Shown: positions 1 through 64,000 of the stretch, piece after piece
Layout of the letters: every line of letters begins with the position of its first letter
How positions within the stretch are numbered: the first letter of the stretch is position 1
Source of the DNA: Octopus vulgaris
Taxonomy: Eukaryota
DNA: 64,000 nucleotides
NCBI GenBank assembly: GCA_951406725.2
Contig: OX597822.1
Span: 69,998,001-70,062,000 of the forward strand
Direction of reading: 5' to 3'
Program-made: the position numbers and the translations under genes
The notes under the pieces: generated by a model
What the model saw: only the letters and a program-made list of their open reading frames with translations
Database searches by the model: none
Told to the model about the DNA's origin: nothing

Positions 1-329
1 GCATAACTGATATTTATTTAATCAACCCTGAAAGGATGAAAAGGCAAGTCGACCTTGGTGGAATTTGAACGCAGAATGTAAAGATGGACAAAATACCTAT
101 TTCTTTACTACCCACAAGGTGCTAAACACAGAGAGGACAAGCAAGAACAGACAAACAGATTAAGTCGATTATATCAACCCCAGTGCGTAACTGGTACTTA
201 TTTAATCGACCCCGAAAAGATGAAAGGCAAAGTCGACCTCGGCGGAATTTGAACTCAGAACGTAACGACAGACGAAATACCGCTAAGCATTTCGCCCAGC
301 GTGCTAACGTTTCTGACAGCTCACCGCTT
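1..329 (-). mobile_element. tRNA-derived SINE family A (Nin/Deu-like central domain), copy with internal duplication, cut by window edge
   Basis: Reverse strand reads GGCGGTGAGCTGTCAGAAACGTTAGCACG...GAGTTCAAATTCCGCCGAGGTCGACTTTGCCTTTCATC..TTCGGGGTCGATTAAATAAGTACCAG. Other copies at about 1345-1565, 5290-5455, 11635-11848, 11907-12115, 12193-12355, 13430-13605, 14325-14487, 29380-29595, 46915-47142, 57325-57545 and 57560-57715. Confidence 0.85.
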
Positions 330-1718
330 TAAAGAAATATTTCTTGCTGCTTCCATTGCTGAAACATGAAACATCCCTTTTGAATTCATACTGCATGCAA
401 TGTCTGATATGGGTCTGATTTAAACTCATTTTAAAAGAGTAACATAGATATGAATTTAACCATTGTAGTATAAAATAATTTGTAAAGGAAGTAAAAAAAA
501 AAAAACAGCATTAGAATGTGTGTGCTTGTGTGTGTGTGTGTGTGTGTGTATGTGTTATATCCTTTTTCACTCTGGTTCCAGTTCAATGTTGCATACCCAT
601 TTTCCTTCTCAACAACAACTAAAAAATTGTTATCTGGTCTTTGAGAGATTATAATCTTGTTCCTTTCAAACCACTCTCAAACTCTACTCCTTCCACCACT
701 GTTACTGCTGCTGCCACCACCTCCACCCCTGCCACCACCTCCACCGCTGCCACCACCACCACCATTACCTATGTGATTTATCTCAACTTCTGCACCCACC
801 TCTTTATTCCTTTAGTTTAATGACCTATTGAATTATTGAGATGAAGGTGGAGGAAGGTGATGGCACTGGTGCCGACAGAGGCAGCAGCTGCAGCAGTGGC
901 TGCCTTATGGGTTTGAAGTGTTTCAATGACAGTAAACCTGAAGTGGAGAAGAATTGGTATTTCAGATATTTGAAGGATAGTAGCAACATGGATTAGAACG
1001 GTTATAGAAGGGAAGAATGTTTTCGAATTAATAAAACAAAAATTAGCTGTCTTTTATTCAAGAAGGAAGTGAACCACACAAAATGGTGTGGTACATTCAT
1101 GTATATTACTTTATTAGCAATTAGGAAATGAACAGTGGTTTCACAGCAGCAGAAACTGTATCTGGTTACATCTCATTTACCTTTAAAGTTCAAATTATGA
1201 TGGGATTGACTTTCCTTTCAGCCAGCTGTGATAGAAGCAGGGACTTATTTAATAAGTGCCTAGAAATTTGATGAAGTGCTAGTTAGAAGAACTGTCACAC
1301 CCAACAACCACACAGACATTTCTGCAACAGATTTATATGAGAAAATATTGGTTTCAAATTTTGGTACAAGCACAGCAATTTCTTGGGAAAGCCTTAAGTT
1401 GATTACATTGACCCCAGTGCTCAGCTGGTACTTATTTTATCCACACCGAAAGGATGAAAGGCAAAATCGACCCAGGTGGAATTTGAACTCAAAACCTAAA
1501 GATGGATGAAATGCTGCTAAGCATTTTCACCTGGCATGCTAACAATTCTTTCAGTTTCCCACCTTAAATTAAAAAAAAATATTGTTAGTCACCATATTTA
1601 TCAATCTCCTGTCTTTCTTTCATGATAATATGTTGATATATACTGGCACAGCCCATCATCATCATCATCATCACCATCACCATCATCACCATATCATCAC
1701 CACCACCACCACCACCAC

Positions 1719-2130
<412 letters not shown>

Positions 2131-2905
2131 CTTCATCATCATCATTTTAATAACAACAACAACGATAACAATAACAATAATAATAATAAGTGTACTAGAA
2201 ATATCATCAGGTCAAAACATTTAACTTTAATTTTCCTCCCTCATACAAAATTGACTTCATCCTAGATAAAAGGAACTGTTATTATAATAATCTGCTAGAA
2301 TATGGTAGGTAGGTAAATTGAAAGAGTGCCAGACAAAGCACTTAGCAGTATTTAGTTACTACTAATTCCGTACATTTTTAGTTCAAATCATTCTGGAGCT
2401 GACTTTGTCTTTCATCCACTTGGGACAAAATAAGTATCAATCTTGTGCTGGAGTCAAATATATGTAAATGCACACTTGACTTAAATTTGTAGCACTGGGA
2501 CTATCCTAGATATTGTTGTTGTTATTAAGCAAAAATTGATAAAGTGTTGGTGAAAATTCCTTGCTGGTATTTAAGGTCCTTCATGTTCTGAGTTCAAATC
2601 TTCCCTCGGATTTCATCTTTCCAGTACTATAATCAAGAATAATTGTTTAATTAGATTATCCTTTGGTAATTATTAGAGTATAAGGTAATTAAAAGAGAAA
2701 AGGTGTAGCTTTGAATAATAGCAATATCAATTTCAAAGACAAAGTATCCACTTTGAATAATAATAAGTGGAGCAATTGATGTTATTAAGATGGAGATCTT
2801 GATCAAAGACAAGGATAGAAAGTCACCAATTAAATTTAGACTAATATGTCCGGCTAATATTTGCTAATATTTGCTGTGATTTAAAATGCAAGGGTATGAG
2901 GTTAG

Positions 2906-3122
2906 CCTTTTAACATTCAGATTACTCTGTCGAATGTGTTGCTTATTCATTCACATTATGTTGTATTTATCCTGCATTATCTCACAGCTTCAAAACCTCT
3001 ATGATGTGATTGTTTATATTTAGAACGACATTGTCAGGTAGGTGTGAGAGGCTGGATCTGGTCAGTTTGAACCTAAAACAGGTAAAATATTTGGACCAGA
3101 TACAGCCTGTTTAAATGCTAAT
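2906..3122 (+). mobile_element. piggyBac-like MITE (family 2), degenerate ends
   Basis: Homologous to the TTAA-flanked copies at 54373-54592 and 59443-59664. Confidence 0.65.
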
Positions 3123-3486
3123 ATAAAACAGAATAACTATTTATATTAGAATATTTATTGGTAATTACCAAGGTATAAAGGTAATTAAAAGAGAAAAGAT
3201 ATAGGTTTGAATAATATCAATACCAATTTCAAAGATATGATATCCAATTTGAATAATTAGAACCATTGATGTTATTAAGATGGAGATATTGATCAAAGAG
3301 AACAATGGAAAGTCACCAATTAACGTTAGACTTAATATCCAGCAATATCATTTTCTGTAATTCAAAATGGAAGAGTATGAGATTAAACTCAGATTCTTAT
3401 GCATTCAATGAAGGGGAGAAAGGATTGATAAAATGAAGTGTCAATCAGGTACTTGGATTAATTTCATCAACAACATACTTTCCCTC

Positions 3487-3544
<58 letters not shown>

Positions 3545-3696
3545 CGTAAATGGATGAATGAATTATCCTTTGTATACCATTAACATGGAAAATTCAATAA
3601 ACAGTTACCAGAGTATTCCTTTGGAATAAAACCAATGTTGTCTTCGAACCATATGTCGAAAGTAAAAGAATTTGAATAACATCTGCATTCAACTCC

Positions 3697-3783
<87 letters not shown>

Positions 3784-3931
3784 TATACATACACAGACAT
3801 GCAGGAAGTAAATAGACACCTTTAATTTTCATAACTTCTGATCTAAGCGTCTTAATATGTTTTCAGCAGTGTAAAATTTACAATGTAATTATTCTTTTTC
3901 ATTCCAGGTGCCATTATATTAAACATTTGTG

Positions 3932-4278
3932 AAGCCACGCACAAAAAATTCAGCACAACTGTCAGATTTTCAAAGGGGTCGTATTGTTGGGCAATCTGAG
4001 CCTGGTCTTAGCCAGTGAAAAATTGCCGAAAATCTTCAAATTTCTCTTGTACAGTTAATAGATTTATAGTGCAATTCAAAAGCCAACAGATTCTCGTCCT
4101 GGCCAACCTGGGCCCTCAGAAAGGAAGCTTCACTGGTTGAAGAACTGTGGAAAACGAACCCTGTTTGAAGGCTTCTGACATTGCAAAACAGCTAGAAGTT
4201 AGTCCAAGAATGTGTGTTACATATCTGGATAAGCTTGGGTATTATGGATGAGCAGCGAGAAGAAAACCTCTCCTTTAA
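3932..4278 (+). pseudogene. Tc1-like transposase N-terminal HTH fragment, with stops and frameshifts
   Basis: Translation [46 protein letters not shown]...KASDIAKQLEVSPRMCVTYLDKLGYYG*AARRKPLL is typical of the Tc1 DNA-binding region. Confidence 0.8.
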
Positions 4279-4317
4279 CCTGAGAAAAAAAATACACACA
4301 CACACACACACATATAA

Positions 4318-4655
4318 GGTAAAGACTCCCTTCGGTCATAAATGATCATGGGATTGCACCTAGAAAATTCCCATCTGAGGCACAAGTCCAGGCAAGGTTG
4401 TTTATGGAAGACCAGTAGTCATCCATGCATACCAACTTTCTCTCTCCATGCCACTGATGTTGCACAAGGGAAAGGCAAAGGCTGATACAGTTTGGCACCA
4501 GTGATGTCACAACTCATTTCTACAGCTGAGTGAACTGGAGCAATGTGAAATAAAGTGTCTTGCTCAAGAACACAACACACAGCCCGGTCTGGGAATCAAA
4601 CTCGTTATCTCATGGTTGTGAGCCTGACATTCTAACCACTGACAGATGTGCCTCC
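4318..4655 (-). mobile_element. tRNA-derived SINE family C (Meta/V-SINE-like domain)
   Basis: Reverse complement of the copy at 31602-31938; shares GTGTTCTTGAGCAAGACACTTTATTTCAC...CACTCAGCTGTAGAAATGAG. Confidence 0.8.
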
Positions 4656-5073
4656 ACACACACACGAATATGTGTATATGTTTTTGTGCCTCTGTTTGTT
4701 GCCTTCCTCACCTCCAGCTGACAACTAGTGCTGATTTGTTTATGGGCCTGTAACATAGTGGTTCAGCAAAAGAGATAGGGTCAATTTGTCTGACAAAACC
4801 CTTCAGGGCAGTGCTTCAGCATCGCCACTGTTCAATGACAGAAACAAGCTTAAAATATATATATATATCCCATCATGCTCTGATTTACCTTCCATCGTCT
4901 GGCATTGATGAAGTAGGTACCAGTAATATAATGAGGTTAAGTCAACCGGCTAATCTTGCCTTCTGCTTAAATTTATGATTTCACAGAGTTGGATTAATTA
5001 ATACAAATGTTATAAAATGGTCTTAAGTGGCTTTAGTCCTTACCATTTTTTCATTGTGTCAAGCCATAAAATA

Positions 5074-5280
5074 TCTTTTCTACAATAGGCACAAAGCCTG
5101 GAACTTGGGGGTGGGGTAGTTGATTAGATCGACCCCAGTATGCAACTGGTATTATTTATCAACCCTGAAAGGATGAAAGGCAAAGTCGACCTCGGCGGAA
5201 TTTGAACTCAGAATGTAAAGATAGACGTAATACCGCTAAGCATTTCGCCAGCATGCAAACGTTTCTGCCAGCTCGCCGCC
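5074..5280 (-). mobile_element. SINE family A, near full-length copy
   Basis: On the - strand: head GGCGGCGAGCTGGCAGAAACG, B-box-like GAGTTCAAATTCC, central GCCTTTCATCCTTTC domain, tail TTGTGCCTATTGTAGAAAAGA. Confidence 0.85.
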
Positions 5281-5902
5281 ATAAACAATAATCCTTTCTA
5301 CTATAGGCACAAGGCTAGAAACTTTTGGGGAGGGGTTAAGTTGATTACATCAACGCCAGTACTCAACTAGTACTTACTTTATTGACCCTGAAAGGCTGAA
5401 AGGCAAAGCCAGACTTGGCAGAATTTGAACTCAGAATGTAAAGACGGACAAAAAGCTGCACCAGAAGTGTCTAAAGAATTTCAAGAGAATGTAATTCTAG
5501 TTTTTGAACCATTTCTGTTTACCAAACCAGCATCTTATTCTTCCTCACCATTCTATCTACTCAGATATCTTTTATCTTTTTTTTTTTATCTTTTACAAGT
5601 TGCAGTCATTAGATTGCTGGGTCACTGTCTTGAAAGGTTTAACTTGGTTGATTACAAAAGGGTTGTTACCTTCAAGTTCATCTCTTCTTTCATTCCTCGC
5701 TGAAGGAAGTCATTGTGATTTGGTCCCTCTTGGCCTACTGCAACTAATTATTAGAAGAGAGAGAGAGAGAGAGTGGGGAGAGAGTGAGAGCAGGTGAGAA
5801 ATCCTAGAAAGACTGGACGATTGTGGTTGAAATGCCTTTGATCATAGATCTGCTGAGTCAGGTGTGACCTAGGGCTAAGCAATGACAGCAATAGCAAATA
5901 TA

Positions 5903-6172
<270 letters not shown>

Positions 6173-6387
6173 AATACTGCTTAATATAACCTGCTTTGTT
6201 TTTCTGTAATTCTGCCCATTACTGACTGTGTTCTGCCTCCTAACTCTTGTTCCAAGCACTTTGCAAATGAGACGATGTGAAGTGGGTTCCAGCTGAGGGA
6301 GTGAAACTGGGCTGCTGTGTCATTGACGATAGACAATGCCATCACAACTACAAGGATGGCACTGGAATGGTGGCGCCCGCAGCTGCA

Positions 6388-6852
6388 ATGATGTTGATGA
6401 TGATCACTACTGCATTGTTGTTGTTGTTTTTGGTGGTGGTAATGGTGCTGGTTGTAGTGGCGGTGGTGGTGGTAAAGATAGTGGTGATAGTGGTGGTGGA
6501 GGTGGTAATGGTAGTAGTGGTGGTGGTGGTGGTAGTGGTGGTTGTAGTGGTGGTGGAGGTGGTAACTGTGTTAGTGGTAGTGGTAATGGTAGTGATGGTG
6601 GTAATGGAGGTGGTAATGGAAGTAGTGGTAGTAGTGGTGGTGCTAATGTTAGTAGCGGTAGTAGTAGTGGTGGTAATGGTAGTGGTGGTGGCCATTGTGA
6701 TGGTGATATTTATGGTGATGATGATGATAATGATTATGATATCAATGATAATAATGATCTTGGTGGTGGGTATGATGATGATGATGATTATGGTGTTGTT
6801 GTAGTTGTTATTGTTGCTGTTGTTGTTGGTGGTGGTAATGGTGATGATGATT
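6388..6852. repeat. degenerate GGT/AGT/GAT low-complexity tract
   Basis: Seen directly. Confidence 0.9.
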
Positions 6853-7100
6853 GTAAACATGAAAGGATATCTGCATAATTTACAATATTCTACAATGACA
6901 AGAAATTGCCTGTGTGGAACTTTAAAATAATTATATAATTAGGAGCAGGCATGGCTGTGTGGTAAGTAGCTTGCTTCCCAACCACATGGTTCTGGGTTCA
7001 GTGCCTCTGCATGGCACCTTGGGGCAAGTGTCTTCTACTATTGCCTCAGGCCGAGCAAAGCCTTGTGAGTGGATTTGGTAGATGTAAACTAAAAGAAGCC

Positions 7101-7171
<71 letters not shown>

Positions 7172-7998
7172 TCTCTATAAAACTGAAATGCACTTTTACC
7201 GCTTGGTTCGCTTTCAATGCCACTACATCTCGTCCGATTCGCTCCAAAATTTACAGGGACATGTAGAATGAGGTGACGATGCGCGTGGGCTACCTTACAA
7301 ATCCCTATCTTAAAAGGTGTGGTTGCTAGGGGCCATCTTCCTACCTCACCCTATTTCCTCCAGTACTCTGTCACTCCTCTTCATTTGACAATGCAACTAC
7401 CGTTATTTAATGTAAAGTCTTCCTCAAATCAATCTGTCGCTATTTACTCTCTTCCAAGAACATTTTCACTCACTCTATCTCTTACCTTCCTATACATTTT
7501 ACTCATGTATCTATCAGCGTTCATGGACAGTAACAAATATTACATAGCCATCCCCATCGCCATCACATTCTATTGTCTACCTGTCAACACACACATACAC
7601 ACACACACACACACACATATACATATATCTAATATTATATTTTTATTTTTATGTTTTCGTTTTTGGTTTTTTACTGTTTCATTTCCCTATTAGTGGTTTT
7701 ATCTCTAATTTAATTTCTACAGCGTGCACACACACACACACACACACACCTATATGTGGCCCCAGTACACCCGAATGAAATCGGGTTCTCTTCATCAAAA
7801 TGTGAAAAGAGGTCTACAATTATCATCGCCACAACTTATGTATGTCTTCCTCACTCACTCACTCTTTTTCCTAATGATAATTATCATCGCCACCACCACC
7901 ACCACCAACACACAATCTGGACAATCTTTCTCTTATAACAAATCATGTTTACATTGCAACGACATCTGCCACCTCCGCCGTCTCTATTTATTCTGCAA

Positions 7999-8194
7999 AT
8001 GACCAGAACTCGGGAAACTTGGTTTAGTGTTCTATGGTCTATGACCAGAATTCGGGAAACTTAGTTGAGTGTTCTATGGTCTATGACCAGAACTCGGGAA
8101 ACTTGCTTGACTGTTCTATGGTCTATGACCAGAAATCGGGAAACTTGGTTGAGTGTTCTATGGTCTATGACCAGAACTTGGGAAACTTGGTTGT
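7999..8194 (+). repeat. 42-bp tandem minisatellite, ~4.6 units
   Basis: Unit ATGACCAGAACTCGGGAAACTTGGTTGAGTGTTCTATGGTCT, head-to-tail with no spacers. Confidence 0.95.
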
Positions 8195-8882
8195 GTCCTC
8201 ATCTTATAAAATGTGGCCCCAGTAGACCCAAATTAAATCGGGTTATATTAACCAAAAGGTGAAAAGGGGTATAAATGGGGCTGGAAGGGGATTAAAATTT
8301 AAAGGAGCGGGTGTTTAGCAATTCTCTGTTACATCAAGCTAAAAAATTTGCTCCAGCCTTTTAATCGTCAATGTGTTGCCGTCCATGATGAAGAAGTTTT
8401 CAATGCTTGCCATCGTGAGTCTACTGTCGTGAGAAAGAATCAAGTCAAAACTTGGTTTTAGGGATTTTCTTTTACATCAAGTTCAAACTTTTACGCCAGC
8501 CGTTGAACTGTCAATACGTTGCTGTCCGTCGTTAAGAAATGCCAGCCATGGTGACTCTACTATCCTCAAATTCTATCCCTTCAAACTTTGGTTTCCAATA
8601 TTTTATTATTTTTATTCAGCTCGCAAGTTCGTCTGTCCCTTTTAAATGTTAGTGTTTTGCTGTCTGTCTTCAAGCAGACCTTTCCTTTGTAACTGCCTGA
8701 TATTTATGATTGATCTTTCTAAATATTTTATTTCTCAACTTACTCAAGATCTTCTGTTGTTTATAAATGGGAGAGAGATACATAAAGATAGAGAGTAAGA
8801 GAAAGCGAGGGAGAGTCCGAGAGAAAGGAAGAGTAAGAGAGTGGGAAAGTGAGAGAGAAAGGAGAAAGAAACAAAGAGGGAG

Positions 8883-8884
<2 letters not shown>

Positions 8885-8913
<29 letters not shown>

Positions 8914-9205
8914 TTTTAACGTCCGTTTTCTGTGCTAGCACAGGTTGGACAGTTTGACAGGGGTCTGGGAAGCCAGGAGGCTGCACCAGGCTCCAGTCTG
9001 ATCTGGCAGTGTTTCGACAGGTGGATGCCCTTCCTAACGCCAACCACTCTGTGAGCGTAGTGGGTGCTTTTTTCGTGCCGCCTGCACAGGTGCCAGTGGG
9101 GCTGGCAGCGGCCACGATCTGTTGGTGCTTTTTACGTGCCACCAGCACAGAAGCCAGTCAAGGCGGCGCTGCAATCCGCCACGTTCGGATGGTGCTTTTT
9201 ACGTG
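8885..9205 (-). mobile_element. RTE-clade LINE 3' UTR fragment (family D)
   Basis: Reverse complement of GGTTGGCGTTAGGAAGGGCATCC...GTCCAACC..TGCTAGCA...GGACGTTAAA(GAT)n. Other copies at 18405-18720, 19000-19180, 44503-44812, 45495-45775, 50896-51555 and 52140-52375. Confidence 0.75.
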
Positions 9206-9273
9206 CTGAAAGGAAGCAACAGAAAGTAACAACCACACTCTTACCCGCGCGTAGAGCGGGTCACCTTCAGCTA

Positions 9274-9334
<61 letters not shown>

Positions 9335-9687
9335 ACTCCAAGAAAGTTAGAGGTTGTGAATCCAACCCACTAAGGGATAATATCTATCCCATATACTGCT
9401 GGTAGAATACCCAATTAGTAATACACAAGTGTTTTTTATTGCATTGCAATTACATTACCTAGTGTACTAAATGGGTGAAGGTAAAAAGATATTTTACCAT
9501 TAATTTATATAGCAATAAGAAAATGGAGAAGATCAATAGGTGGTTCATCAACTTTTAGACGTTATATTATGTTAACTTATTTATTTATTTACTAAACTGA
9601 TATTAGTTTAGTAAATAAATAAATAAGTTAACATAATATAATCTCTAAAAGTTGATGAACCACCTATTGATCTCCATTTTCTTATTG

Positions 9688-9694
<7 letters not shown>
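9335..9694. mobile_element. PLE-type terminal fragment with ~95-bp foldback, inside (TA)n
   Basis: Arms 9506-9600 and 9603-9694 are near-perfect inverted repeats. The unpaired left extension is homologous to 9770-9960. Confidence 0.6.
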
Positions 9695-9754
<60 letters not shown>

Positions 9755-10184
9755 TATATACATACAAATTGAGATAGGGGTTGTAAATGCAACCCTCCAT
9801 GGGATAACATATATCCAATATACTGCTAGTGAAGTACCCAACAAAGTTAATACATAAATGTTAAGGATTGCGATGCAATCAATTCATTTACTGTATTATA
9901 TGGGCAAAGGTAAAATGATTTACCACAAATTACTAATACAAGATAAGAAAATGGAGAAATACATCTAAATCAAATATCAATTACCAGATAATACTCAATC
10001 ACATACTTTATTAAACCACCACATAAGAGACTGTAGGGTTAAACATAAAAAAGCAGAACAAATCAGTGTACATAAAGGAATGTATATAAAAAGTGTACAT
10101 AAAAGAGTAATGTTGTATAATAAGTAGAATATATATAAAAAAAGAGAATATAAATATAAGTAAATATAAATATAAGTATAGATT

Positions 10185-10315
10185 ACATCTTACAGCTGTT
10201 TCGGCCATGTAGATAAGTATGTCTCATTTTACCAATATTAGCCTTTTATGGTAGGTCAATATATAGATATAAATGAGACATTTACAAAAATATCATAAGG
10301 CCTCTTCGGAGATAT
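10185..10315 (-). ncRNA. type I hammerhead ribozyme motif (U4C variant, long stem II insert), - strand copy
   Basis: Reverse complement of 10384-10514. Confidence 0.6.
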
Positions 10316-10383
10316 ACATATACATATGAGTGCATATTTTTATATGTATAGGAGTGTGAGTATATGCACTCATATGTATATGT

Positions 10384-10514
10384 ATATCTCCGAAGAGGCC
10401 TTATGATATTTTTGTAAATGTCTCATTTATATCTATATATTGACCTACCATAAAAGGCTAATATTGGTAAAATGAGACATACTTATCTACATGGCCGAAA
10501 CAGCTGTAAGATGT
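10384..10514 (+). ncRNA. type I hammerhead ribozyme motif (U4C variant, long stem II insert)
   Basis: AUAUCU-CCGAAGA-GGCC-[~92 nt containing an inner hairpin]-GGCC-GAAA-CAGCUG-UA-AGAUGU. Predicted cleavage after 10508. Confidence 0.6.
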
Positions 10515-10760
10515 AATCTATACTTATATTTATATTTACTTATTTGTATATTCTCTTTTTTATATATATTCTACTTATTTTACAACATTACTCTTTTATG
10601 TACACTTTTTTATGTACATTCCTTTATGTACACTGATTTGTTCTGCTTTTTTATGTTTAACCCTACAGTCTCTTATGTGGTGGTTTAATAAGGTATGTGA
10701 TTGAGTATTATCTGGTAATTGATATTTGATTTAGATGTATTTCTCCATTTACTTATCTTG

Positions 10761-10806
<46 letters not shown>

Positions 10807-11476
10807 TGTATGTATGTATGTATGTATGTATGTATGTATGTATGTATGTATGTATTTATGTGTGTTTGTGTCTGTTTGTTCTCACCATCATCGCTTGACA
10901 ACTGATGCTGGTGTGCTTGCATTCCCGTAACTTAGCAGTCCTGCAGAAGAGACCGATAGAATAAGCACCGGTCTTACAAAGAGGGGTGATTTCTTCGACT
11001 AAAAGGCAGTGCTCCAGCATGGCAACAGTAAAATGACTGAAACGAGTAAAAGAATAAATGAATAAAATCAACAAGAAAGTTTTTGAACCGAAAATATAAA
11101 AAAACACCCCCAAAAAAACAGATAAAAAAACAAAATAAAAGAGAAAATAACAAGCAAACAAACAAACATACAGCAGCTTCCTCTCGGAGTTGTATTTATG
11201 GTTGAAGTATAGATTTTTACAGTGTTACGTTTTCAAGGTCAACTGAGTTGAGAAAAATTGATGTCAACTTTACAAAGCAGTAGAAAAGTAACTAACTAGG
11301 ACAGCTAAACATAACTCATTAAGTGACTAACTTGTTGTTGTTGTTGTTGCTGTTCATGAGGACGATGACAATGATGATGATGATGATGGCGTGGAAGAGC
11401 TTGGTGGAGCAAAAATGGAATTTATGTAAATATCGGTTAATTCTTAAAATTTTGAGCATGAGCTATTTTCAATAGT

Positions 11477-11564
<88 letters not shown>

Positions 11565-11846
11565 TATTATTATTGTTATTATGATCATTATTGTTATTAT
11601 TATCATTATTGTTATTATTGTTATTATTATAATAATCCTTTGTGCTAAAGTCAAAAGGCTTGGAATTTCGGGGGAGGTGACCAGTCGATTACATCGACCC
11701 CAGGGTTTCATGGGTACTTAATCTATTGACCCCGAAAAGATGAAAGGCAAAGTGAACACCAGGTTGAATTTGAACTCAGAATATGAAGATGGACGAAATA
11801 CCTCAAAGCATTTCACTCGTGCTAATGACTCTGCCAGCTTGCTGCC

Positions 11847-11908
<62 letters not shown>

Positions 11909-12162
11909 CCTTTCTACTATAGGCAAATGGACTGAAATTTTGATGGAGGTGGCTACTCGATAGGATCAACCCTAATAAACAATTGGTACTCAATTTATTG
12001 ACCCTGAAAAGGTGAAAGGTAATGTCAACCTTGGTAGAATATGAACTCAGAATGTAAAGACAAAGGAAATGCTGCTAAGCATTTTGCCTGGTGTACTAAC
12101 GATTCTGCCACCTTAAATTAATAATGATAATAATTATAATAATGATGATGATGATGATGATG

Positions 12163-12194
<32 letters not shown>

Positions 12195-12368
12195 CCTTTC
12201 TACAATAGGCACAAGGCCTGAAATTTCGGGAGAGGGGTTAAGTTGATTACATTCACCCCAGTACTCAACTGGTACTTAATTTATCAACCCCAAAAGGAGG
12301 AAAGGTAAAGCTGACCTCGGTGGAATTTGAACTCAGAACGTAGTGACGAGTGAAATATAATAATAATG

Positions 12369-12426
<58 letters not shown>

Positions 12427-12434
12427 ATACCCTG

Positions 12435-13001
12435 ATGTAATAAAATACCCTGATGCAGTATCATGGAGTGGCTCTCATGGCTTCTGATTTTAACTGATTG
12501 GAAGTGTTATCATGTACATTGTTTTGTCTTGGTATAAAAGATGGGCTACAGCAAATATTCTGCTTAATACCACAGATTTGCTTGTCAGTTGCTTGACCGT
12601 TACCAGTTGAGCATATACCTTAGTAGCTGACGATATGTGCATCTCTGATCACGAGCAGAAGTAGTGGGGGAGCATCATAACTATGCATTGAGAGGAATTC
12701 TTTGGGGTTTGGATAATTCACCTTAGGAAACATGGGTGTTTTGTGCATTATCTTTAAACAAACCTTATTCAGGAACCTTTTGAGCAGGATGGACTACTCA
12801 ACCTGAAGAAAATTCTAACTGGGCCTCACCTGCAAGATCATGCACTGTTTATCTTGATATGAGATCACCATGTTGCACACATATGGTTGTGATGCATGTG
12901 CCTGGTGTACCCTTATCAGATGGGTGACCATGACAGGTATATTGGGCTTCATATATTTGTAGCCCAGTATCACTTTGATGGCATACACTGCTCTCTCACT
13001 C
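12435..13001 (+). mobile_element. unclassified ~570-bp interspersed element flanked by (TAA)n
   Basis: Complex-sequence block between two (TAA)n tracts with no recognisable ORF. Probably a retroelement 3' region (inference). Confidence 0.45.
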
Positions 13002-13041
<40 letters not shown>

Positions 13042-13042
13042 T

Positions 13043-13073
<31 letters not shown>

Positions 13074-13676
13074 AAGAAGAAGAAGAAGAAGAAGAAGAAG
13101 AAGAAGAAGAAGGAGAAGGAGGAGGAGGATGCCACCCACACCTCAGGAACATGGTGGTGCACCAGATGGTGCAACAGAAATTCATGTGAAACTACCGAAG
13201 AAAATTTTTTAATAATAATAATAATAATAATGATTTTTTTTTATTATAATGATTCATTCTTATTTTGACACATAGCCAGCAATTTGAGGGAAAGGAGAAA
13301 ATCGATTTTATTGACCCCCAGTGCTTAATGGGCATTTATTTTATTGAACCTGAATGGATGAAAGGAAAAGTTGACTGTGGTAGAATTTGAATCCAGAACA
13401 TATAGAGCCATTATTATTGTTATTATTACAGTGATGAGCTGGCAGAATCATAAGCACTCTGGACAAACTGCTCAGCAGCATTTCATTTGTTTTTACGTTC
13501 TGAGTTCAAATACCACTGAGGTTGACTTTGCCTTTCAGGGTCGATGTAATCGACTGACTCCCTCCCCTGAAGTTGCTGGCTTTGTGCCAAAATTTGAAAT
13601 CATTGTTATTATTATTATTATCATTATTATTATTATTATTATTTTAATTTTGTTTCCATTTCTTGCCAAGTGTCTC

Positions 13677-13797
<121 letters not shown>

Positions 13798-14195
13798 CAG
13801 TAGTCTTATTTTCATCATGTGCTTTCACTGCACTACCGAGTGCAGCTCTGTGTGCCTTGGGTATGTACTGTGGTTTGTTGTGATGCTCTTGTTTTTACTA
13901 TATTGAAAGTGTTTTACATAGCATGTTTGCAGTACCTAGTAGTTCTATTTTCTGTATGCTTTATATACTTGTTAGTCCTGGTGTTTTTGTTATGTAATTA
14001 TCTGAATGTCTTTTTTATCATACCTATTGCACCTATTATGATAGGAATGTTTTATGTTTTTAGACTCTACATTCAAGTTACCTCTATTTCCAGATCTTTG
14101 CATTTTGAAAGTTTCTCTGTTTCCTTTAGAGAAACATTGCCATCTGTTGGTATTGATACGTCGATTAGAAAGCATTTTTTTCTTGGTGATCTCTG
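13798..14195 (-). mobile_element. R4/Dong-type LINE 3' fragment with restriction-like endonuclease motif
   Basis: On the - strand: DHQEK..LIDVSIPTDGNVSLKETEKLSKCKDLEIEVT..SLKT.NIPIIIGAIGMIKK...TKTPGLTSI.SIQKIELLGTA, then a (TAA)n tail. Confidence 0.85.
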
Positions 14196-14484
14196 ACGAC
14201 AATATTATTACTATCATCATCATCATTATTATCATCATTATATTTTCATTAGCATCGTCTTTCAATTCTGTTCCCATTTCTTGCTGAGTGTCTTCCTGAT
14301 ACCTAGAGCAGAGAAACATACTGTATACGGGCGAAATGCTTAGTGGTATTTTGTCTGCCACTACGTTCTGAGTTCAAATTCTGCTGAACTTGATAAATTA
14401 AGTACCAGTTGCGTAATGGCGTTGGTCTAATCGACTGGCCCCCCTCTCCCAAAATTTCAGGCCTTGTGCCTATAGTAGAAAGGA

Positions 14485-14558
<74 letters not shown>

Positions 14559-14986
14559 TCCTTGTTGACTGCAAGGACCAGAACTGATACAAAAATATAA
14601 TTTAAAATGGAAACAAAACACATGGTGGGTACATACATCCACACATATACATAAAAAACAGGGAATGGAGCAAAAATGTTATAGAATACATAAAAACAGG
14701 TTGTAGATTTAGTACACAAACAAACAAGATATAAAGCTGCTACCTATGTGGGGCCAGAGCACTCCATGACTCTGACCTCATTCTACTCTGATCACCATTT
14801 TTGCCAGCTGAGTCCTCAAAGAATTACCCATGAACATCTTTGATCTTTGCTGAACCATGAAGTCTCCCATTTTCTCTGGGTAGTGTTCCTTTAGCTGTTG
14901 ATGAATTGCTGATGTGATTTTCACCAATCGTCAGTTATGTTTGTGTTGGCTGTGCTCACTTCCTATTTCCTCCTCAGTTAACAACA

Positions 14987-15069
<83 letters not shown>

Positions 15070-15099
15070 TGTATGTATGTATGTATATACATATATATG

Positions 15100-15133
<34 letters not shown>

Positions 15134-15557
15134 TGTATGTATGTATGTATGTATGTATGTATGTATATATATATATGTATGTATGTAGGTAGGTATATAT
15201 AGTAGAATAATAAAGAGAAAGTTCATGGTACAGTATTATATATAGTTTTGAAAGAAAGAGTAGAGATGGCATTTTTGAGGGGATAATTTTTATTTTAATC
15301 TTTATGATAATGTTTACACACACACACACACACACATTGTTTTTGTTGTCTTTTAGCTTCCTCAGCATTTCCAGTAGGTTCTAGTTTTCATTTTGAACCA
15401 CTGAGAACTACTTCCAGCACCCTATTTGCCTTCTGTCTTGGTTCACTCTTTATGTACATATGTATATCTTGCCCCCTTCTTTTCTTACTGCTTTTGATGC
15501 TTTCCCAACCCTTTCCCAGGTTCCATCATCTCAACATTGTTAGATGGTAGAGGCGAC

Positions 15558-15989
15558 CAGGACCGGATTAAGACCCAAAGAGGCCCCAACCACTTAAAAG
15601 ATTTTTGTGCCACCATATATATGAAATTCAAAATTTAAGCAATAATAAGCCATAAAATTATTATTTTTTTTTTTGTGCTTCAAAATGAAATCAAACTAAT
15701 AAGTAAGATAGGAAAAAATGTTTATTTTAACTTTTTATGCTTCCACTTTATATTTCAAAAGTTTTCTCCTGCTTTTTCTAATTCCAAAGTCTTTGATCAA
15801 ATCCTCCCTATGACACCATGAACACTTTGAAATCATATTTCTGATCATATACAATACCTCGAATATCATTTTAACAAGTTTAAAGTGATTTCTTTTGTGC
15901 CGTAGACAATTTACCATTTCTGTGGTGCTCCCATTCCCTTTAATGCCCTAAGCACATGCTTATTTTGCTTAGAGGTTAATCCAGTGCTG
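15558..15989 (-). mobile_element. hAT non-autonomous element
   Basis: Termini CAGGACCGGATTA / TAATCCAGTGCTG. The - strand remnant EDLIKDFGIRKSRRKLL resembles a hAT transposase C-terminus. Same family as 55331 and 61761. Confidence 0.75.
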
Positions 15990-16294
15990 GGGCTGAAACC
16001 GCTGATTGGAGCCTGTAACTGATGATTTGCTGGAAGAAGAGACTCTTTACCTTTTCAGTTCCTTACCTCATTAACCTCATATTCTAGTGGTTTGAAGGTT
16101 ATTTCATTTGTCTCCATTTCTACTTGGAGCACGATAGGAGTTGTCATAGTTGCTTTGGTTGGTGCTTTTGTTATTGTCATCTAAATTTACATTTTTGTCA
16201 CATTTCCCCTCTATTTTCCTCAAATTACAACTGTGTATATTTGTCATTTTTTCTTCTTGTTTTTCTTTCTTCTTAAATCTGTCCTTATATTTTC

Positions 16295-16486
16295 AAGTAA
16301 TCATTATATCCAACTCAACATGAATCCCTTATTAGAACACCAAATCCTGCATTATTAGCTTTGAGAGATCCTCTTATATAAGTGCTTATTAACACCAAGT
16401 GCCAATATGAGAGGATCTCCCAAGGTTAATGCAGCATTTGGTGTTCTAACAAGGCATCCATTTTCAGTTGGATATAATGATTGCTT
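16295..16486. repeat. imperfect ~190-bp foldback (palindromic element)
   Basis: AATCATTATATCCAACT...TTAGAACACCAAATCCTGCATTA pairs with TAATGCAGCATTTGGTGTTCTAA...AGTTGGATATAATGATT; inner GAGATCCTCTTATAT pairs with ATATGAGAGGATCTC. Confidence 0.8.
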
Positions 16487-16515
16487 TTTGCTATTAATAC
16501 TGCTTCCATCATTAA

Positions 16516-16904
16516 TCTCTATATATAAAGCTGAAGTTGTCTGTGCATGGCAGGTTTGGTAGCCTTCAACTAACACCATCTCCTCTGAGACCCTGCGGCA
16601 TAAGTTGACCAAAATTGAGAGTATGATAGAAGAAGGCTTGCTCTTCATTCTGTAGAAGATAAAATTCAAATCAGACCATGTTAAGACCAAAAATTATTTA
16701 CATCAACAAGGTGCTTTTTTCTATGAAAATCCCTATTTTTTATGATGTTTTGACTGCTGTGTCGCCATTTTTCGGTGTATTTCAACCAGAAAAATGTTCA
16801 CTTAAAGAGAATAACGTGCTACATTATGCTAAATTTTTACTTATCAAAAATTCCAATTGTAAAGGGTTGAAACAAAGCCGAACAACACTGGGCGATACTG
16901 CTAG
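16516..16904 (+). mobile_element. non-autonomous Helitron
   Basis: A|TCTCTATATATAAAG start; decayed 3' hairpin CCGAACAACACTGGG then GATACTGCTAG|T end. The 3' end is shared with 27657 and 36670. Confidence 0.8.
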
Positions 16905-17719
16905 TACTTGTAGAAATCATATAATAAATTGGAGCTCCATAAATGCCTGTCTACTGCAAACAACTATAATAGTAAGAATGCTTATAAAGAAAGAGCAACC
17001 AATTTCTTCTGCTTTTCCATTGCCTTCCCTATCTTGGATTCAATGTCAAATATAAAACAGAAGTATTTAAAAAAAAAAAAAATTAAGGAAAGAAGGAAAC
17101 TGAATATTAATGATTTGGCATCCAGCACAACTGGAATTATATTTATAGAAAAATTACTTCATTTAAATTTCATTAACTTTTTCTCTCTTTCTTTCATTCT
17201 ACGAGTCTTTGAAACTTTCATTCTCTTGAATCTATCATCATTTTTTTTTTTTTTTTTTTAATTCTCATGCTGAATTGCTCACTTTCAACAGTTGTCTTTT
17301 TTACTTTTCCATTTTGTTTTGTTTTGTTTTAAAGAACGGAAATGACCTTTCAGGAATGCCAGTAAATGCCAACTTTAATAAAAGTTGATACAGGCCAACA
17401 ATGAAAGTAAATGCAATTTTATTTCAAGCTTTACAATTGAACCGCTGCATTTTGGCTTTATTTCTCAGAGGTTACTTCCAGCTATCAGTTTTCTAAAATG
17501 CCTCCTGCCTTTGAAATTTTGGTTCTTCTACAAGAGGGATACTGTATAAATTGTACCTTTTATTTTGAACTTTGACATTAGGATTTGCAGTTAACAACAG
17601 ATCATCATCATCATCATCATCACTACCACCACCATCACCACCATCGTCATCACCACCGTCGTTGTCATCGTCATCATCATCATTGTTTTCATCATTATCA
17701 TCATCATCACCACCACCAT

Positions 17720-17920
17720 CATTGATTTAACACCTTTTCCAAGTCTCCATGGGTCAAAGCAGATTTTCTATGGCTGGATGCCCTTCCAGTTGCCAACCTT
17801 CCCCTGTTTCCATGCAAGGTAATATTCCCCATGACCAGGCATGTTTTTGCAGAATATTAGAAATGAATGACACTGCTTGTATGACAGTGATACTTACAAC
17901 TATCACATGATGTCAAAGAG
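17720..17920 (-). mobile_element. interspersed repeat family E (RTE-tail related)
   Basis: GGCTGGATGCCCTTCC..GCCAACC..CCTGTTTCC..AAGGTAATATTCCCCATG. Other copies near 29590-29720, 38225-38385, 52425-52590 and 56480-57215. Confidence 0.6.
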
Positions 17921-17965
17921 AATGTGGCGTACACACATGCACACACACACACACACGTGCACACA

Positions 17966-18013
<48 letters not shown>

Positions 18014-18404
18014 ACACATATAAAGAAGCCCATCATACATAGATGTATATGGAAGGCTTCTTTCAATTTCCATCTGCCAAATCCTCTCAGAAGGCTTTGA
18101 TCGGTCTGAGGCTATAGCAGAAGACACTTGTCCAAGGTACATGAAGATAACCCTCAACTAGGTTTGAAACCAGGTCAAGTCAGTGCTCTATTTTTCTGTC
18201 TGCAGATCAGATAACAACCTGGATTTTATTTACACTTGTCTATCTGCAAATGATATTAAATTTACTTAAATACACACTTAAAACCAGAATTTGGTAGTCA
18301 AAACAGTTGTATGTGATAAATCATTTCAAAATGTTAGTAGGTTTTGTAGACTCTGAATGGATTAATTTGTAAGCAAGAGCATTTGTATCTAGACTATGAA
18401 TGTC

Positions 18405-18720
18405 ATTGCCAGTGCTGCTGGACTGGCTCCTGTGCAGGTGGCATGTAAATGTGCCACTGGACTGGCTCCTGTGCAGGTGGCATGTAAAAAACACCATTTG
18501 AGCGTGGCCGTTGCCAGTACCGCTTGACTGGCCCTCGTGTTGGTGGCATGTAAAAGCACCCACTACACTCTCGGTGTGGTTGGCGTTAGGAAGGGCATCC
18601 AGCTGTAGAAACTCTGCCAGATCAGACTGGAGCCTGGTGCAGCCATCTGGTTTACCAGTCCTCAGTCAAATCGTCCAACCCATGCCAGCATGGAAAGCGG
18701 ACGTTAAACGATGATGATTA
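18405..18720 (+). mobile_element. RTE-clade LINE 3' UTR fragment (family D) with repeated internal units
   Basis: GCCAGT..ACTGGCTCCTGTGCAGGTGGCATGTAAA units, then GGTTGGCGTTAGGAAGGGCATCC and a (GAT)n tail. Confidence 0.75.
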
Positions 18721-20372
18721 TGATGCTATATTGCAGAGTGCCATCAGCAGCGACGGTTTGTGAAAGAGTCGACTCATTGATAAGGAGTCTTACTATAAGA
18801 ATGGTTAGTTTTATGTAGCCACCCAGCAAAAGGGATTTACACTTGTGACCCCTACTTGTGAACATAAATGAAAAAAAAAAAAAGGAAAAAGTTGCCAGTA
18901 TGGCTGTGTGGCAAGAAATTGGCCCTGGGCTGACCATAACCTTGTGAGTAGATTTGGGAGATGGAAACTGAGAGAAGCCTATTATAAAAGTGTCCGTGCA
19001 GTGCCATGTAAAAGCACCCAGTACACTCTGTAAAATTGTGGGTATTAGGAGGGGCATCCAGCTGTAGAAACCATGCCAAATTAGACTGGAGTCTGGTGCA
19101 GCTCCCCAGCTCTGGTTAAACTGTCCAACCCATACCAGCATGGACAATGGATGTTAAATGATGATGAGGATGATGATGATACACAGATATATACATACGT
19201 ATATACAAACACACGCACACTCATACCCGCACACATATATACATTTATGTATATATTATATATATGTATGTGTGTGTGTGTTTGTGTTTGTACCCAACAC
19301 TGCCTAACAACCGGTGTCGGTTTGTTTACATCACTGTCACTTAGTGGTTCAGCCAAAAGCAAATGGTGGAATATGTACCAGGCAAAAAAATAATTATAAT
19401 AAAAATAGTACCATGGTCAGTTTGTTAGAATTAAACCTTAAAAGTAGTGCTCCAGTATGACCGCACTCCAGTGACTGAAGCAACTAGAAAAATAAAAAAA
19501 TTTAAGAATTTAGGGATTCTTTGAAATCACTCAGTGTATGGTAAACAAAATTAGTTTTTAATTGCATTTACCAAAAAAAAAAAAACGAAAAAATAACCCA
19601 AAAACATCCTTGTGTCACGAACTGCAAAAAAAAAAAATAAGGAACAAACAAAACAAACTAAAAACAACACTCAACAACTTTTACCTAACAAAGCCAATCC
19701 TACTTTCAAACTGAAACGCCCATTTGGCTTACTCCTTTCTTACTGAGACATCTGAACTCAGTCAATAGTTTTGTGTGACTCAGTGTCGTTTTGTTTCTTA
19801 ACTCACTTCCTATCGTCACAATGGCATTTAACTTACGAAGTATGTACTAAGTATACTATTGACAAAATAGTAAAATGTAGAAGCCATTACAAGTTAGTTG
19901 CTGTATTGTAGTTTTATATCAAAACATATTTCCTGTTGGTACAATGATATTTTTACTAGTGATGTTGCATATTGACAAAACAGACTAAAAAAAAAAAAAA
20001 AATAGTAAAAAATATAAAACGGAAAATCAAGAAAAACAACAGAACTATGTTGACTATTTCTAGGTTTATTTAGTTCACTTGTTGGATAAATAACCCTTGT
20101 TATTTTCGTTTTTTTAGACAAATGGGGTTGCTTAAAGATATCTACATAACATATACATCTGCATATGTGTGTGAGTGTGTGTAGTGGAAAAGTGACACAA
20201 AGGCTGTGTGGTAAGAAGCTTGCTTCCGAACCATATGGTTCCGGGTTCAGTATCAACCTCGTGGCATCTTGAGCGAGTGTGTCTGCTTTAGCCTCAGGCT
20301 GACCAAAGCCCTGTGAGTGGATTTGGTAGATGGAAACTGAAAGAAGCCCATCATGTATACATACATACATAC

Positions 20373-20444
<72 letters not shown>

Positions 20445-20472
20445 AAAAAAGTCAAGATAGAAAAAATACATA

Positions 20473-20637
20473 GGAGTGGCTGTGTGGTTAGTAGCTTGTT
20501 TACCAACCATATGGTTCCGGGTTCAGTCCCACTGCGTGGCACCTTGGGCAAGTGTCTTCTACTATAGCCTCGGGCCGACCAAAGCCTTGTGAGTGGATTT
20601 GGTAGACGGAAACCGAAAGAAGCCCGTCGTATATATG

Positions 20638-20671
<34 letters not shown>

Positions 20672-20876
20672 AGTTTGTATGTCTGTGTTTGTCCCCCCAA
20701 CATCGCTTGACAGCCGATGCTGGTGTGTTTATGTCCCCATCACTTAGCGGTTCGGCAAAGAGACCGATAGAATAAGAACTGGGCTTACAAAGAATAAGTC
20801 CTGGGGTCAAGTTGCTCAATTAAAGGCAGTGCTCCAGCATGGCCGCAGTCAAATGACTGAAACAAGTAAAAGAGTA
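20473..20876 (+). mobile_element. tRNA-derived SINE family B (CORE-like) with internal TA/TG microsatellite, full length
   Basis: Head GGAGTGGCTGTGTGGTTAG, B-box-like GGTTCAGTCCC, CORE-like GTGGCACCTTGGGCAAGTGTC, tail GCTCCAGCATGGCCGCAGTCAAATGACTGAAACAAGTAAAAGAG. About 20 partial copies elsewhere (e.g. 6945-7100, 10860-11055, 21122-21330, 27459-27617, 28400-28615, 39265-39470, 41735-42200, 51885-52045). Confidence 0.85.
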
Positions 20877-21896
20877 CAAGAGTATACATACATACATACA
20901 TACATACATACACACACACGCACACACACACATACACACACACATATACAAAATAAAATACAAAATGGGACAAGAACGCAAAACATCCGGACAACTAAGT
21001 GATACAAAAGGGGACAACAAAACATCCAGATAGACGATACAAAAAAAACACGGACGGGTCATTCGAAGCCTTTTATCTTCAGTCAAGAACCGGATCATCC
21101 TCGCAATTTCAGCTGATATATATTTGTGTGTCTGTGTTTGTCCCCCCACCATGGCTTGACGACCAATGTTGGTATGTTTATGTCCCCGTAACTTAGCACA
21201 AAATGGACTGATAGAACAAGTACAAGGTTTCCAAAGAATAAGTTGAGTCCTGGGGGTCGATTTGTTCAACTAAAGGCAGTGCTCCAGCATGGCCACAGCC
21301 AAATAACTGAAACAAGTAAAAGAATAAAAGAATATATATGTATATATATAAATGTAAATAAATATAAGATCCAGGTATCAAGGTGTAGGAAGAAAGTTAG
21401 CTTCAAGCAATCCATAGTAAATACAAAAAACAACTTTCAGGGACAATATCGGTTTATTGAGATGGAATGTTGTGAATTTTTTTTTCTTATATTTACTACT
21501 TCCAAGGTTCCATTCACTATAAAACAGATGCAGCTCAGATCTTATCTACCCCATTCCTTAACTTTTGTATATACACACACACACACACATATATATACGT
21601 ATATATATATATGTATATATATACATAAATACATATATATACACATACACACACAGTATAGGACAGTCAGTAAGTTGTTATTACAGAACTCAGAGTTTCA
21701 AATGCTGGAGCTAAAAGTTTTGGAGATTTTCATTGGCTATTTTTTTTTCATAGCGTCTATTGTCAAAAATAGCTGATTTGAAACTCTGAATTCTATTATG
21801 ACAACTTACTGATTGTCCTATACAATTTATATATATATATAAATTCCTCTATTTTCATAATATCAGGGTCTTGTTCTTTTGTTGTCATTTTATTAT

Positions 21897-21950
<54 letters not shown>

Positions 21951-23014
21951 GTATATCATAACAGGAGGTTGGCAACATTTTTATTGGTATTATGGAAGGG
22001 TGTGCCTCTCAGTCAGAAGTCTGAACAGACATGTTAAGAGAGTGCATATGGTGGCACCTGTTTCTCCTGCCAGCCAGCATAGCAGTGCAGTATGTAATAA
22101 AATGCGTAAAACTTTGGCTGGGCTTAAAAGTTATATAAGGGCATCACACAGCATCAATAATGAATCATTTCAGTGGTCTTTTTGGCAATGGGTTTCCTTG
22201 TGTAACGAGGGTGCAGCTATGATGTATGTATGTATGTATGTATGTATGTATGCATTGCAAGAAATAACTCGGTTTCTGTCCCTAAAGTTTTACTAAGTTC
22301 AACTTACACAAGTTAATGTGTGAAAAGTAAAATAGGCATTTTGGAAGTAGTTTCTATAAAACTAGTTTCTAAACACTGAATGGCCATGGGAGTCCACCAG
22401 AATAAACTAGTACTAGAAATAGCAGCCAAATCTTCCAGAAATTGCTTCTTGTAATTTTTAAATAAGGAAATGACACACAAGATGATGTAATATCAGAAAC
22501 CCTAAAAAAAAGACTGAATGGTCATGGTTGGACTCCCTTTGATCATAGCTTTACTTGATCAAGGTTGACCTTGGCCCAAACAGTAACTACAATAACAACA
22601 ACAGTTTCACTGTATACGGGCAGTGTTTTAATTTAGATTGGGAATAGGTCTGATGTAATATCTCTGAACCTTTGGACAAAGGTGGTTTTTGTAGTCGTTC
22701 CAGTGACTCCACCTTCCACTTTCTCAAATTAAACACACACACACACACGTATATACACAGTCATGTGCATGTGTGCACACACTCGCACACACATACTTAT
22801 ATATACACATACATTGCACATACACATACATTCTCATGTATTTGAAGTGTATGTGTGAGTATATGTGTAAGTGTCTGTGTATCTGCATGTATCTGTGAGT
22901 GTGTGAGAGTAGTTTAGTTATAGGAGTGTGTCAGTGTGTAAGTGGCTGTGACTCTGTGTGTGCGTGTTGTGTGTGCACGTGTGTGTGCATATACATGTGT
23001 CAGTGCACATGGAA

Positions 23015-23255
23015 GTGTGTGTGTGAAAGTGTGCAGCGTGTGTGTGTGTGTGTGTGAAAGTGTGCAGTGTGTGTGTATCCATGTGTGAAAGTGTGCAGTG
23101 TGTGTGTGTGTGTGTGTGAAAGTGTGCAGTGTGTGTGTATCCATTTGTGAAAGTGTGCAGTGTGTGTGTATCCATTTGTGAAAGTATGCAGTGTGTGTAT
23201 GGGAAAGTGTGCAGCATCTATGTGTGTGTGTGTGTGAAAGTATGCAGCATCCGCA
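23015..23255. repeat. variable-length minisatellite built on GTGAAAGTGTGCA plus (GT)n
   Basis: Seen directly. Confidence 0.9.
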
Positions 23256-23552
23256 TGTGTGTGTGTGTGGGGGTGCAGTTGTGTGCTTGAAATTGAATTA
23301 ATGCACAAACTATTTTAGTTGCACATAGCAACTAAAACTTATCATCTTTCATTGCAATGGATATGTCTCTACCAGTTCCTGCCTCGCAGTGCAATGCTGA
23401 ATGGTGAAAAATACCTGTAATGCACCAGTGGAAGTTATATATACCGTAGACTAATGTTATGTACTTACATTGCACTAGAGTGTGGTGGTATGTGGTAAGT
23501 GCATTCACTGCATTATAGCAAAATATTAAGCATGCGTACTGCACTGTCCTGT

Positions 23553-23820
23553 GGAAGCACATGGCCTAGTGGTTAAAGCAGTGGACTCGTGGTCGAGGGA
23601 TCGTGGGTTCGAATCTCAGGCCGGGTGATGTGTGTGTTTATGAGCGAAACACCTAAGCCCCACATGGCTCCAGCAGAAGGTAATGGTGAACTTCTGCTGA
23701 CTCTTTCGCCACAACTTTCTCTCACTGTTTCCTCCTGCAGCTTGCAGCTCACCTGTGATGGACCAGCGTTCCATCCAGGTGGGGAACCTATACGCCAAGG
23801 AAATCAGGAAACTGGCCCTA
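23553..23820 (+). mobile_element. tRNA-derived SINE (family C-related head)
   Basis: A-box TGGCCTAGTGG and B-box GGTTCGAATCTC. The body matches a partial copy at 39865-39940. Confidence 0.75.
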
Positions 23821-24029
23821 AATTGCTGTGATAGTAAGTATCTGCACTGTGCTATAGTGTGATGCTTAAGTGCATGTGATGCACTGTTCCAATGTGTGAT
23901 GATGCATGCCTATATTGCACTTTGGACTTACTGAATTAAGGTACAACAAGAGACCGGGGTAAAACAGCCATCACCCTATGGCTGCCTGTGTGCAGAATTT
24001 TGACATGTACGAATATTTATTTACCCCCA

Positions 24030-24077
<48 letters not shown>

Positions 24078-24623
24078 GTATGTGGGCACAACAAAAAAGT
24101 ATGAAGCATGAGTACATGGAACATGAACTATTCTTTTGATCAATGAAAGACACAAATGGAAAAGAAAACCAACATAAAGAACGACCCTTCATCAGTTTTT
24201 GGGTGTTTTTCTAGTTTCATATTTCGAGCATATAACAACAATATATGCTTTCGATAAAACAGTTTCTTCCGCAAAGCAAATTAAATAAAATTTGGGATTT
24301 TGTAGAGGGTCAAAATAGGTAACACAAACAGGACAGTGAAAACAAGCAGGAAAGGCTGCTAAGCCTAAACAAGGTTGTAGTGGCAAATGCATAAATCAAG
24401 CTAGGACAGGAGATAAACAAGAACACGTCTTCCTTGTTCCAGCTTCAATGGAAAGAAAGAAAGACGGCCAATGGTCACGTGGGACCCACGTGAGCAAGGG
24501 AGGAGGAGTGAGGAAGAGAGAGTGACAGAGTAATAAGACAGAATAGTGGGAGAAGAGGTGGTAAAAGAATAAGAGAGAGAAAAAGAGAGAAAAGTGAAAG
24601 AGTAAAAAGATTGTATAGTGTAC

Positions 24624-24659
<36 letters not shown>

Positions 24660-24958
24660 AACACACACATGCAACTATATATATATATATATATCTAAAA
24701 ATACAAAATAGGACAAGAACGCAAAACATTCAAATAGACGACACAAAAAACGGACAGGCCACTCGAAACCTCTAATCTTCAGTCAAGAACCGGATCATCC
24801 TCGCAATTTCGGCTGATATATATATAAGCTTCTTAACTATACTTCCATTCTTATACCTATATATACATATATATATACAAACATATGTATGCATGTTTGT
24901 ATGTATGTTTGTATGTATGTATGTATGTATGTGTGTATGTATGTATGTATGTGTATGT

Positions 24959-25027
<69 letters not shown>

Positions 25028-25034
25028 CATATAT

Positions 25035-25444
25035 ACTCTTTTACTCTCTTTTACTCTTCAGTCATTTGACTGTGGCCATGCTAAAGCACCGCCTTTAGTC
25101 AAGCAAATCGACCCCAGGACTTATTCTTTGTAAGCTTAGTACTTATTCTATCAGTCCCTTTTGCCGAACCACTAAGTTATGAGGACGTAAACACACCAGC
25201 ATCGGTTGTCAAGTGATGTTGGGGGGACAAACACAGACACACAAACATATACACACACATACACATGTATATATATATACATATATATGATGGGCTTCTT
25301 TCAGTTTCTGTCTACCAAATCCACTCACAAGGCTTTGGTCGACCCGAGGCTATAGTAGAAGACACTTGCCCAAGTTGCCACGCAGTGGGACTGAACCCAG
25401 AACCATGTGGTTCGTAAGCAAGCTACTTACCACACAGCCATTCC
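25035..25444 (-). mobile_element. SINE family B, full length
   Basis: Reverse complement of 20473-20876. Confidence 0.85.
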
Positions 25445-25487
25445 TATGTATGTTTATATGTATGTGTGTATGTGTGTGTATGTGTGG

Positions 25488-25534
<47 letters not shown>

Positions 25535-25639
25535 TATAATTTATAAATAACAAATTAATCCACCCTAATTTTTTTAATGTAATAGTTAATTGGAAGAAGA
25601 GAAAAACGTGGGAAAAACAGGAAAGGAAGAGGAGATGAG

Positions 25640-26139
25640 AGATGGTGACAATGATAATGACAATGATGGTTATATTGCTGATGTTGGTGATGATGATGAC
25701 CAATGTAATGAAATTTGTGAGGATGATAGTTGTGGTGATAACAATGATGGTGATGATGATGATAGTGGTGAAGAAGAAGAAGAAGAAGAAGAAGACAATG
25801 ATGATGATGATGATGGTGGTGGCGTGGTGGTGGTGGTGGTGGTGGTTGTGGTGGTTGGGTGGTGGTGGTGATGCCAGTAATGACAATGACAATGATGATG
25901 ATAGCAATGGTGATTGATGATGACGATGATGATGATAATGATGGCAACGATGATGATGATGATGGCAATGATGATTGATGATGGTGGTGGTGGTGGTGGT
26001 AATGGTGGTGGTGGTAATGGTGGTGGTGGTAATGGTGGTGGTGGTAATGGTGGTGGTGGTAATGGTGGTGGTGGTGATGATGGCAATGACAATTATGATG
26101 ATGATGATGGCAATGGTGATTGATGATGATGATGATGAT

Positions 26140-26170
<31 letters not shown>

Positions 26171-26290
26171 ATGATGACAGTGATGATGATGATGGCAATG
26201 ATTGATGATGATGATGATGATGATGGTGATGGTGGTGGTGGCGGTGGTGGTGGTAGTGGTGGCAGTGGTGGTGTTGGTGTTGGTGATGGC

Positions 26291-26320
<30 letters not shown>
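25640..26320. repeat. GAT/GGT/GAA low-complexity tract
   Basis: Seen directly; source of the poly-H/D/M/P ORFs. Confidence 0.9.
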
Positions 26321-26322
<2 letters not shown>

Positions 26323-27615
26323 GAAGAAACTCTGTTTATCTTGTCAAAAATCTCCATGTACAAAGAGTAATATCAAGTTTTCTCTGGTTTCCCTCGAAAA
26401 TGTTTGGGTTATACGCAAACTTATCATCGCTTACTGGTCCTCATTTTTGCTTTCTCTAATCCTTTAAACGATATAAATCTTTTCAAAACAAAACAAATAT
26501 ACATAATATAATAACTTTTATAGGAATGTATAACTTTTTTGAAACCAAAAAATTAGGTCATATATTCCTGTAGAAAGAAATGTTTTGTAAGAATGCTTAA
26601 ATAAGAATATAAATAAATTTGAACAACAAAAAGAAAAAGAAGTGAAAAGGAAAAAAAAAAAAAAAAAGGAAACATCTAATTCCATTCAGTTTCTTAGAAA
26701 CCTATTCAGAGTGAATTTAATTTATAAATTCCTTCATCATTGCCAAATTCCATCTAAAATAATAATATTTTATCAGGATTGAGAACATCAATGCTGGTGG
26801 GAACAGTTGAATGTTACGCCAGACAAGGTCAGTACTGCCTGGAAAATAATAATGAACATTAAAAGTTCTAAAGCAAACAAACAGAAACAAATCTAAAAAA
26901 TGCACATTACCCACCCCCCCATCATCACTCACTGCCATGACCACCACTGATAAAAATCCAATTTAGACAAGAGAATTTAAAAAAAAAGTAACGTAAGTAG
27001 GCACAGGCATGGCTGTGTTGTAAGAAGTTAGATTCCCAAGCACATGGTTCGGGGTTCAGTCCCACTGCATAGCACCTTTGGCAAGTATCTTCTCTTATAG
27101 CCTCAGGCCAACCTTATGAGTGAATCTGGTGGATGGAAACTGAAAGAAGCCCCTTGTATATATATATAGTAGAGGAAATAGCTAAATTCTTTGGCTGCTT
27201 TTTCTAAAAGTTCGGTGTGTGGTAAAGTAAATTTTTTTGCTGAACCCTAATTATATATATATATATATATATAATATTATTGTTCTTTCTTATGAAAAAT
27301 ATAGAACTGCTTAAGAAGTGTTTGGGTCAAACCCAAGACAAAAGACAAGAATTAAGATATAAACTCAAATTAGGTAATCATACTCATATAGTTATAAATT
27401 GAAATTAAAATGCATATTACATATATTAATACATATCGACACATATAAAATATAAATATGGAGTGGTTGTGTGGTAAGTAGCTTGCTAGCCAACCACATG
27501 GTTCCGGGTTCAGTCCCACTGTGTGGCACCTTGGGCAAGTGTCTTCTACTATAATCTCGGGCCAACCAAAGCCTTGTGAATGGATTTGCTAGACAGAAAC
27601 TGAAAGAATCCCATC

Positions 27616-27656
<41 letters not shown>

Positions 27657-27657
<1 letters not shown>

Positions 27658-28049
27658 TAGCAGTATCGCCCGGCATTGCTCGGGTTTGTAAGGGAAATAA
27701 CTATATAAGCATTTTTAGAGATGTAAAGTATAATAGCCATCTCAATATGGCTAACAACAAGGGTGGGGGTGGGGGTTACTGTAGCTTTTTACATTCTGAG
27801 ATTTAATAATAAATTTTTACTTCCCTTATATATGCCAAAAATGCATTAAAAACGGGAAAAATTGATGGTAATTTTTTTTTTAAATCGTAGACTCATCGTA
27901 GACGCGCGCTAATTCCCAGAAGGGCTCGATATGAATCACGACTATAAGATACCCGGTTTTGGTTAAACTGCACCGCAAAATGTGGGAGTAGTTAGGAATC
28001 TAAATCGTAGGAGACAGACAGCACACAACCTCACTTTTATATATAAAGA
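27657..28049 (-). mobile_element. non-autonomous Helitron
   Basis: The - strand starts TCTTTATATATAAAAGTGAGG and ends CCCGAGCAATGCCGGGCGATACTGCTAG|T in (TA)n. Confidence 0.85.
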
Positions 28050-28068
28050 CATATATACATATGTATAT

Positions 28069-28105
<37 letters not shown>

Positions 28106-29054
28106 CTTGGAAATGGATGCGTGTCGATTGATCATATAATAATATGAATAATATATAAATATATGCTTATATACATACATATATGTACATACCTACATAT
28201 ATATGTATATGTACATGCATATATGGGTACAGGACATTAAAAAAAACATGAAAAAAATGAGAAACGAGAACATAAAAAACAAACATTTTTTTTCAAACAA
28301 TGAAAAACAAATAGAGAAACGAGACAGGCAACATAAAGAACATTCCCTTCATCAGTTGTCCCCTGTTTTATCTATTCCGTGTTTATATGTGTGTGTGTGT
28401 ATGTGTTTGTATGTCTGTGTTTGTCCTCCCACCATCGCTTGACAACTGATATTGGTGTGTTCATGTCCCCCTGACTTAGTGGTTCGGGGAAAAAAATCCC
28501 AATAGAATAAGTACTAGGCTTACTAGAATAAGTCCTGGGATCGATGTGTTTGACTAAAGGCGGTGCTCCAGCATGGCTGTAGTCAAATGACTGAAACAAA
28601 TGAATGAATAAAAGAATATATATAAATATACATAAAAATACATGTAAATAAAGCCCATGTGGGATAAGTATGGAAGGAAGTGTGAGAAAAAGAGAACTGA
28701 TAAAAATTTTTTGTACTAAAATTAAGAGCAGTTAAGAGTTTCAATTAAAAGATCCACAGAGTTCAATGTGTTTTTTTAAAACATATAAATGGGATATAAA
28801 ATATATAATACAGTTCGAAGAAGTCGACTTTCTACGGCCGTTTCCAAAGTTCATGTCCTGGATCTACCCCTTCCATATATTTCCTCCACAATTAGAGCTT
28901 GGTAATTCTTGATGCAACTGTTTTCATTCATGTGCATTACATGGCCATACCAGCACAATCTTCTCCCTTGCATACTACATCTGATGCTACATACACCCAG
29001 TTTTTCTCTCAAATCACTTATACTCTATTGTATTTTCCTTATGGTAATATTTAA

Positions 29055-29276
29055 CCCTTTTAATACCAACCCGGCCAAAACCACCTCTGGCTCTGTAGTA
29101 TAAATGTCTTGCTTTCATAAGTTTTGAATTAAAATCTACCACCAAACCTTAGTCCCAATTTATGTTCCTGACACTAACTGGATGATAACTAAGTTATTTT
29201 ACTAAATTCTTTGTTATATTTAAAATTAATTGAAAGAAACACAAAGCATCTCAAAATAAAGACAGTAACGAAAGGG
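29055..29276. mobile_element. piggyBac-like MITE (family 1)
   Basis: TTAA|CCCTTT...AAAGGG|TTAA. Second copy at about 55367-55590. Confidence 0.85.
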
Positions 29277-30070
29277 TTAAAGTAATATTTGTCAAGGGTT
29301 GCTTAGTTTAATAATACAGAATTTAAGAGGTACAGGGTTTTGCTCCCAGTAGCAGCTTTGCTGACCACTTTTAAATAAGGCAGCAATCTGGCAGAACTGT
29401 TAGCACTCTGGGCAAAATGCTTAGCAGCATTTCATTTATCTTTACATTCTGAGTTCAAATTCTATCCAGGCCGACTTTGTTTTTCATCCTTTCGGGGTCG
29501 ATAAAATAAGCACAAGTTGAGTATTGGGATTGATATAATCAACTTACTCCCTAAAAAGAGAAATTGTTGACCTTGTGCCAAAATTTGGAACCAATATTTA
29601 TGGTAATAATTCCTCATGGCTGGACATGTTTTCATGGAAGATGTGGAAATGAAAATGAATGACATTGTTTGTAAGGCAGTGACAGCCATTTGCTACAATA
29701 ATGTGAATGCCAAGATAAGGAGGCACAGCCACACACACACACACACACACACACATACATACACACACACACATTTACACACACACATTTACACACACAC
29801 ATTTACACAAACACATTTACACATACACACACATACACACATACACACATGGATGGGATGCAAACTTCTTAAGCCTACAGTCATGCCTGTCCCTATAAAT
29901 AAATGTGTGAGATTTGACTATTCATGGAATTTAGGATGTACAATGTGTATCTATCCTTCTGGGTCTTTTTGCCCATTTTGTATCTGCATCCCCATCTGCG
30001 GCCCTTCTTGTCTATGTGATACCCTTGCACCCTACTCTCTGTTTATAGCATTATGCCAGCAATATAAAAA

Positions 30071-30442
30071 GGGGTGCTGGCAGAAACGTTAGCACGCCGG
30101 GTGAAATGCTTAGTGGTATTTCGTCTGCCACTACGTTCTGAGTTCAAATTCCGCCAAGGTCGACTTTGCCTTTCATCCTTTCGGGGTCAATTAAATAAGT
30201 ACCAGTTACACATTGGGGTCAATAAAATCGACTTAATCTGTTTGTCCTCTCTGTGTTTAGCCCCTTGTGGGTAGTAAAGAAATAGGTATTTATGTTCTGA
30301 GATCAAATTCTGCTGAGGTCGACTTTGCCTTTCATCCTTTCGGGGGTCGATAAATCAAGTACCAGTTGCATACTGGTGTCGATCTAATCGACTGACTCCC
30401 TTCCCAAAAATTTCATGCCTTGTGCCTAGTGTAGAAAAGAAT
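30071..30442 (+). mobile_element. SINE family A with duplicated central module
   Basis: Two consecutive GTTCTGAG(T/A)TCAAATTC...GTCGACTTTGCCTTTCATCCTTTCGGGG modules. Confidence 0.85.
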
Positions 30443-30517
30443 ATAAAAAGGGGAAAAATAGATCTGTTCATATTTAGTCCCCTGTCCCAACTACACCATT
30501 TGTATTTCCTTTTGCCT

Positions 30518-30551
<34 letters not shown>

Positions 30552-31008
30552 ACTTTCTCTCTCTATCTCACATCATTATGCTTGTATAATGAGGGATAGT
30601 GTCAGATATGGTGGTATCCAATACACCCTTTATTCACATTCCATCACTTTCTCTCCCTCAGATAACTCTATTATTGACATTCATTACCCTCAACTCAACT
30701 ATCTGTCACTCACACTCACTCTTACCAATGAACATTATCTTCTATAAGGCTAACCACCACTCTCTCTCTCTCTCTCTCTTCCTCAGACCTATCATTATCA
30801 TTATCCATTTTACTTTCTTACCTCTGACCATTTCTATAACTATCCATTACATGTTTACATTCTCTTATCACTAAATGTTTCAACAATTATCCATCATTCA
30901 TTTCCACCCTTATCAGCAAACATGTAACTTTTACTAGTGTCTGTCTCCCATTACACTGTCATTACTGCCTCTCCTATTTCAGTTTCCCTCTCTCTTTCTC
31001 TCTCACAT

Positions 31009-31124
<116 letters not shown>

Positions 31125-31356
31125 AGGGCCTCTACACAGTTTCCATCAATCAAATTCACTCACAAGGCATTGGTCTGTCTGAAGTTGCAGTAGAAGACAC
31201 TTGTCCAAAGTTCCACCCTGAGACTGAACCCAAAACCACATGGTTGCAAAGTATGCTTCTTAACCACACAGCCATGCAGCTGCTATAGCTTAAAGATCAA
31301 GTTACTAGACAGAGGCTTCGTTTGTTCATAGTTTCCTCATTGGCTTCAGTTAGAAT

Positions 31357-31397
<41 letters not shown>

Positions 31398-31601
31398 TAG
31401 TGGCAGCAGCAGCAGCAGTAGCAGTAGTAGTAGTTGTTGTTGTAGTAGTTGTTGTTGTTGCTGTTGCTTAGCTATAGGTCAGCTCTGACAGCAAATTTAT
31501 GATCAAAACAAGCATTCCATCTATGACCATCCCATCTTTTATTTTAGACATAAAATAACCTAGTTTATATTGTCCTAGTGTAAGGCATATTTCTTATAGA
31601 A

Positions 31602-31938
31602 GGTGCATGGCTCAGTGGTTAGAGCATTGGGCTCTCAATCACGAGATAGTGTGTTTGATTCATGGATCTGTCTGTCTGTTGTGTTCTTGAGCAAGACACT
31701 TTATTTCACGGTGCTCCAATTCACTCAGCTGTAGAAATGAGCTGCAATGTCACTGGTGCCAAACTGTATCAGCCTTTGCCTTTCCCTTGGATAACATCAG
31801 TGGTGTGGAAAGGAATGGCTGGTATGCATGGGTGACTGCTGGTCTTCCATAAACAACTTTGCCTGGACTCGTGCCTCGGAGGGGAACTTTCTAGGTGCAA
31901 TCCCATGGTTATTCATGACCAAAGGGGATCTTTACCCT
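31602..31938 (+). mobile_element. SINE family C, full length
   Basis: A-box TGGCTCAGTGG; domain GTGTTCTTGAGCAAGACACTTTATTTCAC...CACTCAGCTGTAGAAATGAG. Related copies at 35636-35932, 51655-51870 and 61925-62181. Confidence 0.8.
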
Positions 31939-33529
31939 GAGTGCATGATATGAAGAAGATCTGGCTGCTATTTCTTGCAGGTTGAATGACCACACAGATG
32001 CTCTTTTGTTGGCTTCTGAAGTTGTTCATATTTGATTTCGCCTTTCATCCTTTTTGGGGTGATAAAATAAGTACCATTTGCACATTAGGGAAGACATAAT
32101 TGGCTTACCTCCTCCCCTGAAATTTCTGGCCTTGTGCCAAAATTTGAAATCAATATTTGATGATAGATCTATTCGATCAGATTAGCTTTGATTGAGCAGA
32201 CTTTTGATTAAAGACATTCTAGCCAATTCAGTCTTAACAATCCTGTTTATTTTTATATATTGTACTGTTTAATGTGTCCACTACATAAAAGGTTGTAAGA
32301 TATAATATGAGGGAGAAGTTGTTACTATTTCTAGCATTGAGCCACCATCTAGAGACTTTCTCATTGGCTCAAGTTAAAATAGTAATTGCTTTGTAGTTTA
32401 GTCCATGTTAGCTCTAAGTAGATATCTGATAAAAATTATTCTTGATGTTAACATTCTGCCTATTTGTATTGCAGAGACCTTATTTGTCTTTCTTTCTCTA
32501 CTTAAAAATATAGCAGGGTGTGATATGAAGTAGATTTGGCTGCTATTTCTTGCAGATCTAGTAACAACATAGAGATTCCCTTTTCAGCTCAAGCTGTAGA
32601 ATAGTCATAGATACTAGCACAACAGCTTTAAAATGTTTAAGGGGGTATCATACTAAAATTAGAATTTGCAATTAGAATATATCTACTATGTGGTAATAGC
32701 CAAGTTACAATGTCCTGCTTTCAATTTTCATATTATTGTAGTTCACAAAGCTTGTGTAAAATCTTATCATTATCTGAAACATAATCTAGTCATGAAAATA
32801 GCTTTCCTTGTCCAACACAAATATTCAAACATTGTGTATACCATCATGATAACATCTAGTTTTCTATATAGAGTATACATACATACATACATACATACAC
32901 ACATATGTACATACATATGTACATATATACATACATATGTACATATATACATACATACAAACACATACAGACACACACACCTGATGGCTGTCCAGTTGTG
33001 ACCGAGGAAGACCATCACTGACCATTGCCCATGCAAAATATCAGCAAATGCCCATGCTTAAGGTTATTGTACCCTTGGTCAGCTTCACCCTGGCTTGCAC
33101 CCATGGCTTTCATGCTTGTTGTGACACCTTCGTACTCAACTGGGTATCAGAAAGTCACCTTGCTGGCGATTACACAAGCTAAAATTTCAGGTCTGATGAG
33201 GCTTGTACAAAACCTCTCAGGCTCTCTCTGCACAATTGATATGATCCAGAGACAATTCAGGGCAAGATATCTAGTGCCAATATGGGTTGCAGGCTTAGGA
33301 ATATGGAAGCACCATGATCTCATGCTCCAAAATGTCCAAAGCCATTACCTACGTCTCCAGTTTTATATCAGAGTGACCTTCTCCAAGGGACATGCTTTGA
33401 CAAAAGCTGAGGGGTACCTTGCTCCCAGTAGTCTTCTAGCACACCAAACATGAACCCAGAATTTCTGACCTATTGCTAGATAGTCATTGAACCTACACTA
33501 AATTCATCCATTCTTTTGACAGGTCTTGT

Positions 33530-33750
33530 TTTTAGTCCTGCTGGATTTCTAGTAACCCTCCTCACCAAGCAAGCCTAGTCGGGGTACCAGTTTAGTTGCT
33601 GATGACCGACCATGCAACAGGTCCATGTTAACAGTAGCACTCATGAGACGGCACAAGTGACCTGGCATACATACATATATGCATGAGATTAAGCAAAGAA
33701 CTAAACAAGAACTCTGAGGGAGCAGCTGTCCCATGTGAACCAAAGGTGGC
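33530..33750 (-). mobile_element. possible decayed RTE LINE 5' region
   Basis: The - strand segment GCAACTAAACTGGTACCCC...CTTGGTGAGGAGGGTT resembles RTE 5' UTRs from memory. No protein support. Confidence 0.3.
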
Positions 33751-34551
33751 TGGACTGGTAGAGAAATGCTCACCATTCAAGCCCATTCCATTACTGCACT
33801 ATCTGAGCTTGAAACTTGAAGTAGCCAATGTATTCATCCAGTATTCATTAAATGATATCATCACCCTCTTCTTCATAAGATCTATTTTGTATTTGACCAC
33901 AAGTTAACTTTAGTTCCTGGATGAAATTGAGAGTTTTATATAAATTAGGTCAAAGTACTCTAACTTCCTTATAAACTACAACTCAATTTGCAAGTGCACC
34001 TTCCTTATGGACATTGTAAAAATATATAATAATAATAATAATAATGAAATTATTGTGGTGTATAGTGCTCAGGAGCACTACAACATGTATATGATAGAAT
34101 TCCATCGTTGTTATTAAGTTTAATTTATTTTTATTCAATCTCTTTTAATATCAAAGCACTTAGATTTACTTATGACCTAATTTAATATAGATAAAACTCT
34201 CAATTTCATCCTGGACCTAAGATTAGCTTGAGGTCAGTTACAAAATAAATTTTGTAGCCATATTAGATTTCAACATATCCCCATTACTTCCCTTTGTATA
34301 TTAAACATAGCAGGATAATGAAATAAGCTAGCTATGAATAAAGAAACTCAGATTGCTTTGAACCACACTTGCAGAAAGACTCTGGATGAAGGTGCACAAC
34401 AAAATATGCTGGATTGCATAAACAACTGTACATACTCTGTGCAGCAGAAACACATGTTGGTCATTTTAACTAACTAATTATGCTGTATAACTAACTGTTA
34501 AATTAAAAGAAAAATTTGAAGTTATATCAGTCTCTATATTTTTTGTAATTA

Positions 34552-35117
34552 TTGGGTTGTCCGGAAAGTTCGTGCTGATTTTTAAAGGAAAGAAAAAGGT
34601 CAACAAACACTTGCCATTACACTTTTAATCAACCAAATATGAACCATTTTGTTGCACAATGCGTCTCCATCTTTCCTTTAATTTGAAAATACCCTCCTCC
34701 CAGAATTGAGCTGGTTTCATGGCAAAGAATTCATCAAGGTATCTTTTTACGTCATCCAAGGAATTGAAATCTTTACCATTAAGACTATTCTGCAGAGACC
34801 TGAATAAGTGGAAATCTGAAGGAGCAATATCTGGTGAATATGGAGGGTGGGGTAACAGATCGTAGCCAAGCTGCAGCAATTTTTGTCTGGTTCCCAAAGC
34901 ATCAAGTGCCGAAAATGAACTTTCTTATCTTCCATTTTAAAGGGTTACAGAATTAACACAGGCTATAGGAACATAAACCTTCTTCTGTGAAAAGATAGCT
35001 TAAACTGTGCTCTAAATGGAAGTGTAGTCAAATCCTATTTCATGGACTCAACCATGTTCTAAAATAAGTCGAAAGGTAAGCTACTATAAATCGGCATGAA
35101 CTTTCCAGACAACCCAA
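34552..35117 (-). mobile_element. internally deleted mariner transposon
   Basis: TA|TTGGGTTGTCCGGAAAGTTCGTGCTGATTT ... AAATCGGCATGAACTTTCCAGACAACCCAA|TA. N-terminal MEDKKVHFRHLMLWE is joined to C-terminal HPPYSPDIAPSDFHLFRSLQ...WRRIVQQNGSYLVD. Confidence 0.95.
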
Positions 35118-35395
35118 TATTTGGAATTTACACTCCTGAAAATATTCATAATCCTGAGAAGCAAACCTGGATTTACCTGTCAGAAGTAATACAACAGGAT
35201 TACTCATACTAAGCAATCACTGATGTCTATTACTATTTGATGTGGTTAGTCAAATATACTTGAGAGCTATTACAGTACCTGCCTGGATAATTCATCCTTA
35301 TATACTCATTTTATATATATTTAATATATTTATATATGTAAATATCAAACAATGAGAATGAGTGTTTGACACTGCATTGATGGATAAATATTCTT

Positions 35396-35606
35396 TATTT
35401 GTGTATTAAGGCTACAACTGGTTTCATGTTAAGAAAATATCTTAACAATTTTTCAAGCCAATCACATTGAGAAATTGGTGTTTATCTCCATTTTGGATTA
35501 TATATTGTAATTCAAAACGGAGACCAATTTCTCAATGTGATTGGCTTGAAAAATTGTTAAGATATTTTCTTAACATGAAACCAATTGTAGCCTTAATTCA
35601 TAAATA
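35396..35606. repeat. ~105-bp-arm foldback carrying a degenerate hammerhead motif (PLE-type)
   Basis: Arms 35396-35500 and 35508-35606. Motif GGC-TTGAAAA-A-TTGTTAAGA..TCTTAACAT-GAAA-CCAATTG-TA-GCC. Confidence 0.65.
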
Positions 35607-35930
35607 TAGTGTGTGTGTATATATATATATATATGAGAATGTATGGCCTAGTGGTTATGGTGTTGTACTCATGATCATTAGATTGTGGTTTCATTTCTTA
35701 GACCAGGTGTGCGTTGTGTTCTTGAGCAAAACACTTCGTCTCATATTGTTCTGCTATCACTTCTACATTTGATGTGTGGTACACTGTGCACCTGTTCAGG
35801 CAATGTTGATTTGATGGAGAGAGTGAATTAATGTACAACACATACATTTGATCAATATAAACAAATCATTTGTGCAAGTCATTTGGCAAAAGCTGAACTC
35901 TCATACATCATAATCAATGGGAGAGTCTAC

Positions 35931-35999
<69 letters not shown>

Positions 36000-36459
36000 C
36001 ACACACACACACACAAGCAAATAAGGATATACACTTTATGTATCACTGTTCAACATCTTTTAACTCTCTACAGCATCTCTGCAGATCTGTAGGAATATTC
36101 TTTGCTCAAACTGATGTTTGAAATATTTCCATAGAATGGTGAAAAATGTTATACAGTTATGAAGCTATATATATATATATACTGTAAAATGTTCTTGATG
36201 TAAAATATGAATAAATAAATAAATAAATAAAAGCTTATATGGAATTTAGTGTTTTAATTTTAATTCTCATATGTAAGTTTATTTTAGAACTTGTTCTCAT
36301 TGGGGAATACAGGTGCAATTAAGCAAATGAAATTTTCCAGAGAAGTCATACTGAATAAACCTTTTTGTTTTGAAAAGCTGGTTTCCAAGGTAGACAACTA
36401 ACTATACCATAATCATGGAAAGTTTTAGAGTCTGAGATGGTGAAAGCAAAATGTAAATG

Positions 36460-36670
36460 ATGTTTTTTTCCATTTTAATGCATATTTTTTTAATATAAGG
36501 GAAGTAACTCTCTAAAAATGTCTACGATGAGTCAACGATTAAAAAAAAATTTACCATAATTTTTTTTCCATTTTTAATGCACCTTTTGCTATTTTTTGGC
36601 TATAACTCTCTAAAAATGCTTTATAGTTATTTCCCTTACAAACCCGAGCAACGCCGGGCGATACTGCTAG
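36460..36670 (+). mobile_element. Helitron 3' fragment
   Basis: Ends CCCGAGCAACGCCGGGCGATACTGCTAG|T; homologous to the 3' end of the 27657-28049 element. Confidence 0.8.
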
Positions 36671-36808
36671 TAATTAATAAATATCCTGGAAACAGCTATA
36701 AGACCTTAAATCTATAAATGTTCTAATATCTACACAGCCTTGGTTTTTTTATCTCATTTCACAAAAAATTCTTATATATATATATATATCATTCTTTAAT
36801 AAGAATAG

Positions 36809-36862
36809 TATTGACAGTCTGAGGATAGCTAATTGGCCAAAACTTTGAAGTCACTGTCAATA
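36809..36862 (+). ncRNA. degenerate type I hammerhead motif
   Basis: Perfect 10-bp stem I TATTGACAGT/ACTGTCAATA, CTGAGGA, weak stem II, AAAA in place of GAAA, CTTTGAAG-TC. Confidence 0.55.
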
Positions 36863-37030
36863 TTGCTACGTGTTAAAGACTGATAAATTTGCATTCTACT
36901 GAAGTATGAAGTAACCCTTCAGATTAACATAAAATGGCTTTTATTATAACTAAACGTAAAAGCAAACATTGATCTATCTATCTATCAATCTATCTATCTA
37001 TCTATCTATCTATCTGTCTGTCTGTCTGGC

Positions 37031-37061
<31 letters not shown>

Positions 37062-37164
37062 ATCTATCGGTCTGTCTGTCTGACTGTCTGTATGTCTGTC
37101 CGTCTGTCTATCTATCTGTCTATCTGTATGTATGTATATGTATGTATATGTACATATATATACA

Positions 37165-37254
<90 letters not shown>

Positions 37255-37256
<2 letters not shown>

Positions 37257-38082
37257 AGGACAGATCCTGATGTCTACAACTCTTTCCTGCAATCAGACCT
37301 AGACACAATGCAGCAATGGATCACAGACTGGCAACTGAAACTGGCTGTGGACAAGTGTACCACCATGCATTTTGGGAGAAAAAACCCTGCGTTCACATAC
37401 TCCCTCCACAACACTGATATCAAGAAATCCTCTTGTGAGCGTGACCTAGGCATCACTGTCAGCAGTGATTTGCGTTGGTCAAAGCATATCTCTAAGATTG
37501 TCAGGAAGGCCGAGGGTGTCTTGGCATCACTCAGCAGGTCTTTTGTTAGCCGCTCTCCAGCCATCTATTTAAAACTGTATACAGCTATGGTACGACCACA
37601 CTTGGAATTCGCATCATCAATTTGGAACCCCTATCTTGCACAGAACATTGACCTCCTGGAATCTGTCCAGAGACGTGCAACCAAACGCATACCCTCCATC
37701 AGACACCTACCATATTCTGAGCGCCTTGTTTCCCTGGGCATGGATTCACTGAAGCTCCGGCGTTTGGCGACGGACTTGGTAAACACCCACAAAGTTATCA
37801 ACCACCTCACCAACAACAACACTGAACACCTTTTTGATCTCCATGTGTCTAACACACGTGGACATGCCTACAAAGTCAGAAAATAATACAGCTCCCATGA
37901 CTTTCGGAAACATTTTTTCACGCTCAGAGTTGCTGAAGCATGGAATAAACTGCCTGCGTCAGTTGTTGACTGCCATGACACTGCATCTTTTAAGGCCCTC
38001 ATGCTTTCCGAAATCCGCCGAAACTACACCTGATTATATATACACTTTAGATGAGTTGTAGTGCACCTGAGCACTGTACACA

Positions 38083-38112
<30 letters not shown>
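37255..38112 (+). mobile_element. 5'-truncated CR1-clade LINE (RT C-terminal part, one stop) with (ATT)n tail
   Basis: [84 protein letters not shown] fragment of the same 3' UTR lies at 34030-34086 (-). Confidence 0.95.
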
Positions 38113-38114
<2 letters not shown>

Positions 38115-39221
38115 GATGATGATGATGATGATGATGATGATATATATATGTATATATTCACACACACACATTTATGTGCAGGTATATGTACATGACTGCA
38201 TTTGTGTATATGTTTGTGACTCCTGGTTTTGACATCACATGATAGTTGTAAATGAGTGTCACTGTCATGCAGGCAGGGTCATTCATTTCCAGTATTCTGT
38301 GAAAACATGGAGAAATATAACCTTACTTGGAAACGTTTAAGGGTTGCTGACAAGAAGGACACCTCGCCATAGAAAATCTGCCTCGGTACCCGTAACAATG
38401 TGGTTGGTAAGCAAGCTACTTACCATACAGCCATCCCTGCACCAATAATGTCCATTTATTGTTAATATGGTAAATTGTATTTTTATTCAGTTACTGATGA
38501 TATTTTGCTAGTTCTGAAATATTTCCATCACTCACGACAAAGATGTTTCAAGGGTGTGTTCTCAAAGATTTTTATGTCTTTTCTTAACATGCAAATATTT
38601 AAATGTTCAAAGATATTTTATCCATGCAGTTACTGCTGTTACTCCCTCAAATGAAACGTGGGATAGTATTAAGAATGTTGAAATGAAAAATAAAATGATG
38701 CAAAAGAATATGTATATAAGAAATTGTTTATACCTTTCCAAGACATGGCAGCAAATATAAACAAATTGGAAATCTTATGGTTGCCAACAATTTGAATTGT
38801 CTTTTTTTTTGTTGTTTTTTTTTTCTTTTTTTTTTCTTCAGCTACATGCACTCTTAAATCAAAGAGTATAATCAAATATTGTAACATATATATACATATA
38901 CATATATATAGATATGCACATGTGTGTGGCTGTGTGTATATGCTTGTATGTATATATATGCTTATGTATATACATGTATATATATATGTGTGTGTGTGTG
39001 TGTATGTATACATGTGTGTAAGTGTGTGTGTGTGTGTGTTTGTGTGTGTGTGTGCGTGTGTGTGCATGTATTTTGATGATGCACCTAAACATTTTTTGGC
39101 TGATTTATCCAGATTAGGCATCCCTCTATTCACACTACCAGCTGCATTGCTGTTCCTGATGTTTCTGTACGCTATCTCTGAATACACCCATCCATTTCTA
39201 AGAATTGGGGATATAAGATGA

Positions 39222-39253
<32 letters not shown>

Positions 39254-39569
39254 TATATGTATTTATATCTTTTATCTTTTATTTGTTTTAGTCATTAGAC
39301 TGCAGCCATGTTGGGGTACAGCCCTGAAGAATTTTAGTTGATCAAATCGAACCTGGTACTTATTAGTTTCTGTAAAGCGTTATTCTATCAGTCTCTTTGC
39401 TGGAGCACTAAGTTACAGGGAATATCAACACACCAACATCGGTTGTCAAGTGGTGGTGGAGTCAAGCACATACACACACACACACACACACACATACATA
39501 CATACATACATACATACATACATACATACATACATACACACACTCACACATATATTCTCTCTCTGTTTA

Positions 39570-39688
39570 TTTCCTCATGTTCCTTTCTGTTGAAGAGCAT
39601 AGGCTTGAAATGTAAAAGACTTTTTCACCTTCCCGAGCATTAAACAAATACATCTGTCTTCATCTTTGGTTTTTCTGTAAATTTCAAC

Positions 39689-39690
<2 letters not shown>
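39570..39690 (+). mobile_element. PLE-type fragment with degenerate minimal hammerhead (39583-39618)
   Basis: CTTT-CTGTTGA-A-GAGC ATAG GCTT-GAAA-TG-TA-AAAG. Same family as 53525-53662; followed by (TA)n. Confidence 0.5.
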
Positions 39691-39721
<31 letters not shown>

Positions 39722-41094
39722 ATATATATCATCATCATCATCATTATCATCTATATATACACACACATACATGATGGACTTCTTTCAGTTTCCATCTTCC
39801 AAATCCACTTACAAGGTACAAATTCACAAGGAAAATCCATTTACAAGGTCCAAATCCACAAGGCTCCGGCAGGGGGGGGGGCGAACCCTGCTGTACTCTT
39901 TCACTACAACTTTCTCTCACTCTTTCTTCCTGCTTCTCTTGTACCTGTATTTCAAAGGACCAGCCTTGTCACACACTGTGTCATGCTGAATCTCCCTGAG
40001 AACTACGTTAAGGGTATACGTGACTGTGGAGTGCTCAACCACTTGCACGTTAATTTCACGAGCAAGCTGTTCTGTTGATTGGATCAACTGGAACCCTCAT
40101 CGTTGCAACATATACAAATGAAAACCAGAAAGATGGTGTGATTTAAAGGAGACTTGGATCATTATTTCTATCAGATTGACATACTCTATATAAGCTTTGG
40201 CAGAGTTTCAGAATAACTGTTCCTTTGTAACTTATGGATTTAGTTTCAGAAAGAGAAAGGAAGTTTTTTGAGGTGAAATATATCTCAAAAAACCGGAGCA
40301 GGGAAGAAAAAAACTGAAAGACGAACTGTTTTGCTTTTTGGGAGGAATCATCACCATTTCACTTCTGTTTTTTATGTTAGCATAAATTGGATGCCTCATG
40401 CCAGCAGTCCAACAATATTCACACTTGCTAACAAACTTTTACATGCGTGAATAAATTTCTAAACAATAACAGATCCCCCAAATTGAATCAATAAAAATTT
40501 CTCTGAAAATATCTCTCCGTAGTGACTCACCTTAAGACCTAAATTACCACTCCATTCAAACCCACATACACAAGAAAGATTTAAATTCAACAGAGACTAT
40601 ATTAAGCCAATATCAACTTCAATGGATCACAGCCCAATGATGACTTACCTGGCTGAGACTTTGAAGTCACAGTCAACTATATTCTTATTTAACAAGAATA
40701 CAAACACACACACACAAAATCACATATGATAGACTTCTTTCGCTTTTCATCGACCCAATCCACTCATAAGGCATAGATTGGTCTGAGATGCTTGCCCAAG
40801 GTGTTGTGCAGTGGGATCGAACCAGTAATCCCATGGCTAGGTAAGCAAGCTGCTCAACCACTCACCCACGCACATACCTAATGCTGCATCTGTGCCAGAA
40901 GTTTGAAAATTTGAAATCAAAGATGTTGCTACTTTATAGAACAAAATAAATGTCATACAAATCTTCCCTTTGAGATGAATAACACACACACACATTTATA
41001 TATATATAAGTATATATATATACATATATATACATATATACATATATACATAAATATATATACATACATACATGTGTATATACACATATAAATA

Positions 41095-41145
<51 letters not shown>

Positions 41146-42019
41146 GTATATATATATATATATGTATACATGCACACACATCCACATCCACACACATGTG
41201 TGTGTATATATATGCATGCTTATATACATGTGGATAAGTATGTGCAGGTGCATACAAAGAATGCACACACACACACACAAATAAACATATAGATGAATTT
41301 ATAATTAGATAGATAGATAGATATATAGATAACATTTCTCTCTCTCATAAATCCATATGCATTTATCAAAAAATACTTTTGAAATATAATTTGAAGAGAA
41401 ATAACAAAAATTAGAGAAAACTCATGTTGAATGACATAGACATTGTAAATATCATTTCTAATGTTGTTGTAAGTAGGACATCCAAATGTGAACAGAGATT
41501 TTTAAAATGTTCATGTGAACAGAAGGGTGTTAACCAGAATATAGAGAAAATATAAATATAAATATTAAAATAGAAATAATATCAAAATAAACATGAACAA
41601 AGGAAAAATCAAGCAACATAATTATTATGAAAAAAATTATTAGTGGAGTTATTATATCGTAGCAGTACCAATGGAAATTCAGGGTTGTTCAGATAACTAA
41701 AAGAAATTTTATTGAGAATTATGAAATCTTTATCGTTCTCTTTTTACTGTTTTCAGTCATTGGATTGCAGGCATTCAAGTACCTTGAATGGTTGAGGTCG
41801 AACAAATCAACTCCCCTGAAACTTACTTGTTTCAGTCATTTGACTGTGGCCATGCTGGAGCACTGCCTTTAGTTGAACAAATCATCGCCATAACTTCTTC
41901 TTTGTAAGCCTAGTACTTATTCTATCGGTCACTTTTGCTGAACCGCTACAGGGTTACAGGGACGTAAACACACCAGCATCGGTTGTCAAGTGATGGTGGG
42001 TAGACAAACACAGACACAA

Positions 42020-42064
<45 letters not shown>

Positions 42065-42199
42065 CACACACACACACATATATATATGTGTGTGTGTGTA
42101 TATATATATATATAAAACACTTGCCCAAGTTGCCACACTGTAGAACTGAACCCAGAACCATGTGGTTGGTAAACAAGCTACTTCCCACTCAGCCACTCC

Positions 42200-42294
<95 letters not shown>

Positions 42295-42386
42295 GAGATA
42301 AAACCACTATTTTGCAAATCAAACAAAGAAAGACTTAATCCAATACATAAAAAAATTTTAATATAAATTAAATAAAATTATATTCG

Positions 42387-42432
42387 CCACTACAATTGTT
42401 TCATGTCTCTTCTCAGGACATTCATCAGGTGG
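42387..42432 (-). ncRNA. type I hammerhead ribozyme motif, - strand copy
   Basis: Exact reverse complement of 42489-42534. Confidence 0.8.
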
Positions 42433-42488
42433 ATTTCAGATCTAAAAATAATCAATATTTTTAAGATATAAATTTATAATTTATAAAT

Positions 42489-42534
42489 CCACCTGATGAA
42501 TGTCCTGAGAAGAGACATGAAACAATTGTAGTGG
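42489..42534 (+). ncRNA. type I hammerhead ribozyme motif (minimal, palindromic helix III)
   Basis: CCAC-CUGAUGA-AUGUC[CUGAGAAGA]GACAU-GAAA-CAAUUG-UA-GUGG. All core residues are canonical; GUA cleavage predicted after 42530. Confidence 0.85.
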
Positions 42535-42721
42535 CGAATATAATTTTATTTAATTTATATTAAATTTTTTTTATGTATTGGATTAAGTCTTTCTTTGTTT
42601 GATTTGCAAAATAGTGGTTTTGTCTCTAATTAATATTATATAATATTTTACTATAAAATTGGATTCAATCCTAAATCTGATTTTCCCTGTAAATTTGGAT
42701 TTATTCCCTAATATTTATTAT

Positions 42722-42756
<35 letters not shown>

Positions 42757-42843
42757 ATAATACACATACATATACACATACACATATAAATGTATATATA
42801 TATATATATCTTTATCAACAAACATTGGAGTGATGAGTGAGTT

Positions 42844-43027
42844 GACATATTTTTAAAAATTAAGAAAATCTTGAAGACTAAAGAATAGCTGTGAAAACAG
42901 CTTTAGAAAATTGCGTAAAAATACACCTACAGATGTCTATAGGAGTATTTTCACCTGATTTTCTTAAGCTGTTTTCACAGCTATTCTTTAGTCTTCAAGA
43001 TTTTCTTAATTTCTAAACATATATGTG

Positions 43028-43029
<2 letters not shown>
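42844..43029. repeat. ~85-bp-arm foldback between microsatellites
   Basis: AATTAAGAAAATCTTGAAGACTAAAGAATAGCTGTGAAAACAGCTT pairs with AAGCTGTTTTCACAGCTATTCTTTAGTCTTCAAGATTTTCTTAATT. Confidence 0.85.
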
Positions 43030-43100
<71 letters not shown>

Positions 43101-43304
43101 ACACACACACACAGCTTTCCTTCTCTCTCTTGCTCAATCTATCTATAGATAGATTTGTATATATACATATATATATATGCATATGCATATATATATGTGT
43201 GTGTATTTGTATTTGTAAATACACATATATGCACCCACTATATGTATATACATATGTCTGTGCATATATGTGTATGTATATATAATCATACATTGTCTAC
43301 ACTC

Positions 43305-43335
<31 letters not shown>

Positions 43336-43985
43336 TGACTGCACATTTCATGGATGGTCTGCAGAGACCTCACTGTTCTCTTCAGGTCATAGGAAATGGC
43401 AATAAGAATTCTATATGTCATGGCATTTTAACATTGTGATTTTTACCATTACAAAAACCCAATTAGTTGTTTAAAATAGTCTAAATAAAGTTGGTTGAAT
43501 GATGGAGGCTGCAGCAATGTTTTTAACAGTCACTTCATATATCGTGGTTAGTATGTTAAGTTGGCAACTGCCAAGATTCCATTTTATTACCAGGAACTTT
43601 TGCATAATGGTGGACAATATGCCTATTACAGTGTGTTTTCCTTGTAGGATTTCTGTGGTTAATTTTGGAAGGAATAAAAGCTATGTTAGTCTCTGAAGGA
43701 TTCTCAGTCAGGATCTTTAGAGACCAAACTAAATTAATCTGAAGATTGTAGTTTTGGTGGCCATCTTGTTGCGGTTAGATTTGTTGTTATTATTCAGCGA
43801 ATTGTAATTGAATTGCTTAATTATTATTATTATTTTGCATGTTACATGCATGCACACACACACACACATACAAACACACAGATGTATGTATGTATGTATG
43901 TATGTATGTATGTATGTATGTATGTATGTATGTATGTATGTATGTATGTGTGTATGTATGTGTGTATGTATGTGTGTATGTATGC

Positions 43986-44033
<48 letters not shown>

Positions 44034-44138
44034 TAGGATGACTACTTGATAAGTGCAAGCACCTGTATACACCAGCTAGTAGCAGAGGTAAGAGGGTATA
44101 TGTATCAAATGAAATCAAAAACAGAACACAAAGGATGT

Positions 44139-44231
44139 CACGGTACACGTGTTTCAAGCTTTATAAACAACCTATTCTTACATCAGTGTATAATAGACAT
44201 AAAAGATGGTTTAAAGCTCTCTTCAGCTGCA
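44139..44231 (-). ncRNA. type I hammerhead motif with long stem II loop
   Basis: On the - strand: UGCAG-CUGAAGA-GAGCUUUA-[~48 nt]-UAAAGCUU-GAAA-CACGUG-UA-CCGUG, with one A-C mismatch in stem I. Confidence 0.65.
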
Positions 44232-44266
44232 TACAATTGTTATTCCAAAGAGTTACATCACACTAC

Positions 44267-44354
<88 letters not shown>

Positions 44355-44448
44355 TATATAGAAGGAGTTTACACATAGTATGTCACACACAAGACACACA
44401 CACACAGTCCTGTAGAAGCCCTTCATATATATATATATGTATATATAT

Positions 44449-44505
<57 letters not shown>

Positions 44506-45096
44506 CACCATCCAAACATGGTCAATGCCAGGTCCGCCTGACTGACTCTCGTGCCAGTGACACATAAAAAGCACTATCTGAATGTGGCTCATGCCAATAC
44601 CTGCTGACTGGCTCCCATGCTGGTGGCATGTAAAAAGCACCCACTATACTCTTGGAGTGGTTGGACTTAGGGAGAGCATCCAGCTGTAGAAACATTGCCA
44701 GATTAGATTGGAGCCTGGTGCAGTTGCTGACTCTCCAGACCTCAGTCAAACCGTCCAACCCATGCCAGCTTGGAAAATGGACGTTAAATGATGATGATGA
44801 TGATGATGATGGTGTAGATGTATATACATTTGGGTATATACATACATACATATGTATACATATAAGCAGAGACACACGCATATACACATCATATTATGTG
44901 TGTGTGTCTTCATTTGTTCATTTCATATTGGATGAGTACTAACTGAGGCATTATTTTGATGGTCAGCCACTGGTCAGTTTACATGACAAGGAGTTTATGG
45001 AATATAACGTCAACTGGAAATACAAACCGATGACACCATTTTCTCACCCTGACAATCTCATAATGATAACTTTCACACACCCACACCATGAACTCT

Positions 45097-45377
45097 GTAA
45101 ATTTCCCTCCATGAAACTGCAATTGTGAATATAAAGGCGAGATCAGTAGTCTTTTAACAATAAAGTTAGAGAATCATCATAAAGCCATAATCTTGTAGTC
45201 TCCATAGGGAGACAGAAAAATCAGACATGGTCGATCATTTGTGGAGAGGAAAGAGAAATTATCAACCCTTGTAAAACATAGTGAAGATAAAAAAAGATAG
45301 GAAACAGCACTAGAAGATAAGACAACTAAAAGAATTATCACATATGTTGGGCTTTGGTAATCTTCTCGGTAGACCTG
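45097..45377 (+). pseudogene. decayed Penelope-like element GIY-YIG endonuclease fragment
   Basis: VNFPP*NCNCEYKGEISSLLTIKLENHHKAI and, after a frameshift, RETEKSDMVDHLWRGKRNYQPL*NIVKIKKDRKQH*KIRQLKELSHMLGFGNLLGRP. This follows the PLE pattern VY.IPC.C...YxGET.R.L..R..EH...KS..A.H.....W..VKI.D.E..W..R..KE. Confidence 0.7.
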
Positions 45378-47254
45378 TCTAGTATAGATATATATGTCAT
45401 ATGGGAATGTTTATTTAAGAAAGAAAAACATTAAGATTATAACAATAAAAATGCTATGTTTAAAGCTCTAATTTTTATTATCTAGAGTGAGGGCGTTGCC
45501 AGTGCCACTGGATTGGCTTCTGTGCAGGTGACACGTAAAAAACATCATTTGAGCATGGCCATTGCCAGTACCACCTGACTGGCCTTCGTGCCAGTGGGAT
45601 GTAAAAGCATTCACTACACTCTCGGAGTGGTTGGCATTAGGAAGGGCATCAAGCTGTAGAATCTCTGCCAGATCAGATTGGATCCTGGTGCAGCCATCTA
45701 GCTCACCAGTTTCCAGTCAAACCCATGCCAGCATGGAAAGTGGATGTTAAACGATGATGATGATGATGATGATGTCTGATGGGACAATGACACAGTGAAT
45801 ATAAACACAGGTGTAGGCATGGCTGTGTGGTAAGAAGCTTGTGTGGAATATGCAAGCAACATTACATGCAGGAGTATAATAGATTTGAGGAATGATCAGT
45901 AGGAACTGCAAGTCCAAATTGTTCCTCAAATGCACAAGGTGAGTACACCACATTCCCCCTATCCAGGGTGGGGGGAATAGATGCACCACATTCCCCACCA
46001 TCCAGTGGGGAATAGATACACCACAGAAACTGGGAAACAATGAGACTCTAAGATTCAGGGTGGATTGCTTTATCCTATTTAGCTTATCCTAATGATGCAT
46101 GAGTTAGGGAAGGTAAAGGGATGTAGAAGAGAGCAGGGGAGAATGACAGGATAGTGACAATGATAGTAATGATGATACAATTTACAGGCGTGGGGAGGAT
46201 AAGAGAGAGGGGATATATAGTTGGGTAGGCTGCAGGAGTGTGAGGGGAGGGTAGAGAAGTGGGTGTAGTGCATGAGGGGAGATAAGTTAGTGGTTCAAGG
46301 AGGTGGAGGATGATCACTGTAACATATGAGTGAAGCATACAATAATAATTAAATGAAGAATGGCTAACAAATGAAGTAATTTCAATCAATATAAAATAAG
46401 CCATTTAAGTATTTTCTGACAGAAATGGTAATGAATTACTTCTCTTTTGCACTTATTGTTCCACAATAATTTTGTAAGGGTAATTCTACAAATTTTGATA
46501 TTTGCATCTTTGTGGATGGATGCATTCAAATATCCATAAGTAAAACCCCGTGCTTAGTGGAGCAATTAGTTTCATGGATGAGAGGCTTTCCATATTATTA
46601 TTGATATTTATCGACTAATTGATTTTTTAAAACCTGATTCAAAGCCATTGATTGTTATTAGGGTAGGGATAATCAACTGGATCAATTACCGTATATCAAC
46701 CATGGTTATTGTCTTACTTCTGCTCCTGCATTTGAAATCAGAACAGTATGAAATCAAATTAAGTTCACTAAACACCCAGTTTGGTGTTCTACTAATTCAG
46801 ATATGTTCTACTATTCAAATAGTCCCTAATTACTTTCCTGAATCTAACCTTTGCCTGTTTCCAAGTTAGATAATATTTCCATATGGCCAGGCAATTTTTC
46901 AAAGAATATTTATTTCTTTATTTCCCACAGGGGGCTAAACATAGAGGGGACAAACAAGGACAGACAAAGGGATTAAGTTGATTACATTGACCCCAGTGCA
47001 TAACTGGTACTTATTTAATCAACCCGAAAGGATGAAAGGCAAAGTTGACCTCGGTGGAATTTAAGCTCAGAATGTAATGGCAGATGAAATACCGCTAAGC
47101 ATTTCACCTGGCATGCTAACGATTCTGCCAGCTTGCTGCCTTATTCATCTACAACACTCATGTGATGTCAATACAAGAAGACACAAGCAAACACACACAC
47201 GCACATAGACGTGGCTGTGTCACCCTACTACTACTTCACAACTAGTAGTGGTTT

Positions 47255-47427
47255 TCAGTTCTATATTTAAGAGATGAGGAATTATGTACATCATTTACAT
47301 TTGACAGATATTTGTCCTCATCTTGTTTATTGTTAACACAACATTTTGGCTGATATACCCTTAAGCCTTCATCAGCTGTCTTGGGGAAATTTTGAACCTG
47401 AGTTCTCATTCTCATAGTATTTTTCTA

Positions 47428-47481
<54 letters not shown>

Positions 47482-47565
47482 CATTATTATTTAGGTCAAT
47501 GCCTGGAATCAAACTCAGAATCTTGGGGTTAGTAGCCCGCGTTCTTAACCATTACGCCATATGCC
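47255..47565 (-). mobile_element. tRNA-headed SINE with internal (TAA)n and hammerhead-type tail
   Basis: On the - strand: A-box TGGCGTAATGG, B-box-like GTTTGATTCC, (TAA)n, then CTGATGAAGGCT..TATATCAGCC-AAAATGTT-GTGT. An inverted copy of the tail lies at 47566-47660. Confidence 0.7.
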
Positions 47566-48490
47566 CTGATGAAGGCTGGAAAGTATATCAACTGAAATGT
47601 TGTGTTAGCAACAAACAAGATGAAGACAAATATTTGTCAAATGTAAATAATGTAAATAATGTAGTATTGGTTTGTTTACATTCTTGTCACTTGGAAGTTC
47701 AGCAAAAGTTTATGATAAGATAAATACTAAACTTGAAAAGAAATAAGTACTGTGATTGATTTATGTGACAAAAACCCTTCAAGGCATGCCCCAGCATGGC
47801 AACAGTCCAATGACTAAAGCAAGTAAAAGATAATATTAGGGAGTCTTCAAAAGGCAATGGACATTAACTGTCTTCTTCCAAATAAACCATAAAAAGAGAG
47901 ACATTTTGTAAGAGTTAAGCAATATGGATTAACAAATAAAATTTTAAAATTTTATGGGGTTTTTTGCGTTGAGGAAGAATTTCTGTTTTTGTTTACCTTT
48001 TCTTCTTGTTTTGCTGTTAATATTTTAATCAATAATTATGAGTTTTCTGAAATGTCAGTCTTCATCAAATGTCACTCTAAATCCAAATCAAACTATTTAA
48101 GCACAAACAACACCTGAACAGGTATAGTATGTGTGTCTCGTTAAAGTTCTCAGCTCTGCTACTGATATAAAGTGCAACGTATATTTGTTTCAGTTTACTC
48201 AGAAAAAGAGAGAAATGTATATATATGTATGTGTGAGTGTGTGTGTGTGTGTGTGAATGTTTGTGTGTGTGTATGTAATATGTGTATATATATACTCACA
48301 CACATATATACACACATGCACATATATGTAAATGTATACATACACACACAAGCATATATTATATATATGTATATACATTTGTAAATGTTTATATATATAT
48401 ATATTATAAATATCTGTAAATATGCATGTGTGTGTGTGGATGTGTGTGTGTGTGTGCGTGTGTGTGTGCATATATATACATGTATATATG

Positions 48491-49761
48491 TTGCGTCATC
48501 CCATAAATAATGTGTTTTTTTAATACATCTTTTATTTTTTGAAATTAAGGTATTTTAACCTAAAATATACTCTTTCATTTTCCACAATGCTCTTCCATCT
48601 ATGTGGTAGACTTGCAAGGCCCCTTTCCAAAATTCACTTGTCCGTGATAAAAAAATACTCCTTCAGTACTGTTGTGACCTCGTCTACAGAATTCATATTT
48701 TTTCTGTCCAAATGATTTTGAAGACTACGGAATAAATGATAATCAGATGGGGCAATGTCTGGCGAATATGGTGGGTGGGTATCGTTTCCCATACAAACTG
48801 CTCCTGTCTTTGGAATGACATCCTCGCTGTATGTAGTCAAGCATTATCCTGATGGAAGAACACCTTTCATCTTGAAACCAAAAGATGGACGTTTTTCTTC
48901 TAGTGCTGATTTAAGCCACTCAAGCTGCTCATAGTAGATCTCCTTTGTTATTATCTGGTTTAGGTTTAAAAATTCAAAGTGGATTAAACCTTTTATATCC
49001 TACCAAACAGAAAACATCCCCTTATGTGGGTGAAGACCTTTAGCCTGGGGTGTCGATGTTTCTCCTTTCCTTACCTACTGTCTTCGGCACTTGTTATTTC
49101 TATAAAGAACCCATTTCTCACCACCAGTCACTATTCGGTCCTAAAAAGGTTCATTTGTGAGACATGACAGCAAAGAAGAGCACACATTCCCTCTCTGTGA
49201 TTGATTAGACTAGGAAAGTTTGTGAGGAACCTATTGATCCTATTTTCTGACTTTTCCAATGGTACACAAGTGTCAATGAATGGTTGAATGACCAAATCCA
49301 AGCTTCTCTGCTTGTTCCTCAACAGTTACAATGGGATTTTGTTCCACCAGGGTTTGCAGGACGTCCTCATTGAGCTTTACAGATTTTCCAGGATGTGACT
49401 TGTCATCTAGGCTGTAGTTTCCAGCTCAGAATTTCTGGAACCACCATTGACACCGGTTTACATTTATTGTCCAATCCCTGTATACTGCATTAATATTCCT
49501 CGCGCTTTCCATTGTGTTGTTGCCTTTATTGAACTCACAAAGCAAAGTATGCCAAACATGCTCCTTTGTCAATTCCATTACAGCTTTACAATAAATAACT
49601 GTTAAAATCAAACTGCAGTTTTCAAAATTTGCACAAAGAATAAGTACAAGGTAAAATTACTACCTGCTTTTATAGCAAGTTGTTGCAGGTAGTTTATCCT
49701 GTCCCCCTCCGACTTTTAGTTCATGCAATTGAAAAAACTGCATTATTTATGGATGACGTAA
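48491..49761 (-). mobile_element. full-length, degenerate mariner transposon
   Basis: TIRs TTGCGTCATCCCATAAATAATG / CATTATTTATGGATGACGTAA, about 1.27 kb apart. Confidence 0.92.
48555..49578 (-). pseudogene. mariner transposase pseudogene
   Basis: MELTKEHVWHTLLCEFNKG..WWFQKF; DRIVTGGEKWVLY (first catalytic D mutated); VFFHQDNA; HPPYSPDIAPSDYHLFRSLQNHL. Contains frameshifts and stops. Confidence 0.92.
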
Positions 49762-50149
49762 TGTATTATACACACACACACACATGATATATACATATAT
49801 ATACATAGAGTGAAAGAGAGAAATAGGGAGAGAGTGGGAGAGATAGAAGAGAGAGAGAGTGAGAGAGCAGAGCAAGGGAAAGAGAGTGAGAGAGAGTGTG
49901 TGTGTGTGGAAGGGGAGAGAGAATGAAGGGAGAGAGAGGTAGAGAGAAGGAGAGTGAGATGGATGGACTGACAGACAGACAGACCACATTCATTTCCAGA
50001 CTGTTTAGAAAGAAAGCCCATGTCTCTGTAAAATACCTGTGCAAATAATTCATGCAATGGTAGAAGTTTGCAGAGCAATCCTGTCTATGCCAACAACAAA
50101 TAATAAGAGAATATATACTGACAATGTTTTTAATATTGAAATATGTTAA

Positions 50150-50723
50150 GGCGTGCTGGCAGGAACGTTAGCAGGCCGGGTGAAATGCTTAGCAGTATTT
50201 CGTCTGCCGTTATTACATTCTGAGTTCAAATTCCGCCGAGGTCGACTTTGCCTTTCATCCTTTCGGGGTCGATTAAATAAGTACCAGTCACGCACTGAGG
50301 TCGATATAATCGACTTAATCCGTTTGTCTGTCCTTGTTTGTAGCCTCTGTGTTTAGCCCCTTGTGGGTAGTAAAGAAATAGGTATTTTGCCTGCCGTTAC
50401 GTTCTGAGTTCAAATTCTGCCAAGGTCGACTTTACCTTTCATCCTTTTGGGATCGATAAATTAAGTACCAGTTATGCACTGGGGTCGATATAATCAACTT
50501 AATCCGTTTGTCTATCCTTGTTCATCCCCTCTGTGTTTAGCCCCTTGTGGGTAGTAAACAAATAGGTGTTTTGCCTGTCTTTACGTTCTGAGTTCAAATT
50601 CTGCCAAGGTCGACTCTCATCCTTCTGGAGTCGATAAATTAAGTACCAGTTGCATACTGGGGTTGATCTAATCAGCTGGCCCCTTCCCAAGAATTTTGGG
50701 CTTTGTGCCTAGAGTAGAAAAGA
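50150..50723 (+). mobile_element. SINE family A with three tandem central modules
   Basis: Three repeats of TTCTGAGTTCAAATTC..GGTCGACT..TCATCCTT..TAAGTACCAGT..CACTG.GGTCGAT. Confidence 0.85.
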
Positions 50724-50895
50724 AAATAAGTACTGGGGTTAATTTGTTCAACTAAAACCTTCAAAGCAGTGCTCCAGCATGGCTGCAGTACAAACACTAA
50801 AATAAGTAAAAGTTAAAAGATAAAAGATCTGGCTTAACTGGGAAACAAACCATTGAAAGGCTGAATATACATTTTTTAGAAGAGTACCCTTTACT

Positions 50896-51555
50896 CATTG
50901 GGCAATATACTGTTCTTGAGAAGACCTCTTAAGTCAAGTGAAATTATTGTCGTGGCCGATGCCAGTACTGCCTAACTGGCTCCTGTGCTGGTGGCACATA
51001 AAAAGCACCATTTGAGTGTGGTCGATGCCAGTCCCACTGGACTAGCTCCTGTGCCAGTGGAATGTGAAAAGCACCATTCAAGCATGGTCAATGCCAGTGC
51101 TGTCTCACTGGCTTCTGCGCTGGTGGCGTGTAAAAAGCACCATTTGAACGTGGTTGTTGCCAGTGGCATGTAAAAAGGACCATTTGAGTGTAGTTGTTGC
51201 CAGTACTGCCTGATTGGCTCCAATGCCAGTGGCATATAAAAAGCACCATTTGAGCGTGATCGTTGCCAGTGCTGCCTGACTGGCTCCAGTGCCAGTGGCA
51301 TGTAAAAAGCACCATTCGAGCGTGGTCGTTGCCAATGATGCCTGATTGGCCCCACCATGCTGGTGAAATGTAAGAAGCACCCACTACACTCTCAGAGTGG
51401 TTGGCATTAGGAAGGGCATCCAGCTGTTGAAACTTTGCCAGATCAGATTGGAGCCTGGTGCAGCCTTCTGGCTTGCCAGTCCTCAGTCAAACCGTCCAAC
51501 ACATGCCAGCATGGAAAACGAACGTTAAATGGTGATGACGATGATGATGATGATA
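50896..51555 (+). mobile_element. RTE-clade LINE 3' end with ~7 tandem ~60-70-bp units in the 3' UTR
   Basis: Begins with a W-QYTVLEKTS*VK* ORF-end remnant. Units TGCCAGT..CTGACTGGCTCC.GTGCC.GTGGCA.GTAAAAAGCACCATT.GAGCGTGGTCG, then a (GAT)n tail. Confidence 0.7.
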
Positions 51556-52873
51556 ATGGTATGGTAGCCAGTAAAATACCTTACAAAATTTTTATTTATC
51601 CCTCTATATTCTGATAAAATTCCCATGAAGTCAACTTTACTCTGTATCCCTCCATATGGTTCAGTGGTTAGGGTGTTGTACCCATGATCATAAGTTTGAG
51701 CAAAAATACTTCATTTCACATTGCCCCAGTTCACTCAGTTGGCAAAAATGGGCAGTCCTGTAATGGAGCAGTGTTCTCTCCTGTGGGGTAACATATATGC
51801 CACAGAATCTAGGGAACCAACTTTATGAGCCTATGGCTTAGGAAGGACCTTTGATCCCTTTCTTTTTTTTTGAATAACAGACACAGGTATGGTCATGTGG
51901 TTTAGAAGTTTGCATCCCAACCAAATAGTTTTGAGTTCAGGCCCACTGTTTAGCATCTTGGTCAAGTGTCTTCTGCTATAGCCCAGGGACCTCCAAAGCC
52001 TTGTGTGTAGATTTAGTATATAGAAACTGAAAGAAGCCCTATTGTAAAAGTAAATACACATACACACACACATGTATGTATGTATATTTGTGTGTGCGCA
52101 TGGGTGTGTATCTGTGTATATTTTTGGTCTTGTTTCGGCATCATCATCATCATCATCATCGTTTAACGTCCGTTTTCCATGCTAGCATGGGCTGTACGGT
52201 TCGACTGGTGTCTTGGAAGCCAGGAGGCTGCGCCAGGCTCCAGTCTGATCTGGCAGTGTTTCTATGGTGGCTGGATGCCCTTCCTAACGCCAACCACTCT
52301 GTGAGTGTAGTGGGTGTTTTTTATGTGCTACCAGCACAGGGGCCAGAGGAGGCTGGCAATGGCCATGATCGGTTCAATAGTTGTAAATGTACATTAGAGT
52401 CATATAAGCATTATTTATTTCAAATATTCTACAAAAACATGTCTGGCCATGGGGAAGTATTACCTTGCTCAGAAACAGGTGAGGGCTGATGACAGGAAGG
52501 ACATCTGGGTGTAATAAATCTACCTCAATAAATTTCATCTGACCCATGCAAGTGTGGAAAAGTAGACGTTAAACCAATGATGATGATGTACAAAGCTCTA
52601 AAGTAGCATGGAGAGAACATTGGAATTCTAAAGGTTAATTTGATTCCCATCAAAGCCTTCTTCAGCTAAATTTCACCACAATTTGCAATTCATCACACCA
52701 GTTTGTTGTTATGGAGATTCGCTGAGACAGTAAAGTGTGTTTTTTTACCTCTTTTTTTTTTTCCATTTTTAAATATTTCAATCTTTGAAAAATATATTAA
52801 AAGGATATCAGCTTTAATTTAGTATCTATTATTCAAATTTGGCCTTTCTGTCTTCTTTGCTGTTCATAACTAG

Positions 52874-53049
52874 ACTGCATTTGGTTGCACAGTAACTGAC
52901 ATAATTCCCAGGATGGCAGATAATTTGTCTGTTTTTCTTGAAAGCCAAATTCACATCAGTTGATACATTTCGTTGGCATTGCATGTTTATTATATACCCC
53001 ATTGACATCCAAAATGATGAGCAGAGGTAAAAGAAGACAATTCCGTCTG
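52874..53049 (+). other. candidate host exon (5' UTR plus MMSRGKRRQFRL)
   Basis: Non-repetitive island. Pyrimidine tract ending TAG at 52871-52873, AAAATG with ATG at 53014, donor CTG|GTGAGT at 53050. No homology recognised. Confidence 0.25.
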
Positions 53050-53538
53050 GTGAGTACTTTGAATTATTTTCTACTGCTTACCATTTCTAATACAACACTT
53101 TGAGATAGTAGATATGTTCTAGGATGTTTATTCAACTGTTTTCCAAATGCCATTAGATTTTAGTTGTTCTGTGAAGTTTATGAAACTGATAGCGAATAAT
53201 AATACCTAATATTTTCATCATCCTTCATATATTTGTCTGATTATGAAATTATGTTCCTTATCTTATATCTTTTATTTGCTTCTGTCATTGGACTGTGACT
53301 ATGTTGAGGCACAGCCTTGAAGGCTTCAGTCAAGCAAATCATCCACAATACTTATGTGTCTGTTTGTTTGTTGTTTATTAAATCTAGTACTTATTCTATT
53401 GGTCTATTTTGCCTAACTATTGGTCTATTTTGACAAACAAACATTGATTGTCAAGCTGCAGCAGAATTGGGGAGGGGGTTGACAAACATAGAGACAAGGA
53501 CACACACACACACACATTCTGTTAATTTCCTCGTGTTC

Positions 53539-53574
53539 CTTTCTGTTGAAGAGTGTAGGCTTGAAACGTAAAAG
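53539..53574 (+). ncRNA. minimal hammerhead-like motif (A6U variant)
   Basis: CUUU-CUGUUGA-A-GAGU GUAG GCUU-GAAA-CG-UA-AAAG. Confidence 0.45.
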
Positions 53575-53776
53575 ACTTTTCCATTTTCCCGAGTGTCAAA
53601 CTAATACACCTGCTTGTTGTTCATTCACCTGTCTTCATCTTTTGTTTTTCTATAAATTTCAACTATATATATATATATATATGCATGTAATGTATGTATG
53701 TATGTGTGACCGCGTGTGTACCGTTGGCGATTTTTTTTCCTCTGTCTTCCCTTCTCTGGATCTTTCCTTCTCCTAT

Positions 53777-53811
53777 GTTTCTGACGAAGAGCTCCGCTCG
53801 AAACGTTAAAC
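53777..53811 (+). ncRNA. minimal type I hammerhead motif (PLE type)
   Basis: GUUU-CUGACGA-A-GAGC UCC GCUC-GAAA-CG-UU-AAAC. Palindromic AACGUU replaces helix III. Confidence 0.7.
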
Positions 53812-53990
53812 CCTCCTTCTTCCCTTCCTTCCTGAGCATCCAATAATACTATATTTGTTCCACGTTCTCGCGTTGTTGTTTTTTTTGTGCTTTCATGTTT
53901 GGATTAACTTTATTTGTATATATATATGTCTTTGTATTTGATTAATGAAAGTGACGGAAGATTATATATTAACTAAATATATACATACAT

Positions 53991-54022
<32 letters not shown>

Positions 54023-54372
54023 GTACATGCACAGACAGACAGACACACACACACACATCAAGCTTCCACACAGTTTCAGTCTACCAAATCTGCTCACAAG
54101 CTATTATTTGGCCTGGGACTTTAGTAGAAGACTAAAGTAGTTCAAGGTGTTGTACAGTGGGTATGAACCTGAAACCATGTGGTTCCAAAATGAGCCCCTT
54201 AACCACTCTGCCATGCTTGTGCCTTTCTAAGCTAAACATTTATCTTGAATTTCATTGAATACATTTCATATTTAGCATGTGTATAAGTTCTGTTACATCC
54301 ATTGGCTATAAAGGTTTCATTTCTTTTACTGCTAAAAGACATCTCTATATGAAGTATGAGTAAGGTGTTTAA

Positions 54373-54592
54373 CCCTTTAGTATTTAAACTGACCATATCT
54401 GGCCCAAATATTCTATCTGTTTTATGTTCAAACTGACCAGATCTAACCTCTTGCACATACAATATAATGTAATTGTAAAAATAAACTATCACATCATTGA
54501 AATCTCAAAGCTATGAGATAATGCATGATTAATTCAAAGCTATGTGAATAAATAAGCATTACATTTGACAGAGTAATTTAAGTGTTAAAGGG
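54373..54592 (-). mobile_element. piggyBac-like MITE (family 2)
   Basis: TTAA|CCCTTTAG ... TTAAAGGG; reverse complement of 59443-59664. Confidence 0.75.
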
Positions 54593-54754
54593 CTCATAAC
54601 ACATGTTTGTGAGACATAAGTATTGACTGCGGAAGATCTAGAGGGGCTAGAGTATGAATTGAGTATGATCTGTTGTATGCATAATATTTATTTGCAATAA
54701 AGGCAGAAACAGTGAGCTGAGAGAAGGAGAGAGTGAAAGAGAGAGAGAGAGAGT

Positions 54755-54803
<49 letters not shown>

Positions 54804-54860
54804 GACAGGGATAGGGAGAGAGAGAGTGAAGGAGAGAGAAAGTGAGAGAGAGAGAGAGAG

Positions 54861-55228
54861 TATTTCTTTATTCACCATAAGGTTGAGAAAAAGAGGGGAC
54901 AATACGGGGACAGACAAAACAAACGTTGGGGTCAGGGTATCGAATGAGACAAAACGTATGAATAAACAAACAATTAAAATATATACAATTAAATGAGAAT
55001 GAGTGATTAACAAAAAATGAAGCGGAGGACGCGGTCGACCCCACAAACCACATACTCACACTGAAGACGTTGCTTTCTCCTTTTTTACATTCTCGATTAA
55101 ACAGGTTCTTTCACTCGCAACATACTTGCTATATACTTCCGTCTTTTATGAAACACACTTTACGACAGGCATTTCATCTCCAGCCTTATTTTCCGTTTCA
55201 TGTGGAAAACGAAAAAGTCGATTAGCTC
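54861..55228 (-). mobile_element. Tx1/L1-like LINE 3' end inserted in a (GA/TC)n tract
   Basis: The - strand reads ELIDFFVFHMKRKIRLEMKCLS*SVFHKRRKY, resembling a Tx1 ORF2 C-terminus. Ends AATAAAGAAATA then (CT)n. GA repeats flank both sides. Confidence 0.6.
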
Positions 55229-55330
55229 GAGAGAGAGCAACTGGGCATCAAAGATATTAGCTGATATATGTAGGAGAGACAAATGCACTGGTATAGACAT
55301 AAAATGGAATTATGAATGACGAGTGCTGAG

Positions 55331-55611
55331 CAGGGCTGGATTAAGACCCAATGAGGCCCTAAGCATCCCTTTTGATACCAACCTGGCTGAAACCAACTCT
55401 GGTTCTGAGTATAAATGTCTTGTTTTCTTAAGTTTTGAATTAAGATCTTCCACCAAACCTTAGTCACAATTTATGTTCCTAAAACTAGCTGAATGATAAC
55501 TAAGTTATTTTACTAAATTCTTTGTAAAGTAATTTTAAAGTAATTGAAAGAAACACAGAGCAACTTAAAATAAATACAGTAATGAAAGGGTTAAGAGATT
55601 TTGGTGCCTCC

Positions 55612-55652
<41 letters not shown>

Positions 55653-56292
55653 ATTCGAAATATAAACAATAATAAACCATAAAATATGTTTTTATTTTTC
55701 AAAATGAAACAAAGCTACCAGTAAGATGGAAAATAATGTTTATTTTTGTATATTTCCACTTTATTTATATTTGTAAAGTTTTCCACTACTTTTTTTAATG
55801 GCAAAGTCTTTGATCAGATCCTCACTATGACACCATGAACACTTCAAAATTATATTTCCAATAATATAAACCACTTTGAATATTATTTTAGTAAGTTTAA
55901 AGTAATTTTTTTGTGCCATTAACCATTTACCATTTCTCTGATGCTACCCCACCTTCCTTTGATGCTCTAAGTTGGTGGGTCCCAAAGTGAGCAGTATTGC
56001 CCCCATGGGGGCAGTTGAAAGTTCCAAGAGGGCACTGAAGAAAAGTGGAGCAATAATGGAGGTACGATTCATGTAAGAACAACAAAATAATGGGTTCGTT
56101 AGGTTAAGTTTTATTTGTGAAATACATTTGCTTTGAATTTGCTTCAGAAAGAGATCTATGTTTGTGATGGTTAGTTGGGGTAGGGGGCACTAGGAATGTG
56201 ACCTGAGTGTCAAGGGGGTGGCAGCCCAAAAAATTTTGGAACCACTGCTCTAAGCACATACTTATTTTGCTTAATGATTTAATCCAACACTG
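55331..56292 (-). mobile_element. hAT non-autonomous element with nested MITEs
   Basis: 8-bp TSD GTGCTGAG (55323-55330, 56293-56300); termini CAGGGCTGGATTA / TAATCCAACACTG. Confidence 0.9.
55973..56247. mobile_element. hAT (Charlie-like) MITE nested in the above
   Basis: Ends TGGTGGGTCCCAAA / TTTTGGAACCACTG; TSD CTCTAAG(T/C). Confidence 0.75.
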
Positions 56293-56570
56293 GTGCTGAG
56301 GGGAAATGCTTTGGGCAGTGGTGTTGGAAGTTACTCATAACAGAGAAATACAATGGAAGAAATGTTGAACTTAAATCTGAAGATGTTGAGCTTCACAGAC
56401 AAAATGATGCTTGTGAGAGGAGCGACAGTTTACTGTATTGAAGATTGTCCAGCCTATACCACCATGGAATTTCATCCTCATAACTTAATGTCTGCTTTTT
56501 CTTGTTTGTATGGGTCAGACAAAGTTTGTTTGTGGCAGATTTTCTGTGGACAGATACCTTTCTTTTAACC

Positions 56571-57122
56571 TTTCTGAAAAAGATATCATCATCTGAAAAA
56601 GATTTTCTAACTAGAAAGGGTATGGCCTGGTCAGCCTGTAATGATATGCATAAGATCTGGTCATCAAATCTAAGTAGAGATTTCAAACTTAAAATCTTCA
56701 AAGCCACAGTCGAACCAATTCTACTATATGGCTCAGAAACCTGGACGTTATCAAAGAAGCTTGAGAGGCGGTTGGATGGAATTTACACTCACCTCCTTAC
56801 AAGAGCTCAAAATCTCTCATGGAAGCGTCATCCAACCAAAGTACAAATATATGGGAAATTACTACCTGTATCATCTCTTGTGAAAGGTAGAAGAGTCCAG
56901 TTTGCTGGACATTGTTGTAGAGCTGAAAACGAGGTAATTTCTACTCTTCTCCTCTGGAAGCCATCTGCTCGCGATACCAGAGGGTGCACATTCTCCTACC
57001 CTGATGTAATCTCCAGGGATACAGGCATCCAGCAACAGGACACCCGTAATGCTATGATGGACTGTGAAGTCTGGTGTAACATAGTAAATTCCATTGTCTC
57101 GACCACAGTCGAACAATGATGA
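56571..57122 (+). mobile_element. 5'-truncated RTE-clade LINE with open C-terminal ORF
   Basis: SSSEKDFLTRKGMAWSACNDMHKIW..KIFKATVEPILLYGSETWTL..RRVQFAGHCCR..W. Has an 11-bp TSD TTCTTTTAACC (56560-56570, 57123-57133) and a short TGA tail. Confidence 0.92.
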
Positions 57123-58247
57123 TTCTTTTAACCAAACCTCACCTGTTTCCAAATAAGGTAACATTTTCCCATGAAACTAGTTCTTGAAGAATATAGGACA
57201 TGAATGATACTGCTTTGTGGGAAGCAAACTTCTTACCACACAGCCACACTTACACCAGTTATATAATGTACACATATTAAATTTTAATGCTGATACTACT
57301 GCTGCTGGTGATGCCAACAATTATAATAATGATTTCAAATTTTTGCCACAAGGGCAGCTTGGGGTGGGTGTGTATAAACTCGATTACATTTACCCCAGTG
57401 CGTAACTAGTACTAATTTAATTGATCCTGAAAGAATGAAAGGCAAAGTTGACTTTGGTGGAATTTGAACTCAGAACGTAGCAGCAGATGAAATATCACTA
57501 AGCCTTTTGCCTGGTGTGCTAACGATTCTGCCAACTTGCCACCTTTGCCAACAATTATAATAATCTTTTCTGATCTAGGCACAAGGCCTGAAATTTTGGG
57601 GGAGGGGGCCAGTCGATTAGATTGACCCCAGTGCGCAACTAGTTCTTAATTTATTGACCCTGAAAGGATGAAAGGCAAAGTCGACTTTGGTGGAATTTGA
57701 ACTCAGAATGTAAAAGTTATAATAATGAAGGCGGTTTACGATAGACCATCATCAATCAATGAATAAAAGAATAGAATGTAGATATTGCAAAGATACCTCA
57801 AACCATGATGATATTACTTTCAATTATGCCATGATGATATAAACTTTCGGTCTCACTGTCTCTGAAAGATTAACTAAAATATGGTTTTAAAGTTTTATTT
57901 CTGCATAAATATACATTTGCCAAGACATAAGGAGTGCTCTGTTTTATATTCTCTTGTCAGGTGGAAGATACAGATTAAAATAGATTAGCAGCTGACCCTG
58001 CTCTTATGTCAAAACCAGGTCAGGGAATATTTTAGGGCAGGAAATGCCAAACTATATGACTTATAACATTACAGAAATTCTCCGTATTGTTGAGGGCAGA
58101 AAGATTTTGTTTTGTGCTATCATGTATGACAAAAGATGCAAAAGAGTGTGGAAGGGTCTCACACGCATACATACATACATACATACATACATATGTACGT
58201 ACCTACAGACATACATACATATGTACGTACCTACATACATACATATA

Positions 58248-58928
58248 TGCAGACTTTGTGGAGTTAACACCAAAGATATCATCCACATCATAAGCAGTTG
58301 TCTAAAAATGTCATCATGGTATTATCTACTGATGAAGCATGATGATGTAGCTAGGCCACTCTATAATGAAATCTGTCTGAAGGATAATCATGAGGATAAA
58401 GAAATAAGAACCCACAGTATGGTAGAAGCCATAGCCACTCATAATAAAAAGGAATGCTGGTGGAATGTACCAGTGAAAACCTCAATAAAATGTAAGCACA
58501 ACAGACCTGATATAATGATTTGGGATAGAGAAGAGAAACTGTGCACAGTTGTGGAAATTAGATGCCTAGCGGATGTTAACATAAAACTGAAGATCAGTGA
58601 AAAAGAGAATACCTATGCCGAACTATTGAGAAATCTGTAGTTACTGTATCCAGATTACAAGTTCAGGTTTATATCTGTAGTTATTGGGGCCATGGGATAT
58701 GTAACACTCTACCTAAATACCTTTCTTGAGAAATTAAGTTTCTCAAAACCAGAAAAGAGAAAGCTAATTTGAAGACTACAGATCCAATCCATCATGGGAA
58801 CTGTAAAAATCTGTAAAACTTCCTAGAAGTTTATAATTTAAATATATATGAGCATGTCTAGATATGTAACTATGTGCATGAGAATACATACATAAAGCTA
58901 AACATACAAATCTGCACATATACAAATA
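58248..58928 (+). mobile_element. restriction-like-endonuclease LINE (R4/Dong-like) 3' part, copy 1
   Basis: CCHC knuckle CRLCGVNTKDIIHIISSC, KHDDVAR, HNRPDIMIWDREEKLCTVVEI..KISEKENTY (PD-(D/E)xK type). Begins after (CATA)n. Confidence 0.9.
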
Positions 58929-59059
58929 TGTTAACTAGCTAAAACCAATGTCAAAAAAAAAATATATATATATATATATATGTACATACATACATACATA
59001 CATATGAGGAGAGAGAGAGAGGTGGATAGATATGTGTATGGTGAATTACATTTGTGACT

Positions 59060-60105
59060 GCATGTATTTTACCATGCCTGGCCAGGTCACATGCTGACTT
59101 GCAAATTAAGCCATGGTAGCAGAACCATCTCACCAGCTGCTTGATTTCTCTCTGGTTCTTGTGAGTGAGTTTAGGTGGTTGACTAATCCAGCTCTTGAGA
59201 GAAGTACTTGTCCACATGCATTGCATTTCAATTCAAGTTGGATTTCATTTCTGCAGGCTCTGTACTTGAGTCTTGCTTACAGAGCAAAATCTTCAGAGCA
59301 GTGTGGGCCACTCATTTTTGCACATAAATATCTCATCTTATCTCAACAATCTTTCTCCATGATACATCGTTTTCAGCCAATGCTTCCCCATTATCCACAT
59401 CTACCCACAAAGCTTTAAGATTGCCTTTCATAATACCTTTAACCATTTAGCATTCATAATATTCTGTCAAATGCAATGCTTAATTTATTCACATTGTTTT
59501 CAATTAAACATGCATTATCTCATAGCTTTGAAATTTCTAATGATGTGATTGTATATTTTTAGAATGACATTGAAGGGTAGGTGTAACAGGCTGGATCTGG
59601 CTAGTTAGAGCATAAAGCAAGTAGCAAATGTGGGCTGGATATGGCTAGTTTAAACACTAAAGGGTTAAATCATTTCCTCAGTTTATGCTGTGGCCTTTTC
59701 CAGTGCTAAGGCATGGGTACACTGGGCAGTTGCCCAGGGCTCCAAAAGGATCCAGGAACATTATGAATCAAGTGGTCCTGTACTGATCTATGTTTGCTGT
59801 GATTTAATGTCAATGAATATATACAATAAGGCCCTGTGCATTGATTTGCCTAGGGTACCATAATATTGCAAAGGTGGCTGTTGCCATTTCTCTTTGGTTG
59901 GCTCCTCATAAAAAAAATCTATTTAGGCATCTTTCAATCTTCCATTTCTGATAACATGATCAGCCCAGCACATCTGGTTCAAAATTATTCTTTTCTCAAT
60001 ACTGGTGCTGCCTACTTTCTCAGGTATAACAGTATCAGGTATACAAGAGGACCACTTGGTGTTCAGGGTGCATCAGATACAGTTCTGATTAAACCTCTCC
60101 TGCCA
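59060..60105 (-). mobile_element. decayed RTE (BovB-like) LINE C-terminus, interrupted by MITEs
   Basis: On the - strand: KWSSCIPDTVIPEKVGSTSIEKRIILNQMCWADHVIR..MPK*IFYEE; KGIMKGNLKALWVDVDNGEALAENDVSWRK; C2H2-like CNACGQVLLSRAGLVNHL. Confidence 0.75.
59443..59664 (+). mobile_element. piggyBac-like MITE (family 2)
   Basis: TTAA|CCATTTAG ... CTAAAGGG|TTAA. Confidence 0.85.
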
Positions 60106-60172
60106 CTGCTGCTACATACATACATACATACATAAACACATACATGCATGTATGCGTGCACACACACACACG

Positions 60173-60838
60173 TCCCCAAAGACAAAGAAATAAGAACCTA
60201 CAGTATGGTAGAAGCCACAGCCACTCATAATAAAAAGGCGTACTGTTGGAATGTTCCTGTGAAGACTCAATAAAATGTAAGCACAACAGACCTGATATAA
60301 TGATTTGGGATAGAGAAGAGAAACAGTGTACAGTTGTGGAAATTAGCTGCCCAGCAAATGTTAACATAAAGCTGAAGATCAGTGAAAAAGAGAACACCGA
60401 TGCTGAACTATTGAGAAATCTGCAGTTACTCTATCCAGATTACAAGTCCAGGTTTATATCTGTAGTTATTGAGGCCATGGGATACGTAACACACTACCTA
60501 AATACCTTTCTTGAGAAATTAGGCTTCTCAAAACCAGAAAGGATAAAGCTAATTCAAAGACTACAGATCCAATCCATCATAAGAACTGTAAAGAATCTGT
60601 AAAACTTTCCAGAAGTTTATAATTTAAATATATGTAAGCATGTCTAGATGTGCAGTTATATGCGGGAGAATACATACATAAAGCAAAACATACAAATCTG
60701 CACATATACAAATAATACAAACAAAAATACCCTGTTGTTGATGTTGAAATTCCAATGAATTGGATCTAGGTTAGAAACTGGCTCTTTCTCTATTGGCAAG
60801 AAATCTTGAAATAAAACTGAACAATGACATACATACAT
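60173..60838 (+). mobile_element. restriction-like-endonuclease LINE 3' part, copy 2, complete 3' UTR
   Basis: KCKHNRPDIMIWDREEKQCTVVEISCPANVNIKLKISEKEN. Ends AATAAAACTGAACAATGA(CATA)n. Confidence 0.9.
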
Positions 60839-61372
60839 CTGTTATGGAATACATTCATAAACACCAACTCAAGGAATACTAGTGGAATATTCCCATCAAA
60901 ACGTCTGTCAAATGTAAACATAACAGGCTGGATATTGTTGTTTGGGACAGAGGGGCAAAGGTATGTACCATCATAGAGGTTAGCTGCCCTGCAGATATAT
61001 ATCTCTTTAAAAATCAAAGAAAAAGAGGATATTTATGGACAACTGCTTTGAAATCTCCAGTTTCTATATCCAGACTATGAATTCATATTCATAGCAATAA
61101 TAATTGGAGTACTAGGTTTTGTTAGTAAATGTTTAAAGGAGAATCTGGATAAACTGGGATTTTCAGAAAGAGAAATCGACCGGATGATTCGTACAATCCA
61201 AGTGCAATCTGTGAGTGGAACAGTGAAAAATGCAAGACTTTTCTCAAGTTCCAAATGGGAATTTGTTTGAGTTAACTACATCCCAAAGATGGAGACTTGT
61301 ATCTTTGCTGGAAACTGGCTCCCTCCTCAGTGGAAGATTTATAACAATTATAAAATAGAAGAGACATACATA
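60839..61372 (+). mobile_element. sister-subfamily restriction-like-endonuclease LINE 3' part, copy 3
   Basis: WNIPIKTSVKCKHNRLDIVVWDRGAKVCTIIEVSCPAD..KIKEKEDIYGQLL..LYPDYEFIFIAIIIGVLG. Ends GACATACATA. Confidence 0.85.
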
Positions 61373-61464
61373 TGACAAGCTTCAGCATAGTTTGCCATGT
61401 ACCAAAATTCCACACACAATGTATTTGTGAACCTGTGATGTTTATAGTGGAAGATACTTGTTCA

Positions 61465-61680
61465 AGATGCATATGGAGTATGATAGCTTGGTGAAGAAGT
61501 TCCAGGTGATCCAAGTAGAAGGATTTTGTGCAAATGGAAGACCGAGGAAGACTTGTGGAAGAAGTAGTTAAAGTGAATCTCAGTCTGATGGTGGAGATGT
61601 CAAAGGGCTGTAACAAGTAGCAAGGTACTGGGCTGGGGGACATTTGTCCAACCCATGTAGAAATGGGGAAAACATCATGA
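61465..61680 (+). mobile_element. decayed RTE LINE 3' end
   Basis: MEYDSLVKKFQVIQVEGFCANGRPRKT..EVVK, followed by GTCCAACCCATG as in the family D tails. Confidence 0.6.
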
Positions 61681-61760
61681 CATGCTGCTGATATAGGAGT
61701 GTATGTACATGTGTGTGTCTGTGCATTTATGTGGGAATAAGTTTTTTAAGTGGGTAAGCT

Positions 61761-62452
61761 CAGGGCCGGATTAAGACCCATCGAGGCCCTAAGCACTTAA
61801 AAGATTTTGGTGCCCTATAAAAGATTATGTAATTCAAAATATAAGCAATAACAAACCATAAAATAAATTTGTATTTTTCAAAACAAAACAAATCAGTAGA
61901 GGGAAAATAATGTTTATTTTTGTATCTCTTTTCTCTTTTGCGCCCTTTTAAAGCCTAGCCAGGCTCATGTATCCAGTTCCCTGATTTCAATGGTATATAT
62001 GTTCCCCAGCTGCACGGGACGCCAGTCCATCGCAGTGTTACTCATTTTTGCCAGCTGAGTGGACTGGAGCAACGTGAAATGAAGTGTTTTGCTCAAGAAC
62101 ACGTGTTGCCCAATCCAGGAATCGAAACCATAATCTTACGATCATGATGCTGACACCCTAACCACTAAGCCATGCACCTCCACTTATTTTTGTATACTTC
62201 CACTTTATTTATATTTGAAAGGTTTCCTCCTTCTTTTTTGAATTGCAAAGTCTTTGATCAGATCCTCAAAATTAATCTTCAGTAACACATCTGCATCTAT
62301 ACTTAGTAGAGATAAAGGCATCCTGAATATTATTTTAGAAAGTTTAAAGTGATTTCTTTTGTGCCGTAAACCATCTACCATTTCTGTGGTGCTCCCATTC
62401 CCTTGATGCCCTAAGCACATACTTATTTTGCTTAATGGTTAATCCAGCGCTG
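61761..62452 (-). mobile_element. hAT non-autonomous element with nested SINE (61925-62181)
   Basis: 8-bp TSD GGTAAGCT; termini CAGGGCCGGATTA / TAATCCAGCGCTG. The - strand reads LSLLSIDADVLLKINFEDLIKDFAIQKRRRK (hAT C-terminal dimerisation region). Confidence 0.92.
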
Positions 62453-63703
62453 GGTAAGCTACTGGATTGCATGTAGCAGTGAGACGGACTCAGTTTAAAT
62501 GAATCAGTTTTTAATCTTCTGGATGCTGGAAAGAAACTTACTCAAAAAGCTTATAACTATGCAACATTTGGAAAAGCAGATCTGTTGCTATTTTAAAATT
62601 TTGACTTTTAAAGCTGATCATTGTTTTTGCTTCATAACATTTAAAAACAAAATTTGTATCAAATTAGAAAGATTAGTAAAGTTAATTTGTAATGATGTGA
62701 GGGAAGAAATAAATGCAAATAAATGTTTTTATTTTCCTTGTTTTTGCACCGACCTTACTGCTACTCAGCTTCTATCCTCAAACCATCACTTCCACAAAAT
62801 TTTAACGTGTAATTATAACTATTTCTATTTGTGGGTGCTTGAGATATTTTACTATCTACTTTTCTCTCATCTTCCATCTTTTTACAATACTTTAGCCTAT
62901 CGTCCTAATTGTATCTTATTTTGCAATTATTTAAAGGATGTATCAATTTTATTTTCTGTTCAACTTTCTGATCCTTCTCCTCAATTTCTTGGTTCCCACC
63001 CTATTGTTTAGTCATCTCTTACTTCACCATATCAGTTAATCACTTTCAAGTTTCTACGTATCCTTTCCTTACACAGACCAACTAGCTCGATAAACCAGTT
63101 AACATTTACATATTATACATATACATACACGAAGTGGTGAATTAGATACAACAAAACACCTAGGTCAGCTTGTTATATCTTGCATACCAATAGCAGTCTG
63201 TGGTACATTTTGAACTTCATTAAAGATCAATTATGGTAGAATAATTTTTAAAAAAAATGTATTTACCTAAGGAAAAAAAACAAAAAAAACAGACAGTAAT
63301 CATACCCCTTTTCGGGCACTCATTTTTGACTGGAAGACAGGTATAGCCAGTACAAGTTAATATAATTCATACTTAATCTGAATTGTTAGTAATCTACCCA
63401 TGGGCAGACAAGCAATTCTGGAGAAGAATTAGGGAAGGGCTCAATACTGTATTGCGAGGGCGACTCACAATATAGATGGCTGCATGAAGAGATGAGGCTA
63501 TCGAGTAAGTTTATTTTAGGTTCAGTGGAGCAGAAGAAATTGTAGTAGTAGTAATAGTAGGTAATAAATATGCTGCTCGACAGGGGATCAAAAGCTGAAC
63601 AGTTTATTGATGAAGGCTTGTTTACGAAGCAGTCGGCCCTTTTATAGATGGGAATAGCTTAAAATATGAGTACGCACATAATAAGAGAGTGCCCTGGTAT
63701 ATT

Positions 63704-63925
63704 GATTTCAAATTTTGACACAAGGCCAGCAATTTCGGAGTAGGAGGGGTTAGCCGATTACATCGACCCCTGTGTTCAACTGATACTTATTTTATCGCCC
63801 CACGAAATGATGAAAGGCGAAGTCAACCTCGGCGTAATTTGAACTCAGAACGTAAAACGGACGAACTGTCATTAAACATTTTGCCTGTCATGCTAACAAT
63901 TCTGTCTGCTTGCCGCCTTTGAATT
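63704..63925 (-). mobile_element. SINE family A copy with target-site duplication
   Basis: Flanked by CCCTGGTATATT (63692-63703) and CCCTAGTATATT (63926-63937). Confidence 0.8.
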
Positions 63926-64000
63926 CCCTAGTATATTACTGGTACTTCATAGAAGAAAGAAAAGCCAAATGAATTTCAGAAGCAAAAATACAAAACATTA

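Follow-up and report, generated by a model that had tools for sequence, protein, structure and literature searches.

A probable by-product of two-site priming on a sense RNA: a hairpin with paired hammerhead motifs from a dispersed, non-coding, likely Penelope-like repeat family of Octopus vulgaris

The foldback in the 64,000-nt stretch of Octopus vulgaris DNA analysed here (the window) is one copy of a dispersed non-coding family, present in thousands of copies in TA tracts. We consider it probable that the window copy is a 5'-truncated, ORF-less (TA)n repeat, likely of non-autonomous Penelope-like type, and that its foldback arose from the priming of both cut target strands on one sense RNA. 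The hairpin is likely a by-product of insertion rather than a switch.

Table 1. Layout of the window copy (positions in nt of the window).
Feature	Position	Strand	Remarks
Left (TA)n target tract	42203..42291	none	TRF: 44.5 copies, 100%
Inverted arm, from intron end through hammerhead to site A	42293..42476	-	sense on minus strand
Type I minimal hammerhead, predicted cleavage 42391/42390	42387..42432	-	
3' end of family intron; acceptor AG 42443-42442, exon 2 from 42441	42442..42476	-	match to unspliced copy L071
8-nt filler at arm junction, near-copy of neighbouring bases	42477..42484	none	sequence
Direct arm, its 5' end truncated 4 nt ahead of helix I	42485..42628	+	
Type I minimal hammerhead with palindromic helix III, predicted cleavage 42530/42531	42489..42534	+	
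Site A, TA-rich; meeting point of (TA)n with inverted arms and tail-less copies; putative priming site	42629..42642	+	
Unpaired tail up to site B (putative second priming site)	42629..42722	+	
Right (TA)n target tract	42722..42760	none	sequence, TRF

The first-pass annotation of this DNA had reported the same hammerhead on both strands, and the 46-mer at 42489-42534 (+) is indeed the reverse complement of 42387-42432. The arms of ~145 bp that it described are present as well, with 42293-42436 paired to 42485-42628 over 144 bp with 2 mismatches. Its placing of these arms between (TA)n tracts holds in that such tracts flank the copy, but an unpaired tail of ~94 nt (42629-42722) precedes the right tract. 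This tail is the most conserved part across the subfamilies of the repeat family. At the outer end of the inverted arm 7 nt are missing with respect to other copies. To judge from its sequence, the 48-nt centre of the foldback is no random loop: read on the minus strand, ~45 nt correspond to the end of the intron, the acceptor and the start of exon 2 of copy L071, and the filler follows. The window copy is unspliced, since 35 nt of the intron, together with the acceptor, are still present in its minus arm, after which come the 8-nt filler and the plus arm. It lacks the initiator and exon 1, has lost its promoter and is probably inert, except that read-through from a flank would yield dsRNA.

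A DNA search of the 2.8-Gb genome yielded 1,891 candidates, of which 40 were scored, and the best-scoring matches cover all 430 nt of the window foldback. A 31-nt word from the tail has 2,605 exact matches in the genome, compared with 0 for a reversed control, and the 5' half (core) of the hammerhead has 3,670, compared with 4. The first 90 of the 2,605 tail matches served as an unselected sample, chosen so as not to favour foldbacks. In all 90 the right flank is (TA)n; an inverted arm was detected automatically in 63, and about 15 lack one when inspected by eye. Interruptions of the TA flank are duplicated on the opposite side in 13 of 21 informative copies, compared with 1.6 in shuffles, a count that takes in some selected copies and one spurious case (L019), implying from the flanking sequences target duplications of ~13-16 nt. 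This duplication and the preference for AT microsatellites agree with a Penelope-like origin, as do the hammerhead in the terminal repeat, the inverted 5' copy and the one-sided tail. An ORF search in the window element and the long copies gave no RT/GIY-YIG ORF, and the family is therefore at most a non-autonomous Penelope-like member. Some copies (L074-L076, L225/L226) lie inside bigger segmental or tandem duplications.

The window hammerhead contains the cores CUGAUGA and GAAA and the cleavage triplet GUA, in agreement with the pattern CUGANGA/GAAA/NUH, and cleavage is predicted after the GUA, at the bond 42530/42531 proposed earlier. Helix I comprises 4 bp and helix II 5 bp, while helix III is an 8-nt palindrome that forms pairs when two strands are folded together. 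With a 4+4 bp hammerhead descriptor, the 64-kb window gives 2 matches and none of 100 doublet shuffles gives any. Rfam gave nothing at gathering score for the window and no hammerhead row at E<=10, its E-value matches being generic hairpin models; the basis of the hammerhead call is therefore the core motif together with the helices. Short CUGANGA...GAAA cores occur within other repeats at 47566 and 53781 of the window; both fail the 4+4 bp descriptor, and the core at 53781 may be the minimal hammerhead of another family.

To call the motif perfect, as was done at first, overstates its quality. The pair that closes helix II at the core is A-U and not G10.1-C11.1, which PMC4209133 terms highly conserved; in 10 of the 16 family variants this position shows no pairing. 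Across the 16 informative variants 94% of the cells of helices I-III are paired. For the helix III palindrome this is 100%, its self-pairing being kept through AU, GU and GC states with a compensatory AU/GC swap in 6/16 variants, although these states are probably one evolutionary event counted repeatedly. The suggested link to Penelope-like elements and to a dimer-type helix III is supported. As far as these variants allow a judgement, selective constraint is on the hammerhead itself, at the RNA level, in source elements, where the ribozyme would probably cleave in dimeric form or when helped by protein.

The first-pass annotation had further read the foldback as a potential switch between self-cleavage and dsRNA, with the antisense arm transcribed first. 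Masking of the hammerhead is reproduced by modelling: the predicted probabilities of helices I and II are 0.87-1.0 in the isolated 46-mer and 0.0 in the whole foldback, within which forcing the hammerhead would cost ~78 kcal/mol, and read-through RNA of the window copy is predicted to form a hairpin of -239 kcal/mol with no hammerhead. In the same model the right arm alone misfolds (helix I probability 0.0). Recurrence of the arrangement speaks for a switch too, as 27 head-to-head pairs were counted by eye among the first 100 core matches. A switch is disfavoured, however, by the unselected sample, in which both hammerheads are kept in only 20 of 90 copies, one in 26 and neither in 44, and by an unconstrained spacing of the arms, which ranges from tens of bases to 8.8 kb across core matches. 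Transcription of the antisense arm first is not what the copies suggest: the promoter-like units of complete copies (e.g. L225) point outward, so that their own RNAs would contain no antisense arm, and the window copy has no promoter. Each transcript contains one sense hammerhead, and the window pair can therefore not dimerise in cis. Finally, the autonomous L144-type element described below produces the same inversions. That the foldback is kept to toggle between self-cleavage and dsRNA formation is, on balance, very unlikely.

The copies are organised around two fixed sites. Inverted arms nearly always start at site A, whereas direct arms reach ~80 nt beyond it, to site B; a few copies are tailed on both sides, and in solo copies with no tail the end is at site A. 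Inward truncation affects both arms to a variable extent, and arms of up to 4 kb are observed in L078. In 29 BLAST-selected copies the divergence between the arms of one copy is 1.1%, compared with 4.5% between copies, and subfamily variants are present in both arms of the same copy. The arms of 47 unselected copies have a median identity of 99.3% and a minimum of 95.5%, and none of these 47 pairs crosses subfamilies. The joining of two RNAs from a mixed pool through helix III was considered as the main route and is disfavoured, in view of 0/47 cross-subfamily pairs and 0/18 mixed splice states, where ~7 would be expected by a hand estimate. L066 and L132 are possible exceptions to single-template arms; at L066:1100-4460 the left arm is spliced and belongs to a divergent long-helix-II subfamily, while the right end is unspliced and belongs to another subfamily, which makes it a candidate two-template insertion.

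Arm extents were scored in the 45 cleanly mapped copies among the 63 with two automatically detected arms, against an incomplete reference panel; 22 are symmetric, 10 left-longer and 13 right-longer. The 22 symmetric apices exceed the 8.6 expected and the maximum of 18 reached in 5,000 permutations. This excess is in favour of a mechanism in which the same element primes on a single strand, after which the cDNA folds back on itself and is self-copied as far as site A, with later deletion or conversion shaping the arms; the absence of mixed splice states and 20 private variants found in both arms, 9 of them from one divergent copy, point in the same direction. Single-strand priming nevertheless accounts poorly for left arms that contain sequence missing from the right arm, as in 10/45 copies and in the window copy, for tail-less solo copies that end at site A, and for the two different templates in L132 and L066. 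Moreover, among 18 short right arms there are 9 that terminate no more than 18 nt from site A (p=0.0006), a pile-up that is expected if a second primer sat there on the same RNA. We regard single-strand priming as unlikely. Priming of both strands on one RNA is preferred, with the reservation that arm identity could stem from later gene conversion and arm asymmetry from later palindrome deletion. A further candidate, 5' ends defined by ribozyme cleavage, was discarded: 65 of 74 arms pass through the site and 7 end 0-7 nt from it, in an approximately uniform spread. The lack of an excess of arm ends at the predicted cleavage site is consistent with uncleaved RNA as the substrate.

The nature of the template can be read from the long copies, which have the order initiator-like TCACTT, exon of ~30 nt, AAG/GT, ~1.1 kb, TTTTAG/ATC, hammerhead and tail, with no ORF; other subfamilies, as in L078 and L225, have the same arrangement. 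The donor AAG/GT is present in 12/12 long copies and the acceptor was located by script in 10/12, giving intron lengths of 1062-1135 nt in 9 copies and 664 nt in one. At the DNA level the terminal repeat contains, as in Penelope-like elements, a promoter-proximal intron. For one subfamily the exact spliced exon junction has 41 genome matches. Among 21 copies that retain both hammerhead starts, both arms are spliced in 15 and unspliced in 3, with no mixed pair; the 3 remaining copies, called spliced by the script, have one arm that ends inside exon 2 and were set aside as uninformative. One spliced copy (L186) has its donor 4 nt downstream of the usual donor.

Foldbacks with the exactly spliced form in both arms indicate a sense RNA as template. 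A model in which head-to-head arms originate from self-priming on an antisense transcript (proposed in PMC3846280) would agree with the intron-retaining foldbacks (3/18 informative copies; L078, L225). It is difficult to reconcile with the precise GT-AG-spliced junction in both arms of the other 15/18 informative two-arm copies, because an antisense transcript gives no spliced junction unless it derives from an already spliced genomic copy, and such copies lack the promoter region. As far as genomic copies can tell, the spliced two-site record argues against this published model, which for the octopus family seems highly improbable.

The 5' ends of the spliced arms bear on the same RNA. The A of TCACTT is kept in 28 of 30 spliced arms and homology ends there in 22 of the 28. 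A G at -1 is found in 12 of these 22 arms (p=0.003-0.03), which is suggestive of a copied capped 5' end, with the proviso that some of the arms counted are two sides of one copy and that microhomology can mimic the signal. In the centre of L012 the same foreign 12-14 nt replaces exon 1 in both arms, possibly as an alternative upstream exon or as templated filler. Contigs from 4 presumed-RNA runs, compared with the long copy L065, cover the tail and include one that skips the intron (GT..AG); they fit RNA, transcribed copies or genomic spliced copies alike.

Long inverted arms, a TA target and a high copy number are also properties of a MITE or foldback DNA transposon, which in this case would have captured a hammerhead. 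Such an element has fixed symmetric termini and moves without an RNA intermediate, whereas the octopus copies show asymmetric tailed ends, variable internal truncation of both arms, precise loss of the intron and target duplications of the length given above, and we find this explanation scarcely credible. A separate palindrome of ~150 bp at 42860-43010 of the window, 89% self-complementary, is MITE-like and belongs to a dispersed repeat of greater age, with 64 candidates that match in part at 68-95% identity.

In the preferred origin, with both strands primed on one sense RNA, a borrowed RT/GIY-YIG protein would cut (TA)n in a staggered fashion, whereupon site B would serve to prime one strand and site A, ~80 nt upstream of it, the other. 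The template, as judged at the DNA level, was a spliced or unspliced sense RNA with an uncleaved hammerhead. Snap-back copying or microhomology would then link the free cDNA ends, in many cases at the 5' end of the RNA, yielding head-to-head arms of any length with the tail on one side; two hammerheads would be found in one copy when both arms are long enough. Two-strand priming at two fixed sites would explain the inverted pLTR and the one-sided tail together. In LINE-1 twin priming both target strands are likewise primed on one RNA, which gives an inverted 5' part. The octopus family differs in having fixed positions for both starts and arms that are duplicates of one and the same region. 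More tentatively, the family as a whole may be a genome-scale fossil record of a dimeric RT/GIY-YIG protein that uses a single capped sense RNA to prime both strands, each at its own fixed site; spliced copies would be made, no antisense template would be involved, and intron retention would be a survival filter, since only unspliced read-through RNA carries the promoter.

A candidate for the protein source was found in a GIY-YIG search, which gave 6,136 candidates; among the 150 that were scored, many lie in intact 781-aa frames. The locus L144:776-5570 is a young two-ORF Penelope-like element, the 5' end of which lies a few bases from the predicted cleavage site of its own hammerhead. It contains an upstream frame of 479 aa and an ORF2 of 781 aa with RVT_1 and C-terminal GIY-YIG matches and a CX4CXXC linker; the RVT_1 score of 28.9 is just below the Pfam cut-off of 29.6. 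In PMC8557442 this linker is assigned to Neptune/Nematis, and L144 is by its linker a candidate Neptune/Nematis-type element. A PDB sequence search with ORF2 gave 0 matches. L144-type ends have 706 genome matches, and the copies terminate in (TA)n at two sites separated by ~35 nt, form inverted arms of their own (L121, L246/L247, L266) and carry the U3-A8 hammerhead variant described in PMC4209133.

The link between L144 and the non-coding family consists of one direct chimera, L132, in which a truncated L144-type cDNA is fused directly to the arm and tail of the non-coding family, and one ambiguous case, L116, which resembles it with TA intervening. The family is absent within 1.5 kb of all 30 unselected autonomous L144-type ends, and by eye the two have two short motifs in common. 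This sparse link is a counterpoint to the proposed origin, as is the ~80-nt tail, which exceeds the 30-40 nt usual for Penelope-like elements. Further GIY-YIG families are present in the genome, and in 50 GIY-YIG loci and 20 further hammerhead loci no autonomous parent with the same tail was found. In L169 a family arm comes, by eye, directly after the apparent terminal repeat of another GIY-YIG family, the two having the same orientation.

The Penelope-like elements with inverted pLTR and tail described in PMC3846280, PMC8557442 and PMC2377424 share with the octopus family the head-to-head terminal copy, the one-sided tail, the (TA)n target, an initiator-like TCACT, a short exon 1 and a terminal-repeat intron that ends beside the hammerhead. 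Unlike these elements, the octopus family has no ORF, an intron of ~1.1 kb and a tail of ~80 nt, and many of its copies are precisely intron-less, whereas intron retention is reported there as a hallmark. With the minimal type I hammerheads of metazoan PLEs (PMC4209133) it has in common the 4-bp helix I, the short palindromic helix III and the thousands of dispersed copies; it departs from that set in its 10.1-11.1 pair, which is not G-C and is often mismatched, and in a helix II of 4-5 bp. The same paper mentions opposite-strand hammerhead pairs 100-700 bp apart in Schistosoma and a Drosophila Penelope intron that ends at helix I.

For Anolis Poseidon, PMC11167929 describes how both strands are cut and extended in vitro, starting at two internal sites. 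Common to both systems are a tail bounded by two such start sites, an AT-rich target and uncleaved RNA as main substrate. The Poseidon study differs in that it concerns an autonomous Poseidon-clade protein, with inverted arms outside its scope, whereas the candidate octopus partner has a Neptune/Nematis-type linker. Non-LTR retrozymes (PMC7229834; 10.64898/2026.07.22.740005) are similarly non-coding, contain type I hammerheads and are likely PLE-mobilised. In contrast to the retrozymes, the octopus family shows no head-to-tail tandem arrays of 170-400 nt, the close pairs among the first 100 core matches being all head-to-head, its ends are not set by cleavage, and it has a spliceosomal intron.

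Inverted pLTRs and opposite-strand hammerhead pairs are already published. In the literature searched, with subscription papers mostly outside it, no description of either this family or head-to-head PLE copies in spliced form was found; the family may be listed in the supplements to PMC4209133, PMC8557442 and PMC13282606 or in their repeat libraries. PMC8557442 and PMC3846280 both treat the origin of PLE inverted terminal repeats and the keeping of the intron as open questions. With the octopus family the rival models can be tested in vitro and by counting, given its short non-coding template, its thousands of dated outcomes, its two splice states and a candidate partner that is young. The finding would be ordinary as a regulatory switch at a single locus; its value lies in the family record of sense spliced templates and two fixed starts. 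In addition, the family copies would supply host transcripts with long perfect hairpins in large number.

Elsewhere in the window, at 37127-37886, 56484-57119, 57996-58640 and 60234-60602, open frames are observed which we take to resemble C-terminal fragments of non-LTR retrotransposon proteins.
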